Part shown: piece by piece, positions 1 to 64,000 of the stretch | Position numbering within the stretch: position 1 is the stretch's first letter | Layout: each line of letters opens with the position of its first letter | Sequence record: NC_042056.1 | Direction: 5' to 3' (one strand) | DNA length: 64,000 nt | Notes under the pieces: generated by a model | Database searches by the model: none | What the model was told of the DNA's origin: nothing | Seen by the model: only the letters and a program-made list of their open reading frames with translations | Program-made: the position numbers and the translations under genes

Positions 1-474
1 ATGACCACGATTGCGTACGACGGGAAAACGCTGGCGTCTGATAGCCAGACGACCCAAGACGGTATTCGCCTGTCGAACTCGGCAGTGAAAATCTTTTCAG
101 CCACACATCGTGACTGGGCAGTCGAGGGGAAGCGCATTGTCGCTTTCGGTGTAGCCGGTAATCTCCACGCCGCTAACGACCTCCGCAACGCAATGGAAAC
201 GTTTGCTGGCCACAAAGCCGGTGACCCGTTTGCCAAAGGTGTGACGTTCGCGTTCATCGCGATTGCCGAAGACCGTACCGTGTTTGTTGGCGGGAAGTAT
301 TCCGATGACGACCGTTCGTGGGTCGTACAAGCTGAATCTCCCGTTGCTGTTGGCAGTGGCGGTGATTTCGCCATAGGTGCCATGGCCGCAGGGGCCAAAG
401 CCGAAGACGCTGTGAGGATTGCATCGAAGTTTGATGTGAACACCAACGATTCGGTTACCTCCATCGATTGTTAG
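1..474 (+). CDS. HslV/proteasome-beta-like Ntn-hydrolase peptidase
   Basis: N-terminus MTTIAYDGKTLASDSQ gives a Thr1 nucleophile after Met removal. It also has GSGGDFAIGAM and a 157-aa size typical of phage HslV-like proteins. Confidence 0.6.
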   Translation: MTTIAYDGKTLASDSQTTQDGIRLSNSAVKIFSATHRDWAVEGKRIVAFGVAGNLHAANDLRNAMETFAGHKAGDPFAKGVTFAFIAIAEDRTVFVGGKYSDDDRSWVVQAESPVAVGSGGDFAIGAMAAGAKAEDAVRIASKFDVNTNDSVTSIDC

Positions 475-486
475 GGAGTTTCACAG

Positions 487-825
487 ATGTCTTCTCACGA
501 TAAACCGCTGATGCTGATTTACAATATCCAGTACACGCTGGATGAAATCGCCAACGCGTTGGGTAACACCCGGATTCCCAATATCCCGATTCTGAAGGAA
601 GTTGTTAGCAACGTTCAGATTCACCAATGGGATGGGTCTAACCACTGCACCGTAGCCGTCGTTACCACCCGCGGTCATATCTGCACGATGGATACATGGC
701 AAGAACCTAACGCAGAAAACCTGCACCGTGTTCTGAACGGTGCGTTGGAACACGCGTTGAAGAATGCAGCTCGGGCGTGGCTCGGTTCGCAAATCAACGG
801 TCTGTCCGACAACGTAGCGTTCTAA
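487..825 (+). CDS. hypothetical protein
   Basis: 112-aa ORF with a GGAG RBS, directly after the peptidase. Confidence 0.7.
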   Translation: MSSHDKPLMLIYNIQYTLDEIANALGNTRIPNIPILKEVVSNVQIHQWDGSNHCTVAVVTTRGHICTMDTWQEPNAENLHRVLNGALEHALKNAARAWLGSQINGLSDNVAF

Positions 826-858
826 AAAAGTCTAATTACAAGAATACCTTGTGATATG
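826..858 (+). promoter_or_regulatory. phage promoter driving tRNA-Trp (AAAAGTCTAATTACAAGAATAC-N7-TATG)
   Basis: The 22-nt motif is identical to 3994-4015 and has the same spacing to TATG. It resembles the phiKZ middle (AAanntTAC) and late (TATG) motifs. Confidence 0.6.
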
Positions 859-882
859 CTGAGAAGCACGTAAATGAATTTT

Positions 883-959
883 GGGGGAGTAGTTCAATTG
901 GCGAGAGCGTCGGATTCCAAATCCGGTTGTTGCAGGTTCGAGTCCTGTCTCCCCTGCCA
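883..959 (+). tRNA. trnW: tRNA-Trp (CCA)
   Basis: Cloverleaf with loop TT-CCA-AA, GTTCGAG T-loop and encoded CCA. Confidence 0.95.
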
Positions 960-1022
960 AATTTAGCCAGCAAGAATGTGAGAAACCGCGGAAGACCAAA
1001 TAGTCAATCGCTGGAGAATCTC

Positions 1023-1250
1023 ATGAACCTGTATTTGCTAGAACGTCAAGACGATGTCGGTTACGACGAGTTTGATTCCATAGTCGTTGCAGCTCCTTCG
1101 GAAGCTGTAGCGCGCGCAACGAAGCCCGGCTGGCGAGGGCGTTGGACTGATGTGTATTGCGACGAAGACGGAGTAATCCTGAGATGCGAACTCATTGGTA
1201 CCACGCACTTAGAGGCTGGGGTCGTCCATGCATCGTTCAATGCAGGCTGA
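1023..1250 (+). CDS. small hypothetical phage protein
   Basis: GGAG RBS before ATG 1023 (MNLYLLERQDDVGYDEFDSIVVAA). The ORF-track start at 927 lies inside the tRNA. Confidence 0.7.
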   Translation: MNLYLLERQDDVGYDEFDSIVVAAPSEAVARATKPGWRGRWTDVYCDEDGVILRCELIGTTHLEAGVVHASFNAG

Positions 1251-1280
1251 ATACCGGTGGGCTTCGGCCCACCACACCTT

Positions 1281-1354
1281 GGGGCGCTGGCCGAGTGGTT
1301 AGGCGCTGGATTGCAAATCCTGTTACCGCGGTTCGATTCCGCGGCGTCCCTCCA
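1281..1354 (+). tRNA. trnC: tRNA-Cys (GCA)
   Basis: GGGGCGC/GCGTCCC acceptor, TT-GCA-AA loop, U discriminator, CCA. Confidence 0.93.
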
Positions 1355-1496
1355 AATCTTCTGTCTCGCCCGACAGATATACTTTACAAAAAAACCCGTA
1401 GAGCCTTTCGGGGGTGAAGCTAGTTGGAGTGGTTGTTCACTCTACGGTCTTCTACTCCTGGGCGCTGGCTCACCCACCTAAAGGATAAAAAGAATT

Positions 1497-1922
1497 ATGT
1501 TCGGTCTTTTCAAAAAACGCGCTAACCGTGCTATGTCTGAAATCAAAAAATTCGACAAACGTGACCTGGCAGAAGCCGTGGTTAACGCCGCTTACCTGAT
1601 TGCGTACGCGGATGGCGAGCTGGAATCTTCTGAGAAATCGAAAATCGATCAGGTGCTGCGTGCCAACCCGGTACTGTCTAACTTCCAGTCCGAGCTGAAC
1701 ACAATTGCTTCTACAATCATCGCTCAGCTGGAAGCGGACATCGACATCGGTCGTCGTGCTGCCCTGCGCCAGATTGCTGATGTGAAAGGCGACCAGCGCG
1801 AGTGTGAAGACGTTCTGGACGTTGCTGTGGCTATTGCCCGTGCTGATGGCGAAATCGAACCGGCAGAAGTTGAAATGCTGAAACAGATCGCCGAAGCGCT
1901 GGGTCTGCGTTACGACGCGTAA
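1497..1922 (+). CDS. terB: TerB-family (tellurite-resistance-like) protein
   Basis: Motifs LIAYADGELESSE and AIARADGEIEPAEVEMLKQIAEALG. Confidence 0.85.
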   Translation: MFGLFKKRANRAMSEIKKFDKRDLAEAVVNAAYLIAYADGELESSEKSKIDQVLRANPVLSNFQSELNTIASTIIAQLEADIDIGRRAALRQIADVKGDQRECEDVLDVAVAIARADGEIEPAEVEMLKQIAEALGLRYDA

Positions 1923-1925
1923 GCC

Positions 1926-2108
1926 ATGAAGCTGAAAACCAAGTTATACATCGGGGCCGCGTTGCTACTGATGCTGCTTGGCAACTTCGTTGGGCGAGCC
2001 TTTACGTTAATCGCCTACGTAGCTGTAATCGGCGTAGTAGCCTATCTGGCCTGGCCTGTCATCAAGAAGTTTGCGGCGAAGTCGCAGGCGAAGGTGAAAG
2101 GCAAGTAG
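1926..2108 (+). CDS. small membrane protein
   Basis: 60 aa with two hydrophobic segments and a basic tail, in an operon with terB. Confidence 0.7.
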   Translation: MKLKTKLYIGAALLLMLLGNFVGRAFTLIAYVAVIGVVAYLAWPVIKKFAAKSQAKVKGK

Positions 2109-2115
2109 TAATTCG

Positions 2116-2148
2116 GTGCGGGGGTCGTTCCCTCCGCACCACCCTTTT
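2116..2148 (+). terminator. intrinsic terminator-like hairpin
   Basis: GGTGCGGGGG/CCCTCCGCACC stem followed by TTTT. Confidence 0.55.
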
Positions 2149-2174
2149 ATTCTCATCTAAAAATAGGTATAACC

Positions 2175-3014
2175 ATGAGAAAGGTGCTTTTCGGAATACT
2201 TGCAGCGTTGACGTTTAGCATGTCCGCAGTCGCGGCAGACGAAGTAGTGATTACCACAGGACAGCAGGGCCTGACCTATAACTCGGTCTATGGCGTTAAT
2301 CTGGCCGGTGCCATCAGCGAGTTCGGTACTCGTGCACGGGTCATCCCGTCGAAGGGGTCGTTAGACAACCTCGATAAAGTTGCCGCCGGTGAAGCCCAGA
2401 TTGGTTTCACGCAGGCAGATGCTTTCCAGTTCTGGCGCGCTAAGCACCCGAACGAAGCGCAGAACGTTGACATCGTCGGTCAGCTGGCCCGTGAATGTGT
2501 CTGGGTCGCTGTCAAGAAAGATGGCAAAGTTAAAGATGCGAAAGATTTAACCGATGGCGTGAAAATCGCAGTCGGTGAACCGGACTCTGGCTCCTACGCC
2601 AGTTGGCAATATCTGCAACAGTTGGTGAAAGAGTATTCCAAAGCGGAAACTTACGCCAAGGGCGGTATCCGTTCGTTGTCCAAAGTGGCAACGGGTGAAT
2701 ACGACGCATTCCTGTGGGTATCTGCGCCGGATAAAAGCAACAAATTCCTCGAAGCGGTCAATCAAGACAGTTCTGGTTTAGAGCTGATTGACATGAGCAC
2801 ATGGAACGTCAACGACAAACTGCCTAACGGCCAGTCTGTGTATACGAAAGAAACGGCCAAGACAGACAAGACCGCGTTCTTCGGTAAGAAAGTTGATGTT
2901 CCGTGCACCACCACACTCGTCGTGGCCAACACTGACGCTGGTGATGATCTGCTCGAAACCGTTTCTACCATCCTCCTGAAAAACAATTCACGAGTGATGG
3001 GGGACAAAAAATAA
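2175..3014 (+). CDS. TAXI-family TRAP solute-binding periplasmic protein
   Basis: Signal peptide plus motifs ITTGQQGLTY, SKGSLDNL, IGFTQAD and IAVGEPDSGS. Confidence 0.8.
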   Translation: MRKVLFGILAALTFSMSAVAADEVVITTGQQGLTYNSVYGVNLAGAISEFGTRARVIPSKGSLDNLDKVAAGEAQIGFTQADAFQFWRAKHPNEAQNVDIVGQLARECVWVAVKKDGKVKDAKDLTDGVKIAVGEPDSGSYASWQYLQQLVKEYSKAETYAKGGIRSLSKVATGEYDAFLWVSAPDKSNKFLEAVNQDSSGLELIDMSTWNVNDKLPNGQSVYTKETAKTDKTAFFGKKVDVPCTTTLVVANTDAGDDLLETVSTILLKNNSRVMGDKK

Positions 3015-3020
3015 AAATAT

Positions 3021-3668
3021 GTACTGACCCAGTGCATCTTTTCGGGCTGGGTAGGGTTAATGTCCCTACCTGCGCGGTGTTCGTTAAGGCTGGTAACGTT
3101 CGCTAAGACCTATCGCATACCCGTAAGTCGATAGCAGCCGGTTACACAAAGAACTATCCATGTGGTAGGTAACCGACCGTTCACGATCTCATTAGGTGAG
3201 CAAATAATCTATGCAAGGACTTCTAGGATTTGTGCTCGACATGATGGGCAGCTTACGCCGCCTCATCAAGCAGTTACGAATCTGGAAGCTTGCCCATTAC
3301 TGGTTTACAGGCGAAAAGGCATCTCGTGAGAGTGTGCCATGCAAACTGCGTATTTACATTAGTATGTTCACTGCGGTGAGCATAGGTCAAGCCCCGGAAC
3401 GATAAGCCGGTCAGCTACGCCTGTAAAATACAATCTGAAAATCATAATGGGATTAAGTTCCCAGATTTGAAAAGGCGACTGTGTGTCGTCGGCGATAACC
3501 CCCCGTCGTGGACTCGGTTATCCCAAAGGTAATGTGAAAGGGGTTGGTGCTTGGAGGCGCTAAGACCGGCGGATACGCTGGCTCAGAAGAAGAAGTCCAT
3601 CAACCCCGTTCTCACCTGAGTAACACCCTTTACAAGGCGTTACTTATATATGCGAAAGCGAGGTGAAC
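3021..3668 (+). ncRNA. putative large (~650 nt) structured ncRNA
   Basis: Intergenic, with more than 12 helices and three nested long-range pairings (see findings). Confidence 0.7.
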
Positions 3669-3995
3669 ATGGGAATGTATCGTGAAGGCCCTGAAAGCAC
3701 GGTGACTCACCGTAATCATGATTACTCTGTGGATGCATTGCTGGATATAGCGGAACGTCATAGCCTCGTTCAAATTCCAGTGTCTAGAATAGAATGGATT
3801 TTAAACGAGACTACGCTCGATGATGAGCGGGTTAAGAATGCAGATACGGATTATCCAATAATCGTGCTGCACGAAGGAAGTTTGTATATTGTATTAGACG
3901 GTGCCCATCGCCTTGCGAAGGCGGTAGCCGAAGGCAAAGACACCATCGCAGCCAAGATATTGGTGCCTGCGAATTTACCGAAACCGGTACGATAA
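3663..3995 (+). CDS. ParB/Srx-like domain protein
   Basis: YPIIV...IVLDGAHRLAKA motif. Start is GTG 3663 or ATG 3669. Confidence 0.75.
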   Translation: MNMGMYREGPESTVTHRNHDYSVDALLDIAERHSLVQIPVSRIEWILNETTLDDERVKNADTDYPIIVLHEGSLYIVLDGAHRLAKAVAEGKDTIAAKILVPANLPKPVR

Positions 3996-4026
3996 AAGTC
4001 TAATTACAAGAATACACTGTATTATG
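3994..4026 (+). promoter_or_regulatory. second copy of the tRNA-cluster promoter
   Basis: 22-nt exact repeat of 826-847 with TATG at 4023-4026. Confidence 0.6.
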
Positions 4027-4113
4027 TCGGAAACCCGATTTGATGTTGCACAGAGCGTTACGCTGCGGCGTTTGCTGGTGTGCAGGGTTAGGTCGGGATT
4101 CTGGCACCTATTT

Positions 4114-4199
4114 GGCGGGTTACTCAAGCGGTCAACGAGAGCAGACTGTAAATCTGTTGCCTTCGGGCTTCGTAGGTTCAAATCCTTCACACGCCACCA
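4114..4199 (+). tRNA. trnY: tRNA-Tyr (GTA)
   Basis: CT-GTA-AA loop, long variable arm and CCA, with one acceptor-stem mismatch. Confidence 0.9.
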
Positions 4200-4205
4200 A
4201 ACAAT

Positions 4206-4425
4206 GGTACCTGTCACAGCAGCCCTTGAGGCTTACGCGATGATGACTGGTCGCCCATTTTACCGGGTAACACATTCCTGCCAGCGCGCTATTGCCGCGA
4301 AGGTTTGCCCCCGGTGTTGTGCGTTATTCGGGTCTACCCACCATCTGCGGATGGTGCGTTGATGTCTCGATATACGCCATAGGGACGCCTTGAGAACTCC
4401 GTGAAATTCGGAGAGGTACCACCCA
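4206..4425 (+). ncRNA. ~220-nt RNA with tRNA-like acceptor stem and T-arm
   Basis: GGTACCT(4206-12)/AGGTACC(4414-20), immediately preceded by CTCCG-TGAAATT-CGGAG; ends ACCCA. Confidence 0.6.
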
Positions 4426-4429
4426 TTCT

Positions 4430-4494
4430 TGTGTTTCCTTATCCTGAAGACATTCCTAAGACAAATTCATTCATGGTCGAGGAAACACAGAACC
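4430..4494 (+). ncRNA. 65-nt stem-loop motif, copy 1
   Basis: 10-bp stem with a 40-nt loop that is conserved with 5563-5629. Confidence 0.65.
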
Positions 4495-4500
4495 TATTCA

Positions 4501-4576
4501 GGTGCTATCGTCTAGTGGCCGAGGATACTACCCTGTCACGGTAGAGACCGGAGTTCGATTCTCCGTAGCACCGCCA
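4501..4576 (+). tRNA. trnD: tRNA-Asp (GTC)
   Basis: Canonical cloverleaf, CT-GTC-AC, CCA. Confidence 0.95.
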
Positions 4577-4584
4577 TTTTCAAA

Positions 4585-4660
4585 TGCGTCTTAGCTCAGT
4601 TGGTAGAGCGCACCCCTGATAAGGGTGAGGCCACTGGTTCAAGTCCAGTAGATGCAACCA
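4585..4660 (+). tRNA. trnI: tRNA-Ile (GAT)
   Basis: Canonical cloverleaf, CT-GAT-AA, CCA. Confidence 0.95.
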
Positions 4661-4667
4661 GTATTGC

Positions 4668-4744
4668 ATTCCCGTCATCTAGTTGGTCCAGGATACGACA
4701 CTTTCACTGTCGGTACACGAGTTCAAATCTCGTCGGGAATACCA
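4668..4744 (+). tRNA. trnE: tRNA-Glu (TTC)
   Basis: Canonical cloverleaf, CT-TTC-AC, CCA. Confidence 0.95.
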
Positions 4745-4749
4745 TTTGT

Positions 4750-4840
4750 AGAGAATTGACTGAGTTGGTTTAAGGTGCTCCCCTGCTAAGGGAGTGTATG
4801 CGAAAGTGTACCATTGGTTCGAATCCAATATTCTCTGCCA
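4750..4840 (+). tRNA. trnS: tRNA-Ser (GCT)
   Basis: CT-GCT-AA, long variable arm, G discriminator, CCA. Confidence 0.95.
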
Positions 4841-4841
4841 T

Positions 4842-5015
4842 GTTCTCTTGCTGTGGGAAATAGAAGCGAACGTAGAAACGCCGGTTAGCTCAAAGCTTAG
4901 AGCGTCTCATCTTCGGATGAGAAGGTTGGGGGCGCAACCCGAAATCCCTATCGGCAACGGCCTGCTTGTCAGGATTAGAAACATCTACGTGGATGGGTAC
5001 TTCTACAGCAAGAAC
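4842..5015 (+). ncRNA. ~175-nt RNA containing a tRNA-like domain with a UUCG-capped anticodon arm
   Basis: 13-bp terminal stem (4846-58/5001-13) and a 7-bp inner stem enclosing a cloverleaf at 4879-4957. Confidence 0.65.
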
Positions 5016-5018
5016 AAA

Positions 5019-5140
5019 ACAGTGGGAGCATTGTCCACTGTGACACCGGCAAAGGTTTCGACCTTGCGGGTTGGGCGGAAGCCCGATGTTCCCCCGAACG
5101 CTGGCCTTCTGGCCAATACAGTGAAAGCTTACCCTTGCCG
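5019..5140 (+). ncRNA. putative structured RNA
   Basis: Several hairpins, two with UUCG and GGAA tetraloops, closed by CGGCAA/TTGCCG. Confidence 0.4.
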
Positions 5141-5221
5141 ATGATCACCTCTTCTGCTGCTGCCAACACACTGTATAACCAGAATCAGTCCTGCCTTAAA
5201 TGGCAAGCGTTCACCCTTTAC

Positions 5222-5299
5222 GTTTCCTCAAGGCGGCTTGGGGTGTTATCTCTCGGCTCTGTTGGGTAACATCGTGGTTCAACTCCATGGGAAACACCA
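5222..5299 (+). tRNA. tRNA-like RNA / pseudo-tRNA without a canonical anticodon loop
   Basis: GTTTCC/GGAAAC acceptor, TTCAACT T-loop and CCA, but a 9-bp arm with a 12-nt loop. Confidence 0.6.
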
Positions 5300-5305
5300 A
5301 ACAAT

Positions 5306-5397
5306 GGCTCCGTAGCTAAATCGGTAGAGGCAGACTTTAATTAGTTCTCCAACGATTTTATAATCGCGTGGTGTAGGTTCAAGTCCTACCGGAGCAA
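5306..5397 (+). pseudogene. degenerate class II (Leu-like) tRNA
   Basis: Acceptor, D-region and T-arm are present. The anticodon arm has a 6-nt TTAATT loop and there is no CCA. Confidence 0.55.
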
Positions 5398-5474
5398 GAG
5401 CACTGCTGTTAAGTTGGTTAACACCCGACCCATACTCGGATATTCGCACGTTCGATTCGTGCCAGTGCTCGCCC
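5398..5474 (+). tRNA. tRNA with CAT anticodon (Met or Ile2), atypical
   Basis: CC-CAT-AC loop (C at 33), 8-bp acceptor pairing, GTTCGAT T-loop; ends GCCC. Confidence 0.7.
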
Positions 5475-5481
5475 TTATTTA

Positions 5482-5557
5482 GACTCTGTAGTTCAGTTGG
5501 TAGAACGGTGGACTGTTAATCCATATGTCGCAGGTTCGAGTCCTGCCAGAGTCGCCA
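5482..5557 (+). tRNA. trnN: tRNA-Asn (GTT)
   Basis: Canonical cloverleaf, CT-GTT-AA, CCA. Confidence 0.95.
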
Positions 5558-5562
5558 CATTT

Positions 5563-5629
5563 TGCATTGCCCGAGTCCCGAATGACATTCCGGAAAAATA
5601 TCATCCATGGTCACGGGCAGTGCAGAACC
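5563..5629 (+). ncRNA. 65-nt stem-loop motif, copy 2
   Basis: 11-bp stem with a different sequence from copy 1 and a conserved 40-nt loop. Confidence 0.65.
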
Positions 5630-5664
5630 AAAATCCCAGCCTTCGCAGAAAAAGCTTACCTGCA

Positions 5665-5784
5665 TTAGCGGTCCCCTGCGGGGGTTGGGTACCACCTTTG
5701 TCCGTTTTGTTTTTTTCTTTCAATTGCCTGGCGGTATTGGTGGGAACAAAACGGGTAAAGCCCTAGCGGGGGAAAAGCCGTTAA
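5665..5784 (+). ncRNA. rod-like structured RNA or 5' leader
   Basis: 16-bp helix 5696-5711/5745-5760 plus outer helices 5665-72/5777-84 and 5673-77/5768-72. Confidence 0.5.
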
Positions 5785-5828
5785 CAACAACAGAAGCAGT
5801 AAAAACAGAAGTAAAAGCAGGAGTAGTT

Positions 5829-6641
5829 ATGTTTACTATCTTACGCAAAATCAATGGTAACCGCACACCAACCGAACACGAATCCCCTACGCTGGGTGAT
5901 ACGAAGTCACAAGTGTTCAAAGATGCGATGTCGCTTCTTACCGAATCCAATAACGTGCATAACTGCATGGATTCTGGGATGGATGCGAAGCCGTGGATTA
6001 ACGGCAAACCCAAACCGATTGAGGAGTGGGTAGAGCGCTTTAAGAAAGCGTACGGCGCGACAGACTCAGACAACCAAGAACTGGTTTCTCTGGTCAGTGA
6101 ACTCGCACCGGGAATGTTTGACAAAGCCAATGCGCGTTTTGCATCGGACTTTGGTCAACTGGAAGAAGCCTTCCTGAAAGATACCGGGCAAACTATCATC
6201 TGGAAATGTCCGAACGGACTCCCGATTGATATCCAGTTCCAAAACATTCCCCGTCAGTCTGTTGAAACACTACATACCACGCTCGATTTCATCGAAGCGG
6301 ATGAGTTGAAGTTTGCGGTGTTCAACAGCAAGGCGTTGTGGGATGGGTATAACTCCGCTGAACTGTTTGGCGGTGAAGCCACCGAGATTTCCTCGGTAGA
6401 ACTCCAACACGTTTACTTTGACGATACGGCCATGCCGCAAGAAGCGGTGCTCAAAGCCAACCGTCGTGGTACCCGCACTATGGAACAGGTCATCGGGGTG
6501 CTTGCTTATGGCAGCTCCGAACAACCCGACCCAACCACAGGCAACGTGCCGGTCACAGTGATGACCTACGAGTTTATCTACCAAGGCGATGAAGTCTACA
6601 TTACGAACCGTCACGGTAAGACCGTGGACTCCATCCGTTAA
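5829..6641 (+). CDS. hypothetical protein
   Basis: AGGAG RBS before ATG 5829. The ORF-track extension to 5607 overlaps structured RNA. Confidence 0.75.
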   Translation: MFTILRKINGNRTPTEHESPTLGDTKSQVFKDAMSLLTESNNVHNCMDSGMDAKPWINGKPKPIEEWVERFKKAYGATDSDNQELVSLVSELAPGMFDKANARFASDFGQLEEAFLKDTGQTIIWKCPNGLPIDIQFQNIPRQSVETLHTTLDFIEADELKFAVFNSKALWDGYNSAELFGGEATEISSVELQHVYFDDTAMPQEAVLKANRRGTRTMEQVIGVLAYGSSEQPDPTTGNVPVTVMTYEFIYQGDEVYITNRHGKTVDSIR

Positions 6642-6743
6642 GCATTAGCATGCTCGCTAATACCCGCCCTGAGGATTGGCCTCCTCATGCTTGAAGGGCG
6701 ACTCTCCTGTAGTACGCTTTGTAAGTCGACGTAAATCGGTACG

Positions 6744-6787
6744 CCCTCTCCCCGAAAAGGGAGAGGGTAGTATCGTATATTTTTTTG
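6744..6787 (+). terminator. intrinsic terminator
   Basis: CCCTCTCC/GGAGAGGG stem with a downstream T-run. Confidence 0.55.
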
Positions 6788-6792
6788 GATAT

Positions 6793-6807
6793 ATATTACC
6801 TAGGTGA
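6793..6807 (+). promoter_or_regulatory. putative early (virion RNAP) promoter
   Basis: TATATTAC as in phiKZ early promoters; fits ATATTAYC-N3-GTGA, seen six times in the window. Confidence 0.65.
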
Positions 6808-6856
6808 GATTAAACTATAATCTTTTACCCATCATTAGACTTTCGAGGATAAACTT

Positions 6857-7837
6857 ATGCGCATCACCCCAATGTCAGCCCATGAAACTTTCGCTATTCG
6901 TGGCTACAGCCCCGAAGAAGGCAAACGTATCCGCGGCTATCTCCCGCGTCGCTTTGGTGACATCAACAATGCACTGCCACTAACGAACGCCGAGTTCTGG
7001 TTGGCGTACGAGTGCATGAAACATTACAATGATAATTCCAGTGACCGTGGTCGTTTTTACAGCGTCGGGCCGTTTAGCTTCCAAGCCAACGGTAAAGTGA
7101 ACTACCGCTCTGAGAAGTTAAACGAAGATTTCTCCATGGTGGAATTCATTCGTCACTTCGGTGACACGGTCTTCACTGACTTCGATGCTGAACTGGGTAT
7201 GAAGGTCCCACGCACTAACGCAGACGGCTCGCTGGTAATGAAGAACCGCATGGTCGTCACTCGTCTGGTAGAGATTGAGAAGCAAGCTCAACCGAAAGAA
7301 GATTATTCCAGTTGGCACACCAACAGCTGGATGAACTTCCCGGTGGGGTCACTCTCCTTACCACCGACTGGGATGATATCGCCGGAAACTATCCTGATGG
7401 CATCCTTACATGGCGAGATGGCGCAAGAGTATGCCAATACGCAGAGCGGTCGTATGTTCCATCCCACGATTGATTACAAATGGGTGGCAACGTACGTTTA
7501 CCTGAAGCGTTTATACCATGCACGCGACCGCGAGTTCGGTCAGGATTATTACTCTGTTCGCTCATCCATTGAAATGAACCTGCGTTTCCGTTCAAGTAAC
7601 TCACTCTATCCGAGCGATGTCATGACACCACCTCACTTCTTCCACATTGATGGGGATCGTGTCATGTCCAAGAACGGCATCATTAACTGTCCACGCATCA
7701 ACAACATGAATCCGATGGGGTTCTACGAAAGGCTTTATCGCTTCAACAACAACGGCCATGTTTCTGCTATCGCAACCATCCCCACTACACTCTTCGAAGA
7801 GTACAGTGAAGAGGAATGGAAAGCAGTCTTAGCATAA
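6857..7837 (+). CDS. hypothetical (probably early) protein
   Basis: 326-aa ORF with a GAGG RBS, flanked by a promoter and a terminator. Confidence 0.8.
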   Translation: MRITPMSAHETFAIRGYSPEEGKRIRGYLPRRFGDINNALPLTNAEFWLAYECMKHYNDNSSDRGRFYSVGPFSFQANGKVNYRSEKLNEDFSMVEFIRHFGDTVFTDFDAELGMKVPRTNADGSLVMKNRMVVTRLVEIEKQAQPKEDYSSWHTNSWMNFPVGSLSLPPTGMISPETILMASLHGEMAQEYANTQSGRMFHPTIDYKWVATYVYLKRLYHARDREFGQDYYSVRSSIEMNLRFRSSNSLYPSDVMTPPHFFHIDGDRVMSKNGIINCPRINNMNPMGFYERLYRFNNNGHVSAIATIPTTLFEEYSEEEWKAVLA

Positions 7838-7842
7838 CCTTA

Positions 7843-7875
7843 GAGCGGGGGGTAAAACCCCGCTTTATTTTTTTA
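7843..7875 (+). terminator. intrinsic terminator
   Basis: AGCGGGG/CCCCGCT stem plus T-run. Confidence 0.7.
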
Positions 7876-7909
7876 CTTGAATACCTGATTTATATAGGAG
7901 GGTAACATC

Positions 7910-8350
7910 ATGAAATCCAATTTGGCTTACAGCTTTAACATTATTCCATTCTATCAACCCATCGAAATGACGCGTGCGTTAACCGACGGTATTTTACCTG
8001 AGACGTTTATACCGAAAGGTCGTTACGATGAAATGTTGCTGGAGACGCTGTTCCCCATCATCATTAGTCATCCATTATTCAGAGAGTTTTCATCTAAGCT
8101 GACACCCCAAGAAGGGTCGGGTTTCCGTAAGGGTGATGACGTGCCGGTAATTACCACCACGTATAACATCTCACGAGAGGAAGCGAAAGCCATGGCGCGC
8201 GACCCGGATGTTTTCTTCCGGTTCATGAAGTCAATGGCAGAGGCTTTAGATAAACGTGCCCTGCCGTTTGAGGAAATCTTCGCTGTGCTCCTCGACGCCA
8301 TCTGTGCAAGTGACTATGCCATGTTCCACAACACAGACAGTCTGCACTAA
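7910..8350 (+). CDS. hypothetical protein
   Basis: 146-aa ORF with a GGAGG RBS. Confidence 0.8.
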   Translation: MKSNLAYSFNIIPFYQPIEMTRALTDGILPETFIPKGRYDEMLLETLFPIIISHPLFREFSSKLTPQEGSGFRKGDDVPVITTTYNISREEAKAMARDPDVFFRFMKSMAEALDKRALPFEEIFAVLLDAICASDYAMFHNTDSLH

Positions 8351-8416
8351 AAATTACGCCAGAGTCCCTCCCTATAGGGAATCTGTGCCTGTATAGATTC
8401 CAATAGGAGATGAACC

Positions 8417-8803
8417 ATGAAGACGACACTGCGTCCGATGGACGTGATTCTCGCTCACCCCGACACGCTCAGCAAAATCGCACCACAGTCAGAACTCGAC
8501 CGCCGGTTATTAGAAAGCCTAGAATGGGGATTTACCCTCCACCCAGATGAGGTTTCCAACACACGCGTTCTTGATGTCTCCGACACCGTGGTGATTGACT
8601 GGACTGAACGTGAAGGATGTGACGATGTGCGAGAGTACGTGGCGCAAGCAACGGTACCTCCACGCGTACCCATCGCCGGACTGGCTGAACACACCATTTC
8701 TCTGCGCCGTTTATGCAACGCTCAAGATGAGATTGTTCGCAACGGTGAAGCGTGGAGTTATGGTACTGCCAGTCACCTGAAGAACGTGCTGCTTCAGGCG
8801 TAA
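8417..8803 (+). CDS. hypothetical protein
   Basis: 128-aa ORF with an AGGAG RBS. Confidence 0.75.
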   Translation: MKTTLRPMDVILAHPDTLSKIAPQSELDRRLLESLEWGFTLHPDEVSNTRVLDVSDTVVIDWTEREGCDDVREYVAQATVPPRVPIAGLAEHTISLRRLCNAQDEIVRNGEAWSYGTASHLKNVLLQA

Positions 8804-8819
8804 AAAAAGAAAAGAAGAT

Positions 8820-8856
8820 AACCCCTGCCGAAGCAGGGGTTGGTCTTTCTTTTTTT
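8820..8856. terminator. bidirectional terminator
   Basis: AACCCCTGC/GCAGGGGTT stem with A-run and T-run flanks, between convergent genes. Confidence 0.75.
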
Positions 8857-8858
8857 GT

Positions 8859-9671
8859 CTACGATTTGAAACGACCACCGGACATGTAGTTGTAACGGTT
8901 TCCGATGTCGTCGTTGTGAACCAACGCGCGCTTCATCGCAGGTAGGGTGTCATCAAACATCTGCCCCGCATCCGAATAACTTTCCACCACGTTACGGAAG
9001 GCACCGAACTCCATACCGTTCTCAATCTTACCGGAATCCATATCGAAGATGAGTTGGTTATAGATGTATTGCTTCGTGGCAAAGACCGCCAAGTCAGCCA
9101 CACGCGGATAGAATGGCGTCTTGATTTCGTTCAGTTCTTCACTGAGCTTATACATGATCGCAATCTTCGTGGCGTAGACAAACATACCGGGATCTTTAAT
9201 CTTGATGGTGTTCGGTCCCAGTACACGCACCTCAGGTGAACTGATGCGCGGTAAAGCAGAGTTCGAATCCACCACTAACTGCGTCGCAGCGAGCGCACCG
9301 GTGGTGGCCCCATCCAAATACGAGCCCGCAGGCGGGAGTGTATACGCCTGACCGGCCACCGGCGTAACTGCGATGTGCGCTTCGAGGATTTCGCGGCCAC
9401 CCGTTTTAAATTCATTGATGTGGTAAATGCGCGAGTAGTAGTCTTCCGTATCGTTCTCATAGGGCAACCCCTGCAAGTCAAGTTCGGTATATTGCCCCAT
9501 ACGGGACACTTCGGGAATCACATACTCACGAATCACTTTATCCATGATTTCGTTTTCAATGCTACTGGCCACGCCTAACATCCGGAGGTTCTCTGGTGTA
9601 AAGGCGACTTTCAGCAGCGGTAAAGGAATGTCTCGCCGGATTTTGCGGAGACAATAATCTATCACGTTCAT
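8859..9671 (-). CDS. conserved phiKZ-like protein, probably virion structural
   Basis: 270-aa ORF. Position and orientation recall a virion gene in SPN3US-like phages. Confidence 0.55.
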   Translation of the reverse strand: MNVIDYCLRKIRRDIPLPLLKVAFTPENLRMLGVASSIENEIMDKVIREYVIPEVSRMGQYTELDLQGLPYENDTEDYYSRIYHINEFKTGGREILEAHIAVTPVAGQAYTLPPAGSYLDGATTGALAATQLVVDSNSALPRISSPEVRVLGPNTIKIKDPGMFVYATKIAIMYKLSEELNEIKTPFYPRVADLAVFATKQYIYNQLIFDMDSGKIENGMEFGAFRNVVESYSDAGQMFDDTLPAMKRALVHNDDIGNRYNYMSGGRFKS

Positions 9672-9794
9672 TTTGGGCTCCAGAGTGGCGTTAGGCAGCT
9701 TTCATAGCATGGGTGGTGGGGTAGGATAGGTTATAGTAAAAAATACGCTATATGGCTATTATGTGCGTACCACAGTCTAATTAATTTGACATAG

Positions 9795-9809
9795 ATATTA
9801 TCTTTGTGA
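9795..9809 (+). promoter_or_regulatory. putative early promoter
   Basis: ATATTATC-TTT-GTGA upstream of the RBS of 9834. Confidence 0.6.
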
Positions 9810-9833
9810 CGAAACCATAAGGAGTATCTACTC

Positions 9834-10106
9834 ATGACGCGGGTGTTCTTTGAACTGAACTTGAAAACCAAGCGCGGTTACATCGGTCCCCACTGGATTA
9901 TCATCAACGCGATTCAAGAACTCATCTATCCGGGAACGTTCAACCTCGAGAAACGTTTACTGGAACGGGCCGAGGAATATTTCGGCACAGATGCATGGTA
10001 CATGATTGCGAAGTTGGGTCCGAACCACCGTCATCCATTTATTTACCACAACGGGGTTGTAGAAACATGGTCAAGCTATACATCAAACCAGCTGATGTGC
10101 ATGTAA
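9834..10106 (+). CDS. hypothetical protein
   Basis: AAGGAG RBS; first gene of an operon. Confidence 0.7.
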   Translation: MTRVFFELNLKTKRGYIGPHWIIINAIQELIYPGTFNLEKRLLERAEEYFGTDAWYMIAKLGPNHRHPFIYHNGVVETWSSYTSNQLMCM

Positions 10107-10720
10107 GCTTTTGGGGTGAGGCAGACAAGACGCCGTATGTGCAAGCATTACGCATGTCTGAGATGCAACGTCAGGAGGTGACAGTCCAGCTCCTCCACAC
10201 CGCATTAGAACACATCTTCCTTTCGCTCGAGGAGATGCCTTTCGCACAGCTGCATGACCACCTTGAGAAGTATGTTGATCAGGTGCTGCTGCATAAGCTC
10301 CTGCATCAAGACAAGAAGTTGGAAGAACCCGAGGTTATTCGCGGGCGAACCCGTATTGTAACAGAGACCATGTTCGGTAATGATATCCTCGATACCCGAC
10401 TGGTTGACCGCGTCGTTTATGCAACTATCCGTGAACTGATTGATGTGGCGTTCGGCGATATCTTCAACAAGTTCGTTGATCAGATTGAATCGATGATTGA
10501 GGAATCGTGCAAACTGTGTAAGCGCAAGTTCAACCGTTACGCGATTGTGACTATCACACCGAGACTGGGCGTTCGTGCGAAGCTTGTTTGTTTGGAACTC
10601 GAACTGGGTGATGATATTCGACATGTCTACTTCAATCAGCGTTTCCCAACCGGGCGGTATTGTTCAGATAACGATGATAAAATTCGTGACCTGCAAAGCC
10701 TACTTCCGAATATTGGCTGA
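10067..10720 (+). CDS. hypothetical protein
   Basis: Likely start ATG 10067 within the 9995-10720 ORF. Confidence 0.7.
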   Translation: MVKLYIKPADVHVSFWGEADKTPYVQALRMSEMQRQEVTVQLLHTALEHIFLSLEEMPFAQLHDHLEKYVDQVLLHKLLHQDKKLEEPEVIRGRTRIVTETMFGNDILDTRLVDRVVYATIRELIDVAFGDIFNKFVDQIESMIEESCKLCKRKFNRYAIVTITPRLGVRAKLVCLELELGDDIRHVYFNQRFPTGRYCSDNDDKIRDLQSLLPNIG

Positions 10721-11042
10721 GGAGGAAGGACTTAGCAGTTACGATGTGCAGGTCTTGCTCAAGGATATTATCCTCGACTTGTTCAACTATCTGTTATCCG
10801 GCTTTAACCCCACGGGTTCATGGGACGGCACTGCGGTGACAGTCATTGTGCGTTCTACACGTCCAAAGACCACAACGCATCAGGCCAACAATTGGGCGCG
10901 TCATGTTCGTCGTGCAATTTGCGAAGAACTGAATGTTCCCGCTAAAGGGTATCGGTTATGGTTGAATGTGACCGATGAGTTTATCCGCTTCATCCCGTAT
11001 AAGGATCAGGACTATGAAAACGCTTTACTTCGAGTTTCCTGA
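10674..11042 (+). CDS. hypothetical protein
   Basis: Likely start 10674 within ORF 10575-11042. Confidence 0.65.
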   Translation: MIKFVTCKAYFRILAEEEGLSSYDVQVLLKDIILDLFNYLLSGFNPTGSWDGTAVTVIVRSTRPKTTTHQANNWARHVRRAICEELNVPAKGYRLWLNVTDEFIRFIPYKDQDYENALLRVS

Positions 11043-11403
11043 AACTTATCGCGAGATTAATCGGGTGCTCGAGAAATTTACAAATAAAAACTATTTTGAT
11101 GACCCGGACACCATCGATCATTACATCGAGTTGCTCGTTCGCATGGAAACTCATCGGCGCTTGTACAACGCGGATATCGGTTCCCTGAAAAAGTGGATGC
11201 GTAGTGAAATGGTTCGATGGCCGGTTTCTGCCGACTATTTCTCCAATAACACGGTGCAGTTATACATTATTGAGTCTTCGGATCTTTGGGCTGCGATAGA
11301 CAAAGAAATGACCATCACGCCCAATCCCGATTTCATCATGTGGCATGTCGAGCGTGGTGTGTGGAAAATGATCACTTCAGGAGTCAACCTTTATGTTAAG
11401 TAA
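11014..11403 (+). CDS. hypothetical protein
   Basis: AGGA RBS before ATG 11014. Confidence 0.7.
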   Translation: MKTLYFEFPETYREINRVLEKFTNKNYFDDPDTIDHYIELLVRMETHRRLYNADIGSLKKWMRSEMVRWPVSADYFSNNTVQLYIIESSDLWAAIDKEMTITPNPDFIMWHVERGVWKMITSGVNLYVK

Positions 11404-11899
11404 CACCTATTGCCTCATTCCCGATTACCAAGAGGTGGCGGGACCGTTAACCGAGTTTGACCCTGCATCTGTTCTCCGCGAAGTCAACGAAGACATGAAC
11501 ACGATCATCAACCGCGCATTTACATTTGTTGAGTCGGGTCATTTGGACGGCTCGCTCGAGTTCAGCATGAGGAATACTTTCAACTACGTGGCGACCGAAC
11601 TGTCTACCCGTGGGATTGTGTTGGATAATGAGTCGACCGTGGTCTATGCGAACGCCATCCAGAATGTCGGTAAAGCATTCATGGTGGCTATCTCCTCCTC
11701 CCCTTACTGGTTCACCCGTTACGGTAAGTGGGTCGGTGCGCGTTATAGCCCGACGTGTATCGGTGGGGTTGATGTGTACCTTGACCATAACCAGCATAAA
11801 TTGCCGCAGTTCGAATCCGCTGAACAGTATCAGGCTATCACGCCGCGATTACTGACCGTGGTTGACATGCTGATTGGTAATCTGGGGGGTCGCCTATGA
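11393..11899 (+). CDS. hypothetical protein
   Basis: AGGAG RBS; translationally coupled. Confidence 0.75.
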   Translation: MLSNTYCLIPDYQEVAGPLTEFDPASVLREVNEDMNTIINRAFTFVESGHLDGSLEFSMRNTFNYVATELSTRGIVLDNESTVVYANAIQNVGKAFMVAISSSPYWFTRYGKWVGARYSPTCIGGVDVYLDHNQHKLPQFESAEQYQAITPRLLTVVDMLIGNLGGRL

Positions 11900-12468
11900 A
11901 GGTCTTTTACGATGTGTCCTCACGGGTTGTGGAGTTCGGGGCTACGCGCTTCTATGAACACGTCCGCGAACACATCTCCGCGATACTGACGGAGTGCCAG
12001 TTAGAGGTGACGAATGAAACCGTCGATAACCTTTACCATCTCTATCAGCGTTATGCCATGGCATATGTCATTGGGGTAACGACGCGGGACGCCGGTAAGT
12101 TTATCGAGAATTTGGTTGATGAATTTGCCGAGGGTGATGACGACAGTTACACCCTAGCAACTGATCGCTCAGGCTATGAGCTTCGACAACAGGGGTTACT
12201 ACTTGACCAAGCATTCGAAGACATTGTGGTGGATGAGTTACCGCTCATCTCGTCGATGATTGCACAGTTCCCCGGTTGTTCGGGTACGCAAGAGGAGCAT
12301 GAGAAAGCGATCAACATGGCCGCCGCTTTGTTCTTAGATGAAACCAGCACGGAACTGATGGGCCTAGCCAGCGTTATCGGTTCTGTGTGTCCGGGGAAAT
12401 ATATTGAACACTACGGCGATGATTTCAAAGGGTTAGTGGTGGTTTGCGAGCATGAAACTCTATTTTGA
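11896..12468 (+). CDS. hypothetical protein
   Basis: ATGA overlap with the previous gene. Confidence 0.75.
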   Translation: MKVFYDVSSRVVEFGATRFYEHVREHISAILTECQLEVTNETVDNLYHLYQRYAMAYVIGVTTRDAGKFIENLVDEFAEGDDDSYTLATDRSGYELRQQGLLLDQAFEDIVVDELPLISSMIAQFPGCSGTQEEHEKAINMAAALFLDETSTELMGLASVIGSVCPGKYIEHYGDDFKGLVVVCEHETLF

Positions 12469-12886
12469 CCTCAATGATATCTGCGATGTTCCCGCTATGC
12501 TTGACCGGGTTAACCAAGACAGCAACCGCTTCACGGAAGACTCGGCAAAAGCGTTTTACGCATTCACTGCGATGTATGCAGCCTACTCGCTCCGGTCTAT
12601 TATTAATGGCGCAGCAGGAAATAACTTTGTTACTTATGTACCCGTTAAGGCCGCCAGCGTGTTTTCGAACATGACCAAAGTGTGGTCGCATGACACCATC
12701 ATCGACTTGCGTGTGTGTTTCGACACCATCGATATGGATAACGTGGTGCGCTTTAACAATGTGATTGCTACCGTGGACCATGCGTTGTTAAGCGAGGGCA
12801 AAACGTTCGAATCAATAAAAGACGCCAGTCACATACACATCGACCTGACAAACCCAAAAGGGACGGTGGTGTGTCTGGAGTGTTAA
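12452..12886 (+). CDS. hypothetical protein
   Basis: Coupled ORF, 144 aa. Confidence 0.75.
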   Translation: MKLYFDLNDICDVPAMLDRVNQDSNRFTEDSAKAFYAFTAMYAAYSLRSIINGAAGNNFVTYVPVKAASVFSNMTKVWSHDTIIDLRVCFDTIDMDNVVRFNNVIATVDHALLSEGKTFESIKDASHIHIDLTNPKGTVVCLEC

Positions 12887-12895
12887 GGAGTTGCG

Positions 12896-13492
12896 ATGGT
12901 CTACAAAGTGGTAGCCTACCACACCTGGAGCATGCATTTGGGTGTGGTGGAGTATCTGACCGGCAGTGAGGCATTTTCAGAACTGGTGACACGAACCGTT
13001 GAATCGTTTCCCAAGATGAAGATTGCACTCCCCGTAGGTCCGTTGGAAGAAGACGCGATCTTCGCCGCGTTGCACAATACCATGCCCTCCTATCTTCAAG
13101 CCTTCATGCTCACCATGACACGGGCCGAAGAATCTCACGTTAAGAGCTTCCTGAAATCGCTCGATAAAGAATATCGTCGTTGGAAGTTTGGCACGGAAAT
13201 GGATTCGGGTTCAGTTGACGGTGTGCTGGAAGATCTGGTTCCGCTGATTAAGCTCTACAAAGCAAACAACGCCGAAGGGGCAACCGTGACCAAGACCTTA
13301 TTGGATTACTCGGTTGAAACATTGGCACAGTTCTTTGCCGGAGCAATTGTGGAAGAGTTCCGTGAAGCCGTGGATATGTTCCTGACGTGTCATTGCGGAA
13401 AGGTACAGTCCCTGAGTGTGGTGCTGAACTTCCCGCAATGTCAGTATAACCTCATGGATATGAGGCTATTAATTGATGTGTCGGAGGAATGA
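12896..13492 (+). CDS. hypothetical protein
   Basis: AAGGAG RBS, 198 aa. Confidence 0.75.
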   Translation: MVYKVVAYHTWSMHLGVVEYLTGSEAFSELVTRTVESFPKMKIALPVGPLEEDAIFAALHNTMPSYLQAFMLTMTRAEESHVKSFLKSLDKEYRRWKFGTEMDSGSVDGVLEDLVPLIKLYKANNAEGATVTKTLLDYSVETLAQFFAGAIVEEFREAVDMFLTCHCGKVQSLSVVLNFPQCQYNLMDMRLLIDVSEE

Positions 13493-13896
13493 TGTTTGAC
13501 GTGAAGAGTCTGGAGGAGGGGAGCATCGTAAACATCGTTTATGATACCCCGATGCTTCAACCCGAAACGCGTGTGACGGTGTTGGGAACCTGCGGCTATG
13601 AAATGGCACGCAGTATTGAAGATGTGACGGTGAAGCAGAAGAATATCTTCTCAACCATCGTCTCCCAACCAGAGAACAACGTAGCGAAGTACCGCTATCT
13701 GATGTTCAAAGGGGCGGACGGTAAAGCCCATGTGGCTGCCGACGCGTGGATTCGTAGTGTGTCGGTTATCAAGAACCTGCAAGTGCGGTTCATGACGATT
13801 GTGGACAACCGTGAGGAGATTGATTTAATCACCAAAGCGTTGGCCGACCGGGGCATTAACGATGTCACGTTTGAAATCGTTGACAACACCAACTGA
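13489..13896 (+). CDS. conserved hypothetical protein upstream of the DNA polymerase
   Basis: GGAGG RBS, ATGA overlap, followed by a terminator. Confidence 0.75.
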   Translation: MMFDVKSLEEGSIVNIVYDTPMLQPETRVTVLGTCGYEMARSIEDVTVKQKNIFSTIVSQPENNVAKYRYLMFKGADGKAHVAADAWIRSVSVIKNLQVRFMTIVDNREEIDLITKALADRGINDVTFEIVDNTN

Positions 13897-13901
13897 ATAC
13901 T

Positions 13902-13933
13902 CTCCTCGCTTCGGCGGGGAGGTTATTTTTTTT
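13902..13933 (+). terminator. intrinsic terminator
   Basis: CTCCTCGC-TTCG-GCGGGGAG plus T-run. Confidence 0.75.
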
Positions 13934-13997
13934 GATCTTTTTTCACGTCAGTGGGTAATGTTATAGATGAAGATCCCGCGACCCACAGGAGTACAGC

Positions 13998-16310
13998 GTG
14001 GAATATAACGAACCCTTTCGGCTGTCAAAAGACGAGTACAATCGTGACATTGATGTCATTGATGCGTACTTCGAACAAATGACGCTGTACATCTGGCACC
14101 AAACCGATCACAAGTACAGCAAAGAATTTATCCGTGCACAACTCGATGAGATGTTTGCGGAAGATGGCGAACTGGCTCACACTTACCCGAGTTGTAAGCT
14201 GTGGGTGCGCGACCAGCAAACGGGTGACCGTAAAGAGAAGTTCACCACCGTGGACAAGCTGCTGCGTGTGGTCATCGATAAGCAGATTATTTCTGCTCCG
14301 TCACTGACCTTCTATTTACCTGAGCATGTCAAGCGTTCGAAGCTCGCGGAATTCACCGCAGAGAACGTGCGTAAACGTGCGGTCATCAAAAACGAGATGT
14401 ACGAAGCGGCAGCAGCCGGTAACGACGTCTTAAAGACCAACAAGAAGAACGAACAGAACGCCGTTAAGACTCTGAACAACGGTATGTCCGGTGCGTTCTC
14501 TTCCCCGTATACTGTTATCTTCAACCAGTCGTCACACTCCGTACTGACCTCCACCTGCCGAACAGCGACGTCGTTTGGTAACGCAGGTAACGAGCGTCTG
14601 TTGGGTGGTAACCGACATTACGATACGCCAGCGCGTGTCATTGAGCACTTCCTCAGCATCGGTACCCTTACCGACTTTGCAGAATTCAAACGCTGTGTTG
14701 AGAAGTACAACCTGCATATCCCAACCGTCCAAGAAACCATGGACGTCATCAACTACTCTGCTAACCTGTACTGGCGTTCTGCCGTTGGGTCAGAGAAAGT
14801 TGAACACTACGTGTCCCGCGTCAGTGAACTCGAACGTGCGGCCTTCGTCTACATGGGTGACTTCTTCCATCTGGCGAAGTACAACGACAAGTTCATGCGT
14901 GGTTTCATCGGTGCACTGATCTCCGAAGAAGAGTTCGGCGATTGCGCCCATTGGACAGACGCTGATTGGTCAGCTGCTGAGAAAACCATCGACGGCGATA
15001 TGAAGATTGTGATTGCTCAGTTCCGTACCGATGTGGTACCGCTGGGTAAATCATTTGGGGATGTGAAGCTCAAAGATGAAGAAACGGAGAAAGCCTTACC
15101 GTGGAGTGAACAGGCCAAGTATAAAGAACTGATTAGCACCGCGATGTACTTGCAGCGCACTATCGGTGAATACGCTTGTCTGATTCGCAACGTCCTGACC
15201 ACCAAAAACCTGCCAATCAACATTGCCCGTATGCCGGACATGATTCGTCGTGTGGGTGTGGTATCCGATACGGACTCCACCATGATGACCGCGCAGTGGT
15301 GGGCACAGTGGTATACCGGTCAGCATTACGGTCGTGAAGCCACCCGTGTGTCAGATGCAATGATTTACATTGCGACTCAGCACCTGCGTCACCTCATGGC
15401 CAGTATGTCAGCGAACATCGGTGTGGCGAAAGAACGCCTGTTCCTGTACGCGATGAAGAACGAGTATAAGTTTGACTCGTTTGCACTGACCACGAAAGCG
15501 AAACACTACTTCTCCATTATTACCGGACAGGAAGGTCAGCTCAAGAAAGACCCAGAGTTGGAAGTAAAAGGTGTATCTCTGCGTACATCGAACATTCCAC
15601 CGGTTATCATGAAGGAATTCAAGAAAACGATTCGTGAGCTGTGCATGATTGTTGCACGCGGCGACCGCATCGAAATCGTTCCACTGCTGGAGAAAGTGGC
15701 GGCTATCGAGCACAACGTTGTAGACTCACTGCGTGCCGGTAATGCTGGGTACCTGAAAACGACCAACATCAAATCCCGTGATGCTTATCAGGGCGATGAG
15801 AAATCGTATCACTACCACCGCATGTACAACGCTATCTTTGGGCCGAAATATGGGTATCTGGAAGAACCACCGTATGATGCGGTGAAGCTGCCGGTGAACC
15901 TCGGGTCTAAAACCGCCATGAAAGATTGGATTGAGTCTATCGAAGACCCAGTCATCCGTAATGGTGCGAAGCAGTGGTTTGAAGACACCAATGGCCGCAC
16001 TTACGCAACCTTAATCCTGCCGGAATATCTGGTAGAGAACCACGGTATCCCACCGGAGCTGATTGCCGCGGCAGACTTACGCCGTACTGCGTTTGCCACG
16101 GTAGAACCGTATTACCACGTTCTTGAGTGCTTGGGCGTCTTCATGATTGATAAGAAGCGCACACGTCTGCTGTCAGACTACTACGGTGAAACACTGGATG
16201 CCGAAGAAGTGTTGCCAGAACTGAAAGATGTGAAGTACATCAAGAAATCTGAACGTGATGCGGAAGAAAGCGAGGAAGAAGAAGATGGTGAAGAAGATGC
16301 AGCTGAATAA
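13998..16310 (+). CDS. family B DNA polymerase, polymerase-domain subunit (phiKZ gp50-like)
   Basis: Motif B-like KTLNNGMSG, motif C SDTDS, KAKHY and KGV. Motif A and the exonuclease are absent here and lie at 44149-45927. Confidence 0.85.
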   Translation: MEYNEPFRLSKDEYNRDIDVIDAYFEQMTLYIWHQTDHKYSKEFIRAQLDEMFAEDGELAHTYPSCKLWVRDQQTGDRKEKFTTVDKLLRVVIDKQIISAPSLTFYLPEHVKRSKLAEFTAENVRKRAVIKNEMYEAAAAGNDVLKTNKKNEQNAVKTLNNGMSGAFSSPYTVIFNQSSHSVLTSTCRTATSFGNAGNERLLGGNRHYDTPARVIEHFLSIGTLTDFAEFKRCVEKYNLHIPTVQETMDVINYSANLYWRSAVGSEKVEHYVSRVSELERAAFVYMGDFFHLAKYNDKFMRGFIGALISEEEFGDCAHWTDADWSAAEKTIDGDMKIVIAQFRTDVVPLGKSFGDVKLKDEETEKALPWSEQAKYKELISTAMYLQRTIGEYACLIRNVLTTKNLPINIARMPDMIRRVGVVSDTDSTMMTAQWWAQWYTGQHYGREATRVSDAMIYIATQHLRHLMASMSANIGVAKERLFLYAMKNEYKFDSFALTTKAKHYFSIITGQEGQLKKDPELEVKGVSLRTSNIPPVIMKEFKKTIRELCMIVARGDRIEIVPLLEKVAAIEHNVVDSLRAGNAGYLKTTNIKSRDAYQGDEKSYHYHRMYNAIFGPKYGYLEEPPYDAVKLPVNLGSKTAMKDWIESIEDPVIRNGAKQWFEDTNGRTYATLILPEYLVENHGIPPELIAAADLRRTAFATVEPYYHVLECLGVFMIDKKRTRLLSDYYGETLDAEEVLPELKDVKYIKKSERDAEESEEEEDGEEDAAE

Positions 16311-16614
16311 AATTACAGCCCGCTTTATTTCTAACCAACCGTATAAAACCATTAACAACATTATCATACCCCCCAACCAAACCATTGGGCCGGTACCGGC
16401 GGGTTCGACGGCGTCCTACCCTAAGCAGGAAGTAGCCCCTCTCGTTCTTTGGGAGGGTAAGGCTTCTGACATTGACCCGCAGCATGAGCAGGTGGATTTT
16501 ATTCTGCGGACGTGGGTAGGGGTGTGTTTGCAAGAAAAAAGCATCGAACAGGTGCAGGCTGAGGAAGACGCTTATCGTGCACGATACCCTAAGCGGTTTC
16601 CTCCCAGACATTAA
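16297..16614 (+). CDS. hypothetical protein
   Basis: Likely ATG 16297, overlapping the polymerase stop. Confidence 0.6.
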   Translation: MQLNKITARFISNQPYKTINNIIIPPNQTIGPVPAGSTASYPKQEVAPLVLWEGKASDIDPQHEQVDFILRTWVGVCLQEKSIEQVQAEEDAYRARYPKRFPPRH

Positions 16615-16619
16615 GGTGG

Positions 16620-16802
16620 TTGGTCGTGTACCATGACATCAAATCGTCAAACGAGCGTATCGCTGAGATACGCCGGGAGTACACCGAAAAGGGGTACGAA
16701 AACATCACGGTCTGGCGAGCAGGGGAGCGGATACACATTCAGGCATACGACCCGAAGCGGAAACGCGACATTAACTGCTACGCCATTCCCAATCCATTGT
16801 AG
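16620..16802 (+). CDS. small hypothetical protein
   Basis: 60-aa ORF filling the gap in the operon. Confidence 0.45.
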   Translation: MVVYHDIKSSNERIAEIRREYTEKGYENITVWRAGERIHIQAYDPKRKRDINCYAIPNPL

Positions 16803-16810
16803 GGATTCCC

Positions 16811-17395
16811 ATGGAACAGATATTGTTGGAAAGGTTTAAACAGTTCTGCCGCAATGAACGCCTAAAAAGGATGCGGGAGAATCTCCGTGCAAGCATCTTA
16901 AAGATGGTAAATGATACAAACGAAAAGTCTGGGTATAACGAAGCCCTTCATCGTGAACTCGATGACGACAAACTGATCCCACACTTTCGGATGCCGCAGG
17001 CGAATAAGATTTATCAGCCCGGTGGTAAAGGCTCCACGTTGGTTGTGGAGATGAACCCGAACTGTACGCTCGCCAAACGTCTGCTGAAAGAAGCCCAGTA
17101 CCGTTACTTCGCTGTCTGGGATTTCGAAGAGATTGAGATGGACTACGGTTTAGCCGGGCACTGCCGTGTGACCGCATTGGCGGGGTTCCTCAATCGTTTT
17201 CCGGGTTTGAAGGGTAAAGTGTCTGTGGGTGAAGACACCCGTGGTCCAACATTGAATGCACCGAACGATGTGGTTGAGTTGGACTTCGTGGTGATTGCCC
17301 CCGATGGCAAGTATCATCTCCAGCGTTTTACCAACGACAACGTAGGGCATGTGTGTGCGCAATTGCACATCAGCTACTACCAGTCAAAAAAATAA
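16811..17395 (+). CDS. hypothetical protein
   Basis: 194-aa ORF with an AGGGA RBS. Confidence 0.75.
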   Translation: MEQILLERFKQFCRNERLKRMRENLRASILKMVNDTNEKSGYNEALHRELDDDKLIPHFRMPQANKIYQPGGKGSTLVVEMNPNCTLAKRLLKEAQYRYFAVWDFEEIEMDYGLAGHCRVTALAGFLNRFPGLKGKVSVGEDTRGPTLNAPNDVVELDFVVIAPDGKYHLQRFTNDNVGHVCAQLHISYYQSKK

Positions 17396-17485
17396 AATGA
17401 GGTAATTGCACCCTTTCGAGTGCAATTACAAGTTATTCCCTATTATATGTAAACCGGAATGGTTTACGGGGGAGGGAGTAAATTC

Positions 17486-18571
17486 TCATTTTTCAGCATG
17501 GTCTAACAAGGGCTGAATCAGGGTTTGCCGGAAGTGGTTATAGACCGCCTTTGGCAACTTGTTTAAGACCTTGGTATCTGAGTAGCGACCGATCTCATAC
17601 GAGACGTCCTTCAGGTACGCATCCATGTGACCTTTGTTGTACTGGAGACAGTGCAGCATCCAATGCCAGTTGACCAACGTCAGATGCCACGAGCCCTGGA
17701 ATGTTAATCCGGGGTCACGGTGAACGATGCGGTCAATCGCACTCCGGTCTCCATCTAATGGAAACTGGAATGGCTGGATGACGTGTGCCAATACGACCCC
17801 CGGTATTGGATTCCCCGTCAATAGCGACTGACGTGTCTGGGTGGCGTTGCGGATAGCAATATCGCGCAACGGCGGAACCGGAATCGTTCGCAAAGGTTGA
17901 TCCGTCTCTATATCTTGACCTGTCGCGACAAAGCGATGGATGTTAAGTAAAGAGATATCCATATAGCTCGGTAGCATACGGCTGATAACGTGTCGCCAGA
18001 TATACGTCGGGCTGGTCACTACTTCGTTGGAACGGTTGTAATAGGCAAATGCTTTAACGTGTTGCCACAGCAGCTCTACGAGATTGATCTCGATAATACT
18101 CACCCCACGCGGCTTGCCATTCCCGAGTTGCCAGTTTAGATTGGTGTACTCGTGATACAGGTAGCGGGCCGGTGCGTATTCGCGAAAGGATAACTCAGGA
18201 TCGATTGGGCGGGCCACGAGCGAGATGATCTCATCTTGGCCTTCGATGAACATACCGTTGAAGACTTTTCCGTATTCACCCATCGAGGTTAAGCGCTCGG
18301 CGTTGCCGATGCCAATCAACCGTCGACGACATGCCCACTCTACGGTTTCGTAGTCGGGGTCTGTTGAGTAACCGATGGCTGAGATTAACTTCGCGATGAG
18401 GTGGCCGGATTCTACACGGGTCTGTACCGAGTCAAAGTAGTTGCGAATACGTTGGTGGTTATTTTTTACAAGAGCTGCCAATTGTATAGCGGTAGGGTCG
18501 ACGTTATGCCCTTTGATTTCCACTTGCTTTAATTCGGCTTGACTGAACATGATTCTCTCCTGTGTTACCAC
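17486..18571 (-). CDS. conserved protein, probably virion structural (SPN3US gp21 position)
   Basis: 361 aa, divergent from chimallin; function by synteny only. Confidence 0.55.
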   Translation of the reverse strand: MVTQERIMFSQAELKQVEIKGHNVDPTAIQLAALVKNNHQRIRNYFDSVQTRVESGHLIAKLISAIGYSTDPDYETVEWACRRRLIGIGNAERLTSMGEYGKVFNGMFIEGQDEIISLVARPIDPELSFREYAPARYLYHEYTNLNWQLGNGKPRGVSIIEINLVELLWQHVKAFAYYNRSNEVVTSPTYIWRHVISRMLPSYMDISLLNIHRFVATGQDIETDQPLRTIPVPPLRDIAIRNATQTRQSLLTGNPIPGVVLAHVIQPFQFPLDGDRSAIDRIVHRDPGLTFQGSWHLTLVNWHWMLHCLQYNKGHMDAYLKDVSYEIGRYSDTKVLNKLPKAVYNHFRQTLIQPLLDHAEK

Positions 18572-18608
18572 ATAGGAACTAGGTCGTAGTCAAAGAAATT
18601 ACAGATGT

Positions 18609-18714
18609 ATATTATCATTGTGACGGTTCCGGTTATTCTTTCTGTTATGTGTTATTCATTAGGCGACGGCTTAACTGTATCCCACAAATTTACAGATTGA
18701 TATTATCACTGTGA
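18609..18714 (+). promoter_or_regulatory. tandem early promoters upstream of chimallin
   Basis: Two copies of AATT(T)ACAGAT..ATATTATC-N3-GTGA, with cores at 18609-23 and 18700-14. Confidence 0.65.
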
Positions 18715-18753
18715 ACTTACTCGTACTAATTATCTTTCAAGGATTATATAACC

Positions 18754-20565
18754 ATGGTTAAATATGTTGGCGAAAATAACACTCACGTTGAAGCTCAAGC
18801 TGCTGCTGCGGAGTCTGTAAACGTAACTCAGAACACCACCAAAGCTGCACCGGCTGCTGACTACAGCACTGGTAACCACGTCGATTCTTTCGACCAAGCG
18901 TTTGACTGGTCTTCTTCTTCTTCTAGCGCAAACGACTTCGTGCGTCTGCTGAAAGAAGCCGCTGAGAAAAACGAATACCTGTCCCGTTTCCGTTACGGTC
19001 TGGTAAAAGGCATCTCTGCCGAAATGGGTTCTGCCGCATACGTTGCTGGCGAACTGAACGGCGCATGGCTGTACGGTCTGGTCTTCTTCGAGAAGGGCCA
19101 GTCTATCCGTATCTACGAAACCACCAACCGTCAGGAAGATTACTTCACCCTGTCTAGCCTCATCAATAAAGATGTGCTGGCGAAGGTGTCTGAGTCTATC
19201 CGTGAAGACCACGGTATCGATAACGTCCACTACATGATCACCAACTGTGTGCCTGACTTCTCCGGCAACGTGGTTGACATCAACTGGGCGAAGTCTCTGA
19301 TGGGCCAGCTGCTGCTGGGCGTGTTCGGTCGTGCGGTAGGTTACTTGGGTACCATCGTGCTGAAGAAAACCGATCGCTTCGTAGCGAACGTTGCAACTCC
19401 GGAAACGGGCGTAGCAACCGACGTCAACGGTCACCCGAACCGTGCGGACATCGCTGTGTACGTTGAGCATACGCCGACCAATCAGGAAAGCGATACTCCA
19501 ACGCTGCTGAGCGATAGCATCCCAACTGCGTACCCACCGGTTCGTAGCTGCGGTTATCCGAACCTGCGCTTCACCGGCCTGAAAAAGGCAGTGGACGGCG
19601 TACAGGATCTGAAACAGCTGCAAGGTGAAGTTGTTGTGTCACTGATTGACTCTCAGGCGAAAGGCTCTAAGGCCCCGCTGGAGCGTCAGTTCATCGCATT
19701 CGGCGCGTTCGCGGATATCGCACAGAACGGCGGCTGGCGTGACCTGTACATCAACACCCTGAACAAACAGGATCGTAAGTTCTCCGCACTGGCTTCTCAT
19801 CTGAGCTGGGGTGCAGAGCAGGCTCCTGACCTGGGTAAACTGGATAGCTCTCGTGAGCTGGTTGACCGCGCACTGCGTGTGTTCGCACCAAGCTCTGCTG
19901 CGCTGGTAGTCCGTCATCGTGCGGGTAACGGTGTGGGTGGTCTGTCCAACATGTTCGCTGAGATTGCTCTGCGTAACACCAACACCCTGGGTCAGCTGCT
20001 GAACGTTCTGAACAGCATGTTTGGCGATGTTGATGGTGTGAACTTCACTACCTACCTCGGTCAGCAACTGGGTGTATCTACCATCACCTGTGCACATATC
20101 GTTGCAGCCGCAGTGCCGACTCTGGATGGCGTGTACACGTCTACCGCAGCGCATCGCTCACTGCAAGATATGGACCTGACCTCTGTTGCTACCCACCTGG
20201 GTGACAAACAGCAGGAAATGTACCGTTACATGCACGCCCAGTCTTACGCTAACCGTGAGCTGGAAGGTCATGCTCAGCGCATCTACCTGGCTAAGCTGGC
20301 TTCTGCAATGTACGGTAACCGTTCACTGCGCTTCACTGGCGAATCTCTGGATATGGCAATCCATCCGGTGTTCGCACGTTGCGTACTGGATAAGCTGCGC
20401 CAGAAAGCAAGCTTCCAGGTGAACGGCGTCAACGCCAACAACGAGCTGGACAACTCCCTGTTCTACAACCAGGGTGGTGAAACGTTCGTGCTGTCAGGTA
20501 ACGGCCAGACTGGTGGTATCGACACATTCGGTCTGGGTGTAACCCTTACCGACTACAAACTGTAA
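18754..20565 (+). CDS. chmA: chimallin, major phage-nucleus shell protein (phiKZ gp54-like)
   Basis: 603 aa, strong high-expression codon bias, tandem early promoters, immediately upstream of the nvRNAP beta-prime gene. Confidence 0.8.
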   Translation: MVKYVGENNTHVEAQAAAAESVNVTQNTTKAAPAADYSTGNHVDSFDQAFDWSSSSSSANDFVRLLKEAAEKNEYLSRFRYGLVKGISAEMGSAAYVAGELNGAWLYGLVFFEKGQSIRIYETTNRQEDYFTLSSLINKDVLAKVSESIREDHGIDNVHYMITNCVPDFSGNVVDINWAKSLMGQLLLGVFGRAVGYLGTIVLKKTDRFVANVATPETGVATDVNGHPNRADIAVYVEHTPTNQESDTPTLLSDSIPTAYPPVRSCGYPNLRFTGLKKAVDGVQDLKQLQGEVVVSLIDSQAKGSKAPLERQFIAFGAFADIAQNGGWRDLYINTLNKQDRKFSALASHLSWGAEQAPDLGKLDSSRELVDRALRVFAPSSAALVVRHRAGNGVGGLSNMFAEIALRNTNTLGQLLNVLNSMFGDVDGVNFTTYLGQQLGVSTITCAHIVAAAVPTLDGVYTSTAAHRSLQDMDLTSVATHLGDKQQEMYRYMHAQSYANRELEGHAQRIYLAKLASAMYGNRSLRFTGESLDMAIHPVFARCVLDKLRQKASFQVNGVNANNELDNSLFYNQGGETFVLSGNGQTGGIDTFGLGVTLTDYKL

Positions 20566-20584
20566 TCCGTTTGTAGTGTAGTCG

Positions 20585-20625
20585 GGGTGGGAGCAAATGC
20601 TCCCACCCTACCACCATCTTTTTTT
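20585..20625 (+). terminator. intrinsic terminator
   Basis: GGGTGGGAGCA/TGCTCCCACCC stem with a downstream T-run. Confidence 0.65.
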
Positions 20626-20638
20626 GGTTGAGGTAAAA

Positions 20639-22231
20639 ATGCAGGCACCAAAGTTTTATGGAATCTCAGGACGATTAGAGGCACAGGATCATTATCTGCG
20701 TGACCTCCTTATCGAGGCCGGAGCGAAACAAATTAAACCTCCGACCATCATCAATGACTTGGCCATTGGTGGTGACCCCATCAAAGTGGCTGAGCAGATT
20801 GACCTGCTGGTGCAAAACCGCATTATTGATGAACAGCTCAACTCTGCGCCAATTTGTAGCATCACTTGCGATAACCCGATCGCCCACCGTTACAATCTCG
20901 GTAAGCAATGTCCATGTTGTGGATATCGTGTCACCGAAAACCGTATTGAATCAGACGTGTGGTTGCGTGCGCCAGATGAGATTGAGTATTTCATCAACCC
21001 GCGCTTCTGGGCGATGTTCAATGCGTTCTTTAATAACAACAAGAAACCGCGCAAGTTTGATCGGACAAAAGTTGCCATCGGTAACGGATCTGATCTGATG
21101 ATGTGGTTCCTTGACCCGTATTACCGTGCCGATGAGCCAGACTCAAAACGTGCGGCTGTTGTGAAGCGAATCATGGAAGAACATGGTGTCCGTCGTGGGA
21201 TTCATTATTTCACCGGCCACTACAAACAAATCTTTGATATACTTACCCGGCCTGACAACTGGCGTGAGATTTATCCACCGCAACGCAACAATGCGAGTGA
21301 AAGCGAAATCCTGCGTACCCAATGGGTAGAGCTGATCGAAACCCAAGGTAAGGCTATACTCACCAAACATCTGCCGATTATTTCGTCGAAGATGATTGTG
21401 TCCGAGGAAGGTCGCCGTGGTGTGGTGATTGACCCTATCTTCACCGCTGCCATTGACTCGGTGAAAAACATTGCGCAGTTGTACACCCGTAAACGCAGTA
21501 TGGAATCACGCTTTGTTATCAGTAAGGCACTGAAAGCAAACCGTCAGTTGACGTATTTCCATATTGACTTCCGTCGTGAGACACTGGAACAAAAGCCGGG
21601 CCACTATCGTGCGAAAGTATCTTCAACGCATGTGTGTAACTCCGGTCGTGCAACAATCTCACCAATTGCCTCTCCGCATGATGCGTGGAAGTTGGTGGCA
21701 CCATGGCGTTGGTCAGTTGGCTTGCTCAGCGTAGACATCGAGTCGAAACTGTTGCAGCGTGGCTTCTCCTCACGTCAGTGTGAACGTATTGTTGCAAAAG
21801 CAGCGATGCAGTATGATCCGTTGGTCGATGAAATCTTCAAAGAGCTGATTGCGGAGTCACCGGGTGGCATGGGTATCCTTGTCCTACCACTGCGTAACCC
21901 AACGTTGGTTCAGCTGTCTGTACAGGCGCTGTGGATTGACCAAATCATCACGGATGTTGACCAGTGTTCGATTCGTATCTCTGACCGCGTCATTAAGATG
22001 GCTAACGCCGACTTTGATGGTGACCAGCTCATGGTTTACCGTCCGACCGATCAAATCGAAATCGATCTGGCGATGGCGTTCCGTCCAGACAACGGGTTCA
22101 TGTCGTCTACCAAAGTCAATGAGGTAGAAAGAGGCATGATTTTACATAGCGAACTTATCAGTATGCAGAACAGCTTCCTCTTAGAGGCCGAAGAGGATGA
22201 TGAAGTAGGTTTAGCACTCGAAGACTTATAA
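20639..22231 (+). CDS. non-virion RNA polymerase beta-prime N-terminal subunit (phiKZ gp55/56.1-like)
   Basis: Zn-binding CSITC...CPCC and catalytic NADFDGD. GAGG RBS before ATG 20639. Confidence 0.9.
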   Translation: MQAPKFYGISGRLEAQDHYLRDLLIEAGAKQIKPPTIINDLAIGGDPIKVAEQIDLLVQNRIIDEQLNSAPICSITCDNPIAHRYNLGKQCPCCGYRVTENRIESDVWLRAPDEIEYFINPRFWAMFNAFFNNNKKPRKFDRTKVAIGNGSDLMMWFLDPYYRADEPDSKRAAVVKRIMEEHGVRRGIHYFTGHYKQIFDILTRPDNWREIYPPQRNNASESEILRTQWVELIETQGKAILTKHLPIISSKMIVSEEGRRGVVIDPIFTAAIDSVKNIAQLYTRKRSMESRFVISKALKANRQLTYFHIDFRRETLEQKPGHYRAKVSSTHVCNSGRATISPIASPHDAWKLVAPWRWSVGLLSVDIESKLLQRGFSSRQCERIVAKAAMQYDPLVDEIFKELIAESPGGMGILVLPLRNPTLVQLSVQALWIDQIITDVDQCSIRISDRVIKMANADFDGDQLMVYRPTDQIEIDLAMAFRPDNGFMSSTKVNEVERGMILHSELISMQNSFLLEAEEDDEVGLALEDL

Positions 22232-22246
22232 CAGGAGCAAACGAGT

Positions 22247-22834
22247 ATGTCGATGTGGAAGAATCTCTCTACCGCGTTTACGAAACAAGAAACCGGTAGC
22301 GGCTTTCATGATTTCTTTGAAAGCAAATTTAACATCGACCTGATAGCCCCCGACATGCGTGATAGCGTGTTGGAGCATCGTCGTGAGTTAGCGAATATGG
22401 AAATCTTCCGTAAGACCACTGCGGCCGTACGCAAACTGCGCCATTCCGATGGTACAGAATGCATCCGCCAGCTGGAAACTATTGGGGAATTCCAACACGC
22501 CAATCCACTGCTGCAACCGTTCTTGGTCGCCATGCCTGAATACCGTAAACCGTATAACGAATTTATGGCATCAGGCTATGAGAAAGGTTTCTCCGAGCTG
22601 GATATCTTCCGTGGTAATGCGTATATGCACACGGACGATAACTATCGTGAGATGACCACTGACGTCTCTACCGAATACGATGAAGATCGTATCTGGCATT
22701 GGGTAACCAATGAAGACCGTCAGTACCGTCCGGACGCTGTCGCGAAGGTCGAGTTAAATATCAACCGCGTGAGAATGCGAGACTTTGATTGGGAAGATGC
22801 AGATCCTTGCTCCCAATTCAACGCCTCGATGTAA
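22247..22834 (+). CDS. conserved hypothetical protein
   Basis: AGGAG RBS, 195 aa. Confidence 0.8.
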   Translation: MSMWKNLSTAFTKQETGSGFHDFFESKFNIDLIAPDMRDSVLEHRRELANMEIFRKTTAAVRKLRHSDGTECIRQLETIGEFQHANPLLQPFLVAMPEYRKPYNEFMASGYEKGFSELDIFRGNAYMHTDDNYREMTTDVSTEYDEDRIWHWVTNEDRQYRPDAVAKVELNINRVRMRDFDWEDADPCSQFNASM

Positions 22835-22919
22835 TAGAAGAAGAGAGGGAGATAAGCACCCTCTCTTTTTTTCTTCTGTCAGCGCCCAAATCCTATGTCA
22901 GTAACTGGGGAGATTAAAA

Positions 22920-23306
22920 ATGGTCGTTGCAGTCGGAACACTTTCTACGCGGGGTTGGGCAAAAACAACCGGCGATATGATCACGGAACTGATGAACCAC
23001 TATACCGAAGCCGGGTATAGCCAGTCAGTGATTTACCGTGGGAATATCAAATCATTCTCTTTCCGCTGTGCTGCGTTCGCGCAAGACCCTGAGGAACTGG
23101 CATCCAAAGTCCAACAAGACTTGGTGTCCTTATACGGGGGTGTGTTCACAGCCGGAGTAGAGGTCGAGTGTACTTACGAGTACCTTAACGATTCAGACAT
23201 ACGCTACCGTCTGATCATCAGCCTGCGGGTGTTACCAGCAGTGGGCGGTGATTGGGTTGACGCCATGCGTTATGTGAATGTAGATAAAGGAGCTTACGGT
23301 GGTTGA
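22920..23306 (+). CDS. conserved hypothetical protein
   Basis: GGAG RBS; TATG (late-promoter-like) upstream near 22895. Confidence 0.75.
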   Translation: MVVAVGTLSTRGWAKTTGDMITELMNHYTEAGYSQSVIYRGNIKSFSFRCAAFAQDPEELASKVQQDLVSLYGGVFTAGVEVECTYEYLNDSDIRYRLIISLRVLPAVGGDWVDAMRYVNVDKGAYGG

Positions 23307-23970
23307 CGAACCGATTAAGTTTGAAAACAACGCCATGTACGACCTGAACAAGATGGGGCCACAGGAAGTCTTCGAGTTTAACCGCGCGATGGATATCGAA
23401 GCGGAGATTCGTGATAACCTCGACCCGTACGCTCGCTTTACCGAGAGCATGTTCCGTCGTCAGGCATTGCCAATTCTCAGCGGTCTGCTGGATGGGTCAT
23501 TTGATGACAATGCGTACATCAACTGCATTGGTTCTGCGATGGTACCGTTACAGGTAGTGCAGGACGAAGATCCGACCAAACTGATGTTCACCATTCCACC
23601 GTTGTTCTTTACCGGACAATCGTTGCTGCATGTGGAAGGACAACAGTCCCTGACCGATGAAGCGCTGGAGATTTCGTCGCGTGCGGAAATTCTGCCGATT
23701 CTGGGGCCACGCGCCAAACACGATCTCATTGTCAATACGCTGGACGGTATTGAGATGGCGTCGTACGAAACCAATCGTCGTCGCGCTAAGCAAACGATTG
23801 ATCTGCTGAACTGGGTGTTCAAGCGTTATAAGCTGAATGGCCAGATTGCGTATCCTGCGGGCATGGAAGATTTGATCCAAGCCGACGGTAAAGCTGCTGC
23901 ACCTGCGGCGGTTGTACAACGCCAGCCGATTATCTCAGACGATGGTATTGAAGATGGTGAAGACCTCTAA
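23299..23970 (+). CDS. conserved hypothetical protein
   Basis: AAGGAG RBS with a GTG start. Confidence 0.75.
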   Translation: MVDEPIKFENNAMYDLNKMGPQEVFEFNRAMDIEAEIRDNLDPYARFTESMFRRQALPILSGLLDGSFDDNAYINCIGSAMVPLQVVQDEDPTKLMFTIPPLFFTGQSLLHVEGQQSLTDEALEISSRAEILPILGPRAKHDLIVNTLDGIEMASYETNRRRAKQTIDLLNWVFKRYKLNGQIAYPAGMEDLIQADGKAAAPAAVVQRQPIISDDGIEDGEDL

Positions 23971-25123
23971 ATCCTCCATGGCCCGTGCCATTGAGAAGAT
24001 TTACAACGTCCCACCGAAACCACTGGATGTGAAGCGCATTTTAGCGTTGAGTGATTTGCACCTGTTGCATAAGCGGGTGCCGACATGGCACTTGGTTAAC
24101 GTGACCAAAACACTCATCCTGAAAGCCGGAAATACCCTCGATGCCATTTATATAGCAGGCGACCTCTTTGAGGATTCGCGACAACTTCGTCAGACCGACT
24201 CCCAAGAAGCAATGGGTTTCCTGTCGTGGTTGTTACAACATTGTAAAGCGAACGATATCGCCTTGCGTGTTGTCGAGGGTACACCATCACACGACCATGG
24301 CCAATCCAAGGTCATCGTGGAACTGAACGAAGCCATTGGCGCAGATGCGCTGTATTTAGATGGCATCGGCATCTTCTACGACCCGGCGATTCAAGCCACA
24401 GTGGGTTGGGTGCAAGACGAGTACAAAGACCGTATTGCGGCGAACACCGAAGCTGAGATGGCGGAACTGATGGCAACGCGTGGACTGGAGAAGGTTGATT
24501 TCTTCTTCATGCACGGGTGCTTTACGTTCCAGCTGCCGGTGGAATCTCCCCGTTCGTTCAATGAAAGTTTTTGGATTCCACGAACGCGTCTCGGTATTTA
24601 TATCGGACACGACCATCGTGAGAAGTTCTTCGACCTGATACGCGTTACGGGAAGCGTTGATAGGTTGTCACAAGGTGAGGAAGAAGACAAAGGGATGACC
24701 CTTATCGATTTCACACCGACCTTAGCAAGGAACTATTTCCTTGTGAACACGGAAGCCTGTCCACAGCGCTCTGTGGCAGCAAGCTTAGACCATGAGGCGC
24801 AGTACGCCAAATGTCTGGCTGCGTTGGAGTATATCGATACCCACGTCTCATCGGCAATCGGCCGGTTTAAAGTGGAATACTATCGAGACTCTCCTATCGA
24901 GGAGCACATCAACCGCTGGAAGCGTGAGTACCCATTCCACATCGAGGGAGTGCGTATTAACACCGACGAGGAAGAGAAGGCACTCGAAGCTGTGTTCTCC
25001 ACAGAAACAGTTGCGGATGAACGCATCGGCCCCGATAATGTTGAGGCCGTGATGTTGAACGGACTCGAAGGTCAGCAATATGACCTAGAGGTTGTATCCG
25101 ACGTCATTAGGAGCATTGCATGA
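23954..25123 (+). CDS. SbcD/Mre11-like metallophosphoesterase nuclease
   Basis: Motifs SDLH, AGDLFE, GTPSHD, MHG and GHDH. Confidence 0.85.
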   Translation: MVKTSKSSMARAIEKIYNVPPKPLDVKRILALSDLHLLHKRVPTWHLVNVTKTLILKAGNTLDAIYIAGDLFEDSRQLRQTDSQEAMGFLSWLLQHCKANDIALRVVEGTPSHDHGQSKVIVELNEAIGADALYLDGIGIFYDPAIQATVGWVQDEYKDRIAANTEAEMAELMATRGLEKVDFFFMHGCFTFQLPVESPRSFNESFWIPRTRLGIYIGHDHREKFFDLIRVTGSVDRLSQGEEEDKGMTLIDFTPTLARNYFLVNTEACPQRSVAASLDHEAQYAKCLAALEYIDTHVSSAIGRFKVEYYRDSPIEEHINRWKREYPFHIEGVRINTDEEEKALEAVFSTETVADERIGPDNVEAVMLNGLEGQQYDLEVVSDVIRSIA

Positions 25124-25965
25124 GAACCCCAATAAGCGTTGATCGTGTATTTGGGAACTATCAGATGTCAATCGCCACTTCACTGGCGATGGAAGGTTTA
25201 CTCCATACGGGCGAATATGCCGACTGGAAAGGCAAGCTGCCCATCCATGAGTATCAGGAAATTTATCTGAATCTCCGTACGTTGTTCCGTAATGCATTTT
25301 ACGCATTCGAAGATAATCGTGAAAGATTAACTGCTGAAGTTTTAAGAACTTGTGTCGAAGAAGATATAGAACAATTCACTGCCACCGCTGCGGCGGTGGC
25401 CCCCACGGTGGTATGTGTCCCTTATATCTGTCTGTACAAATCGGCCAATAAGCAGTTCCCTCTCGCGAAGTTCCGTAATGCGTTAGGTGGCGACGAAACA
25501 ATGACCCCGAATCAGGCGTTCTTCAATTCCGTTGAGCAGGATTTGTATCACATGCTCACGAACGAAGAGACGGGGATGGAAAACCTTCTGGCGTTTGATG
25601 TGTTTCCAAAGAACAACAAAGACACCCTGTTGTTAACCCACTATCCAGCCGATCTTATCCACAAAGAGCGGTTCCCGAAACTGGGCCTGCTTGAATCCCA
25701 CAGCGGGAAGGTAAAGAAACAACTGGAGTGGTACACGAAGATGTACAACAAGCCGAAGCAGATACCGTTTAACAAAGCGTTTCTGACTCTGTTTGGTGAC
25801 CAGTACATGTTCGCGCCACAAGACAGAAAGATTCGTAACGTGTTACTGAAAACGGCTGAGAAATACAACTGGGATCAGACCACGTCGATGGACCGTATTT
25901 ACAACTGCCTGAAGTTGGTCAACGAACCGCACGTTATTGATTACCTGCGCAAATTGAGCCACTAA
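25120..25965 (+). CDS. conserved hypothetical protein (possible nuclease-like fold)
   Basis: 281 aa, coupled to the SbcD-like gene; fold is a guess. Confidence 0.65.
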   Translation: MRTPISVDRVFGNYQMSIATSLAMEGLLHTGEYADWKGKLPIHEYQEIYLNLRTLFRNAFYAFEDNRERLTAEVLRTCVEEDIEQFTATAAAVAPTVVCVPYICLYKSANKQFPLAKFRNALGGDETMTPNQAFFNSVEQDLYHMLTNEETGMENLLAFDVFPKNNKDTLLLTHYPADLIHKERFPKLGLLESHSGKVKKQLEWYTKMYNKPKQIPFNKAFLTLFGDQYMFAPQDRKIRNVLLKTAEKYNWDQTTSMDRIYNCLKLVNEPHVIDYLRKLSH

Positions 25966-26027
25966 CTTTTTACACCACTGGGGTATCCTTTGAGGATACC
26001 CAAACATTTTAATTGAAGGACGCCAAC

Positions 26028-26690
26028 ATGGCCATGATCAACAAAGAACTCTTTAACGACAAATGGTGCTACCCGCAGACCGAGCCTGATAATCAGGGCA
26101 ACACACGTAAGCTGGGTATCGAGCCGAACTTCTTTAAAGACTCGCCCGATTGCGAAGGTCTGAAGTTCAGCTACTCGTTCGGTAAAGGCGAAGGCGTTTA
26201 TTACAACCTCGGCCCGACCATGTGTCAGGTGCTGGTTGATGCTCTGCAAGACATGCTGAAGAAGTCTGAAAAAGACGTTCTCAGTCTGCCATTCTCCGGC
26301 GGTAATAAAGGTACCATTACACTGTCTGTCGGCCGTGGCGATGACCTGATCCCGTTCATGGCGATTGGTGGTGAAATCAATGGTCAGCGTCGCACGAAGA
26401 AGTTCTTCTTCACCACACCGAAAGGTTACGGTATTGTGCGCAACGGTACGCCGGTGTCTGATCTCGAAAATGCGGAACGCATGTGTCGCGCCTTTATTGG
26501 TCGCTTCCATAAGTTCCAAGAGTGGCTGGATGATAGCTACAAGAAACGCGAATGGAATCAGAATGGCGGCGGTCGTCAGGGTAGTGGTGGTTACAATCGT
26601 CAAGGCGGTGGTAACAACAACAACTATCAAGGTGGCGGCAACCAGCAGTCTGCTCCGGCAGCAACGGACAATTTTGACGACTACGTTTAA
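26028..26690 (+). CDS. chmC: probable ChmC, nucleus-associated nucleic-acid-binding protein (phiKZ gp67 position)
   Basis: Directly upstream of the gp68-like gene, with a G/N/Q-rich disordered tail ending DNFDDYV. Assigned by synteny. Confidence 0.55.
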   Translation: MAMINKELFNDKWCYPQTEPDNQGNTRKLGIEPNFFKDSPDCEGLKFSYSFGKGEGVYYNLGPTMCQVLVDALQDMLKKSEKDVLSLPFSGGNKGTITLSVGRGDDLIPFMAIGGEINGQRRTKKFFFTTPKGYGIVRNGTPVSDLENAERMCRAFIGRFHKFQEWLDDSYKKREWNQNGGGRQGSGGYNRQGGGNNNNYQGGGNQQSAPAATDNFDDYV

Positions 26691-26809
26691 CTAAAATAAT
26701 GCCCACGGGACAACCCGTGGGCTTAGGATGATTATGTGTTCCGGTTGCATTCGATTCCTTTTTAGATAGATTTTATCGTCGTGCTAATAACAATCGGGGT
26801 TTCGCGATA

Positions 26810-28435
26810 ATGAAAATTGTAAAGAACAAAGAGATTATTACTATCAGCCACAATGGGGAGGAAGTACGGTTTGACCAGATTCCAACCCAGCGTAAACGGC
26901 AGGGTCCCGAGCCGCGTGATAGTAAGGGTGTCGTGTTAACAGCAGACCGTTTGCTGTTCAGTGAACTGAATCGTTATTGGGGTACGCTGACTGAGGCGGA
27001 ACAAGACGAGTTGTTCGGGGCTTATACGTTGTTGTCGGAATTAGCAGTAGAAGGCGATGAGGTTATAAGCGAACATGCACCGAAGGTCATGGAAATCATC
27101 GCGAAACACCACAAAGCCGAACGTTTCAGAGAGCTGTATCCGCTGAAGAACGTGTTCATTCCGCAGAAGCTGCATGCGTCGATTGCAGACATGTCACCGA
27201 ACTACACGGAGTCCATGACGTACTTTGTCCCGGACTATTATCATCTGATGATTTTGACGTTGTTAATCAAACCGTTTATTCCGGTGTTTGCGGTGCTTGG
27301 GGCATACGTGGCAGGTAAAGGTATCTCGCAGGAAGCTAAGCGTAAGGTTGTGTACAAAATCAACCTCGCGTTCGACCTGCTGTCCGATACAGAAATCCGC
27401 CAGTCCGAAGCTGTTCAGAAGCTGGAGTTGTTCTTACCGAGTCTGGTAGAGAAGTTCCAGAAAGAGATGAGTAACCGTGGCTCAGGTACCAGCCTGTCAA
27501 TCCTGTCATCCGTTATGGGGTACGGGTCTGACATGATGGATGAATACCTGTTGTCGTTGACGATTGTTCGTCTACTGGCGCTGCGTCCGTGCTATTGCGA
27601 TTTCCCAGACGGGTCACTGGAAGACAGTTCTATCGTCTCCAGCATCTATTTCGGTATTCGCACCGAAGTGGAATCCGGCTTTGCAAACCGCATCGCAGGT
27701 CAGCAGGTTATCTTGAAACAACATCCGACTGCCGTGGTGTTTAATGGGGAAAAGGGGAAGGTCAGTGCCATCGACTTAGTACAAGGTCGTAGCCCTGCAC
27801 CAATAAAGGAATATGTGCGTCCAGGCATGACGTTTAAGGATTACCGCCGTTTCATCAAAACGACCGGTTATGATATTGCGCCTGCCAACGCGAAGTGTCT
27901 GATTGATTCGCAAATCGTCAATCACACGGGGCCGACGTACGAACTGCATGAGTGGCTTACCGCCGCGGCTCTGCATCGCTTTACTGACCATCGGTCATTC
28001 AAAGATATTGATCCAGACAAGTTCCCGTATGGGGTTGGTCTTGCTCAGGCCATTTACCTGTACTACGGAATGCCGCAGTTAGCACAACTGCTCAGCTGTG
28101 AAATGTTGCCGGGGAATATCAGTGGTTATCCGATCGAGCCGATCGATAGCGAACTGAAAATATCTACAGATAGATATTATCCTCAGGCATACCGTTCACC
28201 CCGTAACGAATCACAGGAGAGTATCGTTCGCACATCGTTAGAGTTGTTGGTGCGTAATCACCTGAACCCGTATCACTTCCATCTCAAAGCGTCTCCAGAA
28301 GCCGCAGAGCTGTTGAAGTGTGAACCGGATATTCCGAACTATCGACCATACGGTCGTATCCTCACGCAGTTAACTGAGTTCCTCGCGATTCAAGCTCGCC
28401 AGAAAGTCAGTGAAGTAAAATGGTTTAATTCATAA
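26810..28435 (+). CDS. non-virion RNAP promoter-specificity subunit (phiKZ gp68-like)
   Basis: 541 aa; position in the conserved gp67-gp75 block. Confidence 0.65.
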   Translation: MKIVKNKEIITISHNGEEVRFDQIPTQRKRQGPEPRDSKGVVLTADRLLFSELNRYWGTLTEAEQDELFGAYTLLSELAVEGDEVISEHAPKVMEIIAKHHKAERFRELYPLKNVFIPQKLHASIADMSPNYTESMTYFVPDYYHLMILTLLIKPFIPVFAVLGAYVAGKGISQEAKRKVVYKINLAFDLLSDTEIRQSEAVQKLELFLPSLVEKFQKEMSNRGSGTSLSILSSVMGYGSDMMDEYLLSLTIVRLLALRPCYCDFPDGSLEDSSIVSSIYFGIRTEVESGFANRIAGQQVILKQHPTAVVFNGEKGKVSAIDLVQGRSPAPIKEYVRPGMTFKDYRRFIKTTGYDIAPANAKCLIDSQIVNHTGPTYELHEWLTAAALHRFTDHRSFKDIDPDKFPYGVGLAQAIYLYYGMPQLAQLLSCEMLPGNISGYPIEPIDSELKISTDRYYPQAYRSPRNESQESIVRTSLELLVRNHLNPYHFHLKASPEAAELLKCEPDIPNYRPYGRILTQLTEFLAIQARQKVSEVKWFNS

Positions 28436-28446
28436 GGAGAATCAAG

Positions 28447-30144
28447 ATGTTATTACGCGACTTACAGTTATTCCCAGTACGTGAAATCCCACAGCAGTAC
28501 CGTCGTCGTATCGCGTTCAACGCCACGACCGGTGCATTAGGCGAGTTGTCTGAAATCATCGAAGAAAATGGCCAATCTGCTTCGGGTACGCAAGCGTACC
28601 AAGATTCACTCAGTAACATCGTGGGCTTTGATGGTACACCGGACGGTTTCGAACGTCCGTTGGTCAACATCTCCGGCGATGACAAAAAGATTCAACCTTT
28701 CCAGTACGAAAGCCGCGATACTGGTCTGTATAACTTCGTGGCCGTATTGGTGGCAAACCCGATTAACGACACCCGATCTCAGGAGCTGCGTTATATCGTA
28801 ACCGGTTATACCTCACAGGCGGAGCAAAGCCTGTTTGGTAATCTGCCGAACGACATGGTGTTGTACATCAACGAAATCTACGGGATGCAAACGGTCTATG
28901 ACCGTACGCCTCTGGGTGAGCGGGTTATCAACCCGAACGGCTTTAAGATGGTGGATAACCTTGTCCTCTCGCGTGCTCTGGCAACGCAGGGTTATCATGA
29001 ATCCAGCATCAACGCCATCACCATCAGCAAAACCGCTGACATGATTAAGAAGATGAACCTCAACCCGGATGAGAAGTTCATGCCGAACGAGGATGAGATT
29101 TATGCGCCAACTGCCACAGCAGCACCATCGCTGTTGGCAGGCCAACTTAGCCAACCTGAGAACTTCGTGACCGCTATCTCGAACTCTTATCTCCGCACTA
29201 TGGGGATGGACAACGAGTTAACGCAAGTCGAAAGTTTCTTCGAAGGCACCGGCGGTAGTAATGTTGAGAGTGATCTCAACTCACTGGGTGTGGTGCGTAA
29301 CTTCTCGAACTACGACCTGATTAAAGCGTTCCGTCAGGCACTGACCAACTCATTGGGCAGCTCAGCTGACGCGTACAACGTGGCATCACGGGCGCAGTTC
29401 CGTCTGGGTGATCTCAAAGCCGCCGTGGCTAACCCAGAAGAAATCGATCGGCAGATTGTGGCATCGCTTGATCTCGCCCGCAAGCTCGGCCTGGGTGAAA
29501 TCGAACAGACTGACCAGTGGATTGGCCATAACGGTTATTCCACCATGGGCTCTCTGGTGTCGTACGAACTGGCCATGCAGCTAGGCGCGATTCTGTCGCG
29601 TAACCTTGTGAGCCGTGTGAGCTTTGACTTCGATAACCGTCACAGCGATTTCTTGACCCCGGCGCAGTTGACCGTTCACAGTGATTCTATTTACTCACTG
29701 AGCGACCGCCAGTTACCGCGCATTCTGGCAGAACGCTTCGAACGTGATATTCATGCGATGTTTGTGAAGGTGACTAAGCACAACCATATCCGTTGTGCAG
29801 TCAGGGTACATGCTCTGCTGGGTACCGTAACGCGTGTGGAAGTGCTCATGGATGGTGAGACGTCCAAAGAGTTCTTCACTTACGCATCGTTCATGTCTTC
29901 TCGTCTGCATAACGGTAACACCACCAGTCTCGCCTATACGGGTCGTCTGGCGAATGATACTTCGAAGCTGATGAAAGCCATCGAGACGGGTTTTCACGGT
30001 CACACCACCGCCAGCAATCGTAGCAACATCATCACCTCCGCACCGTCATCACCAAATGCGTTCCGCACGGGGAACTCATTGTTAGATGATGATACCCCGG
30101 CAGCAGGCATTCGCCTTGGTACCGGCAACAGCCTGTTAGATTAA
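28447..30144 (+). CDS. picA: probable phage-nucleus import factor PicA/Imp1 (phiKZ gp69 position)
   Basis: 565 aa, directly after the gp68-like gene; synteny only. Confidence 0.6.
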   Translation: MLLRDLQLFPVREIPQQYRRRIAFNATTGALGELSEIIEENGQSASGTQAYQDSLSNIVGFDGTPDGFERPLVNISGDDKKIQPFQYESRDTGLYNFVAVLVANPINDTRSQELRYIVTGYTSQAEQSLFGNLPNDMVLYINEIYGMQTVYDRTPLGERVINPNGFKMVDNLVLSRALATQGYHESSINAITISKTADMIKKMNLNPDEKFMPNEDEIYAPTATAAPSLLAGQLSQPENFVTAISNSYLRTMGMDNELTQVESFFEGTGGSNVESDLNSLGVVRNFSNYDLIKAFRQALTNSLGSSADAYNVASRAQFRLGDLKAAVANPEEIDRQIVASLDLARKLGLGEIEQTDQWIGHNGYSTMGSLVSYELAMQLGAILSRNLVSRVSFDFDNRHSDFLTPAQLTVHSDSIYSLSDRQLPRILAERFERDIHAMFVKVTKHNHIRCAVRVHALLGTVTRVEVLMDGETSKEFFTYASFMSSRLHNGNTTSLAYTGRLANDTSKLMKAIETGFHGHTTASNRSNIITSAPSSPNAFRTGNSLLDDDTPAAGIRLGTGNSLLD

Positions 30145-30153
30145 GGATAAACA

Positions 30154-31524
30154 ATGCACATCATTAAGTTTTATCAATCCATGTTGGAATCGCTTGGGTT
30201 CAATCGTGACGGTGACCTGATGGTCTATGCGGACGATGGCACTCCGGCGTATTTCACGTACAACAAAGAGAAGCGCCGTCTGGTGCTTCCTACCAATGCC
30301 ATGATTAAAGCGGGCATGGAAGATGCGAACGGCAAAGAATGCCACGCCTTCCATCCGCTGTGTGAATCCGTACTGACCGGGGAATCGGGCACCATCCGTT
30401 TCCTCAAACGTGCGATTCGCATGCGTCTGTGGATGAACAGCTTCGATCTCATCGATGCGATTCTTGACACGGCAGCAGAAGGCAAAACCATCAAGCAGGC
30501 GTCTTACAAGAAGTTCATGACGGATGTTATCTGTCAGGGCATCAAAGATCCGAAGCTCGATGATAAGCTGCGTGCGGCGTGGGTTACTCTGCGTAACCAC
30601 ATGATGGAAGTGGAGAACAAGAAGCAAACCAACTTGTTCATTGCCTCCGACATGTCCATCGAAGGTGTGAAGTATGTCCGTGTGGCAAACTTCAAACACA
30701 TCTTTGAAGAAGAGTCGTACGACGACACCGCAACCTACTTCGGGGTGAAGTTACCGCGTAAGCAGGATAAGGTGATTCTGCATCGCCTGCTGATGACCGT
30801 GTTCGGTTGGTATCCGAGTATGTGTGGTTCCAATGACAACCGTCCGTACTTCGGCTGTCTGGCACGCGGTTGGGCACAATGGGTCATGAACTACAACAAC
30901 GTAGTGAAAGCCTTACGTGAACACTGCGCGCTGAAACCACTGAGCGATGAATGGATTGGTCAGCTGGATGAACTCCAGCAATACGACAACGTGATTCAAA
31001 CGCTGCCGTATAACACCGGTTCATCATCCAAAGACCCGGAACGTGATACCACCGCGCGTGAGTATAGCGTAACGCCAACCACCACGAGTCGTTCAGTTGA
31101 TCTGTTAGCCTCCGAACAGAACAAGCCTGAGCAAGGTAGTCTGGAAGCGTTCTTCGACAAAGCACTGCCGAAGACAGTTACCTCTACCGGACTGGACATC
31201 AGCAAGCTGACCCCTGCCCAGCAGAAGTCGCTGCGTGAGAACGGACACCTTAACGGTACGTCTGACCAGTCCATCGTGGGCAAATCTCTGTCTGAAGCCA
31301 TGGGCCAAACACCACGTAACCCATTGGGCCTGACGTCTGAGATTGATCGTCGTAGTCTGCTGTCGACCAGCACTGCGAGTGGATTGTCCAGTAGCGGTAA
31401 CTCGTTGCTGAATGATGCCCCGCCGCGTCTGGGTGGGCTGGCGGGTCTGGGTGGCGAGACGTCAAGTGGCCCACGTCTGGGTGGTATCGATCCAACGAAA
31501 CCGAAAGACGGGTTCCACTGGTAA
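30154..31524 (+). CDS. conserved protein (phiKZ gp70 position)
   Basis: 456 aa with a low-complexity S/G-rich C-terminal third. Confidence 0.75.
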   Translation: MHIIKFYQSMLESLGFNRDGDLMVYADDGTPAYFTYNKEKRRLVLPTNAMIKAGMEDANGKECHAFHPLCESVLTGESGTIRFLKRAIRMRLWMNSFDLIDAILDTAAEGKTIKQASYKKFMTDVICQGIKDPKLDDKLRAAWVTLRNHMMEVENKKQTNLFIASDMSIEGVKYVRVANFKHIFEEESYDDTATYFGVKLPRKQDKVILHRLLMTVFGWYPSMCGSNDNRPYFGCLARGWAQWVMNYNNVVKALREHCALKPLSDEWIGQLDELQQYDNVIQTLPYNTGSSSKDPERDTTAREYSVTPTTTSRSVDLLASEQNKPEQGSLEAFFDKALPKTVTSTGLDISKLTPAQQKSLRENGHLNGTSDQSIVGKSLSEAMGQTPRNPLGLTSEIDRRSLLSTSTASGLSSSGNSLLNDAPPRLGGLAGLGGETSSGPRLGGIDPTKPKDGFHW

Positions 31525-31536
31525 AAAAATAAAAGA

Positions 31537-31565
31537 AGGAAGGGACCGAAGTCCCTTCTTTTTTT
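31537..31565. terminator. bidirectional terminator
   Basis: AAGAAGGGAC/GTCCCTTCTT plus T-run, between convergent genes. Confidence 0.75.
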
Positions 31566-31566
31566 G

Positions 31567-31890
31567 TCAGGTGGTAATGGTGTTCAAAACGTTCTCCACA
31601 ACCACCGGCGATGGAATACGTAGCACCGGATATTTCTCCGGCGTGAAATCCATCGGGTTCGATATCCCATTAATGAGCATAATGGGGTAAACTTGATTAT
31701 CCTGAATCTCGGCAAGTTTGCAGTATGCATAGAAGCTATGTATTTCTGGCCAAGCAAACTCCGCCTTTGTCGGGACATCCACAGTCTCTGGATGATTCCT
31801 AAAGTATTCAGTGTAGTCTTGCATTAGTTTGCGACGTTGACTATCGAGCGAAGGTACAACTTCACCGAGAGTGATCGAGCTGATAAGCAT
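31567..31890 (-). CDS. small protein, possibly LysM/T4 gp53-like baseplate component
   Basis: AAGGAG RBS before ATG 31890. YPIMLINGISNPMDF resembles gp53/LysM-type proteins. Confidence 0.5.
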   Translation of the reverse strand: MLISSITLGEVVPSLDSQRRKLMQDYTEYFRNHPETVDVPTKAEFAWPEIHSFYAYCKLAEIQDNQVYPIMLINGISNPMDFTPEKYPVLRIPSPVVVENVLNTITT

Positions 31891-31919
31891 GAGGTCTCCT
31901 TGAAAAGATCTACGAATAT

Positions 31920-31934
31920 ATATTATCTCGGTGA
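31920..31934 (+). promoter_or_regulatory. putative early promoter
   Basis: ATATTATC-TCG-GTGA upstream of the nvRNAP beta gene. Confidence 0.6.
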
Positions 31935-31960
31935 AGTAACCAAGAAGGAGTATTAAAGTA

Positions 31961-34174
31961 ATGAGCATGCCCGTACAATTAGTCGGCACCCACGCCGACC
32001 GTGAGTATTTGATTCGTAACCAATCGGGTGCGCGTGCATCGATGGTAGGTGGCCATATGAAATCGGCTGCACCCATTGACCACCCAACCCCGATGTTCCA
32101 TTTCACAGGTGCGGATTCAAACTACCACGACGTCCTCTTCAACGACATCGTTGAGGATTCAGGTAGCGTTTGTATCTATAACGATAATGGCACACACAAA
32201 AGAGCGGTGTTCACACGCCATGCCCAAATCGGCAGTGGCTCTCCGCTAGAGCATGCAATCTTCTTTCGTCGTAGTGAAACCAGTCCCGGCATGCTGAACA
32301 AGCCTGTCATGGATGTTATTGAAATAAACCACTATACTTCGCACGATAACGTCTTCACATCTGAGAAGCGTATCACCGATAAACTTCGGGCGATCTTACG
32401 TGGTGAAACCACCGTGTTGGAAAAGGATGAAATCCTGACCGAAATGAACTCCATGATGAACGGGGAATTTGTTGACGGTGTTGCGCTGCCAACAGTGACC
32501 ATGTCGCATCCGGATATCATTGAGGATTCCTACACGATCTCAAAAACCGCCGCCGCGTTAATGCATGCCTATGGTTTCAAAGAAATCTGGATATCGTTAC
32601 GCGAAGACGAGTTCTTGCTGGATACTTACGGTTACGACACACCCAACGGTCGTGTGCCGCAGTATTTCCCGAACGTGGGACAAGCAATCCGTGATGATGG
32701 TTTGGTAATCGCCACGCGTCAATTCGACCCGTTGTACGCGGCTATCAATGCTTCTATCGGTGAGCTACAGCATGTCTCGCCACACTTTGACCACTGTGAA
32801 TACGTTGACGCTGATCCGAAGCACTATGAAAACCCAACGGATGAAAACGGTTCACGGGTGATTGACATTCAGGTGTGGCGTGATGATGTTAGCTTTAGCA
32901 ATGGTAACAACAACATCAAAGCCACCGAAGAGAACAAACGCGTTCTTGACTCGTATGCTGTGGCGTTGAAAGACTACTACCGCGAAATCGTTCGCTTCTA
33001 CTTCCTCGTGAAAGATGATGTGGTGTGGTCACCGAAAGCCTGTGAGTTCTTAGAGAAAGCGTTCGCCTCTGAAACTCATGAAGTGTATCAGGAATTCCGC
33101 GAAGAGATTCGTGGTGTGGTTGAAGCAGCGGTACGCCGTGGTGAGTATAAGAAAGACACCATGGAAACCAAAATCATCAACCGTATCAACCGTCCAGTGG
33201 AACGTTCCCTGCGCGACCCTATCAACACGTACACCATTAAGCTTGTGGTGCGCTATCCGATCCCGGTCACTGTCTCGTCCAAGATTACGGACTTGTCAGG
33301 TACGAAAGGTATCGTTGGCGAAGTGAAAGAAGACGAAGACATGCCACTGAACGAATTCGGACAACGCGTCCATTCAATTCGTTCGATGAATGCTGTGGTT
33401 CGTCGCTCAACGTACTCTGCTCTGTTCCACATGTATTGGTCAGCTGCATCTGAACAACTCAAGATGCGCTTAAAGCCAATGTTGGATGCAGGCAAGGTGA
33501 ATGAATCGTGGAATGTCCTGATGGATTATCTCGCACGGTACAATCCCGATTGGGCAAACTGTCTGAACGTGACGCACGATACGCATCAGAAACGACTGGA
33601 ACTCTTCAAAGAGATCTACGACTTCACGATTCGTATCTGGCTACCGCATGAACTGGACAATACGCCGATTGGTATCACCAAAGCGTTGGGTGAATTTGCA
33701 CCGAAGAAGTCCCGTCTCCAGATCACCAACTACCAAGGTGAGAAGGAATGGACGAAGAATGAATTCTACGTGGGTAATGTCATGACCTTGCGTCTTGACA
33801 AAACCGGTCGTGAGTTCTCGTCTATCTCTTCGATGCACACGAACTATCTGGGCTGTATTGATGCATCAGGACAAGGGCGTGGGTCATATCCCATTAACTA
33901 CAGTCCGAAGAAGTGGGGTGGTGAAGCAGAGCACCGACTGACGGATGGCTACGGCCAAGGTCTGTTCGATGAAGCGCATAACCGTTCCAACTGTCCAGAT
34001 GTCCATCGTCAGATTGTTGAAGGGAAGTATGCTTCCGATACCCCAAGCAATCCGGGTGTGTTGGTTGACCGTGAACGTTACCCGCTGGGTGAATCGCAAG
34101 TGGATAAGATGATTGACAACATACACCGCTGTGAAGGGTTTGTGTTAGTGCGCCCCGCTCGGGAGGATAATTGA
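31961..34174 (+). CDS. non-virion RNA polymerase beta C-terminal subunit (phiKZ gp71-73-like)
   Basis: KITDLSGTKGIVG corresponds to the beta GDK...HGxKG motif; also HPDIIEDS and GGEAE. Confidence 0.85.
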   Translation: MSMPVQLVGTHADREYLIRNQSGARASMVGGHMKSAAPIDHPTPMFHFTGADSNYHDVLFNDIVEDSGSVCIYNDNGTHKRAVFTRHAQIGSGSPLEHAIFFRRSETSPGMLNKPVMDVIEINHYTSHDNVFTSEKRITDKLRAILRGETTVLEKDEILTEMNSMMNGEFVDGVALPTVTMSHPDIIEDSYTISKTAAALMHAYGFKEIWISLREDEFLLDTYGYDTPNGRVPQYFPNVGQAIRDDGLVIATRQFDPLYAAINASIGELQHVSPHFDHCEYVDADPKHYENPTDENGSRVIDIQVWRDDVSFSNGNNNIKATEENKRVLDSYAVALKDYYREIVRFYFLVKDDVVWSPKACEFLEKAFASETHEVYQEFREEIRGVVEAAVRRGEYKKDTMETKIINRINRPVERSLRDPINTYTIKLVVRYPIPVTVSSKITDLSGTKGIVGEVKEDEDMPLNEFGQRVHSIRSMNAVVRRSTYSALFHMYWSAASEQLKMRLKPMLDAGKVNESWNVLMDYLARYNPDWANCLNVTHDTHQKRLELFKEIYDFTIRIWLPHELDNTPIGITKALGEFAPKKSRLQITNYQGEKEWTKNEFYVGNVMTLRLDKTGREFSSISSMHTNYLGCIDASGQGRGSYPINYSPKKWGGEAEHRLTDGYGQGLFDEAHNRSNCPDVHRQIVEGKYASDTPSNPGVLVDRERYPLGESQVDKMIDNIHRCEGFVLVRPAREDN

Positions 34175-36273
34175 TGGATGCTCGCCAAGTACACGTACGC
34201 GATCTCCGTAACCTGAACTCGGATCAGGTATGGCGACTACGCGGACGTTATGATGTAACGTTTGATGATGGTGTGACTCAACCGATGTCGGGTCGCCACA
34301 TCAAACTCAGTTGGCCGTACTGGGGCATCTCTCGATTCTATCCGCAAGTACCGACGCCTTCCACGATGTGTTATCGTCGCGGGGGTGAGTGGGCAACGGA
34401 TGATCGTCATATCGACCTGATGTCCGAAGCTGCTGTACTCGCCCGCAAAGCGGGCATTGATTTAGCCGATACCCGTTATCTGTTAAGTCAGCACATCTAT
34501 GCCGATGCGTTCAACCTGACAGTGAAGAACTTGCTGTCCTATTGTACGACCATCGACATCGATACCATGATGCAGATTTACGACCATCCTGATTATCAGA
34601 TTATCCACGAGTGGGCAAAGCAATACCCAAGTGGTTATGATGAAGAAGGGGTCGATAAGGTTAACGAAGCGTACGAGATTATCGAGCGCATCATTCGTTC
34701 ACCTGAGCTGTCAGACAACCCGGTGGCAATGTCGGTACTCGACAAAACCATCAAGATGGATCAGGTACTCCAAGCCTACGTGCGTGGTAAAACCTCTGAA
34801 ATCGATTCCCGTGTCTACTCGAATCAGGTATGGGAAGGGTTCTTCGGTGGTCTGAACTCGGTTATCAGCCGACTGAAAGAATCGGGTGCAACGTCACGTT
34901 CGCACCTGTACAACACCGACAAGATTGCGGAAGCAGAATACGGCTCCCGTAAACTCCAGCTCGCTGCAAACGTGCTGACCCACTTCACCTTAGATGACTG
35001 TGGTACCGAGCACGCACACGAACATACGTTCCGTGACACCAAAGAAAGCCAGACGCAATACGACGCCATGGTCGGGATGCGTTTCCGCTTCAACGGTGAA
35101 ACGGGGCCGTGGCGCGTGTTCGAGAAAGGCCGCTTCGAGGATGTGGTTGATAAGCCGCTCCTGTTCCGATCTGCCATGACCTGTCGCCATATGGCGAAAC
35201 AGGGTATTTGTGCAGTCTGTATGGGCGACTTGGTGTACAACCTGTCGGAGAAAACCTCACCGGGCCACTTGGCATCCACCTCCATCTCGGAGAAGGGTAC
35301 CCAAGGGATTCTCTCAACGAAGCACCTCGACTTCCTGCGTGAACTGTTTACGCTGGTTATCGGTGGGCGCATCAAAGGCTACTTCCGTGGCTATGAGAAA
35401 GGGTCAGAGAAAGGTCTGCGTTTACTCGACAAGCCGGAGTTCGGTACGTGGAGTGAATACTCACTGGTAGTATCTGAGAAGATGCACTCTGAGCTGAGTC
35501 AGGTGGCGTACTACGACAACCTCGAAGACATTGATGAAACCTCTCTGCCAGATGTCACAGACGTTACGTTTGTGCGTTTGAATGCAGATGGCGAACCGTG
35601 TGGCGGGGAATCACTGGATGTCCGTATGGGCGTCTGCGGGAACTTCTCGAAAGCGTTCTTGGCGTACTTCCTAAAAGTGCGTGACGAGATCCAGTTCATC
35701 CGCAAAGGTGAGATTCGTATTCCAATGAGTGGCTGGAAGCCGAAAGCGCCGTTCCTCATTTATACTAACCGTTCTGAATCCATGGCAGAGTTCGTTGCCG
35801 GTCTTGAGACCAAGCTGCGTTCTGTTGCTGCGGACAAGAACGAAACACCGATGGACTTCACCACGGATGCCACGGTGAAAATGAGTAAAGATGGTAAAGT
35901 TAAGACGCTTACCTTGGTGGAGATGGGTGGGTCTACCGAACGTCAATGTACCTTTGCGATGTTCGATACCTTCCGCTACATTAACCGTAAGCTGAAAGGG
36001 ATTCCGATGACACACATCGGCATCATGCTTGCCATTTCTCGTGTGGAAAGCCCCATCAATCCGTTCCCAGCGGTAGGGTTTGATAAGGAAACTGCCATTG
36101 ATGGTATGGGTAAACGGTTCTTAGACCACAATACGCTGATTGCGATTCGTAGTGCTGCCCCGATGTTGTTCTTCCAAGGTCAGCAAGACAATCTCAACCG
36201 CGTAGGGTTCTATACCACACGTAAGATTCCGGCGTCGTTGTATGACGGGTCATTCAAAACACGGTTGCATTAA
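34171..36273 (+). CDS. non-virion RNA polymerase beta-prime C-terminal subunit (phiKZ gp74-like)
   Basis: DDCGT, C..(GI)CAVCMG Zn site and trigger-loop-like SISEKGTQGILSTKH. Confidence 0.85.
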   Translation: MMDARQVHVRDLRNLNSDQVWRLRGRYDVTFDDGVTQPMSGRHIKLSWPYWGISRFYPQVPTPSTMCYRRGGEWATDDRHIDLMSEAAVLARKAGIDLADTRYLLSQHIYADAFNLTVKNLLSYCTTIDIDTMMQIYDHPDYQIIHEWAKQYPSGYDEEGVDKVNEAYEIIERIIRSPELSDNPVAMSVLDKTIKMDQVLQAYVRGKTSEIDSRVYSNQVWEGFFGGLNSVISRLKESGATSRSHLYNTDKIAEAEYGSRKLQLAANVLTHFTLDDCGTEHAHEHTFRDTKESQTQYDAMVGMRFRFNGETGPWRVFEKGRFEDVVDKPLLFRSAMTCRHMAKQGICAVCMGDLVYNLSEKTSPGHLASTSISEKGTQGILSTKHLDFLRELFTLVIGGRIKGYFRGYEKGSEKGLRLLDKPEFGTWSEYSLVVSEKMHSELSQVAYYDNLEDIDETSLPDVTDVTFVRLNADGEPCGGESLDVRMGVCGNFSKAFLAYFLKVRDEIQFIRKGEIRIPMSGWKPKAPFLIYTNRSESMAEFVAGLETKLRSVAADKNETPMDFTTDATVKMSKDGKVKTLTLVEMGGSTERQCTFAMFDTFRYINRKLKGIPMTHIGIMLAISRVESPINPFPAVGFDKETAIDGMGKRFLDHNTLIAIRSAAPMLFFQGQQDNLNRVGFYTTRKIPASLYDGSFKTRLH

Positions 36274-36314
36274 TACAGAGGGGCAGATGCCCCTCTTTTT
36301 TTGTAGAGGGGTAT

Positions 36315-38021
36315 ATGCAGCAGATTAACATCACGCACACCACCATGGGGGTGCGAATTGAAGTTCCTATCCGACCCGTTGAGATTGCTATCAAGACATG
36401 GGCGGAACGGAATCTGCACGCCCCGAAAATGGGAAAAGAGCGCGGCAAGATTACCGTGGAACAAGGAGATGGCTACTACGCCCACATGGAAGGCGCACGT
36501 AGCTTTATCTTTCACAAAGCCCACCTTGAGGAAATCCTCTCCATTATCAAGAACGCTATCATTGAATACCGTCTTGAGGTGGAGGTTAAGCACCACAAGG
36601 TCGAGCGGGCGGAGCCTTACCGTTGCACATTTGAAAACTTCGGTACGCCGATGGTAGTGGACGATCCTGAATCACGCTTCTATTACCAGAACGACGTGGT
36701 AGAGAAAGCGCTTGATCCGAACCGTCTCCAGACCATCTTTGCCATCGATACTGGCCGTGGGAAAACGAAGTCGTTGCAAAAGGTGATGGTGCGTAAGAAA
36801 GTGCGTACCGCCCTCATCATGCGCCCGACGTATGTGGACAAATGGCTGTTCGATATCTGCGAAGACCCGACTGGGTTGCAGATTGACAAAGACAAAGTTC
36901 TGGTCTGTCGTGGCGTCCAAGGGATTATTGAAGCCTACGAGATGGGTATCAGTGGGGAGTTAGACCGTCGGGATATCCGGGCGATTATCTTCCCAACCGT
37001 TTCGCTGCAATTGTTCCTGAAAGAGTACATCAACACCGGCCACTCAATGGGGATTGACATTGAGCGGTTCTACGATGTGATGGGTGTGGGTCTGATCGGA
37101 ATGGATGAGGTGCATGAGCATTTCTATTTGGTGTATCTGGCTGGGATTATCCTGAACCCATGTGCATCGATTGAAATGTCAGCCACCTTAGAACCGGGTG
37201 CCGCGAAGACGTTTATCATCGCGCGCTATCTGGAACGTTTCCCAGTCGACTTACGGCTGTCCGTTGAACGTATTAAGGTTGTTGATATCCGCGCGTTCTA
37301 CTACACGCTGGATGATAAGAAGTTGGCGTGGTGGGCGACAAAGATGTCCCCGTACAACCACAAGTTGTTTGAAGGTAAGTTGATTCGCGAAGGCTTCCAC
37401 GTTTCGTATTGTGAGATGTGGTGGAATCTGATCGAGAAGGTCTATCTGTCCAATTACCAACCGGGACAGAAAATCATCATCTTGTTCTCAACCGTTGACA
37501 TGTGTGAGTTCTTTACCCAGTTCCTGCATCAGAAGCTGGCGGGGAACGAACAGTTCAGCGAGTTGATGGTGGCGAAGTATAACGGTGGTGATTCGTATGA
37601 TGACTTCATCATGGCGGAGTTTGGTGTCTCTACGCCGAACAAAGCCGGTACCGCGATAGACAAACCGGGTATGGTCCACATGATTGTGACAGTGCCAGTT
37701 GATGACCAACAGCTGAACTTACAGATTGCCGGACGTCCACGTCCTGTGCGTGAGGTGTTCGGTTGGGACATGAACCCAATTGTGTGGTTCGGGCATTGCA
37801 TGAACATTGCTAAACACGGTACGTACCTGAACTCACGTATGCGTTCGCTGCGCGACACGGTATTGTCATTCAAGGTTGCGACTTCCCCTTATGTTGTAAG
37901 GAAAACGTATGATAACGCCCCCACTTCCAGCCGCCCCAACAGCCCCTTACGCCGGATTGACGTTGGCAGACTTTCTCGTAAAGGTTCTAAGGGCCTATCC
38001 CGGCGCAGAAAGCGCCGCTAA
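36315..38021 (+). CDS. superfamily 2 helicase (phiKZ gp75-like)
   Basis: Walker A TGRGKT, DEVH, SAT and QIAGRPR. Confidence 0.85.
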   Translation: MQQINITHTTMGVRIEVPIRPVEIAIKTWAERNLHAPKMGKERGKITVEQGDGYYAHMEGARSFIFHKAHLEEILSIIKNAIIEYRLEVEVKHHKVERAEPYRCTFENFGTPMVVDDPESRFYYQNDVVEKALDPNRLQTIFAIDTGRGKTKSLQKVMVRKKVRTALIMRPTYVDKWLFDICEDPTGLQIDKDKVLVCRGVQGIIEAYEMGISGELDRRDIRAIIFPTVSLQLFLKEYINTGHSMGIDIERFYDVMGVGLIGMDEVHEHFYLVYLAGIILNPCASIEMSATLEPGAAKTFIIARYLERFPVDLRLSVERIKVVDIRAFYYTLDDKKLAWWATKMSPYNHKLFEGKLIREGFHVSYCEMWWNLIEKVYLSNYQPGQKIIILFSTVDMCEFFTQFLHQKLAGNEQFSELMVAKYNGGDSYDDFIMAEFGVSTPNKAGTAIDKPGMVHMIVTVPVDDQQLNLQIAGRPRPVREVFGWDMNPIVWFGHCMNIAKHGTYLNSRMRSLRDTVLSFKVATSPYVVRKTYDNAPTSSRPNSPLRRIDVGRLSRKGSKGLSRRRKRR

Positions 38022-38289
38022 GGCATTGTGTCAGGACCCGGTGATTAACCGGGCCTTTCACTATTACACGATTACGGAACACTTCACATCCTGCTTTATC
38101 ATGCAGCGTGGGTTAACGTATTTCGTCACTCGTACGTCCAGTATTCGTGGTACTGCGGCGTACGAACTTTATTCTTACGAACTGTGGAACAACAATCCCG
38201 CAGGGAATACCGATGAAAACCCGAAGGTGGCCTACCGCCTCTTCTCGGACAAATGGCATGATTGGGTGACTGTACCACATAACGGTTAA
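37909..38289 (+). CDS. hypothetical protein
   Basis: Overlaps the helicase 3' end; the true start may be further downstream. Confidence 0.55.
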   Translation: MITPPLPAAPTAPYAGLTLADFLVKVLRAYPGAESAAKALCQDPVINRAFHYYTITEHFTSCFIMQRGLTYFVTRTSSIRGTAAYELYSYELWNNNPAGNTDENPKVAYRLFSDKWHDWVTVPHNG

Positions 38290-38343
38290 TTACACGGTTA
38301 GTGTATATTGTGTAGAGTCACTTTCATTAATAAGGAATATCCG

Positions 38344-38955
38344 ATGTCTCGTCGTAAAAAGCAGCCTGGTTTTAGCCCGCGTGAAGCAGCACGCGAACGT
38401 GTCCGTAGCATCATGCGTGGCATGAACACGACTGAGAATGTTTTCCTCGGTCATTCGAAAACGCACGCCGAGAAAATCGACCGTGAGTTTGAACGTATCA
38501 ACTCGCTGATGGGCGAAGACCTGAAAGCGTATTTGACGGAGTGGTTAAAGCACTCACAGGCTGCCTTCTTGGGTGCCATGCACGACTTCAAAACGCGCCT
38601 GTTTGCGGTGCGTACTGATGCCGATGCAAAGGCAACCAAACTGATGGCGGTCATCGACGGCCACAAGTGGGACGAAATCAAAGATGTCGTGATTGTGGCT
38701 GAGCTGGAACTGGCGGACTTTGACATTCAGGTGGACAACGTGGCACAGGAAACCCTGCTGTCTATCGTTGAAGCCGGTGCGGCGTATGAACAGCGTCGTG
38801 AATGTGTCCGCGTGGGCCTGAACAACAACTGGACCCATGAAGCAATCCTGACCAAGCTGCGCGAGCTGGATGCCCAAGCTGCCGCCGAAGCACTGGCAGC
38901 GGCAGAAGCAGCAGCTGAATCTGTAGTAGAGCAAGAGGAACCTGCGAATGTCTAA
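38344..38955 (+). CDS. helical hypothetical protein
   Basis: AAGGA RBS before ATG 38344. Confidence 0.75.
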   Translation: MSRRKKQPGFSPREAARERVRSIMRGMNTTENVFLGHSKTHAEKIDREFERINSLMGEDLKAYLTEWLKHSQAAFLGAMHDFKTRLFAVRTDADAKATKLMAVIDGHKWDEIKDVVIVAELELADFDIQVDNVAQETLLSIVEAGAAYEQRRECVRVGLNNNWTHEAILTKLRELDAQAAAEALAAAEAAAESVVEQEEPANV

Positions 38956-40978
38956 CGATCCGCGTCCGTCGTTCGGTGCTGCCGAACCGGAAACGGCTGA
39001 GGTGCGACTTCCTCCGCGTGACACCCTTGTGGGTAAGTCCGCGGAAGAGGTGGCCTTCGAGCTGGTAAAACTCAATCCCACTTTTTCTTTTGCCGAAGCA
39101 ACTGAACGCGCGAAAAGTCTGGTGATGTTAAATGCCCCGGTAGAAGATACCCCACCCCCTGTGGTGGATGTACTCGATCAACCGATGATTCGTGAAGCGT
39201 CACCAGAAAACCTAGCGGCCCTGCAAAGCACTGAGAACCAACTGGAGCAGCCGGTCAAGCTTGATCTCTCTCCGGCACAGCCCGCAGTTGTTGAACCTGC
39301 GCCGCAGCCAGCGGTACAGCCGCGTGCTGAGCATATTGCTGAGCCACCACCGGTTGTGCGTCAAGAACCGGCCCCGCAACCCGCGCCTGTTAAAGCGGAA
39401 GTGATCCCGGCTCCGGCACTCGATGCCGAAGATACTCCGGCTGACCGCGATGAGCAGACGCCGAACCTCTCAAAAGAGAAACGTCGTCAGATTGATTTCG
39501 GGCCAGAACCGCACCGTGCTGAAATTGCCAGCATGGACCCGGAAGACCCACATCGTGTGCTGACTCAAAGTGATGAGCTGGTCGGTACTACATTGCCGCT
39601 GGCCGGTGAGCAGGAAGTCATGCAGTTCTTCGCCAGCATCCCACGTAATCGTGAAGGGCGTCCGATGTTCCGTTCAGCCGCCGAAGAGGAGCGTTATCAG
39701 AAGCTCTTTACGGCGCTGGAACTGACCCCGCCTATCATGATTAACAACCGCGCTGCGTTTGACATGGCGTTGGAGCGTGAAGATACGTCGTGGCAACAGA
39801 CCATCCAACTGTCGAACGGTAAGTATGTCTCTGCGGTCACCGACCGTGGTGCAAATGCCCAAGGTGCGATGGCTGCCCTGCGTCGTCGTCGTGGTTCCGG
39901 TTCTCCGGTCTCAGTGTGGTTGCCTGCAACCGGTATCTTTGTCGGTTTCCGTGCCCCGCATGAAAACGACATGTGTGACTTCGACATTCGTATCACGTCA
40001 GAACAGTCGAAAATCGGGATGTTCACTTACGGTCTGCTGTTGGCCTCGTCTTCGGGCGTGTATCTCCAGCACATGATCGAACACTCGCTGAACTTTGCGG
40101 TGGACACCACGTACGACTGTCAGGGTCTGGACATTAAGACCGCCCTGATGGACATCGTGGATGTGGACGACTACTGGCTGCTGGTCATTGGCCCATTGAT
40201 GGCGAAGTTCCCAGCGGGTATTCCGTGGAAGCTGCTGTGCCCTAACCACGAATGTGGTCATGAGCGTGAAGTGCGTCTGAATCTGGCCCGCTGTATCCGT
40301 ATGGCAGATGGCCTGTTCTCTGACCTGCACCGTTCGCTCTGGCTGCGCCAGCGTGGTAAAGGCCCGGATGCAATTATCGGCAACGCCGAGTATCTGGAAT
40401 ACCGCAAAGAGCTGCCGAAGTCCAAAGCCGCCCGTTTCCATTACGAGCAGCTGGGTATCACGGTAGAGTTCGGTCGTTCGACCATCGGTCAGTTCATTGA
40501 CAACACCAATGCGTGGGTAGAGAAGATTAACAGCTCTGCCACGAACGCACTGGCGAACCATGCAACTGAAACCGAGCGCTCGCAATACATCCGTCTGGCT
40601 GCTGAGAACCGCCGCCTGACCCGTTATGCGACACACGTTAAAGCCATCATCGTTGAAGAGACGGTGAAAGGTGAACCGGTTGAGACCCGCGAAGAAGATC
40701 CAGACCGTATTTTCGAAATGTTAGAAGAACTCTCTTCTGACCGCATGTACGTGCTGGCATTTGAAAACGCGCTGTCCACTTACAACGAAGAATCGCGCAT
40801 GGCCGTGTTTGGTTACATGGGTCACGCGTGTCCGAGCTGTAAGACCGGAGAGGGTGAAGAAGACGGTCCGTTCCGTGGTATTGTTACCATTAGCCCGGAC
40901 AAGGTTTTTTTCGCGCTATCTCGTGTGGTGTTCGAGATACAGAGAGTCTACTTACAACAATTCGAAAATATTGGATAG
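38948..40978 (+). CDS. conserved protein, candidate tail/baseplate assembly chaperone
   Basis: P/A/E-rich N-terminus, CPNHEC and CPSC, and KVFF encoded by a slippery T7 run. Confidence 0.7.
   Translation: MSNDPRPSFGAAEPETAEVRLPPRDTLVGKSAEEVAFELVKLNPTFSFAEATERAKSLVMLNAPVEDTPPPVVDVLDQPMIREASPENLAALQSTENQLEQPVKLDLSPAQPAVVEPAPQPAVQPRAEHIAEPPPVVRQEPAPQPAPVKAEVIPAPALDAEDTPADRDEQTPNLSKEKRRQIDFGPEPHRAEIASMDPEDPHRVLTQSDELVGTTLPLAGEQEVMQFFASIPRNREGRPMFRSAAEEERYQKLFTALELTPPIMINNRAAFDMALEREDTSWQQTIQLSNGKYVSAVTDRGANAQGAMAALRRRRGSGSPVSVWLPATGIFVGFRAPHENDMCDFDIRITSEQSKIGMFTYGLLLASSSGVYLQHMIEHSLNFAVDTTYDCQGLDIKTALMDIVDVDDYWLLVIGPLMAKFPAGIPWKLLCPNHECGHEREVRLNLARCIRMADGLFSDLHRSLWLRQRGKGPDAIIGNAEYLEYRKELPKSKAARFHYEQLGITVEFGRSTIGQFIDNTNAWVEKINSSATNALANHATETERSQYIRLAAENRRLTRYATHVKAIIVEETVKGEPVETREEDPDRIFEMLEELSSDRMYVLAFENALSTYNEESRMAVFGYMGHACPSCKTGEGEEDGPFRGIVTISPDKVFFALSRVVFEIQRVYLQQFENIG
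40906..40939 (+). other. putative -1 ribosomal frameshift signal
   Basis: T TTT TTC in the correct frame plus a 7-bp hairpin at 40917-39. The -1 frame is open from 40894 to 41385. Confidence 0.65.
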
Positions 40979-41016
40979 ACGCCGACGACGTTCCAGCCGA
41001 AGCTATTATCACTGCC

Positions 41017-41385
41017 ATGAAGCTGGACACCACCTCGCTGTTCAAACGGCGAGACAGTCGACCTATCACGTATCAAGAAGCGCATGACGAGCTACTCTCC
41101 ACGTACGACGGGATACTCGGGTTAGAGACCGGTGAGAACAACATCAGTGTCTCTGACTTCGAGAACCCTATCAACCAGAGCTTGTATGAAATCTGGGCGA
41201 CCACGTACGTGCGTGAAGGTATCAAGGAGCTGTTTGGTTACGACCTTGATACCTGGCTTGATAGGCCGCGTTGGAAGTTGATGAAGCATCTGGAAATCGC
41301 AAAACGTCGTCGCGCAGAGCTAGACAATGCTAAGAAAGGCGCAATCCCGCCAGAACTTGAGAAAGAACTGAAAGGGCGCATCTAA
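41017..41385 (+). CDS. conserved protein, probably the C-terminal part of a frameshift fusion
   Basis: No RBS before ATG 41017; the frame is open upstream through the slippery site. Confidence 0.65.
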   Translation: MKLDTTSLFKRRDSRPITYQEAHDELLSTYDGILGLETGENNISVSDFENPINQSLYEIWATTYVREGIKELFGYDLDTWLDRPRWKLMKHLEIAKRRRAELDNAKKGAIPPELEKELKGRI

Positions 41386-41444
41386 GGGAGCTTCGGCTCC
41401 CTTATATTTTTTTGTTGTTATGAGACCCATTTTAGGAAACCGTC

Positions 41445-42299
41445 ATGACTGACTTATACGAAGACTATGCCGACACACTCGGTCTGGTGAGACAAGAAGG
41501 CCGTCTGGCCCCGGTGTTAGACTTAGTGTCGTTAGCTATCGAGTATGGTTACGATACGACGCTGATGGACATTTATACCGGTCAAATCCCGGACATGAAC
41601 GAAGAGTGTCTGCGGCTGGAAGCGCTGATTAACCGTTGTGCCTGTGCATTGGCGCAGCGTCTGGGTGTGGGCTTGAACCCACAGGTGGCTTACCGTAAAC
41701 CAAAAGAAGTCGTGCGCATCCTTCACGGCCTGACGTCTGCCTTCGAAGAGTTCGAAGACACCGATACCCTGTACGGGATTCTGTTGTCGGGTGAACCGCC
41801 TGCGTACATTCTGGAAAACATGGTGCGTTATGTGTACGGGGATAATGACATCCACTTCGAAGACCTTATTGTCGTGGTGGAGCCGCGTGTCATGAACGTG
41901 ATGCGCAACTTCCTTGCAGCTACGTCTGCTGAACAGCAAGCCGAAGGTACCGATAACCCACGCACCCAACGTGTGGTGCAATACCTGCGTGTGTATCCGC
42001 AGAACCCGTCGGCTTACGTGTTCCTGAACCTGAGCGACACCTCTGACATTAATAGCGTCATCAGTGCGCTGGATTTCAGTGAAGAGGGTGGTGTCGGGGA
42101 AAGTGAACTGCTCACCATCTACGCGGTAGGACTATCCATCATTGAGAACGATACCTTTGATGAAGCCTACGCAGCGCTGGAAGGGATGCTCGAGCTGATT
42201 AACAGCGATGAAGCCCCAGAAGACCCTATCCTGCGGGATGGCTTAGCAGGCTTGAAATCAATTTACGGGGAAGAGGAGCAAACTGATGAACCGGATTGA
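41445..42299 (+). CDS. conserved acidic protein, probably virion-associated
   Basis: 284 aa, AGGA RBS, TATG upstream. Confidence 0.7.
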   Translation: MTDLYEDYADTLGLVRQEGRLAPVLDLVSLAIEYGYDTTLMDIYTGQIPDMNEECLRLEALINRCACALAQRLGVGLNPQVAYRKPKEVVRILHGLTSAFEEFEDTDTLYGILLSGEPPAYILENMVRYVYGDNDIHFEDLIVVVEPRVMNVMRNFLAATSAEQQAEGTDNPRTQRVVQYLRVYPQNPSAYVFLNLSDTSDINSVISALDFSEEGGVGESELLTIYAVGLSIIENDTFDEAYAALEGMLELINSDEAPEDPILRDGLAGLKSIYGEEEQTDEPD

Positions 42300-43584
42300 G
42301 TATTTGATTGCTGCGTGTAATGCCGAGGCGTGGCGACGACTCGTCTGGCGTATTGGTTTGTTCAACGTCTGTATCTTTCCCGAAGCGCATGAGCGACCGG
42401 AACAGTATGACCTGAACTTCATTGAAGGGATGGCGCATTACTGGGACGAGGTGAATGGCCACTGGGAGTGGGTGCCGATTAAGGACGCTGTAAAGGACGC
42501 TGAGCTGTTTGTGCCTGAAATGCGATTCCAGCTACCGGTTGGTGGTTATCCGGGCTTAGAGAGCGCGGTAGAGACGTCTGTGGGGCGTTACGTCCTGAAC
42601 TGGATCGTCATCTATTACGCTTTTGAGAAACGGATGCCGTATCTGGAAACTGGCCACCCGATGGACATCCGTAAAGAGATGTACAGTCGTTGTGTGGACT
42701 ACGAGGAAGATGACCCGGAGAACGTGGGTGCTATCCGTCCGAGTATGGTTGACCGGTTCGTTAACGGTCTGGCCGAACTGGCCCCACTGGCCAAAGCGAT
42801 TGCCCCGACCGGTACACTACGTTCATGGACGGTTCACCCCGACACGTACAAAATCCGTGATGCCCTGCTTGAGAAACACAAAGACGAACTGGATAACCCG
42901 GCCGTCATCGTGAAGATTGAACAGGCGCTGGATGAGCTCGATAGAGAGTGGTTGTCCGGTGACCAGTCTGTGCAGTATTACTCCTCGAAGAAATCCCGCA
43001 TGCGCCGTCGTAAGCTGATGCTGATGTACGGGATTGAATCCGCCTTCCAGGAAGGCGCGGACTTTACCCTGATACCGAATGCGCTGGTTGAGGTGGATAA
43101 AGAAGGGCTCAAGAATTTGGTCGCGAAGTATAACTCGATTCGTGACGGGTCATTCTCCCGTGGTGCAGAAACCGCGAAAGGGGGCGAGCAGGTACGTATC
43201 ATCCAGATGATTTTCCAGAACCACAAAATCGTGGAAGGTGATTGCGGCACGAAGCTCGTCCATCAGGTCTTTATCACCGAACTCAATGTGAAGCGTTATC
43301 TTGGCATGAACGCCATGGTCAATGGCAAGCTGACACCGATTACCGACGGCTTCCTGAAAGCCAATCTGGGCAAAATCATTAACCTGCGACGCCCCATCCT
43401 ATGTCAGATGGGTCACGTTGACTGCTGCGCGGCTTGTGCCTCGAATGAGAAAGCCAAAGAACCGCGCGCAATTGCCGCCGATATTTCTACCGCGTTCTCA
43501 AACGTCATGGGTGTGGCAATGGCAAAAATGCACGGTTCTGACACCGTGGTCGTCGAGTTCAAACCCAAACTTCACATCACTTAA
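42286..43584 (+). CDS. virion RNA polymerase beta-prime middle subunit (phiKZ gp80 / SPN3US gp42-like)
   Basis: EGDCGT, LRRPILC and DCCAAC Zn site, AETAKGG; synteny. Confidence 0.75.
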   Translation: MNRIEYLIAACNAEAWRRLVWRIGLFNVCIFPEAHERPEQYDLNFIEGMAHYWDEVNGHWEWVPIKDAVKDAELFVPEMRFQLPVGGYPGLESAVETSVGRYVLNWIVIYYAFEKRMPYLETGHPMDIRKEMYSRCVDYEEDDPENVGAIRPSMVDRFVNGLAELAPLAKAIAPTGTLRSWTVHPDTYKIRDALLEKHKDELDNPAVIVKIEQALDELDREWLSGDQSVQYYSSKKSRMRRRKLMLMYGIESAFQEGADFTLIPNALVEVDKEGLKNLVAKYNSIRDGSFSRGAETAKGGEQVRIIQMIFQNHKIVEGDCGTKLVHQVFITELNVKRYLGMNAMVNGKLTPITDGFLKANLGKIINLRRPILCQMGHVDCCAACASNEKAKEPRAIAADISTAFSNVMGVAMAKMHGSDTVVVEFKPKLHIT

Positions 43585-43595
43585 AAGGATATATC

Positions 43596-44105
43596 ATGTC
43601 TCAGCCAGTTAAAGACACGAGCACCCAAAATGCTGCGCGTCCTGAAACCCTTTCCGTCACCGGTCCAACGTATGGCAACGATGAACAGAGTCAAGTTAAA
43701 CTGATTGCCGATATGCTGGACACTGCTGGTAACACCGTTGGCCGTAACAAGTCACCGAGTGCACAGAAGAAAGCGGAAGCGTACGGTCAGCTGCACAATG
43801 CGTTCCGTAACCTGTTCAAACTGCGTGGCCAAGCGTTCCTCGATGGCTTCGCATGTTTCGTAACCGCCGTGAACAAATACCCGGACGGGATTTTCTATCT
43901 GCCACTGGTTAACGAAAACCTGTCAGACTTCAGCAATCAGGCTGAGCGTGAAGTGTTCATGATCTTCATCAACAACACCGTGCGCTTCGCGCGTTCTGCG
44001 AACAAAGCGAGCTTCGGCCAGCTTAGCAACATCGATCGTCTGACCTCGCGGATGTCTGACCCGGAACTGCGCAGCTTGCTGCGTGCTGCGTTCCTCGTCG
44101 AATAA
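43596..44105 (+). CDS. conserved hypothetical protein
   Basis: AAGGA RBS, 169 aa. Confidence 0.75.
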   Translation: MSQPVKDTSTQNAARPETLSVTGPTYGNDEQSQVKLIADMLDTAGNTVGRNKSPSAQKKAEAYGQLHNAFRNLFKLRGQAFLDGFACFVTAVNKYPDGIFYLPLVNENLSDFSNQAEREVFMIFINNTVRFARSANKASFGQLSNIDRLTSRMSDPELRSLLRAAFLVE

Positions 44106-44114
44106 AAAATAAAG

Positions 44115-44147
44115 CTACCTACTCCCGATGGAGTAGGTAGTCTTTTT
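44115..44147. terminator. bidirectional terminator
   Basis: CTACCTACTCC/GGAGTAGGTAG stem between convergent genes. Confidence 0.75.
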
Positions 44148-44148
44148 A

Positions 44149-45927
44149 TTAAAACCCTTGTGCGTATTCTTCAGCAGGTTCACTGTTGGCCACACGACGG
44201 TTAAACACCTCCAACACGTCATCCTTATCCGGTAACAGGAAGAAGGTGTTGGCAATGTCCATGGCGTTCACACGACCGGCTGTCAGGTTCACACCGGTAC
44301 GACGACGTACCTCTTCAGACACCCCATTGATGAACAGCAGTTCAAAGATGGTGGTTTCACGAGACTGGTTCATCATGTTGGTCGCTGACGGATAAGCCTG
44401 TGTCAAGTCCGCATCTGCCGTCTGACCACGGAAGGCAGAATAGAACTGTGGCAGCTCCTTCAAGACATCCAACCCGTTCTCGGCATTCATACACGCCGTT
44501 AACGTGACGATCCAACCGTCTGTCCCGATAACCTCCTCATCGTAGTTGTTACGCATCTCTGCACCCACACTGCCCGCCACGTAGCCTTGGGCTAACAGGT
44601 AGTAGGTGAAGGCGATACAGATACGCTTCGGTAACGACGGGAAGATGTCGTACATCGAGTAACCGGCCAAAATCGTTATCGCTGAGGAAAGGTCGTTGGT
44701 TTTCTTATCCAACAAGACAATCATCAGGTTATCGAAGATGTTATAGACACAATATTCCAACGGGAACTCTCGTTGGGCTTTTAAGTGCCAATCCAGTTTC
44801 TCCTCGTACGGCAATCCCGGTATGTCAAGTTTGTTCAGGCCCAGCTCTGAATCCAGAATCGCATTCAGTTTATAGCTGGGTCGCTGACCCTCATGCACAC
44901 GCAGGGAGCGGAACAACACCATGGCATCCACGCAGAAGAACGACGCCATACAGTACAAGACGTGCCACTGCTGGCTCGGTGCTTTGGTAAGCGACTTGGA
45001 CTCCGTCTTCTTCGACGCCAAATCTTTCTTGAACCACACCTTACGGTACTGCCTTGGCACATCCGGGTGACAGAACACGTCTTCCGGCTCGATACAGCCA
45101 CGCTCTAACGCTTCCATCATACGGGTGATATCGAACTCGTGGTTCCATGCCACTAACAGGTCAGGCAGACGTGGGTGAATCTCTTCAAACATACGGACGA
45201 TACATTGCGCCGAGTCTAAGCACTCGTAAGTGAAGATTTTGTAATCGGCAATGACGTTCTTCACTTTGACTTCGGTTTCGCCCGTCTTTTTATTTTTTTC
45301 TCTGAACTCAATCTTGCTCAGCAGTTCCTGCGCTTTGGCAACCAGGCGGTTATCCCAGTTCTTGCCGATACGCGCCACGTAATCCTTCGTGCAGAACATG
45401 TGAATTTCATCGTCCAGTACAAAGGACATGATCCACGGGTCACGCGATTTGTCTTCTTCGCGTGTTTCTACGTCGTAGACACAGATGCGGTTCGGTGTGG
45501 TGCAGTCTTTGTACTTCGCCATGTACTTCTGTTTAATCCAGCTAGTGACCGGTAAGTCCGCCAGATAAACAAACGGGCTAGTACAGACCTGACGAAGACG
45601 CTTCTTCGGATCAGGGAAACGGGCACCCAGACCCATTTGCAATGTCTTGGCCATTAACGCATCGGTCGTCAATAACTCCTGACAACGCGACTTCAATTCG
45701 AACTCTTTCTTTTCCTTGTGATTACGGTACGGCTCTTGCGTCACGTACACCGGACGCTTCACATTTTCACGCAGCTGAATACGCGGAATAAGCCGTCCAT
45801 CCTTAGTATGGATGACCTCTTTAATGAGGACTAAGTCGTTTTCTCCGCTTTCGTCAGTGGCATAAGCGACGTGCTTACACTCCTTCGCTATGACGTCATC
45901 GGGGCTGAAATACATGTTGGTTTCCAT
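44149..45927 (-). CDS. family B DNA polymerase, 3'-5' exonuclease/motif A subunit (phiKZ gp82-like)
   Basis: ExoI YDVET, ExoII WNHEFD, ExoIII YNIFD and motif A DLTQAYPS. Confidence 0.85.
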   Translation of the reverse strand: METNMYFSPDDVIAKECKHVAYATDESGENDLVLIKEVIHTKDGRLIPRIQLRENVKRPVYVTQEPYRNHKEKKEFELKSRCQELLTTDALMAKTLQMGLGARFPDPKKRLRQVCTSPFVYLADLPVTSWIKQKYMAKYKDCTTPNRICVYDVETREEDKSRDPWIMSFVLDDEIHMFCTKDYVARIGKNWDNRLVAKAQELLSKIEFREKNKKTGETEVKVKNVIADYKIFTYECLDSAQCIVRMFEEIHPRLPDLLVAWNHEFDITRMMEALERGCIEPEDVFCHPDVPRQYRKVWFKKDLASKKTESKSLTKAPSQQWHVLYCMASFFCVDAMVLFRSLRVHEGQRPSYKLNAILDSELGLNKLDIPGLPYEEKLDWHLKAQREFPLEYCVYNIFDNLMIVLLDKKTNDLSSAITILAGYSMYDIFPSLPKRICIAFTYYLLAQGYVAGSVGAEMRNNYDEEVIGTDGWIVTLTACMNAENGLDVLKELPQFYSAFRGQTADADLTQAYPSATNMMNQSRETTIFELLFINGVSEEVRRRTGVNLTAGRVNAMDIANTFFLLPDKDDVLEVFNRRVANSEPAEEYAQGF

Positions 45928-45999
45928 CGGTTCTCTCTCATCGATCCGCCTCTATATTGATCGGTGGTGACGTAAAAACTTTTTAAAGGAACGTCTGAT

Positions 46000-47358
46000 A
46001 TGGGCTACTGGTCTAAGCACGCACAGAGCGTGAAAGAACTCAAGCGTGTTGCCGCTGAGTCAATTAAGTTTCAAGATAAGAAAAAACTGGCATCACTCGC
46101 CGATATCGTTGCTAAGTTCCAGGCTGCGGGGGATTTCTCCGTGGCTGCATACGACACCTCCGGTATCAAAGAGTGGATTCAGAAAAACCACGGCATTGGC
46201 GTCGTCTTCACAAACGGGGCTGAACTGGGTCTGGAGTCGGAACTGTTTGCGGCGATTCAACCGCCACAGATTGATGCCAATAACCCGATTGTGGCGCAAT
46301 TCCACCGTGTGGTGTATCAGGGCAATAAAGACCTTGACCTGTACAGCAAGTTTATCAAAGACAACGAGCTGAATGGCGAGTTCGATGATAACAACGCGGT
46401 ACTGAAAGGCGACCTGTCGAAAATCACCTCACCGCTTTACGTGACCCCACCGATCTTCAATGGTCGTGCTGAACTGACCGCGTATGAAATCGCCGCCATC
46501 ATTCTGCACGAAGTGGGCCACGTCTACTATTACCTGCGCACGCTGATGCGTGGTGTGATAGTGAACCTGTTGGCGGATGCTGCGGCAAACCGCATGATGG
46601 AGATGGATTCACCGCAAGAGAAACTGCGCGTAGTCAAAGACGTTGAACGTATCCTCGATACGAAAATCAACCAGCCGGAGACTATCTGTGACTCGTTCAA
46701 AAAAGAAAACATCTACATGCACCTCGTTACCCAGACACTGCTTGAGCGGCCGAACATCACCGGCGGTAAAGGGTTTGGTAACCGTAGCTGGGAACGTGCT
46801 GCCGATGACTTCTCTGCCCGAATGGGTGCTGCGCCTTACCTTGCGTCCGCGCTCTACAAGATGGAAATGAGCCAGTGGTGGATTCTGCGTCATAACTCGT
46901 ATACCAACATCTATACACACCTGTTTGGCGAACTGCTGAACATGGCGGTGTTGATTGTGGGTGCCACTACACCATTCGGTATTGTGTATGCCTCGGTGAT
47001 GGTTGCGTTCGGGTTAATCATCAACGACCCGGAAAACACCATTTACGATCCACCACAGGAACGCTTCGAAACGCTGCGTCGTAATCTGGTCGAGGAACTG
47101 AATGTCCTCAAAGGGTTGAACACCAAAGCCGCGAACGAACAGCGTCAGCGTTGTTTGGACGGTATTGCCGGGCTTGACCAGATTCTGAAGACGGTCAAGG
47201 ATAAAGATAACATCTATGCCTTCATCATGAAAACCTTGACGCCTGCGGGTCGTAAGGAACGTGCCGCGGTAGACTACCAGCGTGCCCTTGAAGGCTATAT
47301 GTCCAACGACTTGCGTGTTGCCTCTGCGAAGATGTCTCAGCTGGCCAACGCTAAATAA
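46000..47358 (+). CDS. virion head-associated protein with an M48-like zinc peptidase signature
   Basis: ILHEVGH, then ERAADDFSARMG..YLASALYKM and a hydrophobic segment. Confidence 0.65.
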   Translation: MGYWSKHAQSVKELKRVAAESIKFQDKKKLASLADIVAKFQAAGDFSVAAYDTSGIKEWIQKNHGIGVVFTNGAELGLESELFAAIQPPQIDANNPIVAQFHRVVYQGNKDLDLYSKFIKDNELNGEFDDNNAVLKGDLSKITSPLYVTPPIFNGRAELTAYEIAAIILHEVGHVYYYLRTLMRGVIVNLLADAAANRMMEMDSPQEKLRVVKDVERILDTKINQPETICDSFKKENIYMHLVTQTLLERPNITGGKGFGNRSWERAADDFSARMGAAPYLASALYKMEMSQWWILRHNSYTNIYTHLFGELLNMAVLIVGATTPFGIVYASVMVAFGLIINDPENTIYDPPQERFETLRRNLVEELNVLKGLNTKAANEQRQRCLDGIAGLDQILKTVKDKDNIYAFIMKTLTPAGRKERAAVDYQRALEGYMSNDLRVASAKMSQLANAK

Positions 47359-47382
47359 CTTGATTACTGACAAGGTAAAATC

Positions 47383-47823
47383 ATGACGCATAAACTTTCT
47401 CTGAATTCCCTCGTGCTCGACTTCAAACGCGACAACGAAGGGAAAGGTGTGCAGGGCTCACAGGCACTGACCGCACTGGTGGCTTTCACGTTGGCTTACT
47501 CCGTCCGTTTGCCGGACAACGGCGCATACGGCTCTACAGAAGCCGCACAGGCGTTCCTCGTACCTATCATGAAGAACATCGTCTCGGATGTGAACGAGTT
47601 GTACTGCGTTGACCTCGGTACCGTGCTGGACTTGACCTCTGCACTGTACTGCAACCGTTACGACAACGTCTGGGGTGGTCGCCGTGCGCTGGATGCGTTC
47701 TCACCGAAAGCCGTCATTGACGAAGCGTACGGTGTGGATTGCTACCCGACCGTTCAACTGTGGGCTGAGCGTTTCTTCGAAACCGTTGGCTTCTACATCA
47801 GCGAAACAACTCAGAAGGCGTAA
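47383..47823 (+). CDS. probable virion protein
   Basis: 146 aa in the structural operon. Confidence 0.65.
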   Translation: MTHKLSLNSLVLDFKRDNEGKGVQGSQALTALVAFTLAYSVRLPDNGAYGSTEAAQAFLVPIMKNIVSDVNELYCVDLGTVLDLTSALYCNRYDNVWGGRRALDAFSPKAVIDEAYGVDCYPTVQLWAERFFETVGFYISETTQKA

Positions 47824-47826
47824 ACC

Positions 47827-49584
47827 ATGACCAGCATGACCGAAGTAGGTGGGCTGGTCTCTACCGCCCCACAGTGGCGTCTCGGTGAAATGGGCAACCT
47901 GCTCCAAGAGCACATGAACCACAAGATTGGCAGCCTCGACCAGCTAAACTTGTACATGCAGCGTAACGACGCTGACTTGCTCTACGGTAGCCGTATCCTT
48001 GCGCAGGTGGAAGCCATTCTGGATGATGTCCGCCGCCATGGGATTTCACGCGACCTTGCGGTTGCCGTGGAGTCTACCCGTCCGGGCACCATTCCAAAGA
48101 ACGTGCAGAAAATCCTGACTTCCAACTACACCGGTACCCATCAACAGGAAACGGTTGCGGCACTGGAGTCGTGGAAAGAAGCCGGGCGTATGGGCCTCAT
48201 TATTCTGGTACTGACCGCCATCCTGAAAATCATCAGTTGGATTGTGGAGTCGGGCAAAGGGTATAAAGGTAACACCAACCCGAAAACTGCCGCAGACAAA
48301 GTCGAAGAATACAAAACCAAGACTGACGAGAAATGGCAAGCCGCCGCCGAAACACCTCCCCCGGCTCCGAAGTCCGTTAAGCCGGATGACTGGAAGCGGG
48401 AGTACGAGTCGCTGGCAGATACCCTGACCTGCGCGTCTGTCAAAGCCGCGTATCTCGACGCTACCAAAGAGCTGTCCAGTCGTAGTCTGTCACAACTGAC
48501 TGCGGCCGCACTGCGTTACGACGCGTTGATTAAGAACGCCAACGCAAGCGATTACGTGGACACGGTGACAGCGGTCTCTGGCCGTAACCCTATCGTACCC
48601 CTGCTGAAAGACGTGGCTTCGGGTGAGAAAGGGGCCGGGTCTGTCGGTGGTCTGGTCGCTGAACTGCTGCGCATGAACGTATCCGAAGGTATCTTCACAC
48701 CGCAGGCTGCGGCGAAAGCATATTCGATGTTGCCAAAAGGCATGCACGAAGCAGGCGTTCGTATTCCTAACGAATCTGTCTTCCGCATGATGGCTAACCG
48801 TGCACCAGAACTGAACAACTTCTTCCAAGCTGCCGGTAAAGGGTTCGATGCGCTGTCTTCGATGATGTCGCAGAAGCACGAGCAGAACAAATGGAATGAC
48901 GACGACCTGCACAAGCCGGGAACGGAATTTGCCCACGCGATGCGTTTCCTCAACGACTACCTTGCTACCGTAATTCCGGTCGTGAAAGGCGGGAAGTTCA
49001 CCGCGGAAACCTCCCCGACAATTGCTGTGGTTGGCACACTGTCTGGCGGTGGCTTAATCGGTTACGACGAGCCTACGGAATTCCTCGGTAACACGGTGTT
49101 GGTGTGCGCGCAGTACGGTGCCTACCTGAACAGCAGCTTCCTCTCTTCCTACACAGAACGCCGTGGGTTGAACGATGACGAGGCAGGCGGTGTCTTGCAG
49201 GCATTGGTGGTCATGGCCAACGGCCTGTCAACGAACAGTGGCGTCACAAACTTCAACGCGTACAGCAAGATGGAAGGTGAGGTGAAGACCCTCATCGACC
49301 GTATTCAGTCGTGGGAGAAGTCCATGTCCCGTAGCCGTGAAGGCGCACATGCGTTGCAGGTGATTGGCGCAGGTCTGCTCAGCGTGATGATGGAAGAACG
49401 TTCCGACAGCCTGAATATGGGCCGTGAACTGTCAGCGGATTACAAAGACCAAGGCTCCGGTGATTTCTGGATGGGTCTGCGTAAGAACCTGAACTACATC
49501 CGTCGTATCTGCATGGGTACGGTTGGGATGCAGAACATCATCAGTAAAAGCCAGAACAACCCGTTCATCAAAGGCAAAAATTAA
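47827..49584 (+). CDS. probable internal head protein
   Basis: AVES and ALES (AxE-type protease sites) before WKE plus a hydrophobic segment; synteny with SPN3US gp47. Confidence 0.6.
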   Translation: MTSMTEVGGLVSTAPQWRLGEMGNLLQEHMNHKIGSLDQLNLYMQRNDADLLYGSRILAQVEAILDDVRRHGISRDLAVAVESTRPGTIPKNVQKILTSNYTGTHQQETVAALESWKEAGRMGLIILVLTAILKIISWIVESGKGYKGNTNPKTAADKVEEYKTKTDEKWQAAAETPPPAPKSVKPDDWKREYESLADTLTCASVKAAYLDATKELSSRSLSQLTAAALRYDALIKNANASDYVDTVTAVSGRNPIVPLLKDVASGEKGAGSVGGLVAELLRMNVSEGIFTPQAAAKAYSMLPKGMHEAGVRIPNESVFRMMANRAPELNNFFQAAGKGFDALSSMMSQKHEQNKWNDDDLHKPGTEFAHAMRFLNDYLATVIPVVKGGKFTAETSPTIAVVGTLSGGGLIGYDEPTEFLGNTVLVCAQYGAYLNSSFLSSYTERRGLNDDEAGGVLQALVVMANGLSTNSGVTNFNAYSKMEGEVKTLIDRIQSWEKSMSRSREGAHALQVIGAGLLSVMMEERSDSLNMGRELSADYKDQGSGDFWMGLRKNLNYIRRICMGTVGMQNIISKSQNNPFIKGKN

Positions 49585-49594
49585 AATAAAAAGA

Positions 49595-49628
49595 CCTACT
49601 CTCCTTCGGGAGAGTAGGCTTTCTTTTT
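49595..49628. terminator. bidirectional terminator
   Basis: CCTACTCTCC-TTCG-GGAGAGTAGG plus T-run. Confidence 0.8.
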
Positions 49629-52577
49629 TTATACCGGCGCAGTATCGTGACGGTTGTAGCTTGCAACAATGTCGTCTTTCAGACCGACACGGCCGTTAGC
49701 CTCAATCACCAACTTCTTACCGACAGTGACCTGTGTGGCATCGGACATGACCGTAAACAGACGCATGTCTTGGTCAGGCCCCATCCCACCCACTACCACA
49801 CCCAAGATGGTGTCTTTTAACGCATCTTGCAGGGCTTCACCCAACGCCACCGCAGACACGGTGCTGTTGTTAATCAGGTACTGACTGATAACCTCAGAGG
49901 TCTTCTTCTGGATGGCTTTAATCAAGTCCGCATTCTGACGGTTCACCGCAGTCAGGTAATAGCTTACCGTGAACTGTTGCTCAGCAGGGATTGGTGTAAT
50001 GGCACCGTTCTCCGTGCGGGCATCGATGTACCCCATGGTGGTGATAGGCACGAAGTACGCATCGGTACGCTCCAACAGCAGTGGGGTCAGTTGTGGCATG
50101 TTCACCGTGATTTGATTGATCATGTAATCAACCACCGATTGACGGTACGCCGCCACTTCATCACTGTCTGCAAACAGGTAACGGGCATCAAAGACCGCCA
50201 TCTCGTTACGGAACCGGATGCTGCGTGGACGGTCAATCACGGAGTTACCGTCACTGTCCTTCACCAACGTCCCTTTCTCGTGCAACACTTCCTGTACCCC
50301 GTTATCATCAAGCACCGGGTCACCTTTACGGTGCAGGTACGTTAACTGTAACGGTGGTGTCTTGGCTGCGTCGTACGTGTACTCAGGCACACCACGCTCG
50401 TTCGTCTTCACCACATCCGCCTCGTAGAACTTCAGCACGTCGGCTTCGTAATACTTGTAGTTGATGCTGTCGGTGATAGGACGGGCTTTACGCCAGTATG
50501 CGGTTAAGGCTTTACCCAGTTCGATTTTGAAAATCTCATGGGTGATGCCAATCGCATCACGAGACGGAGCCACAATCAGGGTGTCCATGTTCGCCCGTTC
50601 GTAGTTCTTCGGATAGTACCCTGTACAGCCATAGAAGATGTTGAAGTCTTCAGTCAGGCTAACCGGGATATTCACCGTTGACGACGACGTGGTGCGGGTG
50701 TTGGTGATAATCATCTCATCGTTACGGTCAACGTCAAGATTGGTCTCCAACAGGAACTCCCACACACGCTCACTGCCCTGCTTACCAACGAGTGTCCCCT
50801 GAACCCATGCGAGGCTTTCAGAGTTACGCGGTTGGAAGGAGAGTTGGGCGAACACCTGTCCATCGTCCAGTGCTTGGTACGGGGATTCCGACTTGGTCAC
50901 TGTGCGCAGGACATAACCTTGGTCGGTCATCAGAATCTGATAGTCGGCCGTGACCACACTCAATTCAGTTGTGATATTGGTGCTGATGAAGCGCTTCGAC
51001 ACGAGGCTCGGACGGTCAAGCTGGTAGATACGCACGTCGATGGAGTTGTTGTTGATGTCCAGCACGTAATGGAATGGCGTGAAGAGATACGAACCACCAT
51101 TCCCCGCATTCACCAAATCCTCTTTACGCATGGTCTTCAACAGTTCCGTCATCGTGGTTTCCACCGACAACGTGCTACCGTCAAACTTGTACAGCGTATT
51201 CGGCAGTACGGTCATACGGTTATCATTGATACGCACGGTCGAGAGATTCGACAACTCATCCCAGCTGAAGTACAACGCCGATGTCACCGAACCAATCGGC
51301 GAGCTGACGTTCTTCAGGGTGGACGCCGGTAACGGGGCTGACATCAGATACGTACGACTGGTGACATAGTCGATAGCGTTCTGAAGGGTCAGGTTGAAGT
51401 CGGCCGCCACGGCGGTCAGTTGCTTCTCCGTAATCGGTGCTTGACGTAAGCCCACGGCGTTATTCACCACACGGTCGCGCAGTTCCGTAAACGGCAATTC
51501 TGCTCGTCCGCCAGACGTCACACCCACACCGCTCTCTGCCACTATCTGGAAGATAGAGAAGTTACGCAGGGGGTTCACGTAAGACGCGTCGTATTCCCCG
51601 TTCAGGTCACGGAAGTCCCATGAGAACTGGTCAGTGGCATAGCTGGACAAATCCACTCTCAGCACACCCATGGTGGTGTAGACGTCCATACGCACTTCAC
51701 CTGATACCAAACCGGTGGTCAGGTAAATAGAAGGAATGGTACAACGAATGTTCTGGCCCACAACCTGAATGACCGCAGTGGCCACATTCGGGTCATACAC
51801 GTCACGGCTGTGCGTGTGCGGAATCTCCACCCAACCGGTACCAGCAGCATCACGTTGCCAGACACGGGCGTAAAAGAAGCTGTTGGTGAAGCTGCGGATG
51901 ATTTGCAGTTCGTTCGTCCCGACGGTGGTGTCGGTGTGGCTCTTGACGTCGTACTGCTTCACCGGAATCTTGATACGCAACAGAATCGAGTTAGTGGATG
52001 GGGATGAACCCAAGTCCCATTCGAGGGCGTTGGTAGAAACCGGAGCAATCGGTGATTGTGTCTCGGTAATCCACAGCACTTCGAAAGCCGGGTTGTCCGG
52101 TGTCCCGTATGGCAACACACGAATCTCAATCGGGTATTGAATCGAGAAGGTGTAGCCGGACACTTTGAAGACGGTGTCGCGTGGGATAACCAGTTTGCGC
52201 ACACCGGCGTAAACCAGCGGCATGGCTTTGCTCAGTAACGAATCCACGTCGATAATCAACTGGAGTTCGGCACCTGACGGTTGTGAGAACACATCGACGT
52301 AATCCACATCCGACATATGGCGGAAGAGGTCGTCCATGGTCTGGGCCTGAGACGGGTATGTTTTCGGTACCGTTGCCCGACACCCTTCAATCGCAGTGTG
52401 TGCCAACATCACACCGGCTTCGGCTAAGAAGACCACGGGGTCTGTTGGGCTGCGGAGGGTAATTGAGGCGGCGTTGTCGCTGACGTTTTGGAGCTGCTTT
52501 AATAACAGCGTCTGCATCGCGGCGGGGTTATGCGCCAACAGCAACATATTCGATGCCAGCTTATCATAAGTGTCCAT
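49629..52577 (-). CDS. large virion structural protein, probable baseplate wedge
   Basis: 982 aa; GGRAELPFTELRDRV resembles T4 gp6/baseplate J; synteny. Confidence 0.6.
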   Translation of the reverse strand: MDTYDKLASNMLLLAHNPAAMQTLLLKQLQNVSDNAASITLRSPTDPVVFLAEAGVMLAHTAIEGCRATVPKTYPSQAQTMDDLFRHMSDVDYVDVFSQPSGAELQLIIDVDSLLSKAMPLVYAGVRKLVIPRDTVFKVSGYTFSIQYPIEIRVLPYGTPDNPAFEVLWITETQSPIAPVSTNALEWDLGSSPSTNSILLRIKIPVKQYDVKSHTDTTVGTNELQIIRSFTNSFFYARVWQRDAAGTGWVEIPHTHSRDVYDPNVATAVIQVVGQNIRCTIPSIYLTTGLVSGEVRMDVYTTMGVLRVDLSSYATDQFSWDFRDLNGEYDASYVNPLRNFSIFQIVAESGVGVTSGGRAELPFTELRDRVVNNAVGLRQAPITEKQLTAVAADFNLTLQNAIDYVTSRTYLMSAPLPASTLKNVSSPIGSVTSALYFSWDELSNLSTVRINDNRMTVLPNTLYKFDGSTLSVETTMTELLKTMRKEDLVNAGNGGSYLFTPFHYVLDINNNSIDVRIYQLDRPSLVSKRFISTNITTELSVVTADYQILMTDQGYVLRTVTKSESPYQALDDGQVFAQLSFQPRNSESLAWVQGTLVGKQGSERVWEFLLETNLDVDRNDEMIITNTRTTSSSTVNIPVSLTEDFNIFYGCTGYYPKNYERANMDTLIVAPSRDAIGITHEIFKIELGKALTAYWRKARPITDSINYKYYEADVLKFYEADVVKTNERGVPEYTYDAAKTPPLQLTYLHRKGDPVLDDNGVQEVLHEKGTLVKDSDGNSVIDRPRSIRFRNEMAVFDARYLFADSDEVAAYRQSVVDYMINQITVNMPQLTPLLLERTDAYFVPITTMGYIDARTENGAITPIPAEQQFTVSYYLTAVNRQNADLIKAIQKKTSEVISQYLINNSTVSAVALGEALQDALKDTILGVVVGGMGPDQDMRLFTVMSDATQVTVGKKLVIEANGRVGLKDDIVASYNRHDTAPV

Positions 52578-53845
52578 CAGATGAGACCTGCCCTTTTCAG
52601 AATGCGTTGGTAATCAGATTGGTACACCCACCACGTCAGTTTCCGGCGTACCGGGTCGATGTGGGGGTATCCGTAATAGTTGAACAGCGGGAGGAATTGC
52701 GGAATGACCTGCACCAACTGGTCGCGAGCTGTCGGTACGAAGTTACCGGTTTGCAGGCTCTCTGGGGTCGGTGACATATCCGGGTTAAAGTAAGACACGG
52801 TGGCGTTAAACATCTCCATGTAGAGCGGGTCGTCGTAACGTGCCCCGATACACTGCCATTGCAACGTGATGTTGGTGTCATCGTTGCTCATCGGTTTGGA
52901 GTTATCCACCTGTGCCTGTTGTCCGGCGTTGTTGTTCATTGGCCATGCCACGCACGCTGTCCAGAAGCGGGTGATGTTCCCCATGGGGTCGTACTTCATC
53001 CCGTACATGCGGGTTTGGTAATCGATACGGCGTTGAATCGAGTTACGAATCTTCGGCATGAACTGACCACGACGCACCCCAGACATGTACTCCAGCCACA
53101 CACTGGCCATGCGCATAATCGCATTACCGTACGGGTTGGTTAAGGTCGAGGACATGGTGTAGCCGTAGTTCACAAGGTTCGTGGAATCGACCATCCCCCA
53201 CTGCTCACGTAACAGCCCCTCGTCCGACATCCAGTTATCCACGGACTCATCCGGCATCCCCGACAAGCTAATCAGCTGCGTGGAAAGCAATGGTATGAAA
53301 GCCTGTAAATTATCGAAGGGGATATCGGGCAGGAACGGGGTTCCCAACCGGTTCTTTCGTAATCCCCTTGCGGTAAGCGGCGAGTCGGAAAACCCCAGTT
53401 CGAAATCAGGGTCGAGGGCTGCCAGAATCGAATAGTCGAGAGACGACTTCGGCTGCATTGCCATGTTTGACATGCGGCGTGAATTCGAAATGTTGTCGTA
53501 GCTAAGGTTAAAATCCGGTCGGGTAAAGAAGGTCATCCCCCCGTATTCCCGGTTCACCGGCACGGGGTTGTTGGCCATCATATGGTTGAACCCCATCAAG
53601 GGGTTGGTCATACGCTGCGCAGCGATACCTAGACCGACTGACAAGCGAATGCGGTCTGCCCACACGGATAACTCATCATCGAAACTCTTCTTTTGAGTGG
53701 GAGCTGCCGATGAAGAACGACCGTCAATGTAACCCGCTAAAGAGGGAACGGCATCGGAATTGTTCGGGTTTGGGACGGTATAGTCGATATCCGTATTAGG
53801 GTCGTAACCGGGATCTGTATTCTTCTTTTCAGTCTCGTCACTCAT
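52577..53845 (-). CDS. virion structural protein (tail-tube/baseplate-hub-like)
   Basis: 422 aa, coupled to the baseplate gene. Confidence 0.55.
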   Translation of the reverse strand: MSDETEKKNTDPGYDPNTDIDYTVPNPNNSDAVPSLAGYIDGRSSSAAPTQKKSFDDELSVWADRIRLSVGLGIAAQRMTNPLMGFNHMMANNPVPVNREYGGMTFFTRPDFNLSYDNISNSRRMSNMAMQPKSSLDYSILAALDPDFELGFSDSPLTARGLRKNRLGTPFLPDIPFDNLQAFIPLLSTQLISLSGMPDESVDNWMSDEGLLREQWGMVDSTNLVNYGYTMSSTLTNPYGNAIMRMASVWLEYMSGVRRGQFMPKIRNSIQRRIDYQTRMYGMKYDPMGNITRFWTACVAWPMNNNAGQQAQVDNSKPMSNDDTNITLQWQCIGARYDDPLYMEMFNATVSYFNPDMSPTPESLQTGNFVPTARDQLVQVIPQFLPLFNYYGYPHIDPVRRKLTWWVYQSDYQRILKRAGLI

Positions 53846-53874
53846 GAAATTTTTACTCCGGAGTAAAGTATAAA

Positions 53875-55116
53875 ATGGCAGAAAAAACTGTTGAGACGAG
53901 TGTCATCTCGTTTCTCTCTAAATTCCCAGACCTGTTTCGGCAGCGTGCCGACTCGCTGGAAGAGTTCAACCAGATTCTGTATAACGAATACACTACGCTT
54001 GTTGAACAGTCGCTGTTAGGCGTTGATTACCTGCCAGGCATTCTGGATAAGTTGCAGATACTGCTGGCCGCTAACCAATTAACTGCCATCTCCCTGCTGA
54101 TTGGCGTGCCTGAGGTGGATGTTATTGGAACGCTGGACAAAATCTCCACGCGCCGTAACAGCCTCGATGCCGCCGCCCGTAGCGGTTCCCGTCTGGCCAC
54201 AATGGCTATCGGCGAACGCCGGGGTCGCTTTGGTTTACCGTCATACGATAGCCTCGCCATCGCGGTGGGTGAATCGAGCCGTCGTGGTAGCCGTCCGGTG
54301 AACCAGAACAACCAGTTCAACGGAAACACCGAGGTTACCAACAACAACGACAACAGCCGTACTGAGAACTTTAACTCGACCACCAACAACTACGACAGCA
54401 AAGCGGGTAAAGTGGCCTCTACGCTACCGACCAACTTCATGAAGCAGATGATGGAGCAGGAAGGTCTGGCGGGTGGTAAGGTGTTCAGCGCGACCTTTGA
54501 ACGTAACGGGAACAAAACCGAAGTGCCGATGCGTCTGCGCCTCGATGTGAAGTCTGTGCCGACTGACGGCATGGAAACCCTGATTGCGTTTGCTTCCGAG
54601 CAGAAAGACTTCTGGGAGCGTTACATCCGTCTGCAACACAAAGGCGATCGTAACGGGGGTTGGCTGGATAAACTGGCGGCTGCAAAAGACCTCGCGTTCT
54701 CTAACGACCTGATGGAAGAGTACCGTAAGAATCGCTACCGCGATAAGACGGGCTACTACACCAAGATGATGGAGAAGCGCAACGGTAACTGGCTGTCTGG
54801 TCTGCTGACCCTGTCGCCGTCTATCAACAACGCCTCTGGTGTGATGGTGGTCTCTCAGGAAACCATCGATGGTCTGGAAGCACAGCTCGGTGGTAGCTTC
54901 GAAGACTTCAACGTGCGTCAGCGCGTGTTCCAAGATACCCTGACCGTTTACTACGTCGTGGTTGATACAACGTGGAACCGTGTGACCATCTACACCCGTG
55001 GCCTGAACGGCTCGCAGGAACTGGATAAGTCTGACTTCTCCAAATCGAAATCTGGTGCGGCTGATGTGAACAAAATCATCGAAGCCTACCGCTCTGGCGC
55101 ACAGCCGGTTCTTTAA
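53875..55116 (+). CDS. virion head protein
   Basis: 413 aa with an Asn-rich linker; synteny. Confidence 0.6.
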   Translation: MAEKTVETSVISFLSKFPDLFRQRADSLEEFNQILYNEYTTLVEQSLLGVDYLPGILDKLQILLAANQLTAISLLIGVPEVDVIGTLDKISTRRNSLDAAARSGSRLATMAIGERRGRFGLPSYDSLAIAVGESSRRGSRPVNQNNQFNGNTEVTNNNDNSRTENFNSTTNNYDSKAGKVASTLPTNFMKQMMEQEGLAGGKVFSATFERNGNKTEVPMRLRLDVKSVPTDGMETLIAFASEQKDFWERYIRLQHKGDRNGGWLDKLAAAKDLAFSNDLMEEYRKNRYRDKTGYYTKMMEKRNGNWLSGLLTLSPSINNASGVMVVSQETIDGLEAQLGGSFEDFNVRQRVFQDTLTVYYVVVDTTWNRVTIYTRGLNGSQELDKSDFSKSKSGAADVNKIIEAYRSGAQPVL

Positions 55117-55127
55117 GGGGTTTAGCA

Positions 55128-56063
55128 ATGCCTATTCCAAATATGCTGTCGGTGCTCTTACCGAGCTTCGAAGCAACGAATCTGAAAAACACGCTGAATG
55201 CAAACTGCGACGCCATCAGTGAATCACTGCTGCCACAGTTTGAAAACCTGCGTGACCTGGTCGGTACTGAACAGGGCAAACCATTCATCTCCAAGCCGGT
55301 GCAAACACTGAGCGAAGAGTTGGTAAAAATGTTGCGCAGCTCTGGCCTCGAAGTCAAAGGTCTGCGTGACCCATCCGCACTGGAATATATCGTCGCTGCC
55401 ATGCGTAACACGCTGGAACTGCGTCCGTTTATTGAACAGTGCATTAACCGTGACATCGGTAAGCAGGTTGTGACTGCTTCACTGACGTTCAACAAATCCA
55501 CGCTCCTTCAATTACTGGACCTCATTAACTTCTTTGTTCTTTACAGCGGTACGCTCGTAAACTACATCACCGCCGAAGAACTCGGCGCGGTGAAAGACTC
55601 GAACATTGCAATGAAAGGTATCGGTCCAAACGATTTGCAGTACCTCCATGTTCGCATGGTAACGTACGGCATCGCTTGTCGTGTTCTGGCTACGCCACAG
55701 TCGAAGCTCAAAGCAGACTATGCGGAAATCCCGGAAGCGGTATTTGATGAAGACACCTACAATGATCTGGTTAAGTCTTTCGGCTCGAAAGCGACCGATC
55801 CGTTGGGTCTCTCCGCAGTACCATTCCCGCTGACCATCATTTATCGGATTAATCTGTCGTGGAACGAATGGCAGATGGACAACTACGATGAAGTGTGTGA
55901 AGCGGCGAAAGCAGCCGAGTACCGTATCTTACTGTTCAAGAAACAGCAAGCGGAAGGTAAAGGCGATGCGGCGTTGGAAATCCTTATCGAGAAACACGAG
56001 AAGCGTCTGGATTCCCTGAAACGCAAACGCGAACGTCTGGCGAAAAAGAACGGTCTCGAATAA
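55128..56063 (+). CDS. virion structural protein
   Basis: 311 aa with a C-terminal coiled coil. Confidence 0.6.
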   Translation: MPIPNMLSVLLPSFEATNLKNTLNANCDAISESLLPQFENLRDLVGTEQGKPFISKPVQTLSEELVKMLRSSGLEVKGLRDPSALEYIVAAMRNTLELRPFIEQCINRDIGKQVVTASLTFNKSTLLQLLDLINFFVLYSGTLVNYITAEELGAVKDSNIAMKGIGPNDLQYLHVRMVTYGIACRVLATPQSKLKADYAEIPEAVFDEDTYNDLVKSFGSKATDPLGLSAVPFPLTIIYRINLSWNEWQMDNYDEVCEAAKAAEYRILLFKKQQAEGKGDAALEILIEKHEKRLDSLKRKRERLAKKNGLE

Positions 56064-56078
56064 CAACAGGAGAGACTG

Positions 56079-56639
56079 ATGAACCCGATTAACAATCCCG
56101 ACTTTAACGTGGCCGAACGCCTCGTTAAACGTTACATGGCCAAACTGTCCGAGAACCCGACAGAAGTCCATGATGATGACCTCATTCATGAGACGCTGAC
56201 CGCGGCAGCCGTTATCCTGCCTTACTTCCGGCTCTTAGCCGCGGAGTCTGTGCAACAGGTATTATATGACGAATTTCCACAAATCGGTTTTACGTTTAAT
56301 ACGTTTTACAATGAAACAGTTGCGTTTGTTGTAGACGGAAAGAAACGTCCAACCAATGTCGGTACCTGGTCTGTGCTGATGTCGACGTACATGAATGATG
56401 TACACGGCACCAAATACGTTCAGGAGAAAGGCAGCTTGGGCTCGCGTATGATGTCTGCCGCTTTCGGTCAGGCTGGTAAAGTTCGTAACATGGGCACGCA
56501 ACACCAATCCATGCAACCGGATACTCGCCTCTTATCTTATGCAGACCACGAACTGCTTGCGCGGTGGATGACACGTACTAACGGATTGTCCGATATGATT
56601 ATGTCGCTGGCAGTATTCTTGAAAATCGCACGTCCCTAA
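56079..56639 (+). CDS. probable virion protein
   Basis: AGGAG RBS, 186 aa. Confidence 0.65.
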   Translation: MNPINNPDFNVAERLVKRYMAKLSENPTEVHDDDLIHETLTAAAVILPYFRLLAAESVQQVLYDEFPQIGFTFNTFYNETVAFVVDGKKRPTNVGTWSVLMSTYMNDVHGTKYVQEKGSLGSRMMSAAFGQAGKVRNMGTQHQSMQPDTRLLSYADHELLARWMTRTNGLSDMIMSLAVFLKIARP

Positions 56640-56696
56640 GGGGGCCCCTTTCTAGGGGCGTGTAATTCGGTTATAACCAAACAGGAACTAGAACAA

Positions 56697-58025
56697 ATGG
56701 CAAATTTTGCACAACGCAGAGCTGCTCGTGAAAGCATCGAAAACACCGAAGCGGGTGAAATCGACGGCCTGTCTAACGTAGAACCGGGTGTAGAAAACCT
56801 GGATACCCAACTGGCTGAAATGGCATCGGAAGATGCACAGCTGGAAGGTCTGGCTGGCGATCAGGATACCCTGGGCGCGGACACCGCACGTACTGAAGAC
56901 GCTATCGACGATGCGCAAGACGCAATCGATAACGGCGAAGAACAAGCTGAAGAGTCTATTGCCCACACCGAAGTGGCGCAAGAGTCTATCCGCCGTCGTT
57001 GGGGTATCGACCGCACCAAACTGGCGCGCGAAAGCTTCCGCCGTGGTCGTGGCATGACTGCCGCTGCGCAGGAAGGCTGGAAAGAAACCCTGAAAGATCT
57101 GTGGAAACGTTTCCTTGAGCTGATCAAGTCAATCGTTAACAAGATCAAAGAGCTGAAACTCAAGTACATCAACGTGGGTAAAACCGCGCAGAGCCGTGCT
57201 AAGAAGTATCAGGCTGCAATCAAAAACCTGGGCAGCAAAAAGACCAAAGATGAAATCGGCGGTAGCTGGATCAGCAAACTGTCCATCGAAGGCGCTTTCA
57301 ACGTTGACGGTTCTATCGGCATCGCGAAAGAAGTTACTCAGGGCAAAGCCAAAGGCGCGATCGCTGCAATGACCAGCCAGGCTGGCGCAGCTGCAACCTA
57401 CGTCGTGAAAGCGGCTGACGGTGAAGTGTCCGCATCTAAAGCCTCTGGTGGTTCTTCTGCCTCTGGTCCGGGTGTTATGCTGGCGTCTGATGCACCGAGC
57501 TACGACAAAGTCGAGCTGTTCGGTACCGCGGCAACCAAACTTCAGAATCTGGAAGAGTTCGCTGATGGCGAATACCAGAAACTGCAAGCACTGCCGGGCA
57601 ACGCCTACATTCAGGTCGGTAACAAGAAACTGGCTGGCGGCGTGGACTTCGCTGCTATCGGCTTCATGACCACCGGTGATGCAACTGAAGACAAACAGAT
57701 CGCCACTCCAGAAGTGGGCAAACTGTCTGCGGCTGCTCAGGGTCTGGAAGCAATCGGTAAAGGCTTCGAGAAAGTCCTGCAAGACTTCCGTACCTTCGAT
57801 AGCGAAGTTGAGAAACTGCAACGCGCTGCTGAGAAAGCTGCCGGTGCTGTGGATAAAGCTGACGACGCGAACCGCGAAGCGCTGCAATCTGCACGTACTG
57901 CTGCTGACCAGTCTGTGAAGAACTATCAGGTTCTGAACCGCGCTGTGTCTTACGTTGCTAACACCGTTATCGCTGGCCTGAACGGCTACATCGGTGCTGG
58001 TATCGGTGCGTACGGTAAGAAGTAA
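56697..58025 (+). CDS. high-copy internal head protein (phiKZ_IP family; SPN3US gp53-like)
   Basis: Acidic propeptide with ARES, AQES and AQE-G cleavage-type sites; high-expression codons. Confidence 0.75.
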   Translation: MANFAQRRAARESIENTEAGEIDGLSNVEPGVENLDTQLAEMASEDAQLEGLAGDQDTLGADTARTEDAIDDAQDAIDNGEEQAEESIAHTEVAQESIRRRWGIDRTKLARESFRRGRGMTAAAQEGWKETLKDLWKRFLELIKSIVNKIKELKLKYINVGKTAQSRAKKYQAAIKNLGSKKTKDEIGGSWISKLSIEGAFNVDGSIGIAKEVTQGKAKGAIAAMTSQAGAAATYVVKAADGEVSASKASGGSSASGPGVMLASDAPSYDKVELFGTAATKLQNLEEFADGEYQKLQALPGNAYIQVGNKKLAGGVDFAAIGFMTTGDATEDKQIATPEVGKLSAAAQGLEAIGKGFEKVLQDFRTFDSEVEKLQRAAEKAAGAVDKADDANREALQSARTAADQSVKNYQVLNRAVSYVANTVIAGLNGYIGAGIGAYGKK

Positions 58026-58101
58026 GCCTTCTTAACCCGTAAACGACCCGACGTTAATCATTGAGGTGGGGCACGCTGCCCCACCTAGAGGAAAAGTGAA
58101 A

Positions 58102-59382
58102 ATGGCAAACTTTGCACAAAAACGCGCTGCTCGCGAATCCATCGAAGGCACCGGTACTGTTGTTCCGGATGGCCTGGAGCTGCCAGCAGAATCGGTTGAA
58201 GGTATTCTGGCCGAGCTGGCTGAGAAAGAACGTGATATCGATACCACCGACTCTGAGCACGATGTGCTGATTGAAGATGGTAACGAAACTGATGCGCAGC
58301 TGGACGCGGTAGACGCGGCTGACGACGCAGCAGCAGAACCGGCCGACGACAAAATGGAAGCGGAAGAAGACATGCCTGACGAAGCAGCGGAAGCGCTGGA
58401 CGTTGCGCAGGAATCTATCCGTCGCCGTTGGGGCTTCGACCACCGTACCAGCGTAGCGCGCGAAAGCTACGGCAGCCGTAACCGTCGTAGCGTAGCCCGT
58501 GAAAGCCTGTGGGAAGACATCAAAGCCTTCCTGAAGCGTGCGTGGGAATGGCTGAAAGAGCAGGGTCGTAAGATCAAAGACCGCTGGCTGAAATTCAGCA
58601 ACCAGGGTAAATCTGTTCAGGGTCGTTCTAAGAAGTTCGGCGAGCAGATCAAAAACCTCGGCAAGCAGAAGTCTGGTAAAGACAAGCTGTCTGGTGGCTT
58701 CATCAAAGATCTGACCATCGCCGGTAAGTTCGAAGGTACCAACACTGCGGCTCTGGATCAGGTATTCTCCAAAAAAGGCGACTTCGCCAAAATTCAGGAT
58801 GAAGTGCTGGCTGAAATGACCGGTGCGGTCGATGAAGTGGCTAACGCGTCTGAAGCCGACTTTGCCAAAACTGGCAAGAAAGCGAAAGATCTGGCTAATG
58901 CTATCTCCAGCGATCTGAAAGGTGAGCATCCGATGCTGGGCAACCAGGTGTTCAAAGTTGAAACTGAAGCCACTGAAGACGGCGACAGCTTCGAAGTGAG
59001 CACCACCGTTGTTGAAGCAGAGCACAGCGTAGAGAGCGATATCTCTACTCCGTCTATTGCACAGCTGGGTGCGGTGAATACCTTCTTCAACAAAGTCGGT
59101 GTAGAGATCGAGAAGAAGGTTAAAGCGTATCACGCGACTAACCAGAAACGCGATCGCTACGAAGCGGCCATCGAGAAACTGCTGAAGAAAATCGACGGCG
59201 TGAAAATCGATGAGCAGGGCGGCGAGTTCTCCAAGTCAATCCGTCTGATCCGTAAAATGATCGGCGCGACTAACCAGTTCCTGGGTGCTGCTGAGCGCGC
59301 AGACGCTTCCAACACCAAGAACATGGTTTCTGGTCTGAACGGCCTGCTGGTCGCCGGTATCGCTGCTTACGAGAAAAAGTAA
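58102..59382 (+). CDS. high-copy internal head protein paralog (SPN3US gp54-like)
   Basis: Same MANFAQ[R/K]RAARESIE start, AQES/ARES sites and similar C-terminus as 56697-58025. Confidence 0.75.
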   Translation: MANFAQKRAARESIEGTGTVVPDGLELPAESVEGILAELAEKERDIDTTDSEHDVLIEDGNETDAQLDAVDAADDAAAEPADDKMEAEEDMPDEAAEALDVAQESIRRRWGFDHRTSVARESYGSRNRRSVARESLWEDIKAFLKRAWEWLKEQGRKIKDRWLKFSNQGKSVQGRSKKFGEQIKNLGKQKSGKDKLSGGFIKDLTIAGKFEGTNTAALDQVFSKKGDFAKIQDEVLAEMTGAVDEVANASEADFAKTGKKAKDLANAISSDLKGEHPMLGNQVFKVETEATEDGDSFEVSTTVVEAEHSVESDISTPSIAQLGAVNTFFNKVGVEIEKKVKAYHATNQKRDRYEAAIEKLLKKIDGVKIDEQGGEFSKSIRLIRKMIGATNQFLGAAERADASNTKNMVSGLNGLLVAGIAAYEKK

Positions 59383-59404
59383 GTTAGTGTGCTGACACGG
59401 AATA

Positions 59405-59440
59405 CCCTACTCCTTCGGGAGTAGGGCTTTTCTTTTTTTA
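59405..59440 (+). terminator. intrinsic terminator
   Basis: CCCTACTCC-TTCG-GGAGTAGGG plus T-run. Confidence 0.8.
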
Positions 59441-59460
59441 TTTTAAAAGTTTTCAGATAG

Positions 59461-59475
59461 ATATTATCTTGGTGA
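59461..59475 (+). promoter_or_regulatory. putative early promoter
   Basis: ATATTATC-TTG-GTGA. Confidence 0.6.
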
Positions 59476-59508
59476 GTATTCATCCTATTCACCTTTAAGG
59501 AGTATCAA

Positions 59509-60141
59509 ATGTTAACTTCATCGAGAACTCAAACTGTCGTCAATGTTGGCACATACCAGAATCCGAAAGTCCGTTACAACCGCCGTGAAGACAAAGTGTC
59601 TGTCACCTCTGGTAAGGCGGAGTTCACCTGTAGCTATCTGGAGTTCTACGCGTTGCTGATGTGGGCACGTCTGTGCTACCACGAAGAAGAACAGATGGCC
59701 TTCGTTGCCGGTAACACCCGTTATGAATTAGACCCGCCGTACGGCACCACACATCGTGACCGTATCAAAGGTCTGCTGGAAGCTGCCAAAGGTTTCCTAC
59801 CGATGCCAACCGACCTCCCAGCAACGTATACGTGGGATGATGAAGTCATCTACGGGAGTGACTTAGAGCACATCTACCTGCGTGAGTCGGTCGATTCATG
59901 GCGGCCGGTGTTTGCGCTGCGTGTCACTTTACCGAAGACCCTGAAGCGTGACGATGGTTTAGCCCTGTACCATCAGGCGAAAGAGACCATCAACGAAGGG
60001 CGTGCCCTGCCCGCCGGTACCGAAGACATCAGCATCATCTACCCGAAAGAAGATGCGAAGTCGCCGACATACCGCGGCATCAATAACCGGAAAATCTTTG
60101 AAGAGTTTTCTGGGGTACCTGTGCCAAACGCACCGGTCTAA
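59509..60141 (+). CDS. hypothetical protein
   Basis: AAGGAG RBS, 210 aa. Confidence 0.8.
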   Translation: MLTSSRTQTVVNVGTYQNPKVRYNRREDKVSVTSGKAEFTCSYLEFYALLMWARLCYHEEEQMAFVAGNTRYELDPPYGTTHRDRIKGLLEAAKGFLPMPTDLPATYTWDDEVIYGSDLEHIYLRESVDSWRPVFALRVTLPKTLKRDDGLALYHQAKETINEGRALPAGTEDISIIYPKEDAKSPTYRGINNRKIFEEFSGVPVPNAPV

Positions 60142-60306
60142 AAGGCTACCCCACCTTCGGGTGGGGTGCTCTTTCTTTTTTACAAATCCCCTTTTGGTTA
60201 TGCGAGGGGGTAGGCCCTTTTATGTCTTTGGCCGATCGATCGGCGCTTGTCGTTCAGACAAGCTGCCTTATTGCTGTTGACCTTTATCGTTTATCGAGGA
60301 ACACGT

Positions 60307-60672
60307 ATGTTGGAACCAACCAGCTTTGCCTTTAAGATGGAAACCATTACTCATCCGGTGATGATATTTAAATCGCCTACCCGCCCCCAAATCAAGCTGT
60401 TTGTCATGCTGGAAGATTTGGAAGCGGCACTCCTCGAACTGGGGAGTCGTGATTATCGCGGCCCTATCACTATCCGACTGGCTACGCCGTTCTACGGCAA
60501 GGAGACGTACGCCAACAGTCGAATGGATGGGATTGTGTTCGATGTGGAACACCGTACCGTTTCCACTGCGGTGATTACTGACAGTGTTGAGCTGTTTACA
60601 TTCTCCCGCAGAACGTTCACCACGTACCTGCGTGAACTTATCAAAGAAATCAATAAGGATAAACAATCATGA
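60307..60672 (+). CDS. hypothetical protein
   Basis: GAGGA RBS before ATG 60307. Confidence 0.7.
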   Translation: MLEPTSFAFKMETITHPVMIFKSPTRPQIKLFVMLEDLEAALLELGSRDYRGPITIRLATPFYGKETYANSRMDGIVFDVEHRTVSTAVITDSVELFTFSRRTFTTYLRELIKEINKDKQS

Positions 60673-61211
60673 AGTTGAGTATCATTGCTGCGACCGACCG
60701 TAAGAACGCCATTGGTAAAGAGAACACGCTCCCGTGGCGTTTACCGGCTGACCTCAAGAACTTCAAAGCCTTGACCGACGGCAAGCTCATCATCATGGGG
60801 CGTAAGACGTGGGAATCGCTCGGTTCCAAGTCCCTGCCCAACCGCCAGTCCATCGTCATTACCCGTGACCATACGCGTGTAACGGAAAACAGTCCTAACA
60901 ACGAACGCGGTGTGATTATCGCCCCTAACCTTGCGGATGCGATTGGTTGTGCAGAAGCACTGGTCAAACAAGGGACGTACCCGGACGAAGTGTTCATCAT
61001 TGGCGGGTCTGAAGTCTATCACCAGACCATCAAAAAAGCTGACCGCATTTACGTCAGTCGGGTGGACACGGTGGTGGAAGGGGCAGATGCGTTCTTCCCG
61101 GATATCGACCGTGATTATTATCAGCAGTCTATGTCGGTTCGTCACCTGAAAGACGATGCAGGTAACACGTACGACTGGCATTACCAAATCTGGGACAAGA
61201 TTAGGGGTTAA
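60669..61211 (+). CDS. folA: dihydrofolate reductase
   Basis: AIGKENTLPW, IMGRKTWESL, LPNR, IIGGSEVY and DAFFP. Confidence 0.95.
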   Translation: MKLSIIAATDRKNAIGKENTLPWRLPADLKNFKALTDGKLIIMGRKTWESLGSKSLPNRQSIVITRDHTRVTENSPNNERGVIIAPNLADAIGCAEALVKQGTYPDEVFIIGGSEVYHQTIKKADRIYVSRVDTVVEGADAFFPDIDRDYYQQSMSVRHLKDDAGNTYDWHYQIWDKIRG

Positions 61212-61232
61212 TTACAAACCCTTCTAAAAAGT

Positions 61233-61260
61233 GGGGAGCTTCGGCTCCCTGTTTTTTTTT
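61233..61260 (+). terminator. intrinsic terminator
   Basis: GGGGAGC-TTCG-GCTCCCC plus T-run. Confidence 0.8.
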
Positions 61261-61328
61261 GCATTTGCGTTCAGTGATATGTATAAGCACAAGCAATGGC
61301 CACCATGTGGACGGCCTGAGGGGATGAA

Positions 61329-62855
61329 ATGCAACAGTATTTCGAAGTGCCGTCACTTGATGTGACCATCCGCAAGGCGGTTATTGACGGCATCGTCTAT
61401 CGATTATTAAACGAATCGGGGATGGACAAGTCCAACGCAGTCTTCTTAGACTCGTTCAACACAGCCCACCAACCCGGCTCGACGCTCGGTGATGCAACCG
61501 ATGTGGAATACGCCTCGACTGACCGCGTCTATGTTGAAGTGGACGAAGAACGTGATGAAATGGCACGCATCAATCGCGGTGTGGGTCTGAACATTGAACT
61601 GCCGTTCTTCCACGATGAAACCAACGGTATTAAAGCGTGGCCGATTCGTACCAAATACAAAGTCACCATCACCTTCCGCCGTAACGCCCAGTCTGAGGAC
61701 GAGCTGTTACGTTGGACAAACCGTTTGAACAGTTTACTGGACATGGGCCGCTATTCATTAGTGACGGAGTCCGAAGCCTACTTCGTGATTCCCAAGCCCC
61801 TGTTCAATCTGCTGAATGCCTGTTGGGTCGCTTCTGAAACCCGTGTGCCCGCGTATCCTACATTTAAGGAATATCTGGCCGCCAACTTCGAAGAGACGGT
61901 TGGGGTAGTGGCCAACGACAGTGGCGGCCAGCAAACGCTGATGGTGCGGTATTCACCGACCCGCGTCGAGATGGTGTACGATGTTAACCCACCGGCATGG
62001 AGTAAGGAAGATAATCACTACGAAGCCACAATGACCGCGAGCTTCGAATATGACCGCCCGGAAGAAGTCGGGTGTGTCTATCCGTACATCATCAATCAGA
62101 CACCGTTACCGGATGCCTACTTCCCGCAAATCGATCCGCCGTGGATGGAAAACGAAGACAGTGTCGAACGCAGCGAAGTGCAGACATCCTTTGACGGTAC
62201 ATGGTGGCAGAATGAGCGCCGTCAGTTGATTCGACTGCCTTACCTGTTGTGTCCACCAGAGCAACTCCACCGTATCCATTCGCCGTTAGAGGCAAAGCTT
62301 CTGCGGATGTTTGGTACCGATGTGTGTTTCGGTGAGGAGAACATGTCGAACCCGGTGGTGATGTCAACCTCTGACTTGCCGTATGAGTGGAACCCGGTAC
62401 TGCTGCCGTATATCGAGCACTGCCGCACGATTGACCCGACGGGGATGACGGGTGTGTTCCGTACCGAGCTGTTTGAAAACGGTTTACGTATCGAACCCCG
62501 GTTGTACCACTGGCAGGATGATGAGTTCTCCTTAACCCGTGAGATGGATGTGCACAAAGCCTACTTCCTGACCGAGTCAGTGATTTACGACTGGCGGGGA
62601 TTAGACCTGTGGCCGCTCCAGAAATACCCGAAGGCCGCAGAGCTGCTCATCAAGTGGTTGTTCCCGAATCTGGACTTCCCGGATTGGTGGTGGGACTTAC
62701 CGACGCTCCCGCCGAGTGCGTGGGAAGAGATAGAAGACAAAACCACCCAAGACGAGACCGGTGCAGGCACCAACCGCAAGCATTTGCTGCTGACCGTCTT
62801 TAACACCACCATCATTGCAATACGAGGTACTTCGAATGCTGCAAGCGAAGGGTAA
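61329..62855 (+). CDS. virion structural protein
   Basis: 508 aa with TATG upstream; synteny with SPN3US/phiKZ structural genes. Confidence 0.6.
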   Translation: MQQYFEVPSLDVTIRKAVIDGIVYRLLNESGMDKSNAVFLDSFNTAHQPGSTLGDATDVEYASTDRVYVEVDEERDEMARINRGVGLNIELPFFHDETNGIKAWPIRTKYKVTITFRRNAQSEDELLRWTNRLNSLLDMGRYSLVTESEAYFVIPKPLFNLLNACWVASETRVPAYPTFKEYLAANFEETVGVVANDSGGQQTLMVRYSPTRVEMVYDVNPPAWSKEDNHYEATMTASFEYDRPEEVGCVYPYIINQTPLPDAYFPQIDPPWMENEDSVERSEVQTSFDGTWWQNERRQLIRLPYLLCPPEQLHRIHSPLEAKLLRMFGTDVCFGEENMSNPVVMSTSDLPYEWNPVLLPYIEHCRTIDPTGMTGVFRTELFENGLRIEPRLYHWQDDEFSLTREMDVHKAYFLTESVIYDWRGLDLWPLQKYPKAAELLIKWLFPNLDFPDWWWDLPTLPPSAWEEIEDKTTQDETGAGTNRKHLLLTVFNTTIIAIRGTSNAASEG

Positions 62856-64000
62856 GGGTAAAACCACATTCGAGCCGGTTAAGACGGAACCCGAATACCT
62901 GAATCAGGCTCAAGACGGTGTCAAGGAAAAAACCAACATCGTCACAGAGCCTACCAGAACGACTGTAGTCGATTTAGAGCGCACGCCTGCCGTTAACCTG
63001 CTTCCTGTCGTTGAAGGCTCCTCGTGGCCGCTGCTGGCGTATTATCGCCGGTTAATGGGCAAGAACGACCCGAAGATGCTGTTCGACCCGAAACAGGACA
63101 CGCCGGTACAGCAATACGACTGCATCCACTATCTGGAGCTGCGGGTTAACAGTCCCTTGTCGCGTGACCAAGACGGGGGCAACAAAACCTTCACCATGTC
63201 GGGTAGTGCCACCATGGCCACGTCCGTGGTACCGAACGAAAACGACATCTTCACGGCTTCCCTCGGGGATAACCGGGTCGGTATCTTTAACGTCACCACT
63301 ACCACCCGTAATTCGAACAACAAGGTTGCCACTTATTCCATTGAGTACACCTTACTCTTTGAAATGACACCTGCCCACAAAGCGATTCTGGACAAGTGTA
63401 CGGCACATGAGTTCTATTACGTTAAGGAACGTGCGTATACCGGTGGTGACACGTTACTCACCCCGAACGAGTACAACGCCTACTTGGCACTCGGTGAGCA
63501 CGTCAACGGGATTGAGGAGACTTACCTGCGTCGTTTCTTTAACGAGGACGCGCAAACAATTCTCTTCCCGGATGATCGTTACGGGTATGCCTACGATGTG
63601 TTCTTGGCGCAGTTCGTCCGGGACATTGGCCTGCGTATGGTGGGTAAAGATGTGCGTATCTATCCGCACCCAACCAAACCGATTCGTGATATCGAAACGC
63701 TGTTCACGGTCATCATCGCCCAACAGCCCCTGTTCCTGCAAGATGTCAATCGCAAGAACAAAGGGTTGTCAGTGCGGTCGTTCCGTACCATGCAGACGTA
63801 CAACAACGTGGGTTGGTCGAAGATTGCAGTAACGCGCTACTTCTCTGACGATGCGCCGTTGCGTCAAATGCCTGCGGAATGGCCGAAGTTCGATGACTTT
63901 ACCAGCACAGATGTGTTGCTGGAAGGCTCGAACGAAACGGTGCCGGGCTTCCTGCCGTTAACGTACACGCCCTACCTGCTGACTGACGTGTTTTACAACG
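62836..64000 (+). CDS. virion structural protein (partial, runs off the window)
   Basis: ATG 62836 (MLQAKGKGKTTFEPVK...) appears open to the window end. It is absent from the ORF track because there is no stop. Confidence 0.65.
   Translation, partial: MLQAKGKGKTTFEPVKTEPEYLNQAQDGVKEKTNIVTEPTRTTVVDLERTPAVNLLPVVEGSSWPLLAYYRRLMGKNDPKMLFDPKQDTPVQQYDCIHYLELRVNSPLSRDQDGGNKTFTMSGSATMATSVVPNENDIFTASLGDNRVGIFNVTTTTRNSNNKVATYSIEYTLLFEMTPAHKAILDKCTAHEFYYVKERAYTGGDTLLTPNEYNAYLALGEHVNGIEETYLRRFFNEDAQTILFPDDRYGYAYDVFLAQFVRDIGLRMVGKDVRIYPHPTKPIRDIETLFTVIIAQQPLFLQDVNRKNKGLSVRSFRTMQTYNNVGWSKIAVTRYFSDDAPLRQMPAEWPKFDDFTSTDVLLEGSNETVPGFLPLTYTPYLLTDVFYN

What the first reader, a model, noticed from the sequence alone, without database searches (positions are those of the whole stretch)
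883..5784. tRNA island that also carries a suite of non-tRNA structured RNAs and anticodon-less tRNA mimics
Seen: nine recognisable tRNAs are interleaved with at least eight other compact structured elements, all on the + strand behind two identical promoters. Four elements keep the acceptor/T-arm half of a tRNA but lack a normal 7-nt anticodon loop (4206-4425, 4879-4957, 5222-5299, 5306-5397). Established: T4 and T5 tRNA clusters contain stable non-tRNA RNAs of unknown function, and hosts use anticodon nucleases (PrrC, RloC, VapC, PARIS, retron effectors) against phages. Inference: this may be an RNA-based counter-defence or translation-control system, made of replacement tRNAs, uncleavable elbow/acceptor mimics and a large scaffold RNA.
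Basis: partly seen in the sequence, partly recalled or inferred. Interest (0 to 1): 0.82.

Follow-up and report, generated by a model that had tools for sequence, protein, structure and literature searches.

The report
Phage tRNA region with tRNA-mimic RNAs
The tRNA region of the Erwinia jumbo phage Machina holds, besides nine tRNA genes and six protein genes, several conserved and unannotated RNA structures, among them tRNA-shaped RNAs that cannot read codons; their function is unknown.

Summary
The window is bases 1-64000 of Erwinia phage Machina, an SPN3US-like jumbo phage. All nine decoding-type tRNAs are there. About 45% of the span is protein-coding (gp4, TerB, a 60-aa ORF, a TAXI solute-binding protein, gp9, a ParB-like protein).

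It is flanked by a 5' leader and a 225-nt 3' domain that both show strong compensatory base changes.

Three of the four proposed mimics belong to families conserved across three or four phage genera. These are B (4206-4425), T1 (5222-5299) and T2 (5306-5397). Their acceptor and T stems covary, while the anticodon region is replaced or varies widely. The fourth (4880-4956) occurs only in close relatives. A hairpin present in two copies (H) also covaries. None of these matches an Rfam family.

Neutral decay of pseudogenes is therefore unlikely. Transcripts, processing and any counter-defence role remain untested. My best reading is a tRNA/small-RNA operon. Its non-tRNA RNAs carry a tRNA "top half", so host tRNA-maturation enzymes release them, and they act through that half. 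I rate it a new variant of a known kind (T4 RNAC/RNAD, YrlA-type mimicry).

The parts
829..858 (+). Promoter-like motif, copy 1, upstream of tRNA-Trp
   Evidence: 22-nt core identical to copy 3. The pattern TTACARG-N10-17-TATG occurs 4 times in 64 kb, all on +, against 0.4 expected. The same position is occupied in 10 relatives. Promoter function is inferred.
883..959 (+). tRNA-Trp(CCA), CCA encoded
   Evidence: ARAGORN; Rfam 61.8 bits
1023..1250 (+). gp4, 75-aa protein of unknown function
   Evidence: Annotated; PHROG 5444, E 4e-32; annotated at the same place in relatives
1281..1354 (+). tRNA-Cys(GCA), CCA encoded
1355..1496 (+). Conserved leader of the TerB gene with predicted hairpins
   Evidence: 86-100% identical in 10 relatives. 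Structure not tested comparatively.
1497..1922 (+). TerB-domain protein
   Evidence: Pfam PF05099, E 1e-16
1926..2108 (+). 60-aa ORF (DUF3927/TciB-like according to relatives' annotation)
   Evidence: Annotation. No Pfam hit at E<=0.01 here.
2115..2140 (+). Terminator-like hairpin with a T run
   Evidence: 10 pairs, 8 of them G-C
2175..3014 (+). TAXI/NMT1-type solute-binding protein
   Evidence: Pfam PF16868, E 4e-16
3103..3210 (+). Structured 5' leader of gp9: two hairpins (3110-3134 and 3140-3174)
   Evidence: 17 pairs, 99.7% paired across 20 sequences, 13 pairs with changes on both sides; partners slid by 1-3 columns give 2-5. No Rfam match.
3211..3405 (+). gp9, conserved small ORF (64 aa here, 55-69 aa in relatives)
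   Evidence: Open in 21 of 21 homologous loci with the same stop position; the length differences visible inside the ORF in the DNA alignment are multiples of three. dN/dS is 0.17-0.46 for 9 of the 11 pairs compared inside the sequence groups and 0.70 and 0.79 for the other two. The second codon position is the least variable. No Pfam hit.
3388..3612 (+). Structured 3' domain after gp9 (four hairpins; the last spans 3540-3607)
   Evidence: Found in all 28 homologous loci by nhmmer. 42 pairs, 98.6% paired, 14 pairs with changes on both sides; slid controls give 0-6. Many G-U pairs, so the structure is specific to the + strand. No Rfam match at E<=10.
3623..3652 (+). Promoter-like motif, copy 2 (diverged), upstream of the ParB-like gene
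3663..3995 (+). 110-aa protein annotated as ParB-like
   Evidence: Annotation; PHROG 17560; no Pfam hit. Absent from pEa4, Caitlin and ChrisDB, where the 3' domain lies next to tRNA-Tyr.
3997..4026 (+). Promoter-like motif, copy 3, upstream of tRNA-Tyr
4114..4199 (+). tRNA-Tyr(GUA), CCA encoded
4206..4425 (+). B RNA: tRNA-shaped, with a 7-bp acceptor-like stem (4206-4212/4414-4420) stacked on a 5-bp arm with a 7-nt loop (4397-4413), an ACCC tail, and a branched arm of about 130 nt in place of the anticodon arm
   Evidence: 12 homologues in Machina-, Seoul-, Erskine- and Wellingtonvirus. 22 pairs, 95% paired, 8 with changes on both sides. A compensated inner hairpin among close relatives. Fold z = -2.6. 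No Rfam match. The motif hits elsewhere in IMG/VR are chance matches in coding DNA.
4426..4497 (+). H hairpin, copy 1 (trailer after B)
   Evidence: Paralogue of 5560-5636. 18 pairs across 12 sequences, 8 with changes on both sides, frequent G-U pairs.
4501..4840 (+). tRNA-Asp(GUC), Ile(GAU), Glu(UUC), Ser(GCU), each with CCA encoded
4880..4956 (+). tRNA-shaped element with a 6-bp acceptor, a D arm, a 7-bp stem capped by a tetraloop in place of the anticodon arm, a 4-bp 'T' stem with a 14-nt loop, and no CCA
   Evidence: Rfam tRNA only 13.6 bits. Present only in close relatives. In pEa43 the central hairpin is a different sequence that still pairs. The annotated ORF gp16 over it does not keep its frame in three relatives.
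4957..5221 (+). Hairpin-rich spacer, with a 37-nt stretch (5181-5217) conserved in distant relatives
   Evidence: The structure has only weak support (z = -1.9).
5222..5299 (+). T1 RNA: tRNA-like with a 7-bp acceptor, a short D arm, a standard T loop and an encoded ACCA; the anticodon arm is a 9-10-bp stem with a 12-nt loop
   Evidence: No tRNA hit in Rfam at E<=10. ARAGORN calls it only at 85% threshold, with a fold that relatives contradict. A homologue in pEa29 has different but paired stems: 24 pairs, 8 with changes on both sides.
5306..5397 (+). T2 RNA (annotated as tRNA-Ile(AAU)): acceptor with a G-A mismatch at its first position, standard T arm, mismatched anticodon stem, an extra arm of about 30 nt, no CCA
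   Evidence: Rfam 31.4 bits against a cut-off of 29; ARAGORN structure. An element at this exact place, one base before the CAU tRNA, exists in all relatives whose CAU-tRNA neighbourhood I read (12 phages). In an alignment of ten, all 6 acceptor pairs and 3 of 5 T-stem pairs show changes on both sides and none is broken. The middle differs in length and sequence from phage to phage.
5399..5470 (+). tRNA(CAU) (Met or Ile2 type), no CCA encoded
   Evidence: Rfam 38.9 bits. Called tRNA-Met in relatives. Machina's copy differs from most relatives by two substitutions in the anticodon loop, of unknown effect.
5482..5557 (+). tRNA-Asn(GUU), CCA encoded
5560..5636 (+). H hairpin, copy 2 (trailer after tRNA-Asn; this is the ancestral position)
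5637..5828 (+). Leader of gp19, whose likely true start is 5829
   Evidence: Relatives annotate 813-nt genes. 5558-5828 is 68-97% conserved.

Best explanation
Bases 829-5828 are the tRNA and small-RNA region of the jumbo phage Machina. The region is a mosaic of nine decoding tRNA genes, six protein genes and at least six families of conserved RNA structure.

Three families (B, T1, T2) and one clade-restricted element (4880-4956) are tRNA-shaped RNAs. They keep the tRNA 'top half': a 6-7-bp acceptor stem stacked on a T arm, with an ACCA or ACCC tail in T1 and B. They have lost a codon-reading anticodon loop.

Proposed mechanism:
- The region is transcribed rightward from three copies of a phage-specific promoter-like motif.
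- Host tRNA-maturation enzymes (RNase P at the 5' side, 3' trimming and CCA addition) cut out the tRNAs.
- Because the mimic RNAs have the same top half, the same enzymes release them as stable small RNAs.
- The mimics then act through that top half, on proteins that read the acceptor end or the elbow of tRNA rather than on the ribosome's decoding site.

Separately, gp9 is a small protein gene whose mRNA carries a structured leader and a 225-nt structured 3' domain.

Shown: the structures, their conservation, the covariation, the synteny and the lack of decoding features. Inferred: transcription, processing, stability, and that the top half is the working part. Unknown: the partner protein and the benefit to the phage.
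For: - Identity and layout.
- tRNAs.
- Top-half geometry (7+5 bp) and tails.
- B family: 12 homologues in four genera, 8 of 22 pairs with changes on both sides, 95% paired.
- T1: homologue in a Seoulvirus with all stems re-paired, 8 of 24 pairs.
- T2: acceptor 6 of 6 and T stem 3 of 5 pairs changed on both sides with none broken, while 2-4 sequences break each pair but one of the middle stem and its loop length varies.
- Fixed order T2, tRNA(CAU), tRNA-Asn, H in the phages where H was found.
- H: 8 of 18 pairs.
- gp9 flanks: 13 of 17 and 14 of 42 pairs, against 0-6 in slid controls.
- Frequent G-U pairs fit an RNA made from the + strand.
- Promoter-like motif only on the + strand and at conserved positions.
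[quoted passage not shown] T4 makes two small RNAs of unknown role from its tRNA region (PMC3014915 and PMC9697503).
Against: - There are no expression data, so no transcript, end or modification has been seen.
- T2 and the CAU tRNA lack an encoded CCA.
- B's T-like loop lacks the standard T-loop letters, and 4880-4956 has a 14-nt T loop, so recognition by tRNA enzymes is uncertain for those two.
- Covariation rests on 4-21 related sequences and on my own slid-partner controls, not on a tree-aware test.
- 4880-4956 and much of 4957-5221 are known only from phages that are 93-100% identical.
- Selection on the top half could be purely cis-acting, for correct cutting of neighbouring tRNAs, with no trans-acting role.
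- No candidate partner gene is visible in the window.
Confidence: 0.5

Rival explanations
1. The structures are only cis-acting parts of the precursor transcripts. They would be cutting handles, spacers and stabilisers that make the neighbouring tRNAs mature correctly, plus untranslated regions that control gp9, TerB and gp19. The excised pieces would have no role of their own.
For: T2 always sits one base before the CAU tRNA, which itself lacks an encoded CCA. H always follows a tRNA-type 3' end. The leader and the 3' domain flank a conserved ORF. B and T2 are both preceded by the same short spacer.
Against: A cutting handle does not need a conserved D arm, a standard T loop and an encoded ACCA (T1). 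It also does not need an inner body of 45-135 nt with conserved motifs kept across four genera (B). Most of the ordinary tRNAs here lie 3-12 bases apart with no such handle between them.
Confidence: 0.22
2. One reading: a dedicated RNA-based counter-defence set. Spare tRNAs would replace cleaved host tRNAs, and uncleavable acceptor/elbow mimics would soak up host tRNA-targeting defence enzymes.
For: The mimics are real and under selection on the top half. The anticodon region of T2 changes very fast between close relatives, as would be expected under an arms race or under no constraint. The tRNA sets differ from phage to phage. A review lists prevention or reversal of tRNA cleavage as a proposed role of jumbo-phage tRNAs (PMC13282480).
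Against: No direct evidence exists. RNAs without an anticodon loop are poor decoys for anticodon nucleases; they could at most mimic targets of enzymes that act on the acceptor end. No defence-related or tRNA-repair gene is annotated nearby. The supposed scaffold RNA is a protein gene with structured flanks.
Confidence: 0.15
3. The odd elements are decaying tRNA pseudogenes and neutral spacers left by rapid gain and loss of tRNA genes in this array.
For: tRNA content differs between close relatives: Gln, His, Phe, Leu and Gly come and go. 4880-4956 and the long form of T2 are limited to near-identical phages. Machina's CAU tRNA carries two loop substitutions.
Against: Neutral decay would break acceptor and T stems as fast as anticodon stems. 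Instead those stems are kept by changes on both sides across genera in which flanking non-coding DNA is no longer alignable. B has no tRNA-like body at all, yet it is conserved in four genera.
Confidence: 0.1
4. T1 and T2 are working tRNAs with unusual anticodon loops, used for recoding (frameshift or stop-codon reading).
For: Both have good acceptor and T arms. T1 has an encoded ACCA. T2 passes the Rfam tRNA cut-off.
Against: Loop sizes are 3-4, 6, 7, 9, 11-12 and 18 nt in different phages, with no shared anticodon-like triplet in a standard context. T1 gets no Rfam tRNA score.
Confidence: 0.03

Closest known systems
Phage T4 RNAC and RNAD (species 1 and 2 stable RNAs of the T4 tRNA region)
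   Same: Small non-tRNA RNAs encoded among phage tRNA genes, with an unknown role (PMC3014915; detected by Northern blot, PMC9697503).
   Different: The Machina region has more families, and several of them are clearly tRNA-shaped.
YrlA / bacterial Y RNAs (Rfam RF02553), tRNA mimics bound by the Ro60 orthologue Rsr
   Same: A tRNA-like module with acceptor, T and D arms and no decoding function. One member is cut by RNase P and receives CCA. Some members are phage-encoded (PMC4201824).
   Different: The Rfam model does not match any of the elements. Its only weak hit (25.7 bits against 69) spans two real tRNAs. In YrlA the RNA ends lie in the Ro-binding stem; here they lie in the acceptor stem. 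No Ro60 gene is annotated in the window.
ROOL and GOLLD large ornate RNAs
   Same: Structured RNAs of unknown role in phage or prophage DNA. I recall that they often lie next to tRNA genes. The papers on these RNAs were only listed and were not read.
   Different: No Rfam match. The 520-nt conserved block here is not one RNA fold. It is a small ORF with a 110-nt leader and a 225-nt 3' domain.
tmRNA
   Same: The RNA ends form an acceptor stem next to a T arm, and the anticodon arm is replaced by a long body (topology of B).
   Different: ARAGORN finds no tmRNA. B is 125-220 nt long. It has no G-U pair at the third acceptor position, and no tag reading frame was found.
C4/CI antisense RNAs of phages P1, P7 and P4, released by RNase P (from my own knowledge)
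   Same: Small phage RNAs whose tRNA-like fold lets RNase P release them from a longer transcript.
   Different: No Rfam match. A search of the window for a target complementary to the T1 loop found only the loop itself.

Membership tests
tRNA (Rfam RF00005 / ARAGORN) | Cloverleaf scoring at or above the curated cut-off (29 bits) | tested here: not met
   B: no hit at E<=10. 4880-4956: 13.6 bits. T1: no hit. T2 alone passes, at 31.4 bits.
tRNA (Rfam RF00005 / ARAGORN) | 5-bp anticodon stem with a 7-nt loop in the standard context | tested here: not met
   The four elements have, in turn, a branched insertion, a tetraloop, a 12-nt loop, and a mismatched stem. In relatives the loops are 3-18 nt.
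tRNA (Rfam RF00005 / ARAGORN) | 7-bp acceptor stem stacked on a 5-bp T stem with a 7-nt loop | tested here: met
   B 7/7, T1 6-7/7, T2 6/7 acceptor pairs, each with a fully paired 5-bp T stem. 4880-4956 fails on the T loop.
Phage tRNA-region stable RNAs (T4 RNAC/RNAD type) | Encoded within a phage tRNA gene cluster, on the same strand | tested here: met
Phage tRNA-region stable RNAs (T4 RNAC/RNAD type) | Detected as discrete stable transcripts during infection | not testable with these tools
   No expression data for Machina or its relatives were found.
Phage tRNA-region stable RNAs (T4 RNAC/RNAD type) | Sequence or structure homology to RNAC/RNAD | not tested
   No comparator sequence was fetched, and Rfam returned no such family.
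YrlA / Y RNA | Match to the Rfam RF02553 covariance model | tested here: not met
   Only a 25.7-bit hit (cut-off 69) across two real tRNAs. Nothing on B, T1, T2.
YrlA / Y RNA | Encoded next to a Ro60/Rsr gene | tested here: not met
   No such product in the annotation of 1-58000. The rest of the genome was not examined.
tmRNA | Recognised tRNA-like domain plus tag reading frame | tested here: not met
   ARAGORN finds none.
ROOL / GOLLD / RNase P RNA / group I intron / riboswitch leaders | Match to any Rfam model for 3015-3662 | tested here: not met
   No relevant hit at E<=10.
Protein-coding gene (gp9, 3211-3405) | Reading frame kept in relatives, in-frame length changes, purifying selection | tested here: met
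   21 of 21 open with the same stop. dN/dS is 0.17-0.46 for 9 of the 11 pairs compared inside the sequence groups, and 0.70 and 0.79 for the other two.

The most novel reading that the evidence does not exclude
SPN3US-like nucleus-forming jumbo phages carry a clade-wide kit of at least five conserved 'tRNA-scaffold' RNA families (B, T1, T2 and the 64-, 70-, 98- and 118-nt families seen in relatives), plus a small-protein/RNA module. After release by the host's tRNA-processing enzymes, these RNAs would act as top-half mimics. They would titrate or redirect host proteins that act on the acceptor end or elbow of tRNA, for example immune effectors that modify or cut the 3' end. This would be a form of RNA-level host manipulation not yet described for phages.
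Probability: 0.2. Interest if true: 0.85.

Novelty: new variant of a known kind. Interest (0 to 1): 0.62.

Why it matters
Phage tRNA clusters are usually annotated as tRNAs plus 'hypothetical proteins'. In this cluster at least six RNA families with clear compensatory evolution are missing from Rfam. Some of them are annotated as proteins or as an impossible tRNA-Ile(AAU). The mimics give a concrete, sequence-defined set of candidates for asking what non-decoding tRNA look-alikes do in infection. That question has stood open since T4's RNAC and RNAD were found. The pattern 'top half conserved, anticodon half free' says which part of the molecule selection acts on, and so which class of partner to look for. 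On the practical side, the results correct several annotations in this phage group: gp16, the gp19 start, tRNA-Ile(AAU) and the missed CAU tRNA.

Tried and rejected
1. One large scaffold RNA at 3100-3620. I first read the 520-nt conserved block as a single ROOL-like RNA. I rejected this after finding an ORF kept in 21 of 21 homologues with signs of purifying selection.
2. RNase P RNA, tmRNA, group I intron, 6S, riboswitch or Y RNA for any element. No Rfam hits even at E<=10, and ARAGORN finds no tmRNA.
3. B as a tRNA interrupted by an intron. The insertion is 45-135 nt, too short for a group I intron, and no anticodon-loop halves flank it.
4. ARAGORN's relaxed call of T1 as tRNA-Glu(CUC). The substitutions in pEa10 and pSal04 break that fold and support the long-stem fold.
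5. gp16 (4848-5144) as a real gene. Its frame is not kept in three relatives, and it lies over hairpins.
6. Sigma-70 promoters. There are no more than in shuffled sequence.
7. An antisense target for the T1 loop. None in the window.
8. A wider distribution of B. The extra IMG/VR pattern hits are chance matches inside coding DNA.
9. Literature on structured RNAs of SPN3US-like phages. None found.

Not done:
- The expensive protein-database searches for gp9, which I judged peripheral.
- A covariance-model search of metagenomes.
- The count of structure pairs, because a structure string of several hundred characters would have had to be typed. I used fold_alignment and my own pair counts with slid controls instead.

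Full report
**Identity.** The query 800-5900 is 100% identical to Erwinia phage Machina (KX397370 / NC_042056, genus Machinavirus, 241.6 kb) at the same coordinates. The window is therefore the first 64 kb of that genome. The rest of the window encodes split multisubunit RNA polymerase genes and virion proteins typical of phiKZ/SPN3US-like jumbo phages. All tRNA genes of the window lie in the first 5.6 kb.

**What the span holds.**
- ARAGORN calls nine genes.
- Rfam gives ten tRNA hits above its cut-off when the region is searched alone.
- Reconciling the two gives eight clean tRNAs (Trp, Cys, Tyr, Asp, Ile-GAU, Glu, Ser-GCU, Asn), a CAU tRNA at 5399-5470 that ARAGORN finds only at a relaxed threshold, and an aberrant element at 5306-5397 that both tools score as a marginal tRNA.
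These are gp4, a TerB-domain protein, a 60-aa ORF, a TAXI-type solute-binding protein, gp9 and a ParB-like protein.

**Promoter-like motif.**
- The two 'identical promoters' share a 22-nt identical core.
- A looser pattern built from them occurs four times in 64 kb, at 836, 3630, 4004 and 17426. All four are on the + strand, against 0.4 expected.
- In ten relatives the motif sits at the same two or three places, never on the other strand.
- It does not resemble a sigma-70 promoter. These phages bring their own RNA polymerases.
- That it is a promoter is an inference.

**The conserved block at 3100-3620.**
- BLAST and nhmmer find it next to the tRNA array in every relative fetched: Machina-, Seoul-, Erskine- and Wellingtonvirus, plus IMG/VR contigs.
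- RNAalifold finds many compensated pairs, and Rfam has nothing for it even at E<=10.
- I first took it for one large RNA.
- However, an ORF of 55-69 codons is open in all 21 aligned sequences and ends at the same stop. The length differences visible inside it in the DNA alignment are multiples of three.
- Its dN/dS is 0.17-0.46 for 9 of the 11 pairs compared inside the sequence groups, and 0.70 and 0.79 for the other two. Its second codon position is the least variable.
- The block is therefore a small protein gene (gp9, 3211-3405) flanked by two structured parts.
- The 5' leader has two hairpins: 17 pairs, 99.7% paired, 13 with changes on both sides.
- The 3' domain is about 225 nt: 42 pairs, 98.6% paired, 14 with changes on both sides.
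- When partners are slid by 1-3 columns, only 27-47% of cells pair and 0-6 pairs show such changes.

**B (4206-4425).**
- A 7-bp stem closes the RNA and stacks directly on a 5-bp stem with a 7-nt loop. This is the 7+5 geometry of a tRNA acceptor/T helix. A-C-C-C follows it.
- Twelve homologues, 125-226 nt long, share this frame, a second covarying helix and a conserved junction. The arm that stands where the anticodon arm would be is 45-135 nt long and varies.
- 22 pairs are 95% paired, and 8 have changes on both sides.
- B occurs once per genome and only in this phage group.

**T1 (5222-5299).**
- T1 has a 7-bp acceptor, a short D arm, a standard T loop and an encoded ACCA.
- Its 'anticodon arm' is a 9-10-bp stem with a 12-nt loop.
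- Three adjacent pairs of that stem are exchanged together between Machina and pEa10.
- The homologue in the Seoulvirus pEa29 has different letters in the acceptor and anticodon-arm stems and still pairs: 24 pairs, 8 with changes on both sides.

**T2 (5306-5397).**
- T2 is the local form of an element that lies one base upstream of the CAU tRNA in all relatives whose CAU-tRNA neighbourhood I read (12 phages).
- In an alignment of ten of these phages, all six acceptor pairs and three of five T-stem pairs show changes on both sides, with no broken pair. All but one of the middle-stem pairs are broken in 2-4 sequences each. The middle part ranges from a 4-bp stem with a tiny loop to loops of 6-9 nt, an unrelated replacement, or a long extra arm as in Machina.
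- A G-A mismatch at the first acceptor position is shared by all of them.

**4880-4956.**
- This element has a tetraloop hairpin in place of the anticodon arm, a 14-nt T loop and no CCA.
- It is known only from near-identical phages.
- The one informative relative carries a different hairpin that still pairs.
- Its status is open.

**H.**
- A hairpin of about 75 nt follows tRNA-Asn in the eleven phages where the pattern search found it (seven of them in the alignment). In the Machina subgroup it also follows B.
- 18 pairs, 8 with changes on both sides, and many G-U pairs.
- G-U pairs would be A-C mismatches on the other strand, so this structure, like the 3' domain, is read from the + strand as RNA.

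**Wider census.** A scan for paired T arms plus acceptor stems shows that every phage of the clade has several further tRNA-shaped elements that ARAGORN does not call. They fall into recurrent size classes of 63-64, 70, 98 and 118 nt. The phenomenon is a property of the clade, not an accident of Machina.

**Interpretation.**
- Neutral decay of tRNA genes should erode acceptor and T stems as fast as anticodon stems. The data show the reverse, so selection acts on the top half.
- The top half is what RNase P and the CCA-adding enzyme recognise. [quoted passage not shown] It also shows a tRNA-like module of a Y RNA being cut by RNase P and given CCA in vivo.
- I therefore propose co-transcription with the tRNAs, release by the host's tRNA-maturation enzymes, and action through the top half.
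- Whether the released RNAs act in trans or are only cutting handles cannot be settled from sequence.
For nucleases aimed at the anticodon it is mechanistically awkward.
- The closest precedent is T4's RNAC and RNAD, small RNAs from the T4 tRNA region whose roles remain unknown (PMC3014915, PMC9697503).

**Limits.**
- There are no expression data.
- Covariation rests on 4-21 related sequences, with slid-partner controls rather than a tree-aware test.
- For locating homologues I built a profile HMM from alignment A1 in the scratch folder.
The consensus lines printed by the alignment tool were not used.

Noticed in passing
window 5607-6641: gp19 is annotated from 5607 (344 aa), but relatives annotate an 813-nt gene. 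An ATG at 5829 with a good ribosome-binding site gives exactly 813 nt. The long version would run through the covarying H hairpin.
   Followed up: partly
window 4848-5144: The annotated 'hypothetical protein' gp16 lies over hairpin-rich RNA. Its frame is not kept in three close relatives, which do not annotate it. It is probably not a gene.
   Followed up: yes
window 17426-17480: A fourth copy of the promoter-like motif lies in the gap between gp36 and the oppositely oriented gp37. A short hairpin follows it, and no + strand gene is annotated for the next 1.3 kb. This may be another small RNA.
   Followed up: no
window 5399-5470 and 5306-5397: The CAU tRNA and T2 lack an encoded CCA, whereas the other eight tRNAs and T1 encode it. 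In pEa6, pEa4, ChrisDB and pEa9 the CAU tRNA carries an extra arm of about 23 nt, and ARAGORN no longer calls it.
   Followed up: partly
L002:3800-3870 (pSal-SNUABM-04), compared with window 3470-3530: The third hairpin of the 3' domain in pSal-SNUABM-04 has the sequence type of SPN3US rather than that of its own genus. This suggests exchange of a single hairpin by recombination.
   Followed up: no
L013:3666-3783 and 4146-4263; L016:4346-4463; L012:4014-4130: A family of 118-nt tRNA-shaped RNAs has standard D and T arms, covarying acceptor stems, a long arm of about 60 nt in place of the anticodon arm, and in two of the four copies an encoded CCA. It is absent from Machina. One copy is annotated as tRNA-Ile(AAU).
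   Followed up: partly
L002:5460-5557, L014:4905-5002, L008:4887-4984: A 98-nt tRNA-shaped element that ARAGORN does not call, and further 63-64-nt and 70-nt families, recur in several relatives.
   Followed up: no
window 4200-4205 and 5300-5305: The same six-base spacer precedes both B and T2 (each time after an ACCA end). It also precedes B-family and T2-type elements in relatives. It may be a shared processing context.
   Followed up: no
window 5399-5470: The Rfam scan of the whole 64-kb window at gathering threshold loses this 38.9-bit tRNA hit, which the 9-kb scan finds. This is a filter effect worth remembering for annotation.
   Followed up: yes

Follow-up and report, generated by a model that had tools for sequence, protein, structure and literature searches.

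A conserved element of the Erwinia phage Machina genome is predicted to give an RNA of ~570-630 nt from the + strand, in which two structured domains enclose gp9, by its sequence signature a genuine and apparently translated small gene. The covariation of paired bases among relatives strongly supports a folded RNA on this strand. The element is best described as something other than a GOLLD/ROOL-type non-coding RNA; that it is a structured, translationally controlled small-protein mRNA or dual-function RNA, transcribed rightwards as a single molecule, is judged to have about an even chance of being correct. A sequence-only reading of the same DNA had proposed a large, ordered and non-coding RNA: its conservation, its size and its place beside tRNA genes stand, and the conserved ORF in the middle of the element overturns the simply non-coding part.

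Locus and distribution

The window, i.e. the whole stretch of 64,000 nucleotides that was analysed, comprises bases 1-64000 of Erwinia phage Machina, a member of the Chimalliviridae, in agreement with the enterobacterial phage that had been proposed. The element is located between gp8 and gp10 on the + strand, with tRNA-Cys and tRNA-Tyr as its flanking tRNAs, and its conserved extent is ~3048-3612 plus a tail motif at 3645-52. Homologous regions are present in ~27 distinct sequences, which cover four genera (Machinavirus, Seoulvirus, Erskinevirus and Wellingtonvirus) and metagenomic relatives. In every annotated genome examined the element sits within or heads a tRNA cluster, always on the strand of the tRNAs. 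Its neighbouring genes differ between lineages: upstream there is a TAXI gene, a CDS of 243 nt or a tRNA, downstream a ParB-like gene or tRNAs. In many relatives gp10 is absent. The 5' domain, ORF and 3' domain always occur together, each in single copy per genome, and no extra copy of the 5' or 3' domain was found elsewhere in the Machina genome (241,654 bp). The sequences represent ~14 effectively independent lineages of one clade, so the covariation counts given below partly reflect shared ancestry.

Beyond this clade, blastn gave no match to the element in plasmids, a pattern scan through 185,579 genomes of bacteria and archaea returned five matches, all of them chance and none with nhmmer support, and viral and metagenome scans yielded nothing outside the same clade. 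A literature search found no earlier description of the element. The region is close to the conventional start of these genome records, and the upstream gene ends in the following feature:

3020-3043, + strand: terminator-like end of gp8, hairpin ATGTACTG/CAGTGCAT followed by a TTTT run

This hairpin is confined to the Machina subgroup, with its stem compensatorily changed in pEa_SNUABM_6; lineages that lack it have different stem-loops after their own upstream gene. The TATG at 3018-21, previously taken as the start of the RNA, is unconserved even in this close relative.

Conserved RNA domains

The 5' domain consists of the following features:

3048-3072 (3048-3056/3064-3072), + strand: P(-1), 9-bp hairpin UGGGUAGGG/CCCUACCUG with GGG/CCC closing
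3074-3180, + strand: PL1, long-range helix of GCGGU (3074-3078) with ACCGU (3176-3180)
3082-3098, + strand: P0, optional hairpin CGUUA/UAACG
3110-3134, + strand: P1, 6-bp hairpin CUAUCG/CGAUAG with a 13-nt loop, consensus CA.ACC..UAAGU
3139-3175, + strand: P2 (3139-45/3169-75) and P2a (3154-57/3165-68)

By closing the domain, PL1 creates a multi-helix junction with P0, P1 and P2 inside it. PL1 is found in 20 of 20 lineages as a helix of 5-7 bp, with 97% of cells paired and three of six pairs compensatory (variants UACGGU/ACCGUA, CACGGU/ACCGUG, GACGGA/UCCGUC and GCCGGG/CCCGGU). P(-1) is present in all lineages, and five of its nine pairs have changed on both sides while its 7-nt loop (UUAAUGU in Machina) keeps the consensus YUGRURU. 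For P1, 100% of cells are paired and both sides have changed in five of six pairs; P2 and P2a are 98-100% paired, 7 of their 12 pairs are compensatory and the P2 internal loop ACAAAG.AC is invariant. P0 occurs in the Machina group and, with other sequences, in Erskinevirus/Wellingtonvirus, and is absent from the S4 and SPN3US groups. The domain formed by P(-1), PL1, P1, P2 and P2a ends 7 nt upstream of the Shine-Dalgarno hairpin described below, and such a closed, covarying and conserved fold immediately 5' of a ribosome-binding site is what characterises a cis-regulatory leader; from its architecture the domain appears to be aptamer-like.

The 3' domain and tail comprise:

3430-3463, + strand: near-invariant ACAAUCUGA (3430-38) and P10, hairpin UGGGA-UUAAGU-UCCCA (3448-63)
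3474-3524, + strand: P11, GGCGAC/GUCGUC (3474-79/3485-90), and P12, variable hairpin (3491-3524)
3536-3611, + strand: P13, 13-bp stem 3540-52/3593-3607 with a UC bulge
3620-3652, + strand: tail, hairpin GUAAC.CC/GG.GUUAC (Machina group) and motif TATATATG (3645-52)

Two positions of ACAAUCUGA vary, in few relatives, and P10 is 100% paired yet almost invariant, hence its lack of covariation. Compensatory changes affect four of six pairs in P11 and all three scored outer pairs of P12, a hairpin that is swapped between lineages as a module, with three sequence types common to several genera. P13 is extended by GAA/UUC flanks (3536-38/3609-11) and contains an inner hairpin (3560-86) and a conserved purine-rich internal loop, GGAGRCG / AGAAGAAG; it is 98% and 93% paired and has 7 compensatory pairs. 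All 24 aligned relatives except Wellington, where the stem is rebuilt, share its blocks GGUGCUUGGAG and GAAGAAGUCCAUC unchanged, and a locus added later, outside the 24 (L052), has AUGCUUGGAG in the P13 block. A tRNA starts ~7 nt 3' of P13 in Asesino, phiEaH2 and UViG23. The tail motif TATATATG is kept in at least six lineages, either 20-40 nt after P13 or immediately 5' of a tRNA, and its position after the element in most lineages implies that the tRNAs are not generally co-transcribed with the element. The motif was rejected as a general phage promoter because the genome (241,654 bp) has it only once. At the nucleotide level the 3' domain is 61-84% identical, which does not exceed the 73-78% of the protein gene next to it.

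As a whole, the region folds better than its shuffles (z = -4.0 on the + strand and -6.3 on the - strand, 20 shuffles per strand). The 5' domain has 33 pairs, 96.3% paired and 20 compensatory, compared to controls of 75% paired in shuffles and 33-47% with the partner slid; the 3' domain has 36 pairs, 95.8% paired and 14 compensatory. Folding no better than shuffled controls and a lack of covariation in homologs, two of the outcomes that the sequence-only reading had itself named as fatal, are the opposite of what was found. Most of its local helices were also recovered. GGTAGGG/CCCTACC (3050-70, within the full P(-1) stem), CTATCG/CGATAG (3110-15/3129-34), CGGTTAC/GTAACCG (3139-45/3169-75) and GATAACC/GGTTATC (3494-3500/3516-22) are all conserved with compensatory changes, and the 10-bp helix 3540-49/3598-3607 is conserved as part of the 13-bp P13 stem. 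The hairpin at 3363-84 keeps its place with its sequence replaced, and GUGA at 3326-29 remains a GNRA loop in Machinavirus and Seoulvirus relatives.

In the curated helices G.U occupies 81 cells vs 11 for A.C, which points to an RNA of the + strand. Both strands fold better than shuffles and the region is near the start of the genome records, as might be expected of a DNA-level element (a replication origin, a packaging site or a protein-binding array) whose 'helices' would be inverted repeats, but this strand asymmetry, the maintenance of pairing while the sequence changes and the codon-position signal in gp9 make that explanation extremely improbable. Scans for sigma-70 promoters and intrinsic terminators gave matches no more frequent than in shuffles, and the same is true of sigma-70-like matches on the - strand. 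Transcription is independent of the host polymerase in phiKZ, which also belongs to the Chimalliviridae (PMC8244752).

When a 25-sequence alignment was searched without bias for long-range helices that covary, nothing convincingly linked the 5' domain to the 3' domain. The one candidate, of 6 bp (3136-41/3300-05), was discarded because it overlaps P2, as were kissing loops between P(-1) and P1, which fit some lineages only. The end-to-end architecture once proposed, built on three nested pairings, is likewise not conserved: the 5' strand of 3217-24/3591-98 is unconserved, the 3' strand of 3179-90/3660-68 belongs to gp10, which is missing from many relatives, and forms its ribosome-binding site and start, and 3192-3200/3611-19 is a Shine-Dalgarno/anti-Shine-Dalgarno match restricted to Machinavirus.

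The small ORF and the structures around it

The two domains enclose one annotated ORF:

3211-3405, + strand: gp9 small ORF, 64 aa in Machina and 55-64 aa in relatives, PHROG 26199

The region had been thought to hold no credible ORF; this one is conserved and has a coding signature. All 25 distinct sequences keep its frame open, the other five frames having 56-85 stops in total, and the ORF has an ATG and a Shine-Dalgarno motif, with a purine-rich motif 6-12 nt 5' of the ATG in every lineage. Across codons 1-~35 (3211-3315) dN/dS is 0.1-0.3 with a dS of 0.5-2.5, and second codon positions are the least changed; from codon ~36 to the end (3316-3402) dS is about 0-0.26 and dN/dS 0.6-3.5. Judged by these substitution patterns, the N-terminal half is under protein-level purifying selection, whereas selection on the C-terminal half acts at the level of the RNA; it and the 200 nt that follow the ORF evolve under constraint on nucleotides and base pairing. 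A coding signature and RNA-level constraint were both observed; a dual-function RNA would combine such constraint, beyond what coding can explain, with an ORF that is translated. The ORF ends with an invariant UAA (3403-3405) in a hairpin loop, and the same ORF is called by independent gene callers in metagenomes.

AlphaFold2 models the gp9 protein as a helix at residues 2-33 (pLDDT 80-86) with a tail below 50, and the N-terminal ~35 codons are predicted to encode a cationic amphipathic helix. On the Kyte-Doolittle scale the highest-scoring window of 19 residues lies at 0.2-1.05 among 8 homologs, and no hydrophobic segment of transmembrane grade is present. A peptide profile searched against 1.84 billion proteins matched the same clade only, in addition to two repeat-protein artefacts; gp9 has no match in Pfam and a single unnamed family in PHROGs.

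The structures around and inside gp9 are:

3187-3200, + strand: P3, small hairpin CUCA-UUAGG-UGAG, assessed by eye without a statistical score
3213-3293, + strand: P4, long imperfect hairpin of 81 nt within the coding region
3318-3338, + strand: P5, hairpin GGCA-U-CUC GUGA GAG-UG-UGCC with a GNRA loop
3363-3384, + strand: P7, hairpin UAUGUUCAC-UGCG-GUGAGCAUA
3390-3416, + strand: P8 (AGC/GCU) and P9 (CCGG 3394-97 / CCGG 3407-10)
3301-3444, + strand: competing closures of the central domain, helices A, B and C
3304-13/3418-27, + strand: helix A
3382-87/3419-24, + strand: helix B, AUAGGU/GCCUGU
3301-10/3435-44, + strand: helix C, UGGUUUACAG/CUGAAAAUCA

P3 carries the Shine-Dalgarno motif AGGUGAG (3194-3200), 10 nt 5' of the ATG, on a stem of just 3-4 bp (variants CUUA/UGAG, AUUA/UGAU and ACCU/AGGU). 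P4 extends from the G of the AUG to near codon 28, and its topology recurs in 12 of 12 lineages tested despite saturated synonymous divergence; its z scores are all negative (-0.35 to -3.3, mean ~-2.1), albeit weak, i.e. above -1.1, in 4 of the 12. It differs from the 13-bp helix (3242-54/3286-99) that had been proposed, which is complementary in Machina and was seen in none of the aligned relatives on inspection of the alignment.

A small ORF on a highly structured mRNA, with its Shine-Dalgarno motif and start codon predicted to be buried by P3 and P4, is reminiscent of type I toxin mRNAs of the hok type, with which the element also shares long-range folding. A toxin-like system of this kind would comprise a silent folded mRNA, switched on by processing and possibly kept in check by an antisense RNA, and a membrane-active peptide, for which the predicted cationic amphipathic helix is a candidate; in the Machinavirus element, CUCACCU (3611-17) on the 3' side is an anti-Shine-Dalgarno sequence able to pair with the motif in P3. 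The gp9 peptide is, however, too little hydrophobic to span a membrane, the 3' anti-Shine-Dalgarno sequence is missing outside Machinavirus, no antisense gene is identifiable, and typical type I toxin mRNAs are several-fold shorter than the element. On balance a toxin is improbable.

Further into the ORF, conserved helices overlap the coding sequence. P5 takes the forms GGGAA..CCC-GUGA-GGG..UUCCC and UGGG..CCC-GYAA-GGG..CCCA in relatives, and its compensatory changes replace encoded residues, as seen when Machina is compared with SNUABM_43. At the P7 site all lineages have a hairpin with its sequence replaced (GUCCG/CGGAC, GUCCC/GGGAC, GUCUA/UAGAC). P9 has a 9-nt loop that contains the gp9 stop codon; P8 and P9 are invariant in the Machinavirus/Seoulvirus alignment and compensatory in a further locus, L049 (UGCA/UGCA, UCGG/CCGA). 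Helix A, a perfect 10-bp helix in the sequence-only reading, is invariant in Machinavirus and Seoulvirus and therefore without covariation, and it is absent from Erskinevirus/Wellingtonvirus, where helix B is GAAGGU/ACCUUC (three compensatory pairs) and helix C is extended. Helix A excludes both B and C, and the candidate closure differs between lineage groups.

These central helices bear on whether the element is one unit or three lying side by side, namely a leader that regulates in cis, a small gene of the ordinary kind and an independent structured RNA on the 3' side, the last being a leader or by-product of a tRNA precursor released by RNase P/RNase E in a T4-like manner. PL1 closes the 5' domain on itself, P13 abuts a tRNA in three lineages, and the 5' and 3' domains are without a well-supported joining helix, all of which would suit separate units. 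Nevertheless, the parts are never found apart, the ORF enters the structured 3' part and stops in a loop there, and candidate helices A and C join the coding sequence to the trailer; three units are therefore considered quite unlikely.

Comparison with known RNA families

Rfam was searched by cmscan with the gathering threshold on the window, and with E<=10 on 2900-4120 and the homologous loci of 8 relatives. No family matched the element at E<=10 in these nine homologs, tRNAs being the only matches. The covariance models of GOLLD (RF01998) and ROOL (RF03087) are among those that fail to match, which removes one half of the earlier proposal of a GOLLD/ROOL-class or new large RNA; the lack of any Rfam match agrees with the other half. 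A group I intron was excluded because there is no Rfam match and the flanks differ between lineages, meaning that no gene is interrupted. RNase P RNA and tmRNA were excluded for lack of an Rfam match, and ARAGORN finds tRNAs only. Motif resemblances to RNase P (CR-I/CR-II) and to group I introns (R/S boxes) were dismissed owing to wrong order, different pairing and no model match; in the comparison with RNase P RNA and tmRNA the motifs concerned are GAAGAAGUCC and GUGAAAG.

GOLLD and ROOL are RNAs of phages and prophages, ~500-800 nt in size, with many helices and conserved loops; they adjoin tRNA genes in phage genomes and self-assemble into multimers made of RNA only (see also bioRxiv 10.1101/2024.12.08.627333). 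The element shares this size class, the many helices with conserved loops and the tRNA genes adjoining it in phage DNA, but it has a conserved ORF with a Shine-Dalgarno motif, an ATG and an N-terminal half at dN/dS 0.1-0.3, matches neither model and is known only from Chimalliviridae that infect Enterobacterales.

The element could still be, in function, a GOLLD/ROOL-class RNA: a large 'ornate' RNA acting mainly in trans on tRNA metabolism, translation or phage-nucleus exit traffic, to which the small ORF would be secondary, as a partner peptide or a tolerated frame. Its size, its many covarying helices, the invariant unpaired blocks ACAAAG.AC and GGAGRCG/AGAAGAAG and the near-invariant ACAAUCUGA would all be in keeping with this, as would the constant association with tRNA clusters, the constraint on half of the gp9 ORF as RNA and the modular swap of the peripheral hairpin P12, which is seen in large structured RNAs. 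Weighed against the failure of every Rfam model to match, the clear protein-level selection on the N-terminal half of gp9 with its Shine-Dalgarno motif and ATG, and a 3' domain no more conserved than the neighbouring protein gene, a mainly trans-acting RNA is unlikely, albeit with a real chance.

Discussion

Returning to the translationally controlled mRNA or dual-function RNA, gp9 translation would be intrinsically repressed by P3 and P4, and released either by a factor (a small ligand, a protein or an RNA) bound by the 5' junction domain or by RNA processing. The translating ribosome would have to unfold P5-P9, so that each molecule would be either a translated mRNA or a fully folded particle. 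The 3' domain may act as a stability, processing or trans-acting module, and in Erskinevirus-type relatives RNase P could generate its 3' end by cleaving at the adjoining tRNA.

Staphylococcus aureus RNAIII is 514 nt long and encodes a 26-aa amphipathic peptide. Like RNAIII and SgrS/SgrT, the element is a long multi-hairpin RNA under RNA-level constraint, with a small helical-peptide ORF in a structure that would limit translation. It has no sequence or structural homology to them, however, and resides in a phage, and its ORF is longer (55-64 aa) with a 3' half that overlaps conserved helices. Riboswitches, T-boxes and ribosomal-protein leaders resemble the 5' domain as a closed multi-helix junction with invariant unpaired nucleotides directly 5' of a Shine-Dalgarno hairpin, but the element has no Rfam cis-regulatory match and a second conserved domain follows its ORF. 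The small stable RNAs of the T4 tRNA cluster (species 1 and 2, rnaC/rnaD) are ~120-140 nt and without an ORF; they too are structured phage RNAs within a tRNA cluster, and the element is probably processed with tRNAs as they are, whereas it is longer, bears an ORF and has no homology to them.

Large conserved structured RNAs are rare, and most of those known are ribozymes, ribonucleoprotein scaffolds or self-assembling particles. The element combines three features in an unusual manner: a closed, aptamer-like junction 5' of a predicted buried ribosome-binding site, a small ORF whose halves are under different selection, first as protein and then as RNA, and a highly conserved 3' domain by tRNA genes. 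More speculatively, and with a low probability, it could represent a new class of ribonucleoprotein RNA in nucleus-forming jumbo phages, a ~600-nt trans-acting particle that encodes its own cationic helical partner. If so, its targets would be the supply of tRNAs, translation or the passage of RNA across the phage nucleus, and any one molecule would exist either as a translated mRNA or as a particle.

In SPN3US-like Chimalliviridae transcription takes place in the phage nucleus and translation in the cytoplasm, and this separation makes post-transcriptional control by RNA structure plausible, a mode of regulation that has been little explored in these phages. Furthermore, the data call for a correction of existing annotation, as the gp9 ORF is lacking in SPN3US-type records and the RNA domains are unannotated in all records.

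Locus and relatives

The data describe a structured RNA with an ORF inside it, a new family that is confined to the SPN3US-like Chimalliviridae. The window is from Erwinia phage Machina (genus Machinavirus, family Chimalliviridae), corresponding at 100% identity to bases 1-64000 of KX397370, and the element occurs once in the entire Machina genome, in this setting:

2175-3014, + strand, gp8, TAXI/NMT1-like solute-binding protein, upstream of the element
3211-3405, gp9, 64-aa hypothetical protein in the GenBank record, inside the element
3663-3995, + strand, gp10, small protein, ParB-like by annotation, downstream of the element

All nine tRNA genes in the window lie on the + strand, like gp8 and gp10, with tRNA-Trp and tRNA-Cys upstream of the element and tRNA-Tyr and others downstream. 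Among relatives the upstream neighbour is the TAXI gene, a 243-nt CDS or a tRNA, and the downstream neighbour a ParB-like gene, an HNH endonuclease gene or tRNAs; without exception the element lies inside a tRNA cluster or at its head, on the tRNA strand, and in Asesino, phiEaH2 and UViG23 (an uncultured viral genome) a tRNA starts ~7 nt after its last helix. In UViG17 a tRNA (about 10270-10350 of that locus) lies upstream instead of the TAXI gene; thus the element holds its position among tRNAs while its protein-coding neighbours change. Two metagenomic relatives have HNH_3 endonuclease genes inserted just 3' of the element (L049, 4069-4533; L052, 3535-4056). SPN3US-type records (L002, 2146-2924; also L012, L014 and L016) carry the element as an unannotated gap of ~780 nt or more, with the conserved 55-aa ORF uncalled. 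The annotated start of gp10 is GTG 3663; GAGGTG (3657-62) with ATG 3669 is a better RBS fit (3657-3671), and ATG is the start that related records use.

Homologues were collected by blastn, nhmmer, two IMG/VR pattern scans, one metagenome scan and two look-ups of gene-called contigs, giving ~27 distinct sequences in roughly 14 lineages below 90% identity, and only about 14 lineages are effectively independent. The sequences derive from Machinavirus, Seoulvirus (the SPN3US group), Erskinevirus (Asesino, phiEaH2), Wellingtonvirus and uncultured relatives. No homologue was found in plasmids or in prokaryotes sampled at one genome per species (185,579 species), where five pattern matches were attributable to chance.

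The sequence-only reading had placed the RNA in the GOLLD/ROOL class or in a new one. Size and tRNA neighbourhood are like those of ROOL and GOLLD, but assignment to either class fails on two counts, the lack of a covariance-model match and the presence of an ORF. With cmscan against Rfam 15, the window gave tRNAs alone at gathering thresholds, and at E<=10 neither 2900-4120 nor the corresponding stretches in eight relatives gave a relevant match; ARAGORN found no tmRNA. Full-text literature searches on SPN3US, on structured RNAs of jumbo phages, on GOLLD/ROOL close to phage tRNAs and on Machina turned up no account of the element. That it is mainly an ornate trans-acting RNA, with the ORF secondary, is unlikely.

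A conserved fold on the + strand

Folding was better than in dinucleotide-shuffled controls (z = -4.0 on the + strand and -6.3 on the - strand, 20 shuffles each), but it is the comparative evidence that decisively establishes the structure as real. In the 5' domain (17 sequences; P(-1), PL1, P1, P2 and P2a; 33 pairs) 96.3% of cells were paired, against 75% when shuffled and 33-47% when the partner was slid, and 20 of the 33 pairs had changed on both sides. The 3' domain (21 sequences; P10, P11, outer P12, P13 and P13a; 36 pairs) gave 95.8%, 85% and 35-49% respectively, with 14/36 pairs changed on both sides. Within the scored helices there were 81 G.U cells against 11 A.C cells, which identifies the + strand as the one that folds.

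Anatomy of the element (Machina coordinates, + strand)
3048-72, P(-1), hairpin with conserved 7-nt loop
3074-78 / 3176-80, PL1, shuts the 5' domain around P0, P1 and P2/P2a
3082-98, P0, optional
3110-34, P1
3139-75, P2/P2a
3187-3200, P3, carries the Shine-Dalgarno motif (by inspection)
3211-13, AUG, at the foot of P4
3213-93, P4 (from folding energies)
3318-38, P5, GNRA loop
3363-84, P7
3390-3416, P8/P9, stop codon in the loop
3430-38, ACAAUCUGA, near-invariant
3448-63, P10
3474-90, P11
3491-3524, P12, module-swapped
3540-3607, P13, lengthened to 3536-3611 by GAA/UUC flanks
3' of the element, a subgroup-specific hairpin, then TATATATG (3645-52)

Six local helices proposed from the Machina sequence (3050-70, 3110-34, 3139-75, 3363-84, 3494-3522 and 3540-49/3598-3607) are conserved, as is a GNRA loop. 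A proposed 13-bp helix (3242-54/3286-99) has no corresponding complementarity in the aligned relatives on inspection; instead, the first ~28 codons of gp9 form one long hairpin, P4, in 12/12 lineages tested. The perfect 10-bp helix A (3304-13/3418-27) does not vary within Machinavirus and Seoulvirus and is missing in Erskinevirus and Wellingtonvirus, where the shorter helix B (GAAGGU/ACCUUC; AUAGGU 3382-87 / GCCUGU 3419-24 in Machina) has three compensatory pairs and helix C (3301-10/3435-44) is lengthened; A is incompatible with B or C, and alignments of this central region are uncertain.

None of the three long-range pairings thought to join the ends holds across the lineages: in 3217-24/3591-98 the 5' strand is not conserved, 3179-90/3660-68 has as its 3' strand the RBS and start of gp10, a gene missing in many relatives, and 3192-3200/3611-19 is a Shine-Dalgarno/anti-Shine-Dalgarno match restricted to Machinavirus. 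The earlier reading had missed PL1 (GCGGU/ACCGU), a long-range helix found in 20/20 lineages with variants including UACGGU/ACCGUA, CACGGU/ACCGUG, GACGGA/UCCGUC and GCCGGG/CCCGGU. An unbiased scan for covarying stacks gave no convincing helix linking both ends of the element; that three independent units simply lie side by side is nonetheless judged unlikely. Several unpaired blocks show little or no variation in any lineage, namely the YUGRURU loop of P(-1), the loop that caps P1, ACAAAG.AC in P2, ACAAUCUGA, and GGAGRCG/AGAAGAAG in P13.

gp9 is a two-part gene

The region had been described as holding no credible ORF, yet every homologue has one, 55-64 codons long and constant in position and frame, while the other five frames over its span hold 56-85 stops in total (25 distinct sequences). 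Its ATG lies 6-12 nt 3' of a purine-rich motif (AGGUGAG, 3194-3200, in Machina) and its stop is an invariant UAA (3403-05) in the P9 hairpin loop. By the Nei-Gojobori method, codons 1 to ~35 (3211-3315) have dN/dS 0.1-0.3 and dS 0.5-2.5 in within-group pairs, with 52, 31 and 69 differences at codon positions 1, 2 and 3 (six pairs summed; rough chi-square ~14, 2 degrees of freedom, the pairs not being fully independent). The remaining codons (3316-3402) have dS ~0-0.26, dN/dS 0.6-3.5 and no codon-position bias, and compensatory changes in P5 alter amino acids. This pattern indicates selection on the protein in the N-terminal half and on the RNA in the C-terminal half. A DNA-level element is highly improbable, being contradicted by both the codon signal and the G.U asymmetry.

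The AlphaFold2 model (13-sequence alignment), which agrees with this split, predicts a helix over residues 2-33 (pLDDT 80-86) and an unconfident tail, with a mean pLDDT of only 64.7. The helix is cationic and amphipathic, too low in hydrophobicity for a membrane span, and the peptide has the conserved motif R.W.L..YW[FL][TS]G.G..R. The family (PHROG 26199) has no Pfam match and, when 1.84 billion representative proteins were searched with a profile, turned up nowhere outside this clade. A type I toxin-like module is improbable, weakened by the non-hydrophobic peptide and the unconserved anti-Shine-Dalgarno sequence.

A proposed riboregulated mRNA

The RBS and start codon are folded away just 3' of a junction domain that is closed and has many conserved loops, and P5-P9 must be melted by any ribosome translating gp9; on these grounds a riboregulated small-protein mRNA or a dual-function RNA is proposed. 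We hold this overall reading with about even confidence, and the descriptive core, a structured RNA that holds a real ORF of small size, stands on much firmer ground than the regulatory mechanism. In this mechanism initiation would be controlled through the 5' domain, either by a factor that it senses or by processing that remodels it, and the fully folded state and the translated one would exclude each other. The 3' domain could act as a stability or processing module, or in trans, and RNase P might make the 3' end of the element where a tRNA abuts. A nucleus-forming phage is an unlikely setting for classical attenuation, with its transcription-translation coupling. In its working the element would be closest to RNAIII-like dual-function RNAs and to structured toxin-type mRNAs, although neither is homologous.

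Variable modules and flanking motifs

P12 comes in three or more sequence types, unrelated to one another and common to different genera irrespective of phylogeny, one of which, GGCGCGGUACCUCAUACGGCCGGUACGCC, is found in pSal-SNUABM-04, UViG17, L049, the SPN3US group, UViG21, UViG23 and Asesino; this distribution suggests module exchange by recombination. In Wellington (L030/L033) the near-invariant P13 sequence is exchanged and a long stem still formed (GGAGGGGAUG/CAUCCCCUCC), and pEa_SNUABM_11, likewise a Wellingtonvirus, retains the standard P13.

A CTGAC(C/A) motif 8-25 nt upstream of P(-1) in most lineages (3023-3027 in the window, and equivalent positions) may mark the transcript 5' end or be a promoter element. 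TATATATG occurs only once in the entire 241,654-bp Machina genome, counting both strands. The form (T)TATATATG(Y)GAA is kept 20-40 nt 3' of the element in at least six lineages, lies immediately 5' of tRNA-Gly in UViG21 and Wellington, and is missing where a tRNA abuts the element; its candidate roles are special promoter, processing site and segment of the RNA itself. Further downstream, the 94-nt tRNA-Ile (anticodon AAT) called by ARAGORN at 5305-5398 reaches no more than 31 bits with the Rfam tRNA model and is an atypical tRNA-like gene; Asesino is annotated with a similar 121-nt call.

What the first reader, a model, noticed from the sequence alone, without database searches (positions are those of the whole stretch)
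4206..4425. tmRNA-like architecture without tmRNA identity: 220-nt RNA with a perfect acceptor stem and T-arm
Seen: a 7-bp acceptor (GGTACCT/AGGTACC) stacks on a 5-bp stem with a 7-nt TGAAATT T-loop-type loop, followed by A-CCCA. About 180 nt of internal hairpins fill the middle, for example AGCC/GGCT, ACCGGG/CCCGGT and CACCATC-TGCG-GATGGTG. There is no G3:U70 pair, so it is not a standard alanylated tmRNA. Inference: RNase P/RNase Z could process it as a tRNA mimic carrying a large payload domain.
Basis: partly seen in the sequence, partly recalled or inferred. Interest (0 to 1): 0.7.

Follow-up and report, generated by a model that had tools for sequence, protein, structure and literature searches.

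The report
tRNA-shaped RNA in phage tRNA cluster
A 220-base gene for a previously undescribed, tRNA-shaped non-coding RNA sits among the tRNA genes of an Erwinia jumbo phage and is conserved, with compensating base changes, in related jumbo phages; it is not a tmRNA and its job is unknown.

Summary
The window is Erwinia jumbo phage Huxley/Machina (Machinavirus). The feature at 4206-4425 is exactly as described: a perfect 7-bp acceptor stem stacked on a 5-bp/7-nt-loop T arm, then A-CC-CA, with 184 nt of hairpins in between. It lies unannotated between tRNA-Tyr and tRNA-Asp.

The shape alone is weak evidence, since about 5 relaxed look-alikes occur per shuffled window. Comparison shows it is real. 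I found 15 distinct homologues in at least six jumbo-phage lineages. These are a 217-221-nt "long form" in Machinavirus and 119-157-nt "short forms" elsewhere.

A covariance model built only from short forms finds 4206-4425 end to end (54 bits, E about 1e-10). Core pairs are 94.8% kept, and 10 of 23 show changes on both sides (0 of 500 shuffles).

The fold is a tRNA-like four-way junction. The D arm and the anticodon arm are replaced by variable, mosaic hairpins. G1:C72, the T arm, the first helix of the large central arm (P3) and C74-C75 never change, and A76 is never encoded.

ARAGORN and Rfam find nothing, and there is no G3:U70 and no conserved ORF, so it is not a tmRNA.

Best reading: a stable tRNA-mimic RNA cut out of the tRNA precursor by RNase P. 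The closest analogue is T4 species 1 RNA (rnaC). Expression, mature ends and function are not shown.

The parts
4201..4205 (+). Conserved 5' leader ACAAU; U at -1 is the predicted RNase P cleavage context.
   Evidence: ACAA(U/C) directly precedes all 15 family members whatever lies upstream: a tRNA, another tRNA-like RNA or a CDS. Position -1 is U in 13 of 15 and C in 2 of 15.
4206..4212 (+). Acceptor stem, 5' strand (GGUACCU).
   Evidence: Perfect 7 bp with 4414-4420. Across the family 4 of 7 pairs change on both sides, and G1:C72 is invariant.
4213..4247 (+). P2 hairpin, in the place of the D arm. The base is GUCA/UGAC and the inner helix is AGCC/GGCU.
   Evidence: Predicted by the alignment fold. 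The three base pairs of P2 all covary across the family (GUCA/UGAC, GUCU/AGAC, UCCC/GGGA). The body of P2 comes in three unrelated types.
4248..4248 (+). Single-U linker between P2 and P3, analogous to tRNA position 26.
   Evidence: The YUGG motif is invariant in all members.
4249..4256 (+). P3, 5' strand (GGUCGCCC). P3 is the helix in the place of the anticodon stem.
   Evidence: Pairs with 4382-4389. The family consensus is GGCAGCC/GCAGCC with a central mismatch, 96% of cells paired.
4257..4381 (+). Payload, long form only. Two long hairpins branch from P3: hairpin A 4262-4315 and hairpin B 4319-4378, with the apical CACCAUC-UGCG-GAUGGUG at 4339-4356.
   Evidence: Structure: 98.2% of cells paired among 5 long forms, with two compensatory pairs in the apical hairpin (C:G/G:U, A:U/G:C/C:G). 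Other genera carry unrelated 28-59-nt inserts in this position.
4382..4389 (+). P3, 3' strand (GGGACGCC).
4390..4396 (+). Junction UUGAGAA between P3 and the T arm, analogous to the variable loop.
   Evidence: Conserved as UU(G/U)AGAA in most members; variants are UUAGAA, GUAUAA and UUUAUAA.
4397..4413 (+). T arm: CUCCG, loop UGAAAUU, CGGAG.
   Evidence: The stem is invariant in 15 of 15. The loop is always U-G-N-R-A-U-U. From my own knowledge, that keeps the U1/A5 pair and the purine at position 4 of the T-loop motif, but lacks the U55-C56 of real tRNAs.
4414..4420 (+). Acceptor stem, 3' strand (AGGUACC).
4421..4425 (+). 3' tail: A73, C74, C75, then C and A. There is no encoded A76.
   Evidence: CC at positions 74-75 is invariant. 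Position 73 is A in 14 of 15 and U in Moabite. Position 76 is C or U and never A. Position 77 is A or U. Seven tRNAs of the cluster read here encode a full CCA (Trp, Cys, Tyr, Asp, Ile-GAU, Glu, Ser).

Best explanation
Window 4206-4425 (+ strand) is a gene for a tRNA-shaped, non-coding stable RNA. It belongs to a family, undescribed as far as I could find, that lives in or beside the tRNA clusters of the Erwinia/Salmonella/Serratia jumbo phages of the SPN3US / phiEaH2 / Machina group.

Shown by sequence and comparison:
- A seven-pair acceptor stem stacks on a five-pair T arm.
- These close a four-way junction whose other two arms stand where the D arm and the anticodon arm of a tRNA would be. 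They are P2, and P3 carrying the payload.
- The core is under purifying selection as RNA on the + strand.
- The distal parts of both extra arms vary greatly and are mosaic between phages.

Inferred mechanism:
1. The RNA is co-transcribed with the neighbouring tRNAs.
2. Host RNase P cuts between U4205 and G4206. It would use the 12-bp acceptor/T stack, G1:C72 and the N73-C74-C75 tail.
3. The 3' side is trimmed back to about 4421-4423, possibly with A added by the CCA-adding enzyme.
4. The tRNA-like half therefore acts as a processing and stability handle, a natural version of the tRNA scaffold used in the laboratory to express recombinant RNAs.

The invariant block, that is the P3 base, the purine-rich junction and the sequence-invariant T arm, is most likely a binding platform for a protein that reads tRNA shape.

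The RNA is probably not aminoacylated and does not act in trans-translation. Its downstream function is unknown.
For: Identity and context: the region is 100% identical to phages Huxley and Machina. The element lies unannotated between tRNA-Tyr and tRNA-Asp on the tRNA strand.

Family: there are 15 distinct homologues, in Machinavirus, Wellingtonvirus, phiEaH2/Stratton, Erskinevirus, Seoulvirus (SPAsTU, pEa_SNUABM_29) and Moabitevirus.

Homology and boundaries: model R1 was built from 10 short forms only. It matches the window at 4206-4425 over all 148 model positions, at 54.2 bits and E = 1e-10, and matches nothing else in the window. Flanks differ in at least 7 upstream and 6 downstream contexts, and conservation stops at ACAAY|G1 and at N77.

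Structure: 94.8% of core cells are paired. Ten of 23 pairs show changes on both sides. None of 500 shuffles reach this, and slid controls give 36-51%. Among long forms, 98.2% of cells are paired, with compensatory changes in the apical hairpin.

Strand: G:U pairs sit at covarying positions. They would be A.C mismatches on the other strand.

Non-coding: the only long ORF (4024-4362) also runs through tRNA-Tyr. It is broken by 1-2-nt indels in relatives.

RNase P determinants: G1:C72 is kept in 15 of 15, C74-C75 in 15 of 15, the 7+5 bp stack in all, and U-1 in 13 of 15. These are the contacts described for bacterial RNase P: the RCCA-RPR pairing of D73/C74/C75, the 12-bp measuring device and the A248/N-1 contact. 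That review also lists non-tRNA phage substrates M3 and C4 RNA (PMC11143913).

Against charging: the acceptor pairs and the discriminator change freely and A76 is never encoded.

Analogue: T4 rnaC folds the same way, with an acceptor-like stem abutting a T arm and two hairpins in between.
Against: - There is no direct evidence of transcription, of mature ends or of stability. The wastewater "RNA-Seq" contigs cover the phage patchily at low depth and may be DNA. In one run a 165-nt contig ends at 4421 and the next starts at 4424, at 4-8 times the depth of neighbouring pieces, but contig breaks are not RNA ends.
- The T loop lacks U55-C56, and the long P2 cannot form a normal D-loop/T-loop elbow. 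Recognition by the RNase P specificity domain could therefore be weaker than for a tRNA.
- Covariation rests on few independent lineages, and alignment A8 was fitted to the model's structure.
- The sequence invariance of the T arm and P3 gives no covariation support for those two helices.
- No partner protein or target was identified. Neighbouring genes have no tRNA-related domains.
Confidence: 0.6

Rival explanations
1. It is a purely cis-acting punctuation element, like the t-elements of plant mitochondria. On this view the tRNA-like fold exists only to direct RNase P and 3' processing, so that neighbouring tRNAs or mRNAs are released. The excised RNA has no function of its own.
For: It always sits at a boundary between transcription-unit modules behind a conserved ACAAY spacer. 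In pEa_SNUABM_29 it directly follows a CDS rather than a tRNA. The distal arms vary greatly, as expected if only the processing handle matters. The same cluster holds several other tRNA-like non-tRNAs.
Against: In most genomes it lies between two genuine tRNAs, which already supply RNase P sites. P3, the junction and the T-arm sequence are invariant across genera and P4 covaries. That is more constraint than a cleavage signal needs. There is exactly one copy per genome, rather than one at every boundary.
Confidence: 0.15
2. It is a decaying tRNA gene, a pseudogene that acquired insertions and persists by hitch-hiking in the cluster.
For: It has a tRNA-like topology and lies in a tRNA cluster where tRNA content turns over quickly between relatives. 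Other aberrant tRNA-like sequences lie nearby.
Against: It is conserved across at least six lineages whose genomes are otherwise about 64-70% identical (PMC7823757). Compensatory changes keep four helices paired. No member retains a D loop or an anticodon loop. The tail is uniformly NCC without A76, which is not random decay.
Confidence: 0.07
3. It is a tmRNA-like or otherwise aminoacylated RNA that enters the ribosome, as a reduced trans-translation or tagging RNA.
For: It has an acceptor stem plus T arm with a large insert, and a tail from which CCA could be completed. Several short forms have a tiny frame ending in UAA after a conserved AAUAAA.
Against: ARAGORN, which includes tmRNA detection, finds nothing. 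Rfam finds nothing even at E up to 10. Pair 3:70 is U:A in long forms and C:G in short forms, never G:U. The T loop is UGNRAUU, not the canonical T loop. The fold is a four-way junction rather than a tmRNA fold. The mini-frames are not conserved in the window's form or across subtypes. The acceptor pairs and the discriminator vary, so no aminoacyl-tRNA synthetase identity set is conserved, and A76 is never encoded.
Confidence: 0.03
4. It is a DNA-level signal, such as a promoter, terminator, protein-binding site or recombination site, or a small protein-coding gene.
For: GGTACC in each acceptor strand is a palindrome. A ParB-like gene lies 200 nt upstream. An ORF of 112 codons overlaps the element.
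Against: Promoter-like and terminator-like sites are no more frequent than in shuffles, and none lies on the + strand within the element. Short forms have non-palindromic acceptor strands (GACAC.../...GUGUC). G:U pairs mark a single-stranded + strand RNA. The ORF is frame-shifted in relatives and spans tRNA-Tyr. The ParB-like neighbour is present only in Machinavirus contexts.
Confidence: 0.03

Closest known systems
Phage T4 species 1 RNA (rnaC), and more loosely species 2 RNA (rnaD)
   Same: Both are encoded inside a phage tRNA cluster on the tRNA strand. Both have a 7-pair acceptor-like stem directly abutting a 5-bp/7-nt T arm, with two hairpins in place of the D and anticodon arms, so both are cloverleaf-like four-way junctions. 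Neither has an anticodon and neither encodes a full CCA. The function of rnaC is unknown; the T4 record calls it only "small, stable RNA".
   Different: There is no sequence similarity, and model R1 does not hit the T4 region. T4 rnaC has a canonical UUCGAAU T loop, two U.U mismatches in its acceptor stem and a UA tail. The element here has a UGNRAUU loop, a perfect stem and an NCC tail. Its "anticodon" arm is far larger, at 141 nt (P3 plus payload). Its arms are swapped between relatives.
tmRNA (ssrA)
   Same: Both have an acceptor stem plus T arm closed by the two ends of the RNA, with a large insert. Both are RNase P substrates or predicted substrates.
   Different: The element has no G3:U70, no conserved tag frame and no canonical T loop. 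It has a D-arm-position hairpin, which gives a four-way junction. Neither ARAGORN nor Rfam detects it.
Canonical tRNA (Rfam RF00005)
   Same: Both have a 7+5 bp acceptor/T stack, a four-way junction with short linkers (0, 1, 7 and 0 nt here against 2, 1, 4-5 and 0 in tRNA), G1:C72 and a discriminator followed by CC. Both are co-oriented in a tRNA operon.
   Different: The element has no D loop, no anticodon loop, no U55-C56 and no encoded A76. It is 220 nt long. It gives no RF00005 hit even at E up to 10.
Other non-tRNA RNase P substrates of phages (phi80 M3 RNA, P1/P7 C4 antisense RNA) and engineered "tRNA scaffold" RNAs
   Same: All use a tRNA-like acceptor region to get a defined 5' end from host RNase P (PMC11143913). 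In the engineered scaffold the cargo replaces the anticodon arm, as the payload does here.
   Different: C4 acts by antisense pairing to a known target, and no target is known here. Scaffold RNAs are artificial. Homology was not tested for M3 or C4, because their sequences were not fetched.
Bacterial and phage Y-RNA-like YrlA (partner of Ro60/Rsr)
   Same: Both are tRNA-mimicking non-coding RNAs, and YrlA is often encoded near tRNAs in phages.
   Different: In YrlA the RNA ends form the Ro-binding stem and the tRNA-like part is internal (from my own knowledge). The Rfam YrlA model gives only weak hits on real tRNAs here and none on the element. [quoted passage not shown] I did not establish which group this phage belongs to.

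Membership tests
tmRNA | G3:U70 alanine identity pair in the acceptor stem | tested here: not met
   Pair 3:70 is U:A in the 5 long forms and C:G in the 10 short forms.
tmRNA | Recognised by tmRNA detectors (ARAGORN; Rfam tmRNA models in clan CL00001) | tested here: not met
   ARAGORN finds 9 tRNAs and no tmRNA in the window. Rfam gives no hit at the gathering score or at E up to 10 on 4206-4425.
tmRNA | Conserved tag reading frame with a resume codon and a stop | tested here: not met
   No frame is conserved. Relatives differ by 1-2-nt indels in the only long frame. The mini-frames in short forms differ in length and are absent from the long form.
tRNA (RF00005) | D arm with a GG loop, a 7-nt anticodon loop and a T loop with U54-U55-C56 | tested here: not met
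   P2 and P3 replace both arms. The T loop is UGNRAUU. The tRNA model gives no match in 4206-4425.
tRNA (RF00005) | 7-bp acceptor stem stacked on a 5-bp T stem, then discriminator and CC | tested here: met
T4 species 1 RNA (rnaC)-type tRNA-cluster stable RNA | Encoded in a phage tRNA cluster, with an acceptor-like stem abutting a T arm and no anticodon | tested here: met
   Context. Architecture of the element, and of T4 rnaC.
T4 species 1 RNA (rnaC)-type tRNA-cluster stable RNA | Sequence or profile homology to T4 rnaC | tested here: not met
   Model R1 gives no hit on the T4 tRNA region L151. The blastn searches of the phage collection returned no T4-like record.
T4 species 1 RNA (rnaC)-type tRNA-cluster stable RNA | Accumulates as a discrete stable RNA whose 5' end is made by RNase P | not testable with these tools
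   Only metagenomic contigs were available, and they are inconclusive.
Bacterial RNase P substrate | G+1:C72, 12-bp acceptor+T stack, N73-C74-C75 free to pair with the P15 loop, and U preferred at -1 | tested here: met
   All are present in the window and kept across the family. The determinants are as described in PMC11143913. Actual cleavage was not tested.
YrlA / Y RNA-like | Match to the Rfam YrlA model (RF02553), with a Ro-binding stem formed by the RNA ends | tested here: not met
   The only YrlA hits lie on genuine tRNAs at 15-26 bits against a gathering score of 69. Here the ends form the acceptor stem.
YrlA / Y RNA-like | A Ro60/TROVE protein encoded by the same genome | not tested
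   Only ten ORFs near the element were scanned, and none carries TROVE. The rest of the 241-kb genome was not scanned.

The most novel reading that the evidence does not exclude
This may be a natural "tRNA scaffold" family. A constant tRNA-top-half core, with the P3 base, junction and T arm as an invariant platform, carries arms that are swapped between phages like cassettes. The mature RNA would work in trans as a shape mimic. It would titrate or recruit a factor that reads the acceptor/T half of tRNAs, for example a host defence nuclease or transferase aimed at tRNA acceptor ends, or a phage-encoded partner protein. The variable arms would tune host or partner specificity. If so, the 50-year-old puzzle of what T4 species 1/2-type RNAs do would gain a comparative and genetic handle.
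Probability: 0.2. Interest if true: 0.8.

Novelty: new variant of a known kind. Interest (0 to 1): 0.55.

Why it matters
Phage tRNA clusters have long been known to hold "extra" stable RNAs, such as T4 species 1 and 2, whose function has never been found. Here is an unrelated, larger family of the same kind. It has enough natural variation (15 variants in at least six jumbo-phage lineages) to say which parts are selected: the tRNA-like core, the P3 base, the junction and the NCC tail. The arms are free to vary.

That turns a curiosity into something testable by deletion and arm-swap genetics, and by pull-downs in a tractable Erwinia or Salmonella phage system.

There is also a practical point. 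Genome records leave the element blank, or in Moabite call a protein over it. Neither Rfam release 15 nor ARAGORN recognises it, so annotation pipelines miss it.

Tried and rejected
- **Rfam and ARAGORN.** Rfam at the gathering score and at E up to 10, and ARAGORN with tmRNA detection, gave nothing on the element.
- **E. coli genomes.** blastn of the element against all complete E. coli genomes gave no match, so it does not copy a host RNA.
- **Bacterial and archaeal genomes.** A scan with the T-arm pattern gave three chance hits without the rest of the fold. A metagenome scan gave only the same phages plus chance hits.
- **Non-specific pattern.** The 14-base pattern TGGCAGCCAATAAA returned more than 119 unrelated contigs. 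Some of those loci served only as background for the model search.
- **ParB-like neighbour.** Using it to fetch related loci gave two loci. The second, L019, has no copy of the element.
- **Sequencing runs.** Four runs were laid on 3000-6500. They gave scattered low-depth contigs, probably phage DNA. They show no usable ends and no clear enrichment, except a 4-8-fold higher depth over 4257-4502 in one run.
- **Complex prediction.** A prediction with E. coli CCA-adding enzyme was not folded by the tool. It is no evidence either way.
- **Short-form structure.** The alignment fold of the short forms gave an alternative pairing of the 3' GCAGCC with GGGCG inside the insert. I preferred P3 (GGCAGCC/GCAGCC), because it is shared with the long forms and with Moabite, SPAsTU and pEa_SNUABM_29, whose inserts lack that partner. 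The inner structure of the short-form insert remains unresolved.
- **Promoter and terminator scan.** Nothing above chance.
- **Neighbouring proteins.** Pfam finds a TerB-domain protein and an NMT1-like protein, and nothing related to tRNA.
- **Literature.** Searches found no description of this element.

Full report
**What the window is.** Positions 3600-5700 are 100% identical to Erwinia phages vB_EamM_Huxley and Machina. These are about 241-kb jumbo phages of the genus Machinavirus. The finding lies in their tRNA cluster, between tRNA-Tyr (4114-4199) and tRNA-Asp (4501-4576). It is on the same strand as all the tRNAs. No feature is annotated there in the Huxley record, and the blastn tables list none under the match in Machina, Parshik or the pEa_SNUABM relatives.

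**The observation.**
- GGTACCT (4206-4212) pairs perfectly with AGGTACC (4414-4420).
- The 3' strand directly follows a 5-bp stem, CTCCG/CGGAG, with the 7-nt loop TGAAATT (4397-4413).
- The tail is A-CC-CA (4421-4425).
- The three named internal hairpins are there, and pair 3:70 is U:A.

The unconstrained minimum-free-energy fold keeps the acceptor stem and T arm (z = -2.5).

The bare pattern is not rare. A relaxed search for "7-bp stem, 5-bp/7-nt hairpin, NCC" gives about 4.9 hits per shuffled 64-kb window on both strands. The case therefore has to rest on comparison.

**Relatives.** blastn and pattern scans found the element in the following phages.
- All close Machinavirus genomes, at 92-100% identity.
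- Shorter, diverged forms in Wellington, Kwan and pEa_SNUABM_11; phiEaH2 and Stratton; Asesino; SPAsTU and pEa_SNUABM_29; Serratia phages Moabite and Yaphecito.
- Several uncultivated viral and metagenomic contigs of the same phage group.

This gives 15 distinct sequences: five "long forms" of 217-221 nt and ten "short forms" of 119-157 nt.

Nothing like it was found in 185,579 bacterial and archaeal genomes with the T-arm pattern. Nothing was found in E. coli genomes by blastn.

A covariance model built from the ten short forms only recovers the window's element over its full length. The coordinates are exactly 4206-4425, at 54.2 bits and E about 1e-10. It found nothing else in the window. 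It also found nothing in Caitlin (L007), in another 237-kb relative (L019) or in the T4 tRNA region. The only hits among the unrelated contigs were weak ones (15-21.5 bits, E 0.01-0.4) on the T-arm-pattern loci I had fetched myself.

**Boundaries.** The element follows tRNA-Tyr, tRNA-Gln, tRNA-Glu, tRNA-Ser, two other tRNA-like RNAs, a CDS or unrelated sequence, depending on the phage. It is followed by at least six different sequences. What is constant is ACAA(U/C) immediately before G1, and the tail N73-C-C-(C/U)-(A/U).

**Fold.** The acceptor stem (7 bp) is followed, with no linker, by hairpin P2 (4213-4247). Then come a single U and helix P3 (4249-4256 with 4382-4389), which carries the insert. 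A 7-nt purine-rich junction (UUGAGAA) follows, then the T arm, then the acceptor 3' strand. This is a four-way junction with tRNA-like linker lengths. P2 stands where the D arm would be, and P3 stands where the anticodon stem would be.

On the 15-sequence alignment:
- 94.8% of cells are paired.
- 10 of 23 core pairs show changes on both sides: acceptor 4 of 7, P2 base 3 of 3, P4 3 of 3.
- None of 500 column shuffles reaches the observed values.
- Sliding the partners by 1-3 columns drops pairing to 36-51%.

Two caveats apply. The alignment was fitted to the model, and the lineages are few.

Among the long forms, the 66-pair structure is 98.2% paired. The apical hairpin at 4339-4356 shows compensatory changes (C:G to G:U; A:U to G:C or C:G). 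G:U pairs at variable positions mark the + strand as the folded strand.

**What is constant and what is free.** Invariant in all 15 are:
- G1:C72;
- the T-stem sequence;
- the T-loop pattern U-G-N-R-A-U-U;
- the U linker, that is the YUGG motif (the P3 5' strand has a 1-nt insertion in SPAsTU);
- the GCC that ends the P3 3' strand;
- C74-C75.

Position 76 is C or U and never A, whereas seven tRNAs of the cluster read here carry a full CCA.

In contrast, the acceptor pairs, the discriminator (U in Moabite), the body of P2 and everything distal to P3/P4 vary. P2 comes in three unrelated types. The insert comes in five types, of 28, 30, 57, 59 and about 127 nt. The types are combined mosaically. 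Wellington and Moabite share a 90%-identical P2 but have different inserts. Wellington, pEa_SNUABM_11 and phiEaH2 share an insert but have three different P2 types.

**Not coding, not a DNA signal.** The only long ORF over the element (4024-4362) also runs through tRNA-Tyr. It is frame-shifted by 1-2-nt indels in close relatives. Promoter-like and terminator-like sites are at chance level.

**Not a tmRNA, tRNA or Y RNA.**
- ARAGORN and Rfam, at the gathering score and at E up to 10, find nothing.
- G3:U70 is absent in every member.
- There is no conserved tag frame.
- The fold has a D-position arm.
- The Rfam YrlA model hits only real tRNAs, and weakly.

**Mechanism, and what is inferred.** The conserved features are the ones bacterial RNase P reads. 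These are the 12-bp acceptor/T stack used as a measuring device, G+1:C72 with the base at -1 (the A248/N-1 contact), and pairing of D73-C74-C75 with G292-G293-U294 of the P15 loop. The source is PMC11143913, read, which also lists phage M3 and C4 RNAs, tmRNA and 4.5S RNA as non-tRNA substrates.

C74-C75 are invariant while A76 is never encoded, and the acceptor identity positions drift. I read this as selection for processing and shape, not for aminoacylation. That reading is an inference.

My proposal is therefore as follows.
1. The element is co-transcribed with the tRNAs.
2. RNase P cleaves at U4205/G4206.
3. The 3' end is trimmed to about 4421-4423.
4. A stable tRNA-shaped RNA results, whose invariant P3-junction-T-arm block is a binding platform.

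Expression itself is not shown. The wastewater runs hold scattered pieces of a Machinavirus at low depth. In one run, contigs over 4257-4421 and 4424-4502 have 4-8 times the depth of neighbouring pieces, and the break falls at the predicted 3' end. However, contigs have no direction, they break at variants, and the libraries may contain DNA.

**Comparison with known RNAs.** The nearest known thing is T4 species 1 RNA (rnaC). It lies in the T4 tRNA cluster. It has a 7-position acceptor-like stem directly against a canonical T arm, with two hairpins in between. It shows no sequence or profile similarity to the element, and its function is still unknown.

The element is thus a new, larger variant of the "tRNA-cluster stable RNA" kind. 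It has a perfect acceptor stem, an NCC tail, a non-canonical T loop and cassette-like arms. I found no description of it in the searchable literature.

**Verdict.**
- It is a real, conserved, undescribed structured RNA of unknown function.

Noticed in passing
window 4424-4500: The 3' trailer of the element folds into a long hairpin, GUGUUUCCU...AGGAAACAC (z = -3.1). It is a separate module. About 80% identical copies lie next to tRNA-Asn or in unannotated sequence in Asesino, Caitlin and pEa_SNUABM_4/8/9/29, without the element (hits H41-H48).
   Followed up: partly
window 4880-4957: This is a cloverleaf-like sequence with an acceptor stem, a D-like arm and a 7-bp "anticodon" stem capped by a UUCG tetraloop, so it has no anticodon. 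It lies inside the annotated hypothetical protein gp17 (window 4848-5144), which may therefore not be a real gene.
   Followed up: partly
window 5096-5217: A second family of tRNA-like RNA. It has a perfect 7-bp acceptor stem, GAACGCT/AGCGTTC, a short T-like hairpin and the tail ACCCU. Homologues with a covarying acceptor stem lie next to the main element in L012/L013 and L005.
   Followed up: partly
window 5222-5299: A tRNA-sized sequence with a canonical T arm (CGUGG-UUCAACU-CCAUG), a GUUUCC/GGAAAC acceptor stem and the tail A-CCA. Neither ARAGORN nor Rfam calls it.
   Followed up: no
window 5399-5470 and 5305-5398: Rfam scores 5399-5470 as a tRNA (38.9 bits, above the gathering score) in the sensitive search. 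ARAGORN, the fast Rfam search and the GenBank record all miss it. The adjacent "tRNA-Ile(aat)" is 94 nt long and barely passes (31 bits). It looks like a tRNA with an insertion.
   Followed up: no
L003:1335-1417 (pEa_SNUABM_6); also L143 and L016: An 83-nt mini tRNA-like RNA. It has the acceptor stem GGAAGUA/UGCUUCC, a 4-bp T-like hairpin and the tail A-CCA. In some Machinavirus genomes it is inserted between tRNA-Gln and the main element.
   Followed up: no
L002:1101-1250, L005:1125-1250; downstream of the element in L008, L011 and L012: Another conserved spacer module of about 130 nt, containing CAGGGCGAAGCAAUCCUGA. It recurs between tRNAs in several genera.
   Followed up: no
L154:573-695 (Serratia phage Moabite): The Moabite copy of the element (591-716) is annotated as a 40-codon hypothetical protein with a ribosome-binding site (CPT_Moabite_078). 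This is probably a mis-annotation.
   Followed up: partly
window 4219-4231 versus 4385-4396: The P2 loop region (GCAGCC-CUUGAG) nearly repeats the P3-3'/junction motif (ACGCC-UUGAGAA). The same duplication is seen in SPAsTU, pEa_SNUABM_29 and phiEaH2. It could be a twofold binding motif or an internal duplication.
   Followed up: no
window 1497-1919 and 2175-3011: Upstream genes encode a TerB-domain protein (E = 1e-16) and an NMT1-like / periplasmic-binding-like protein (E = 4e-16). The "ParB-like" gp11 (3663-3995) has no Pfam hit at E up to 0.01.
   Followed up: no
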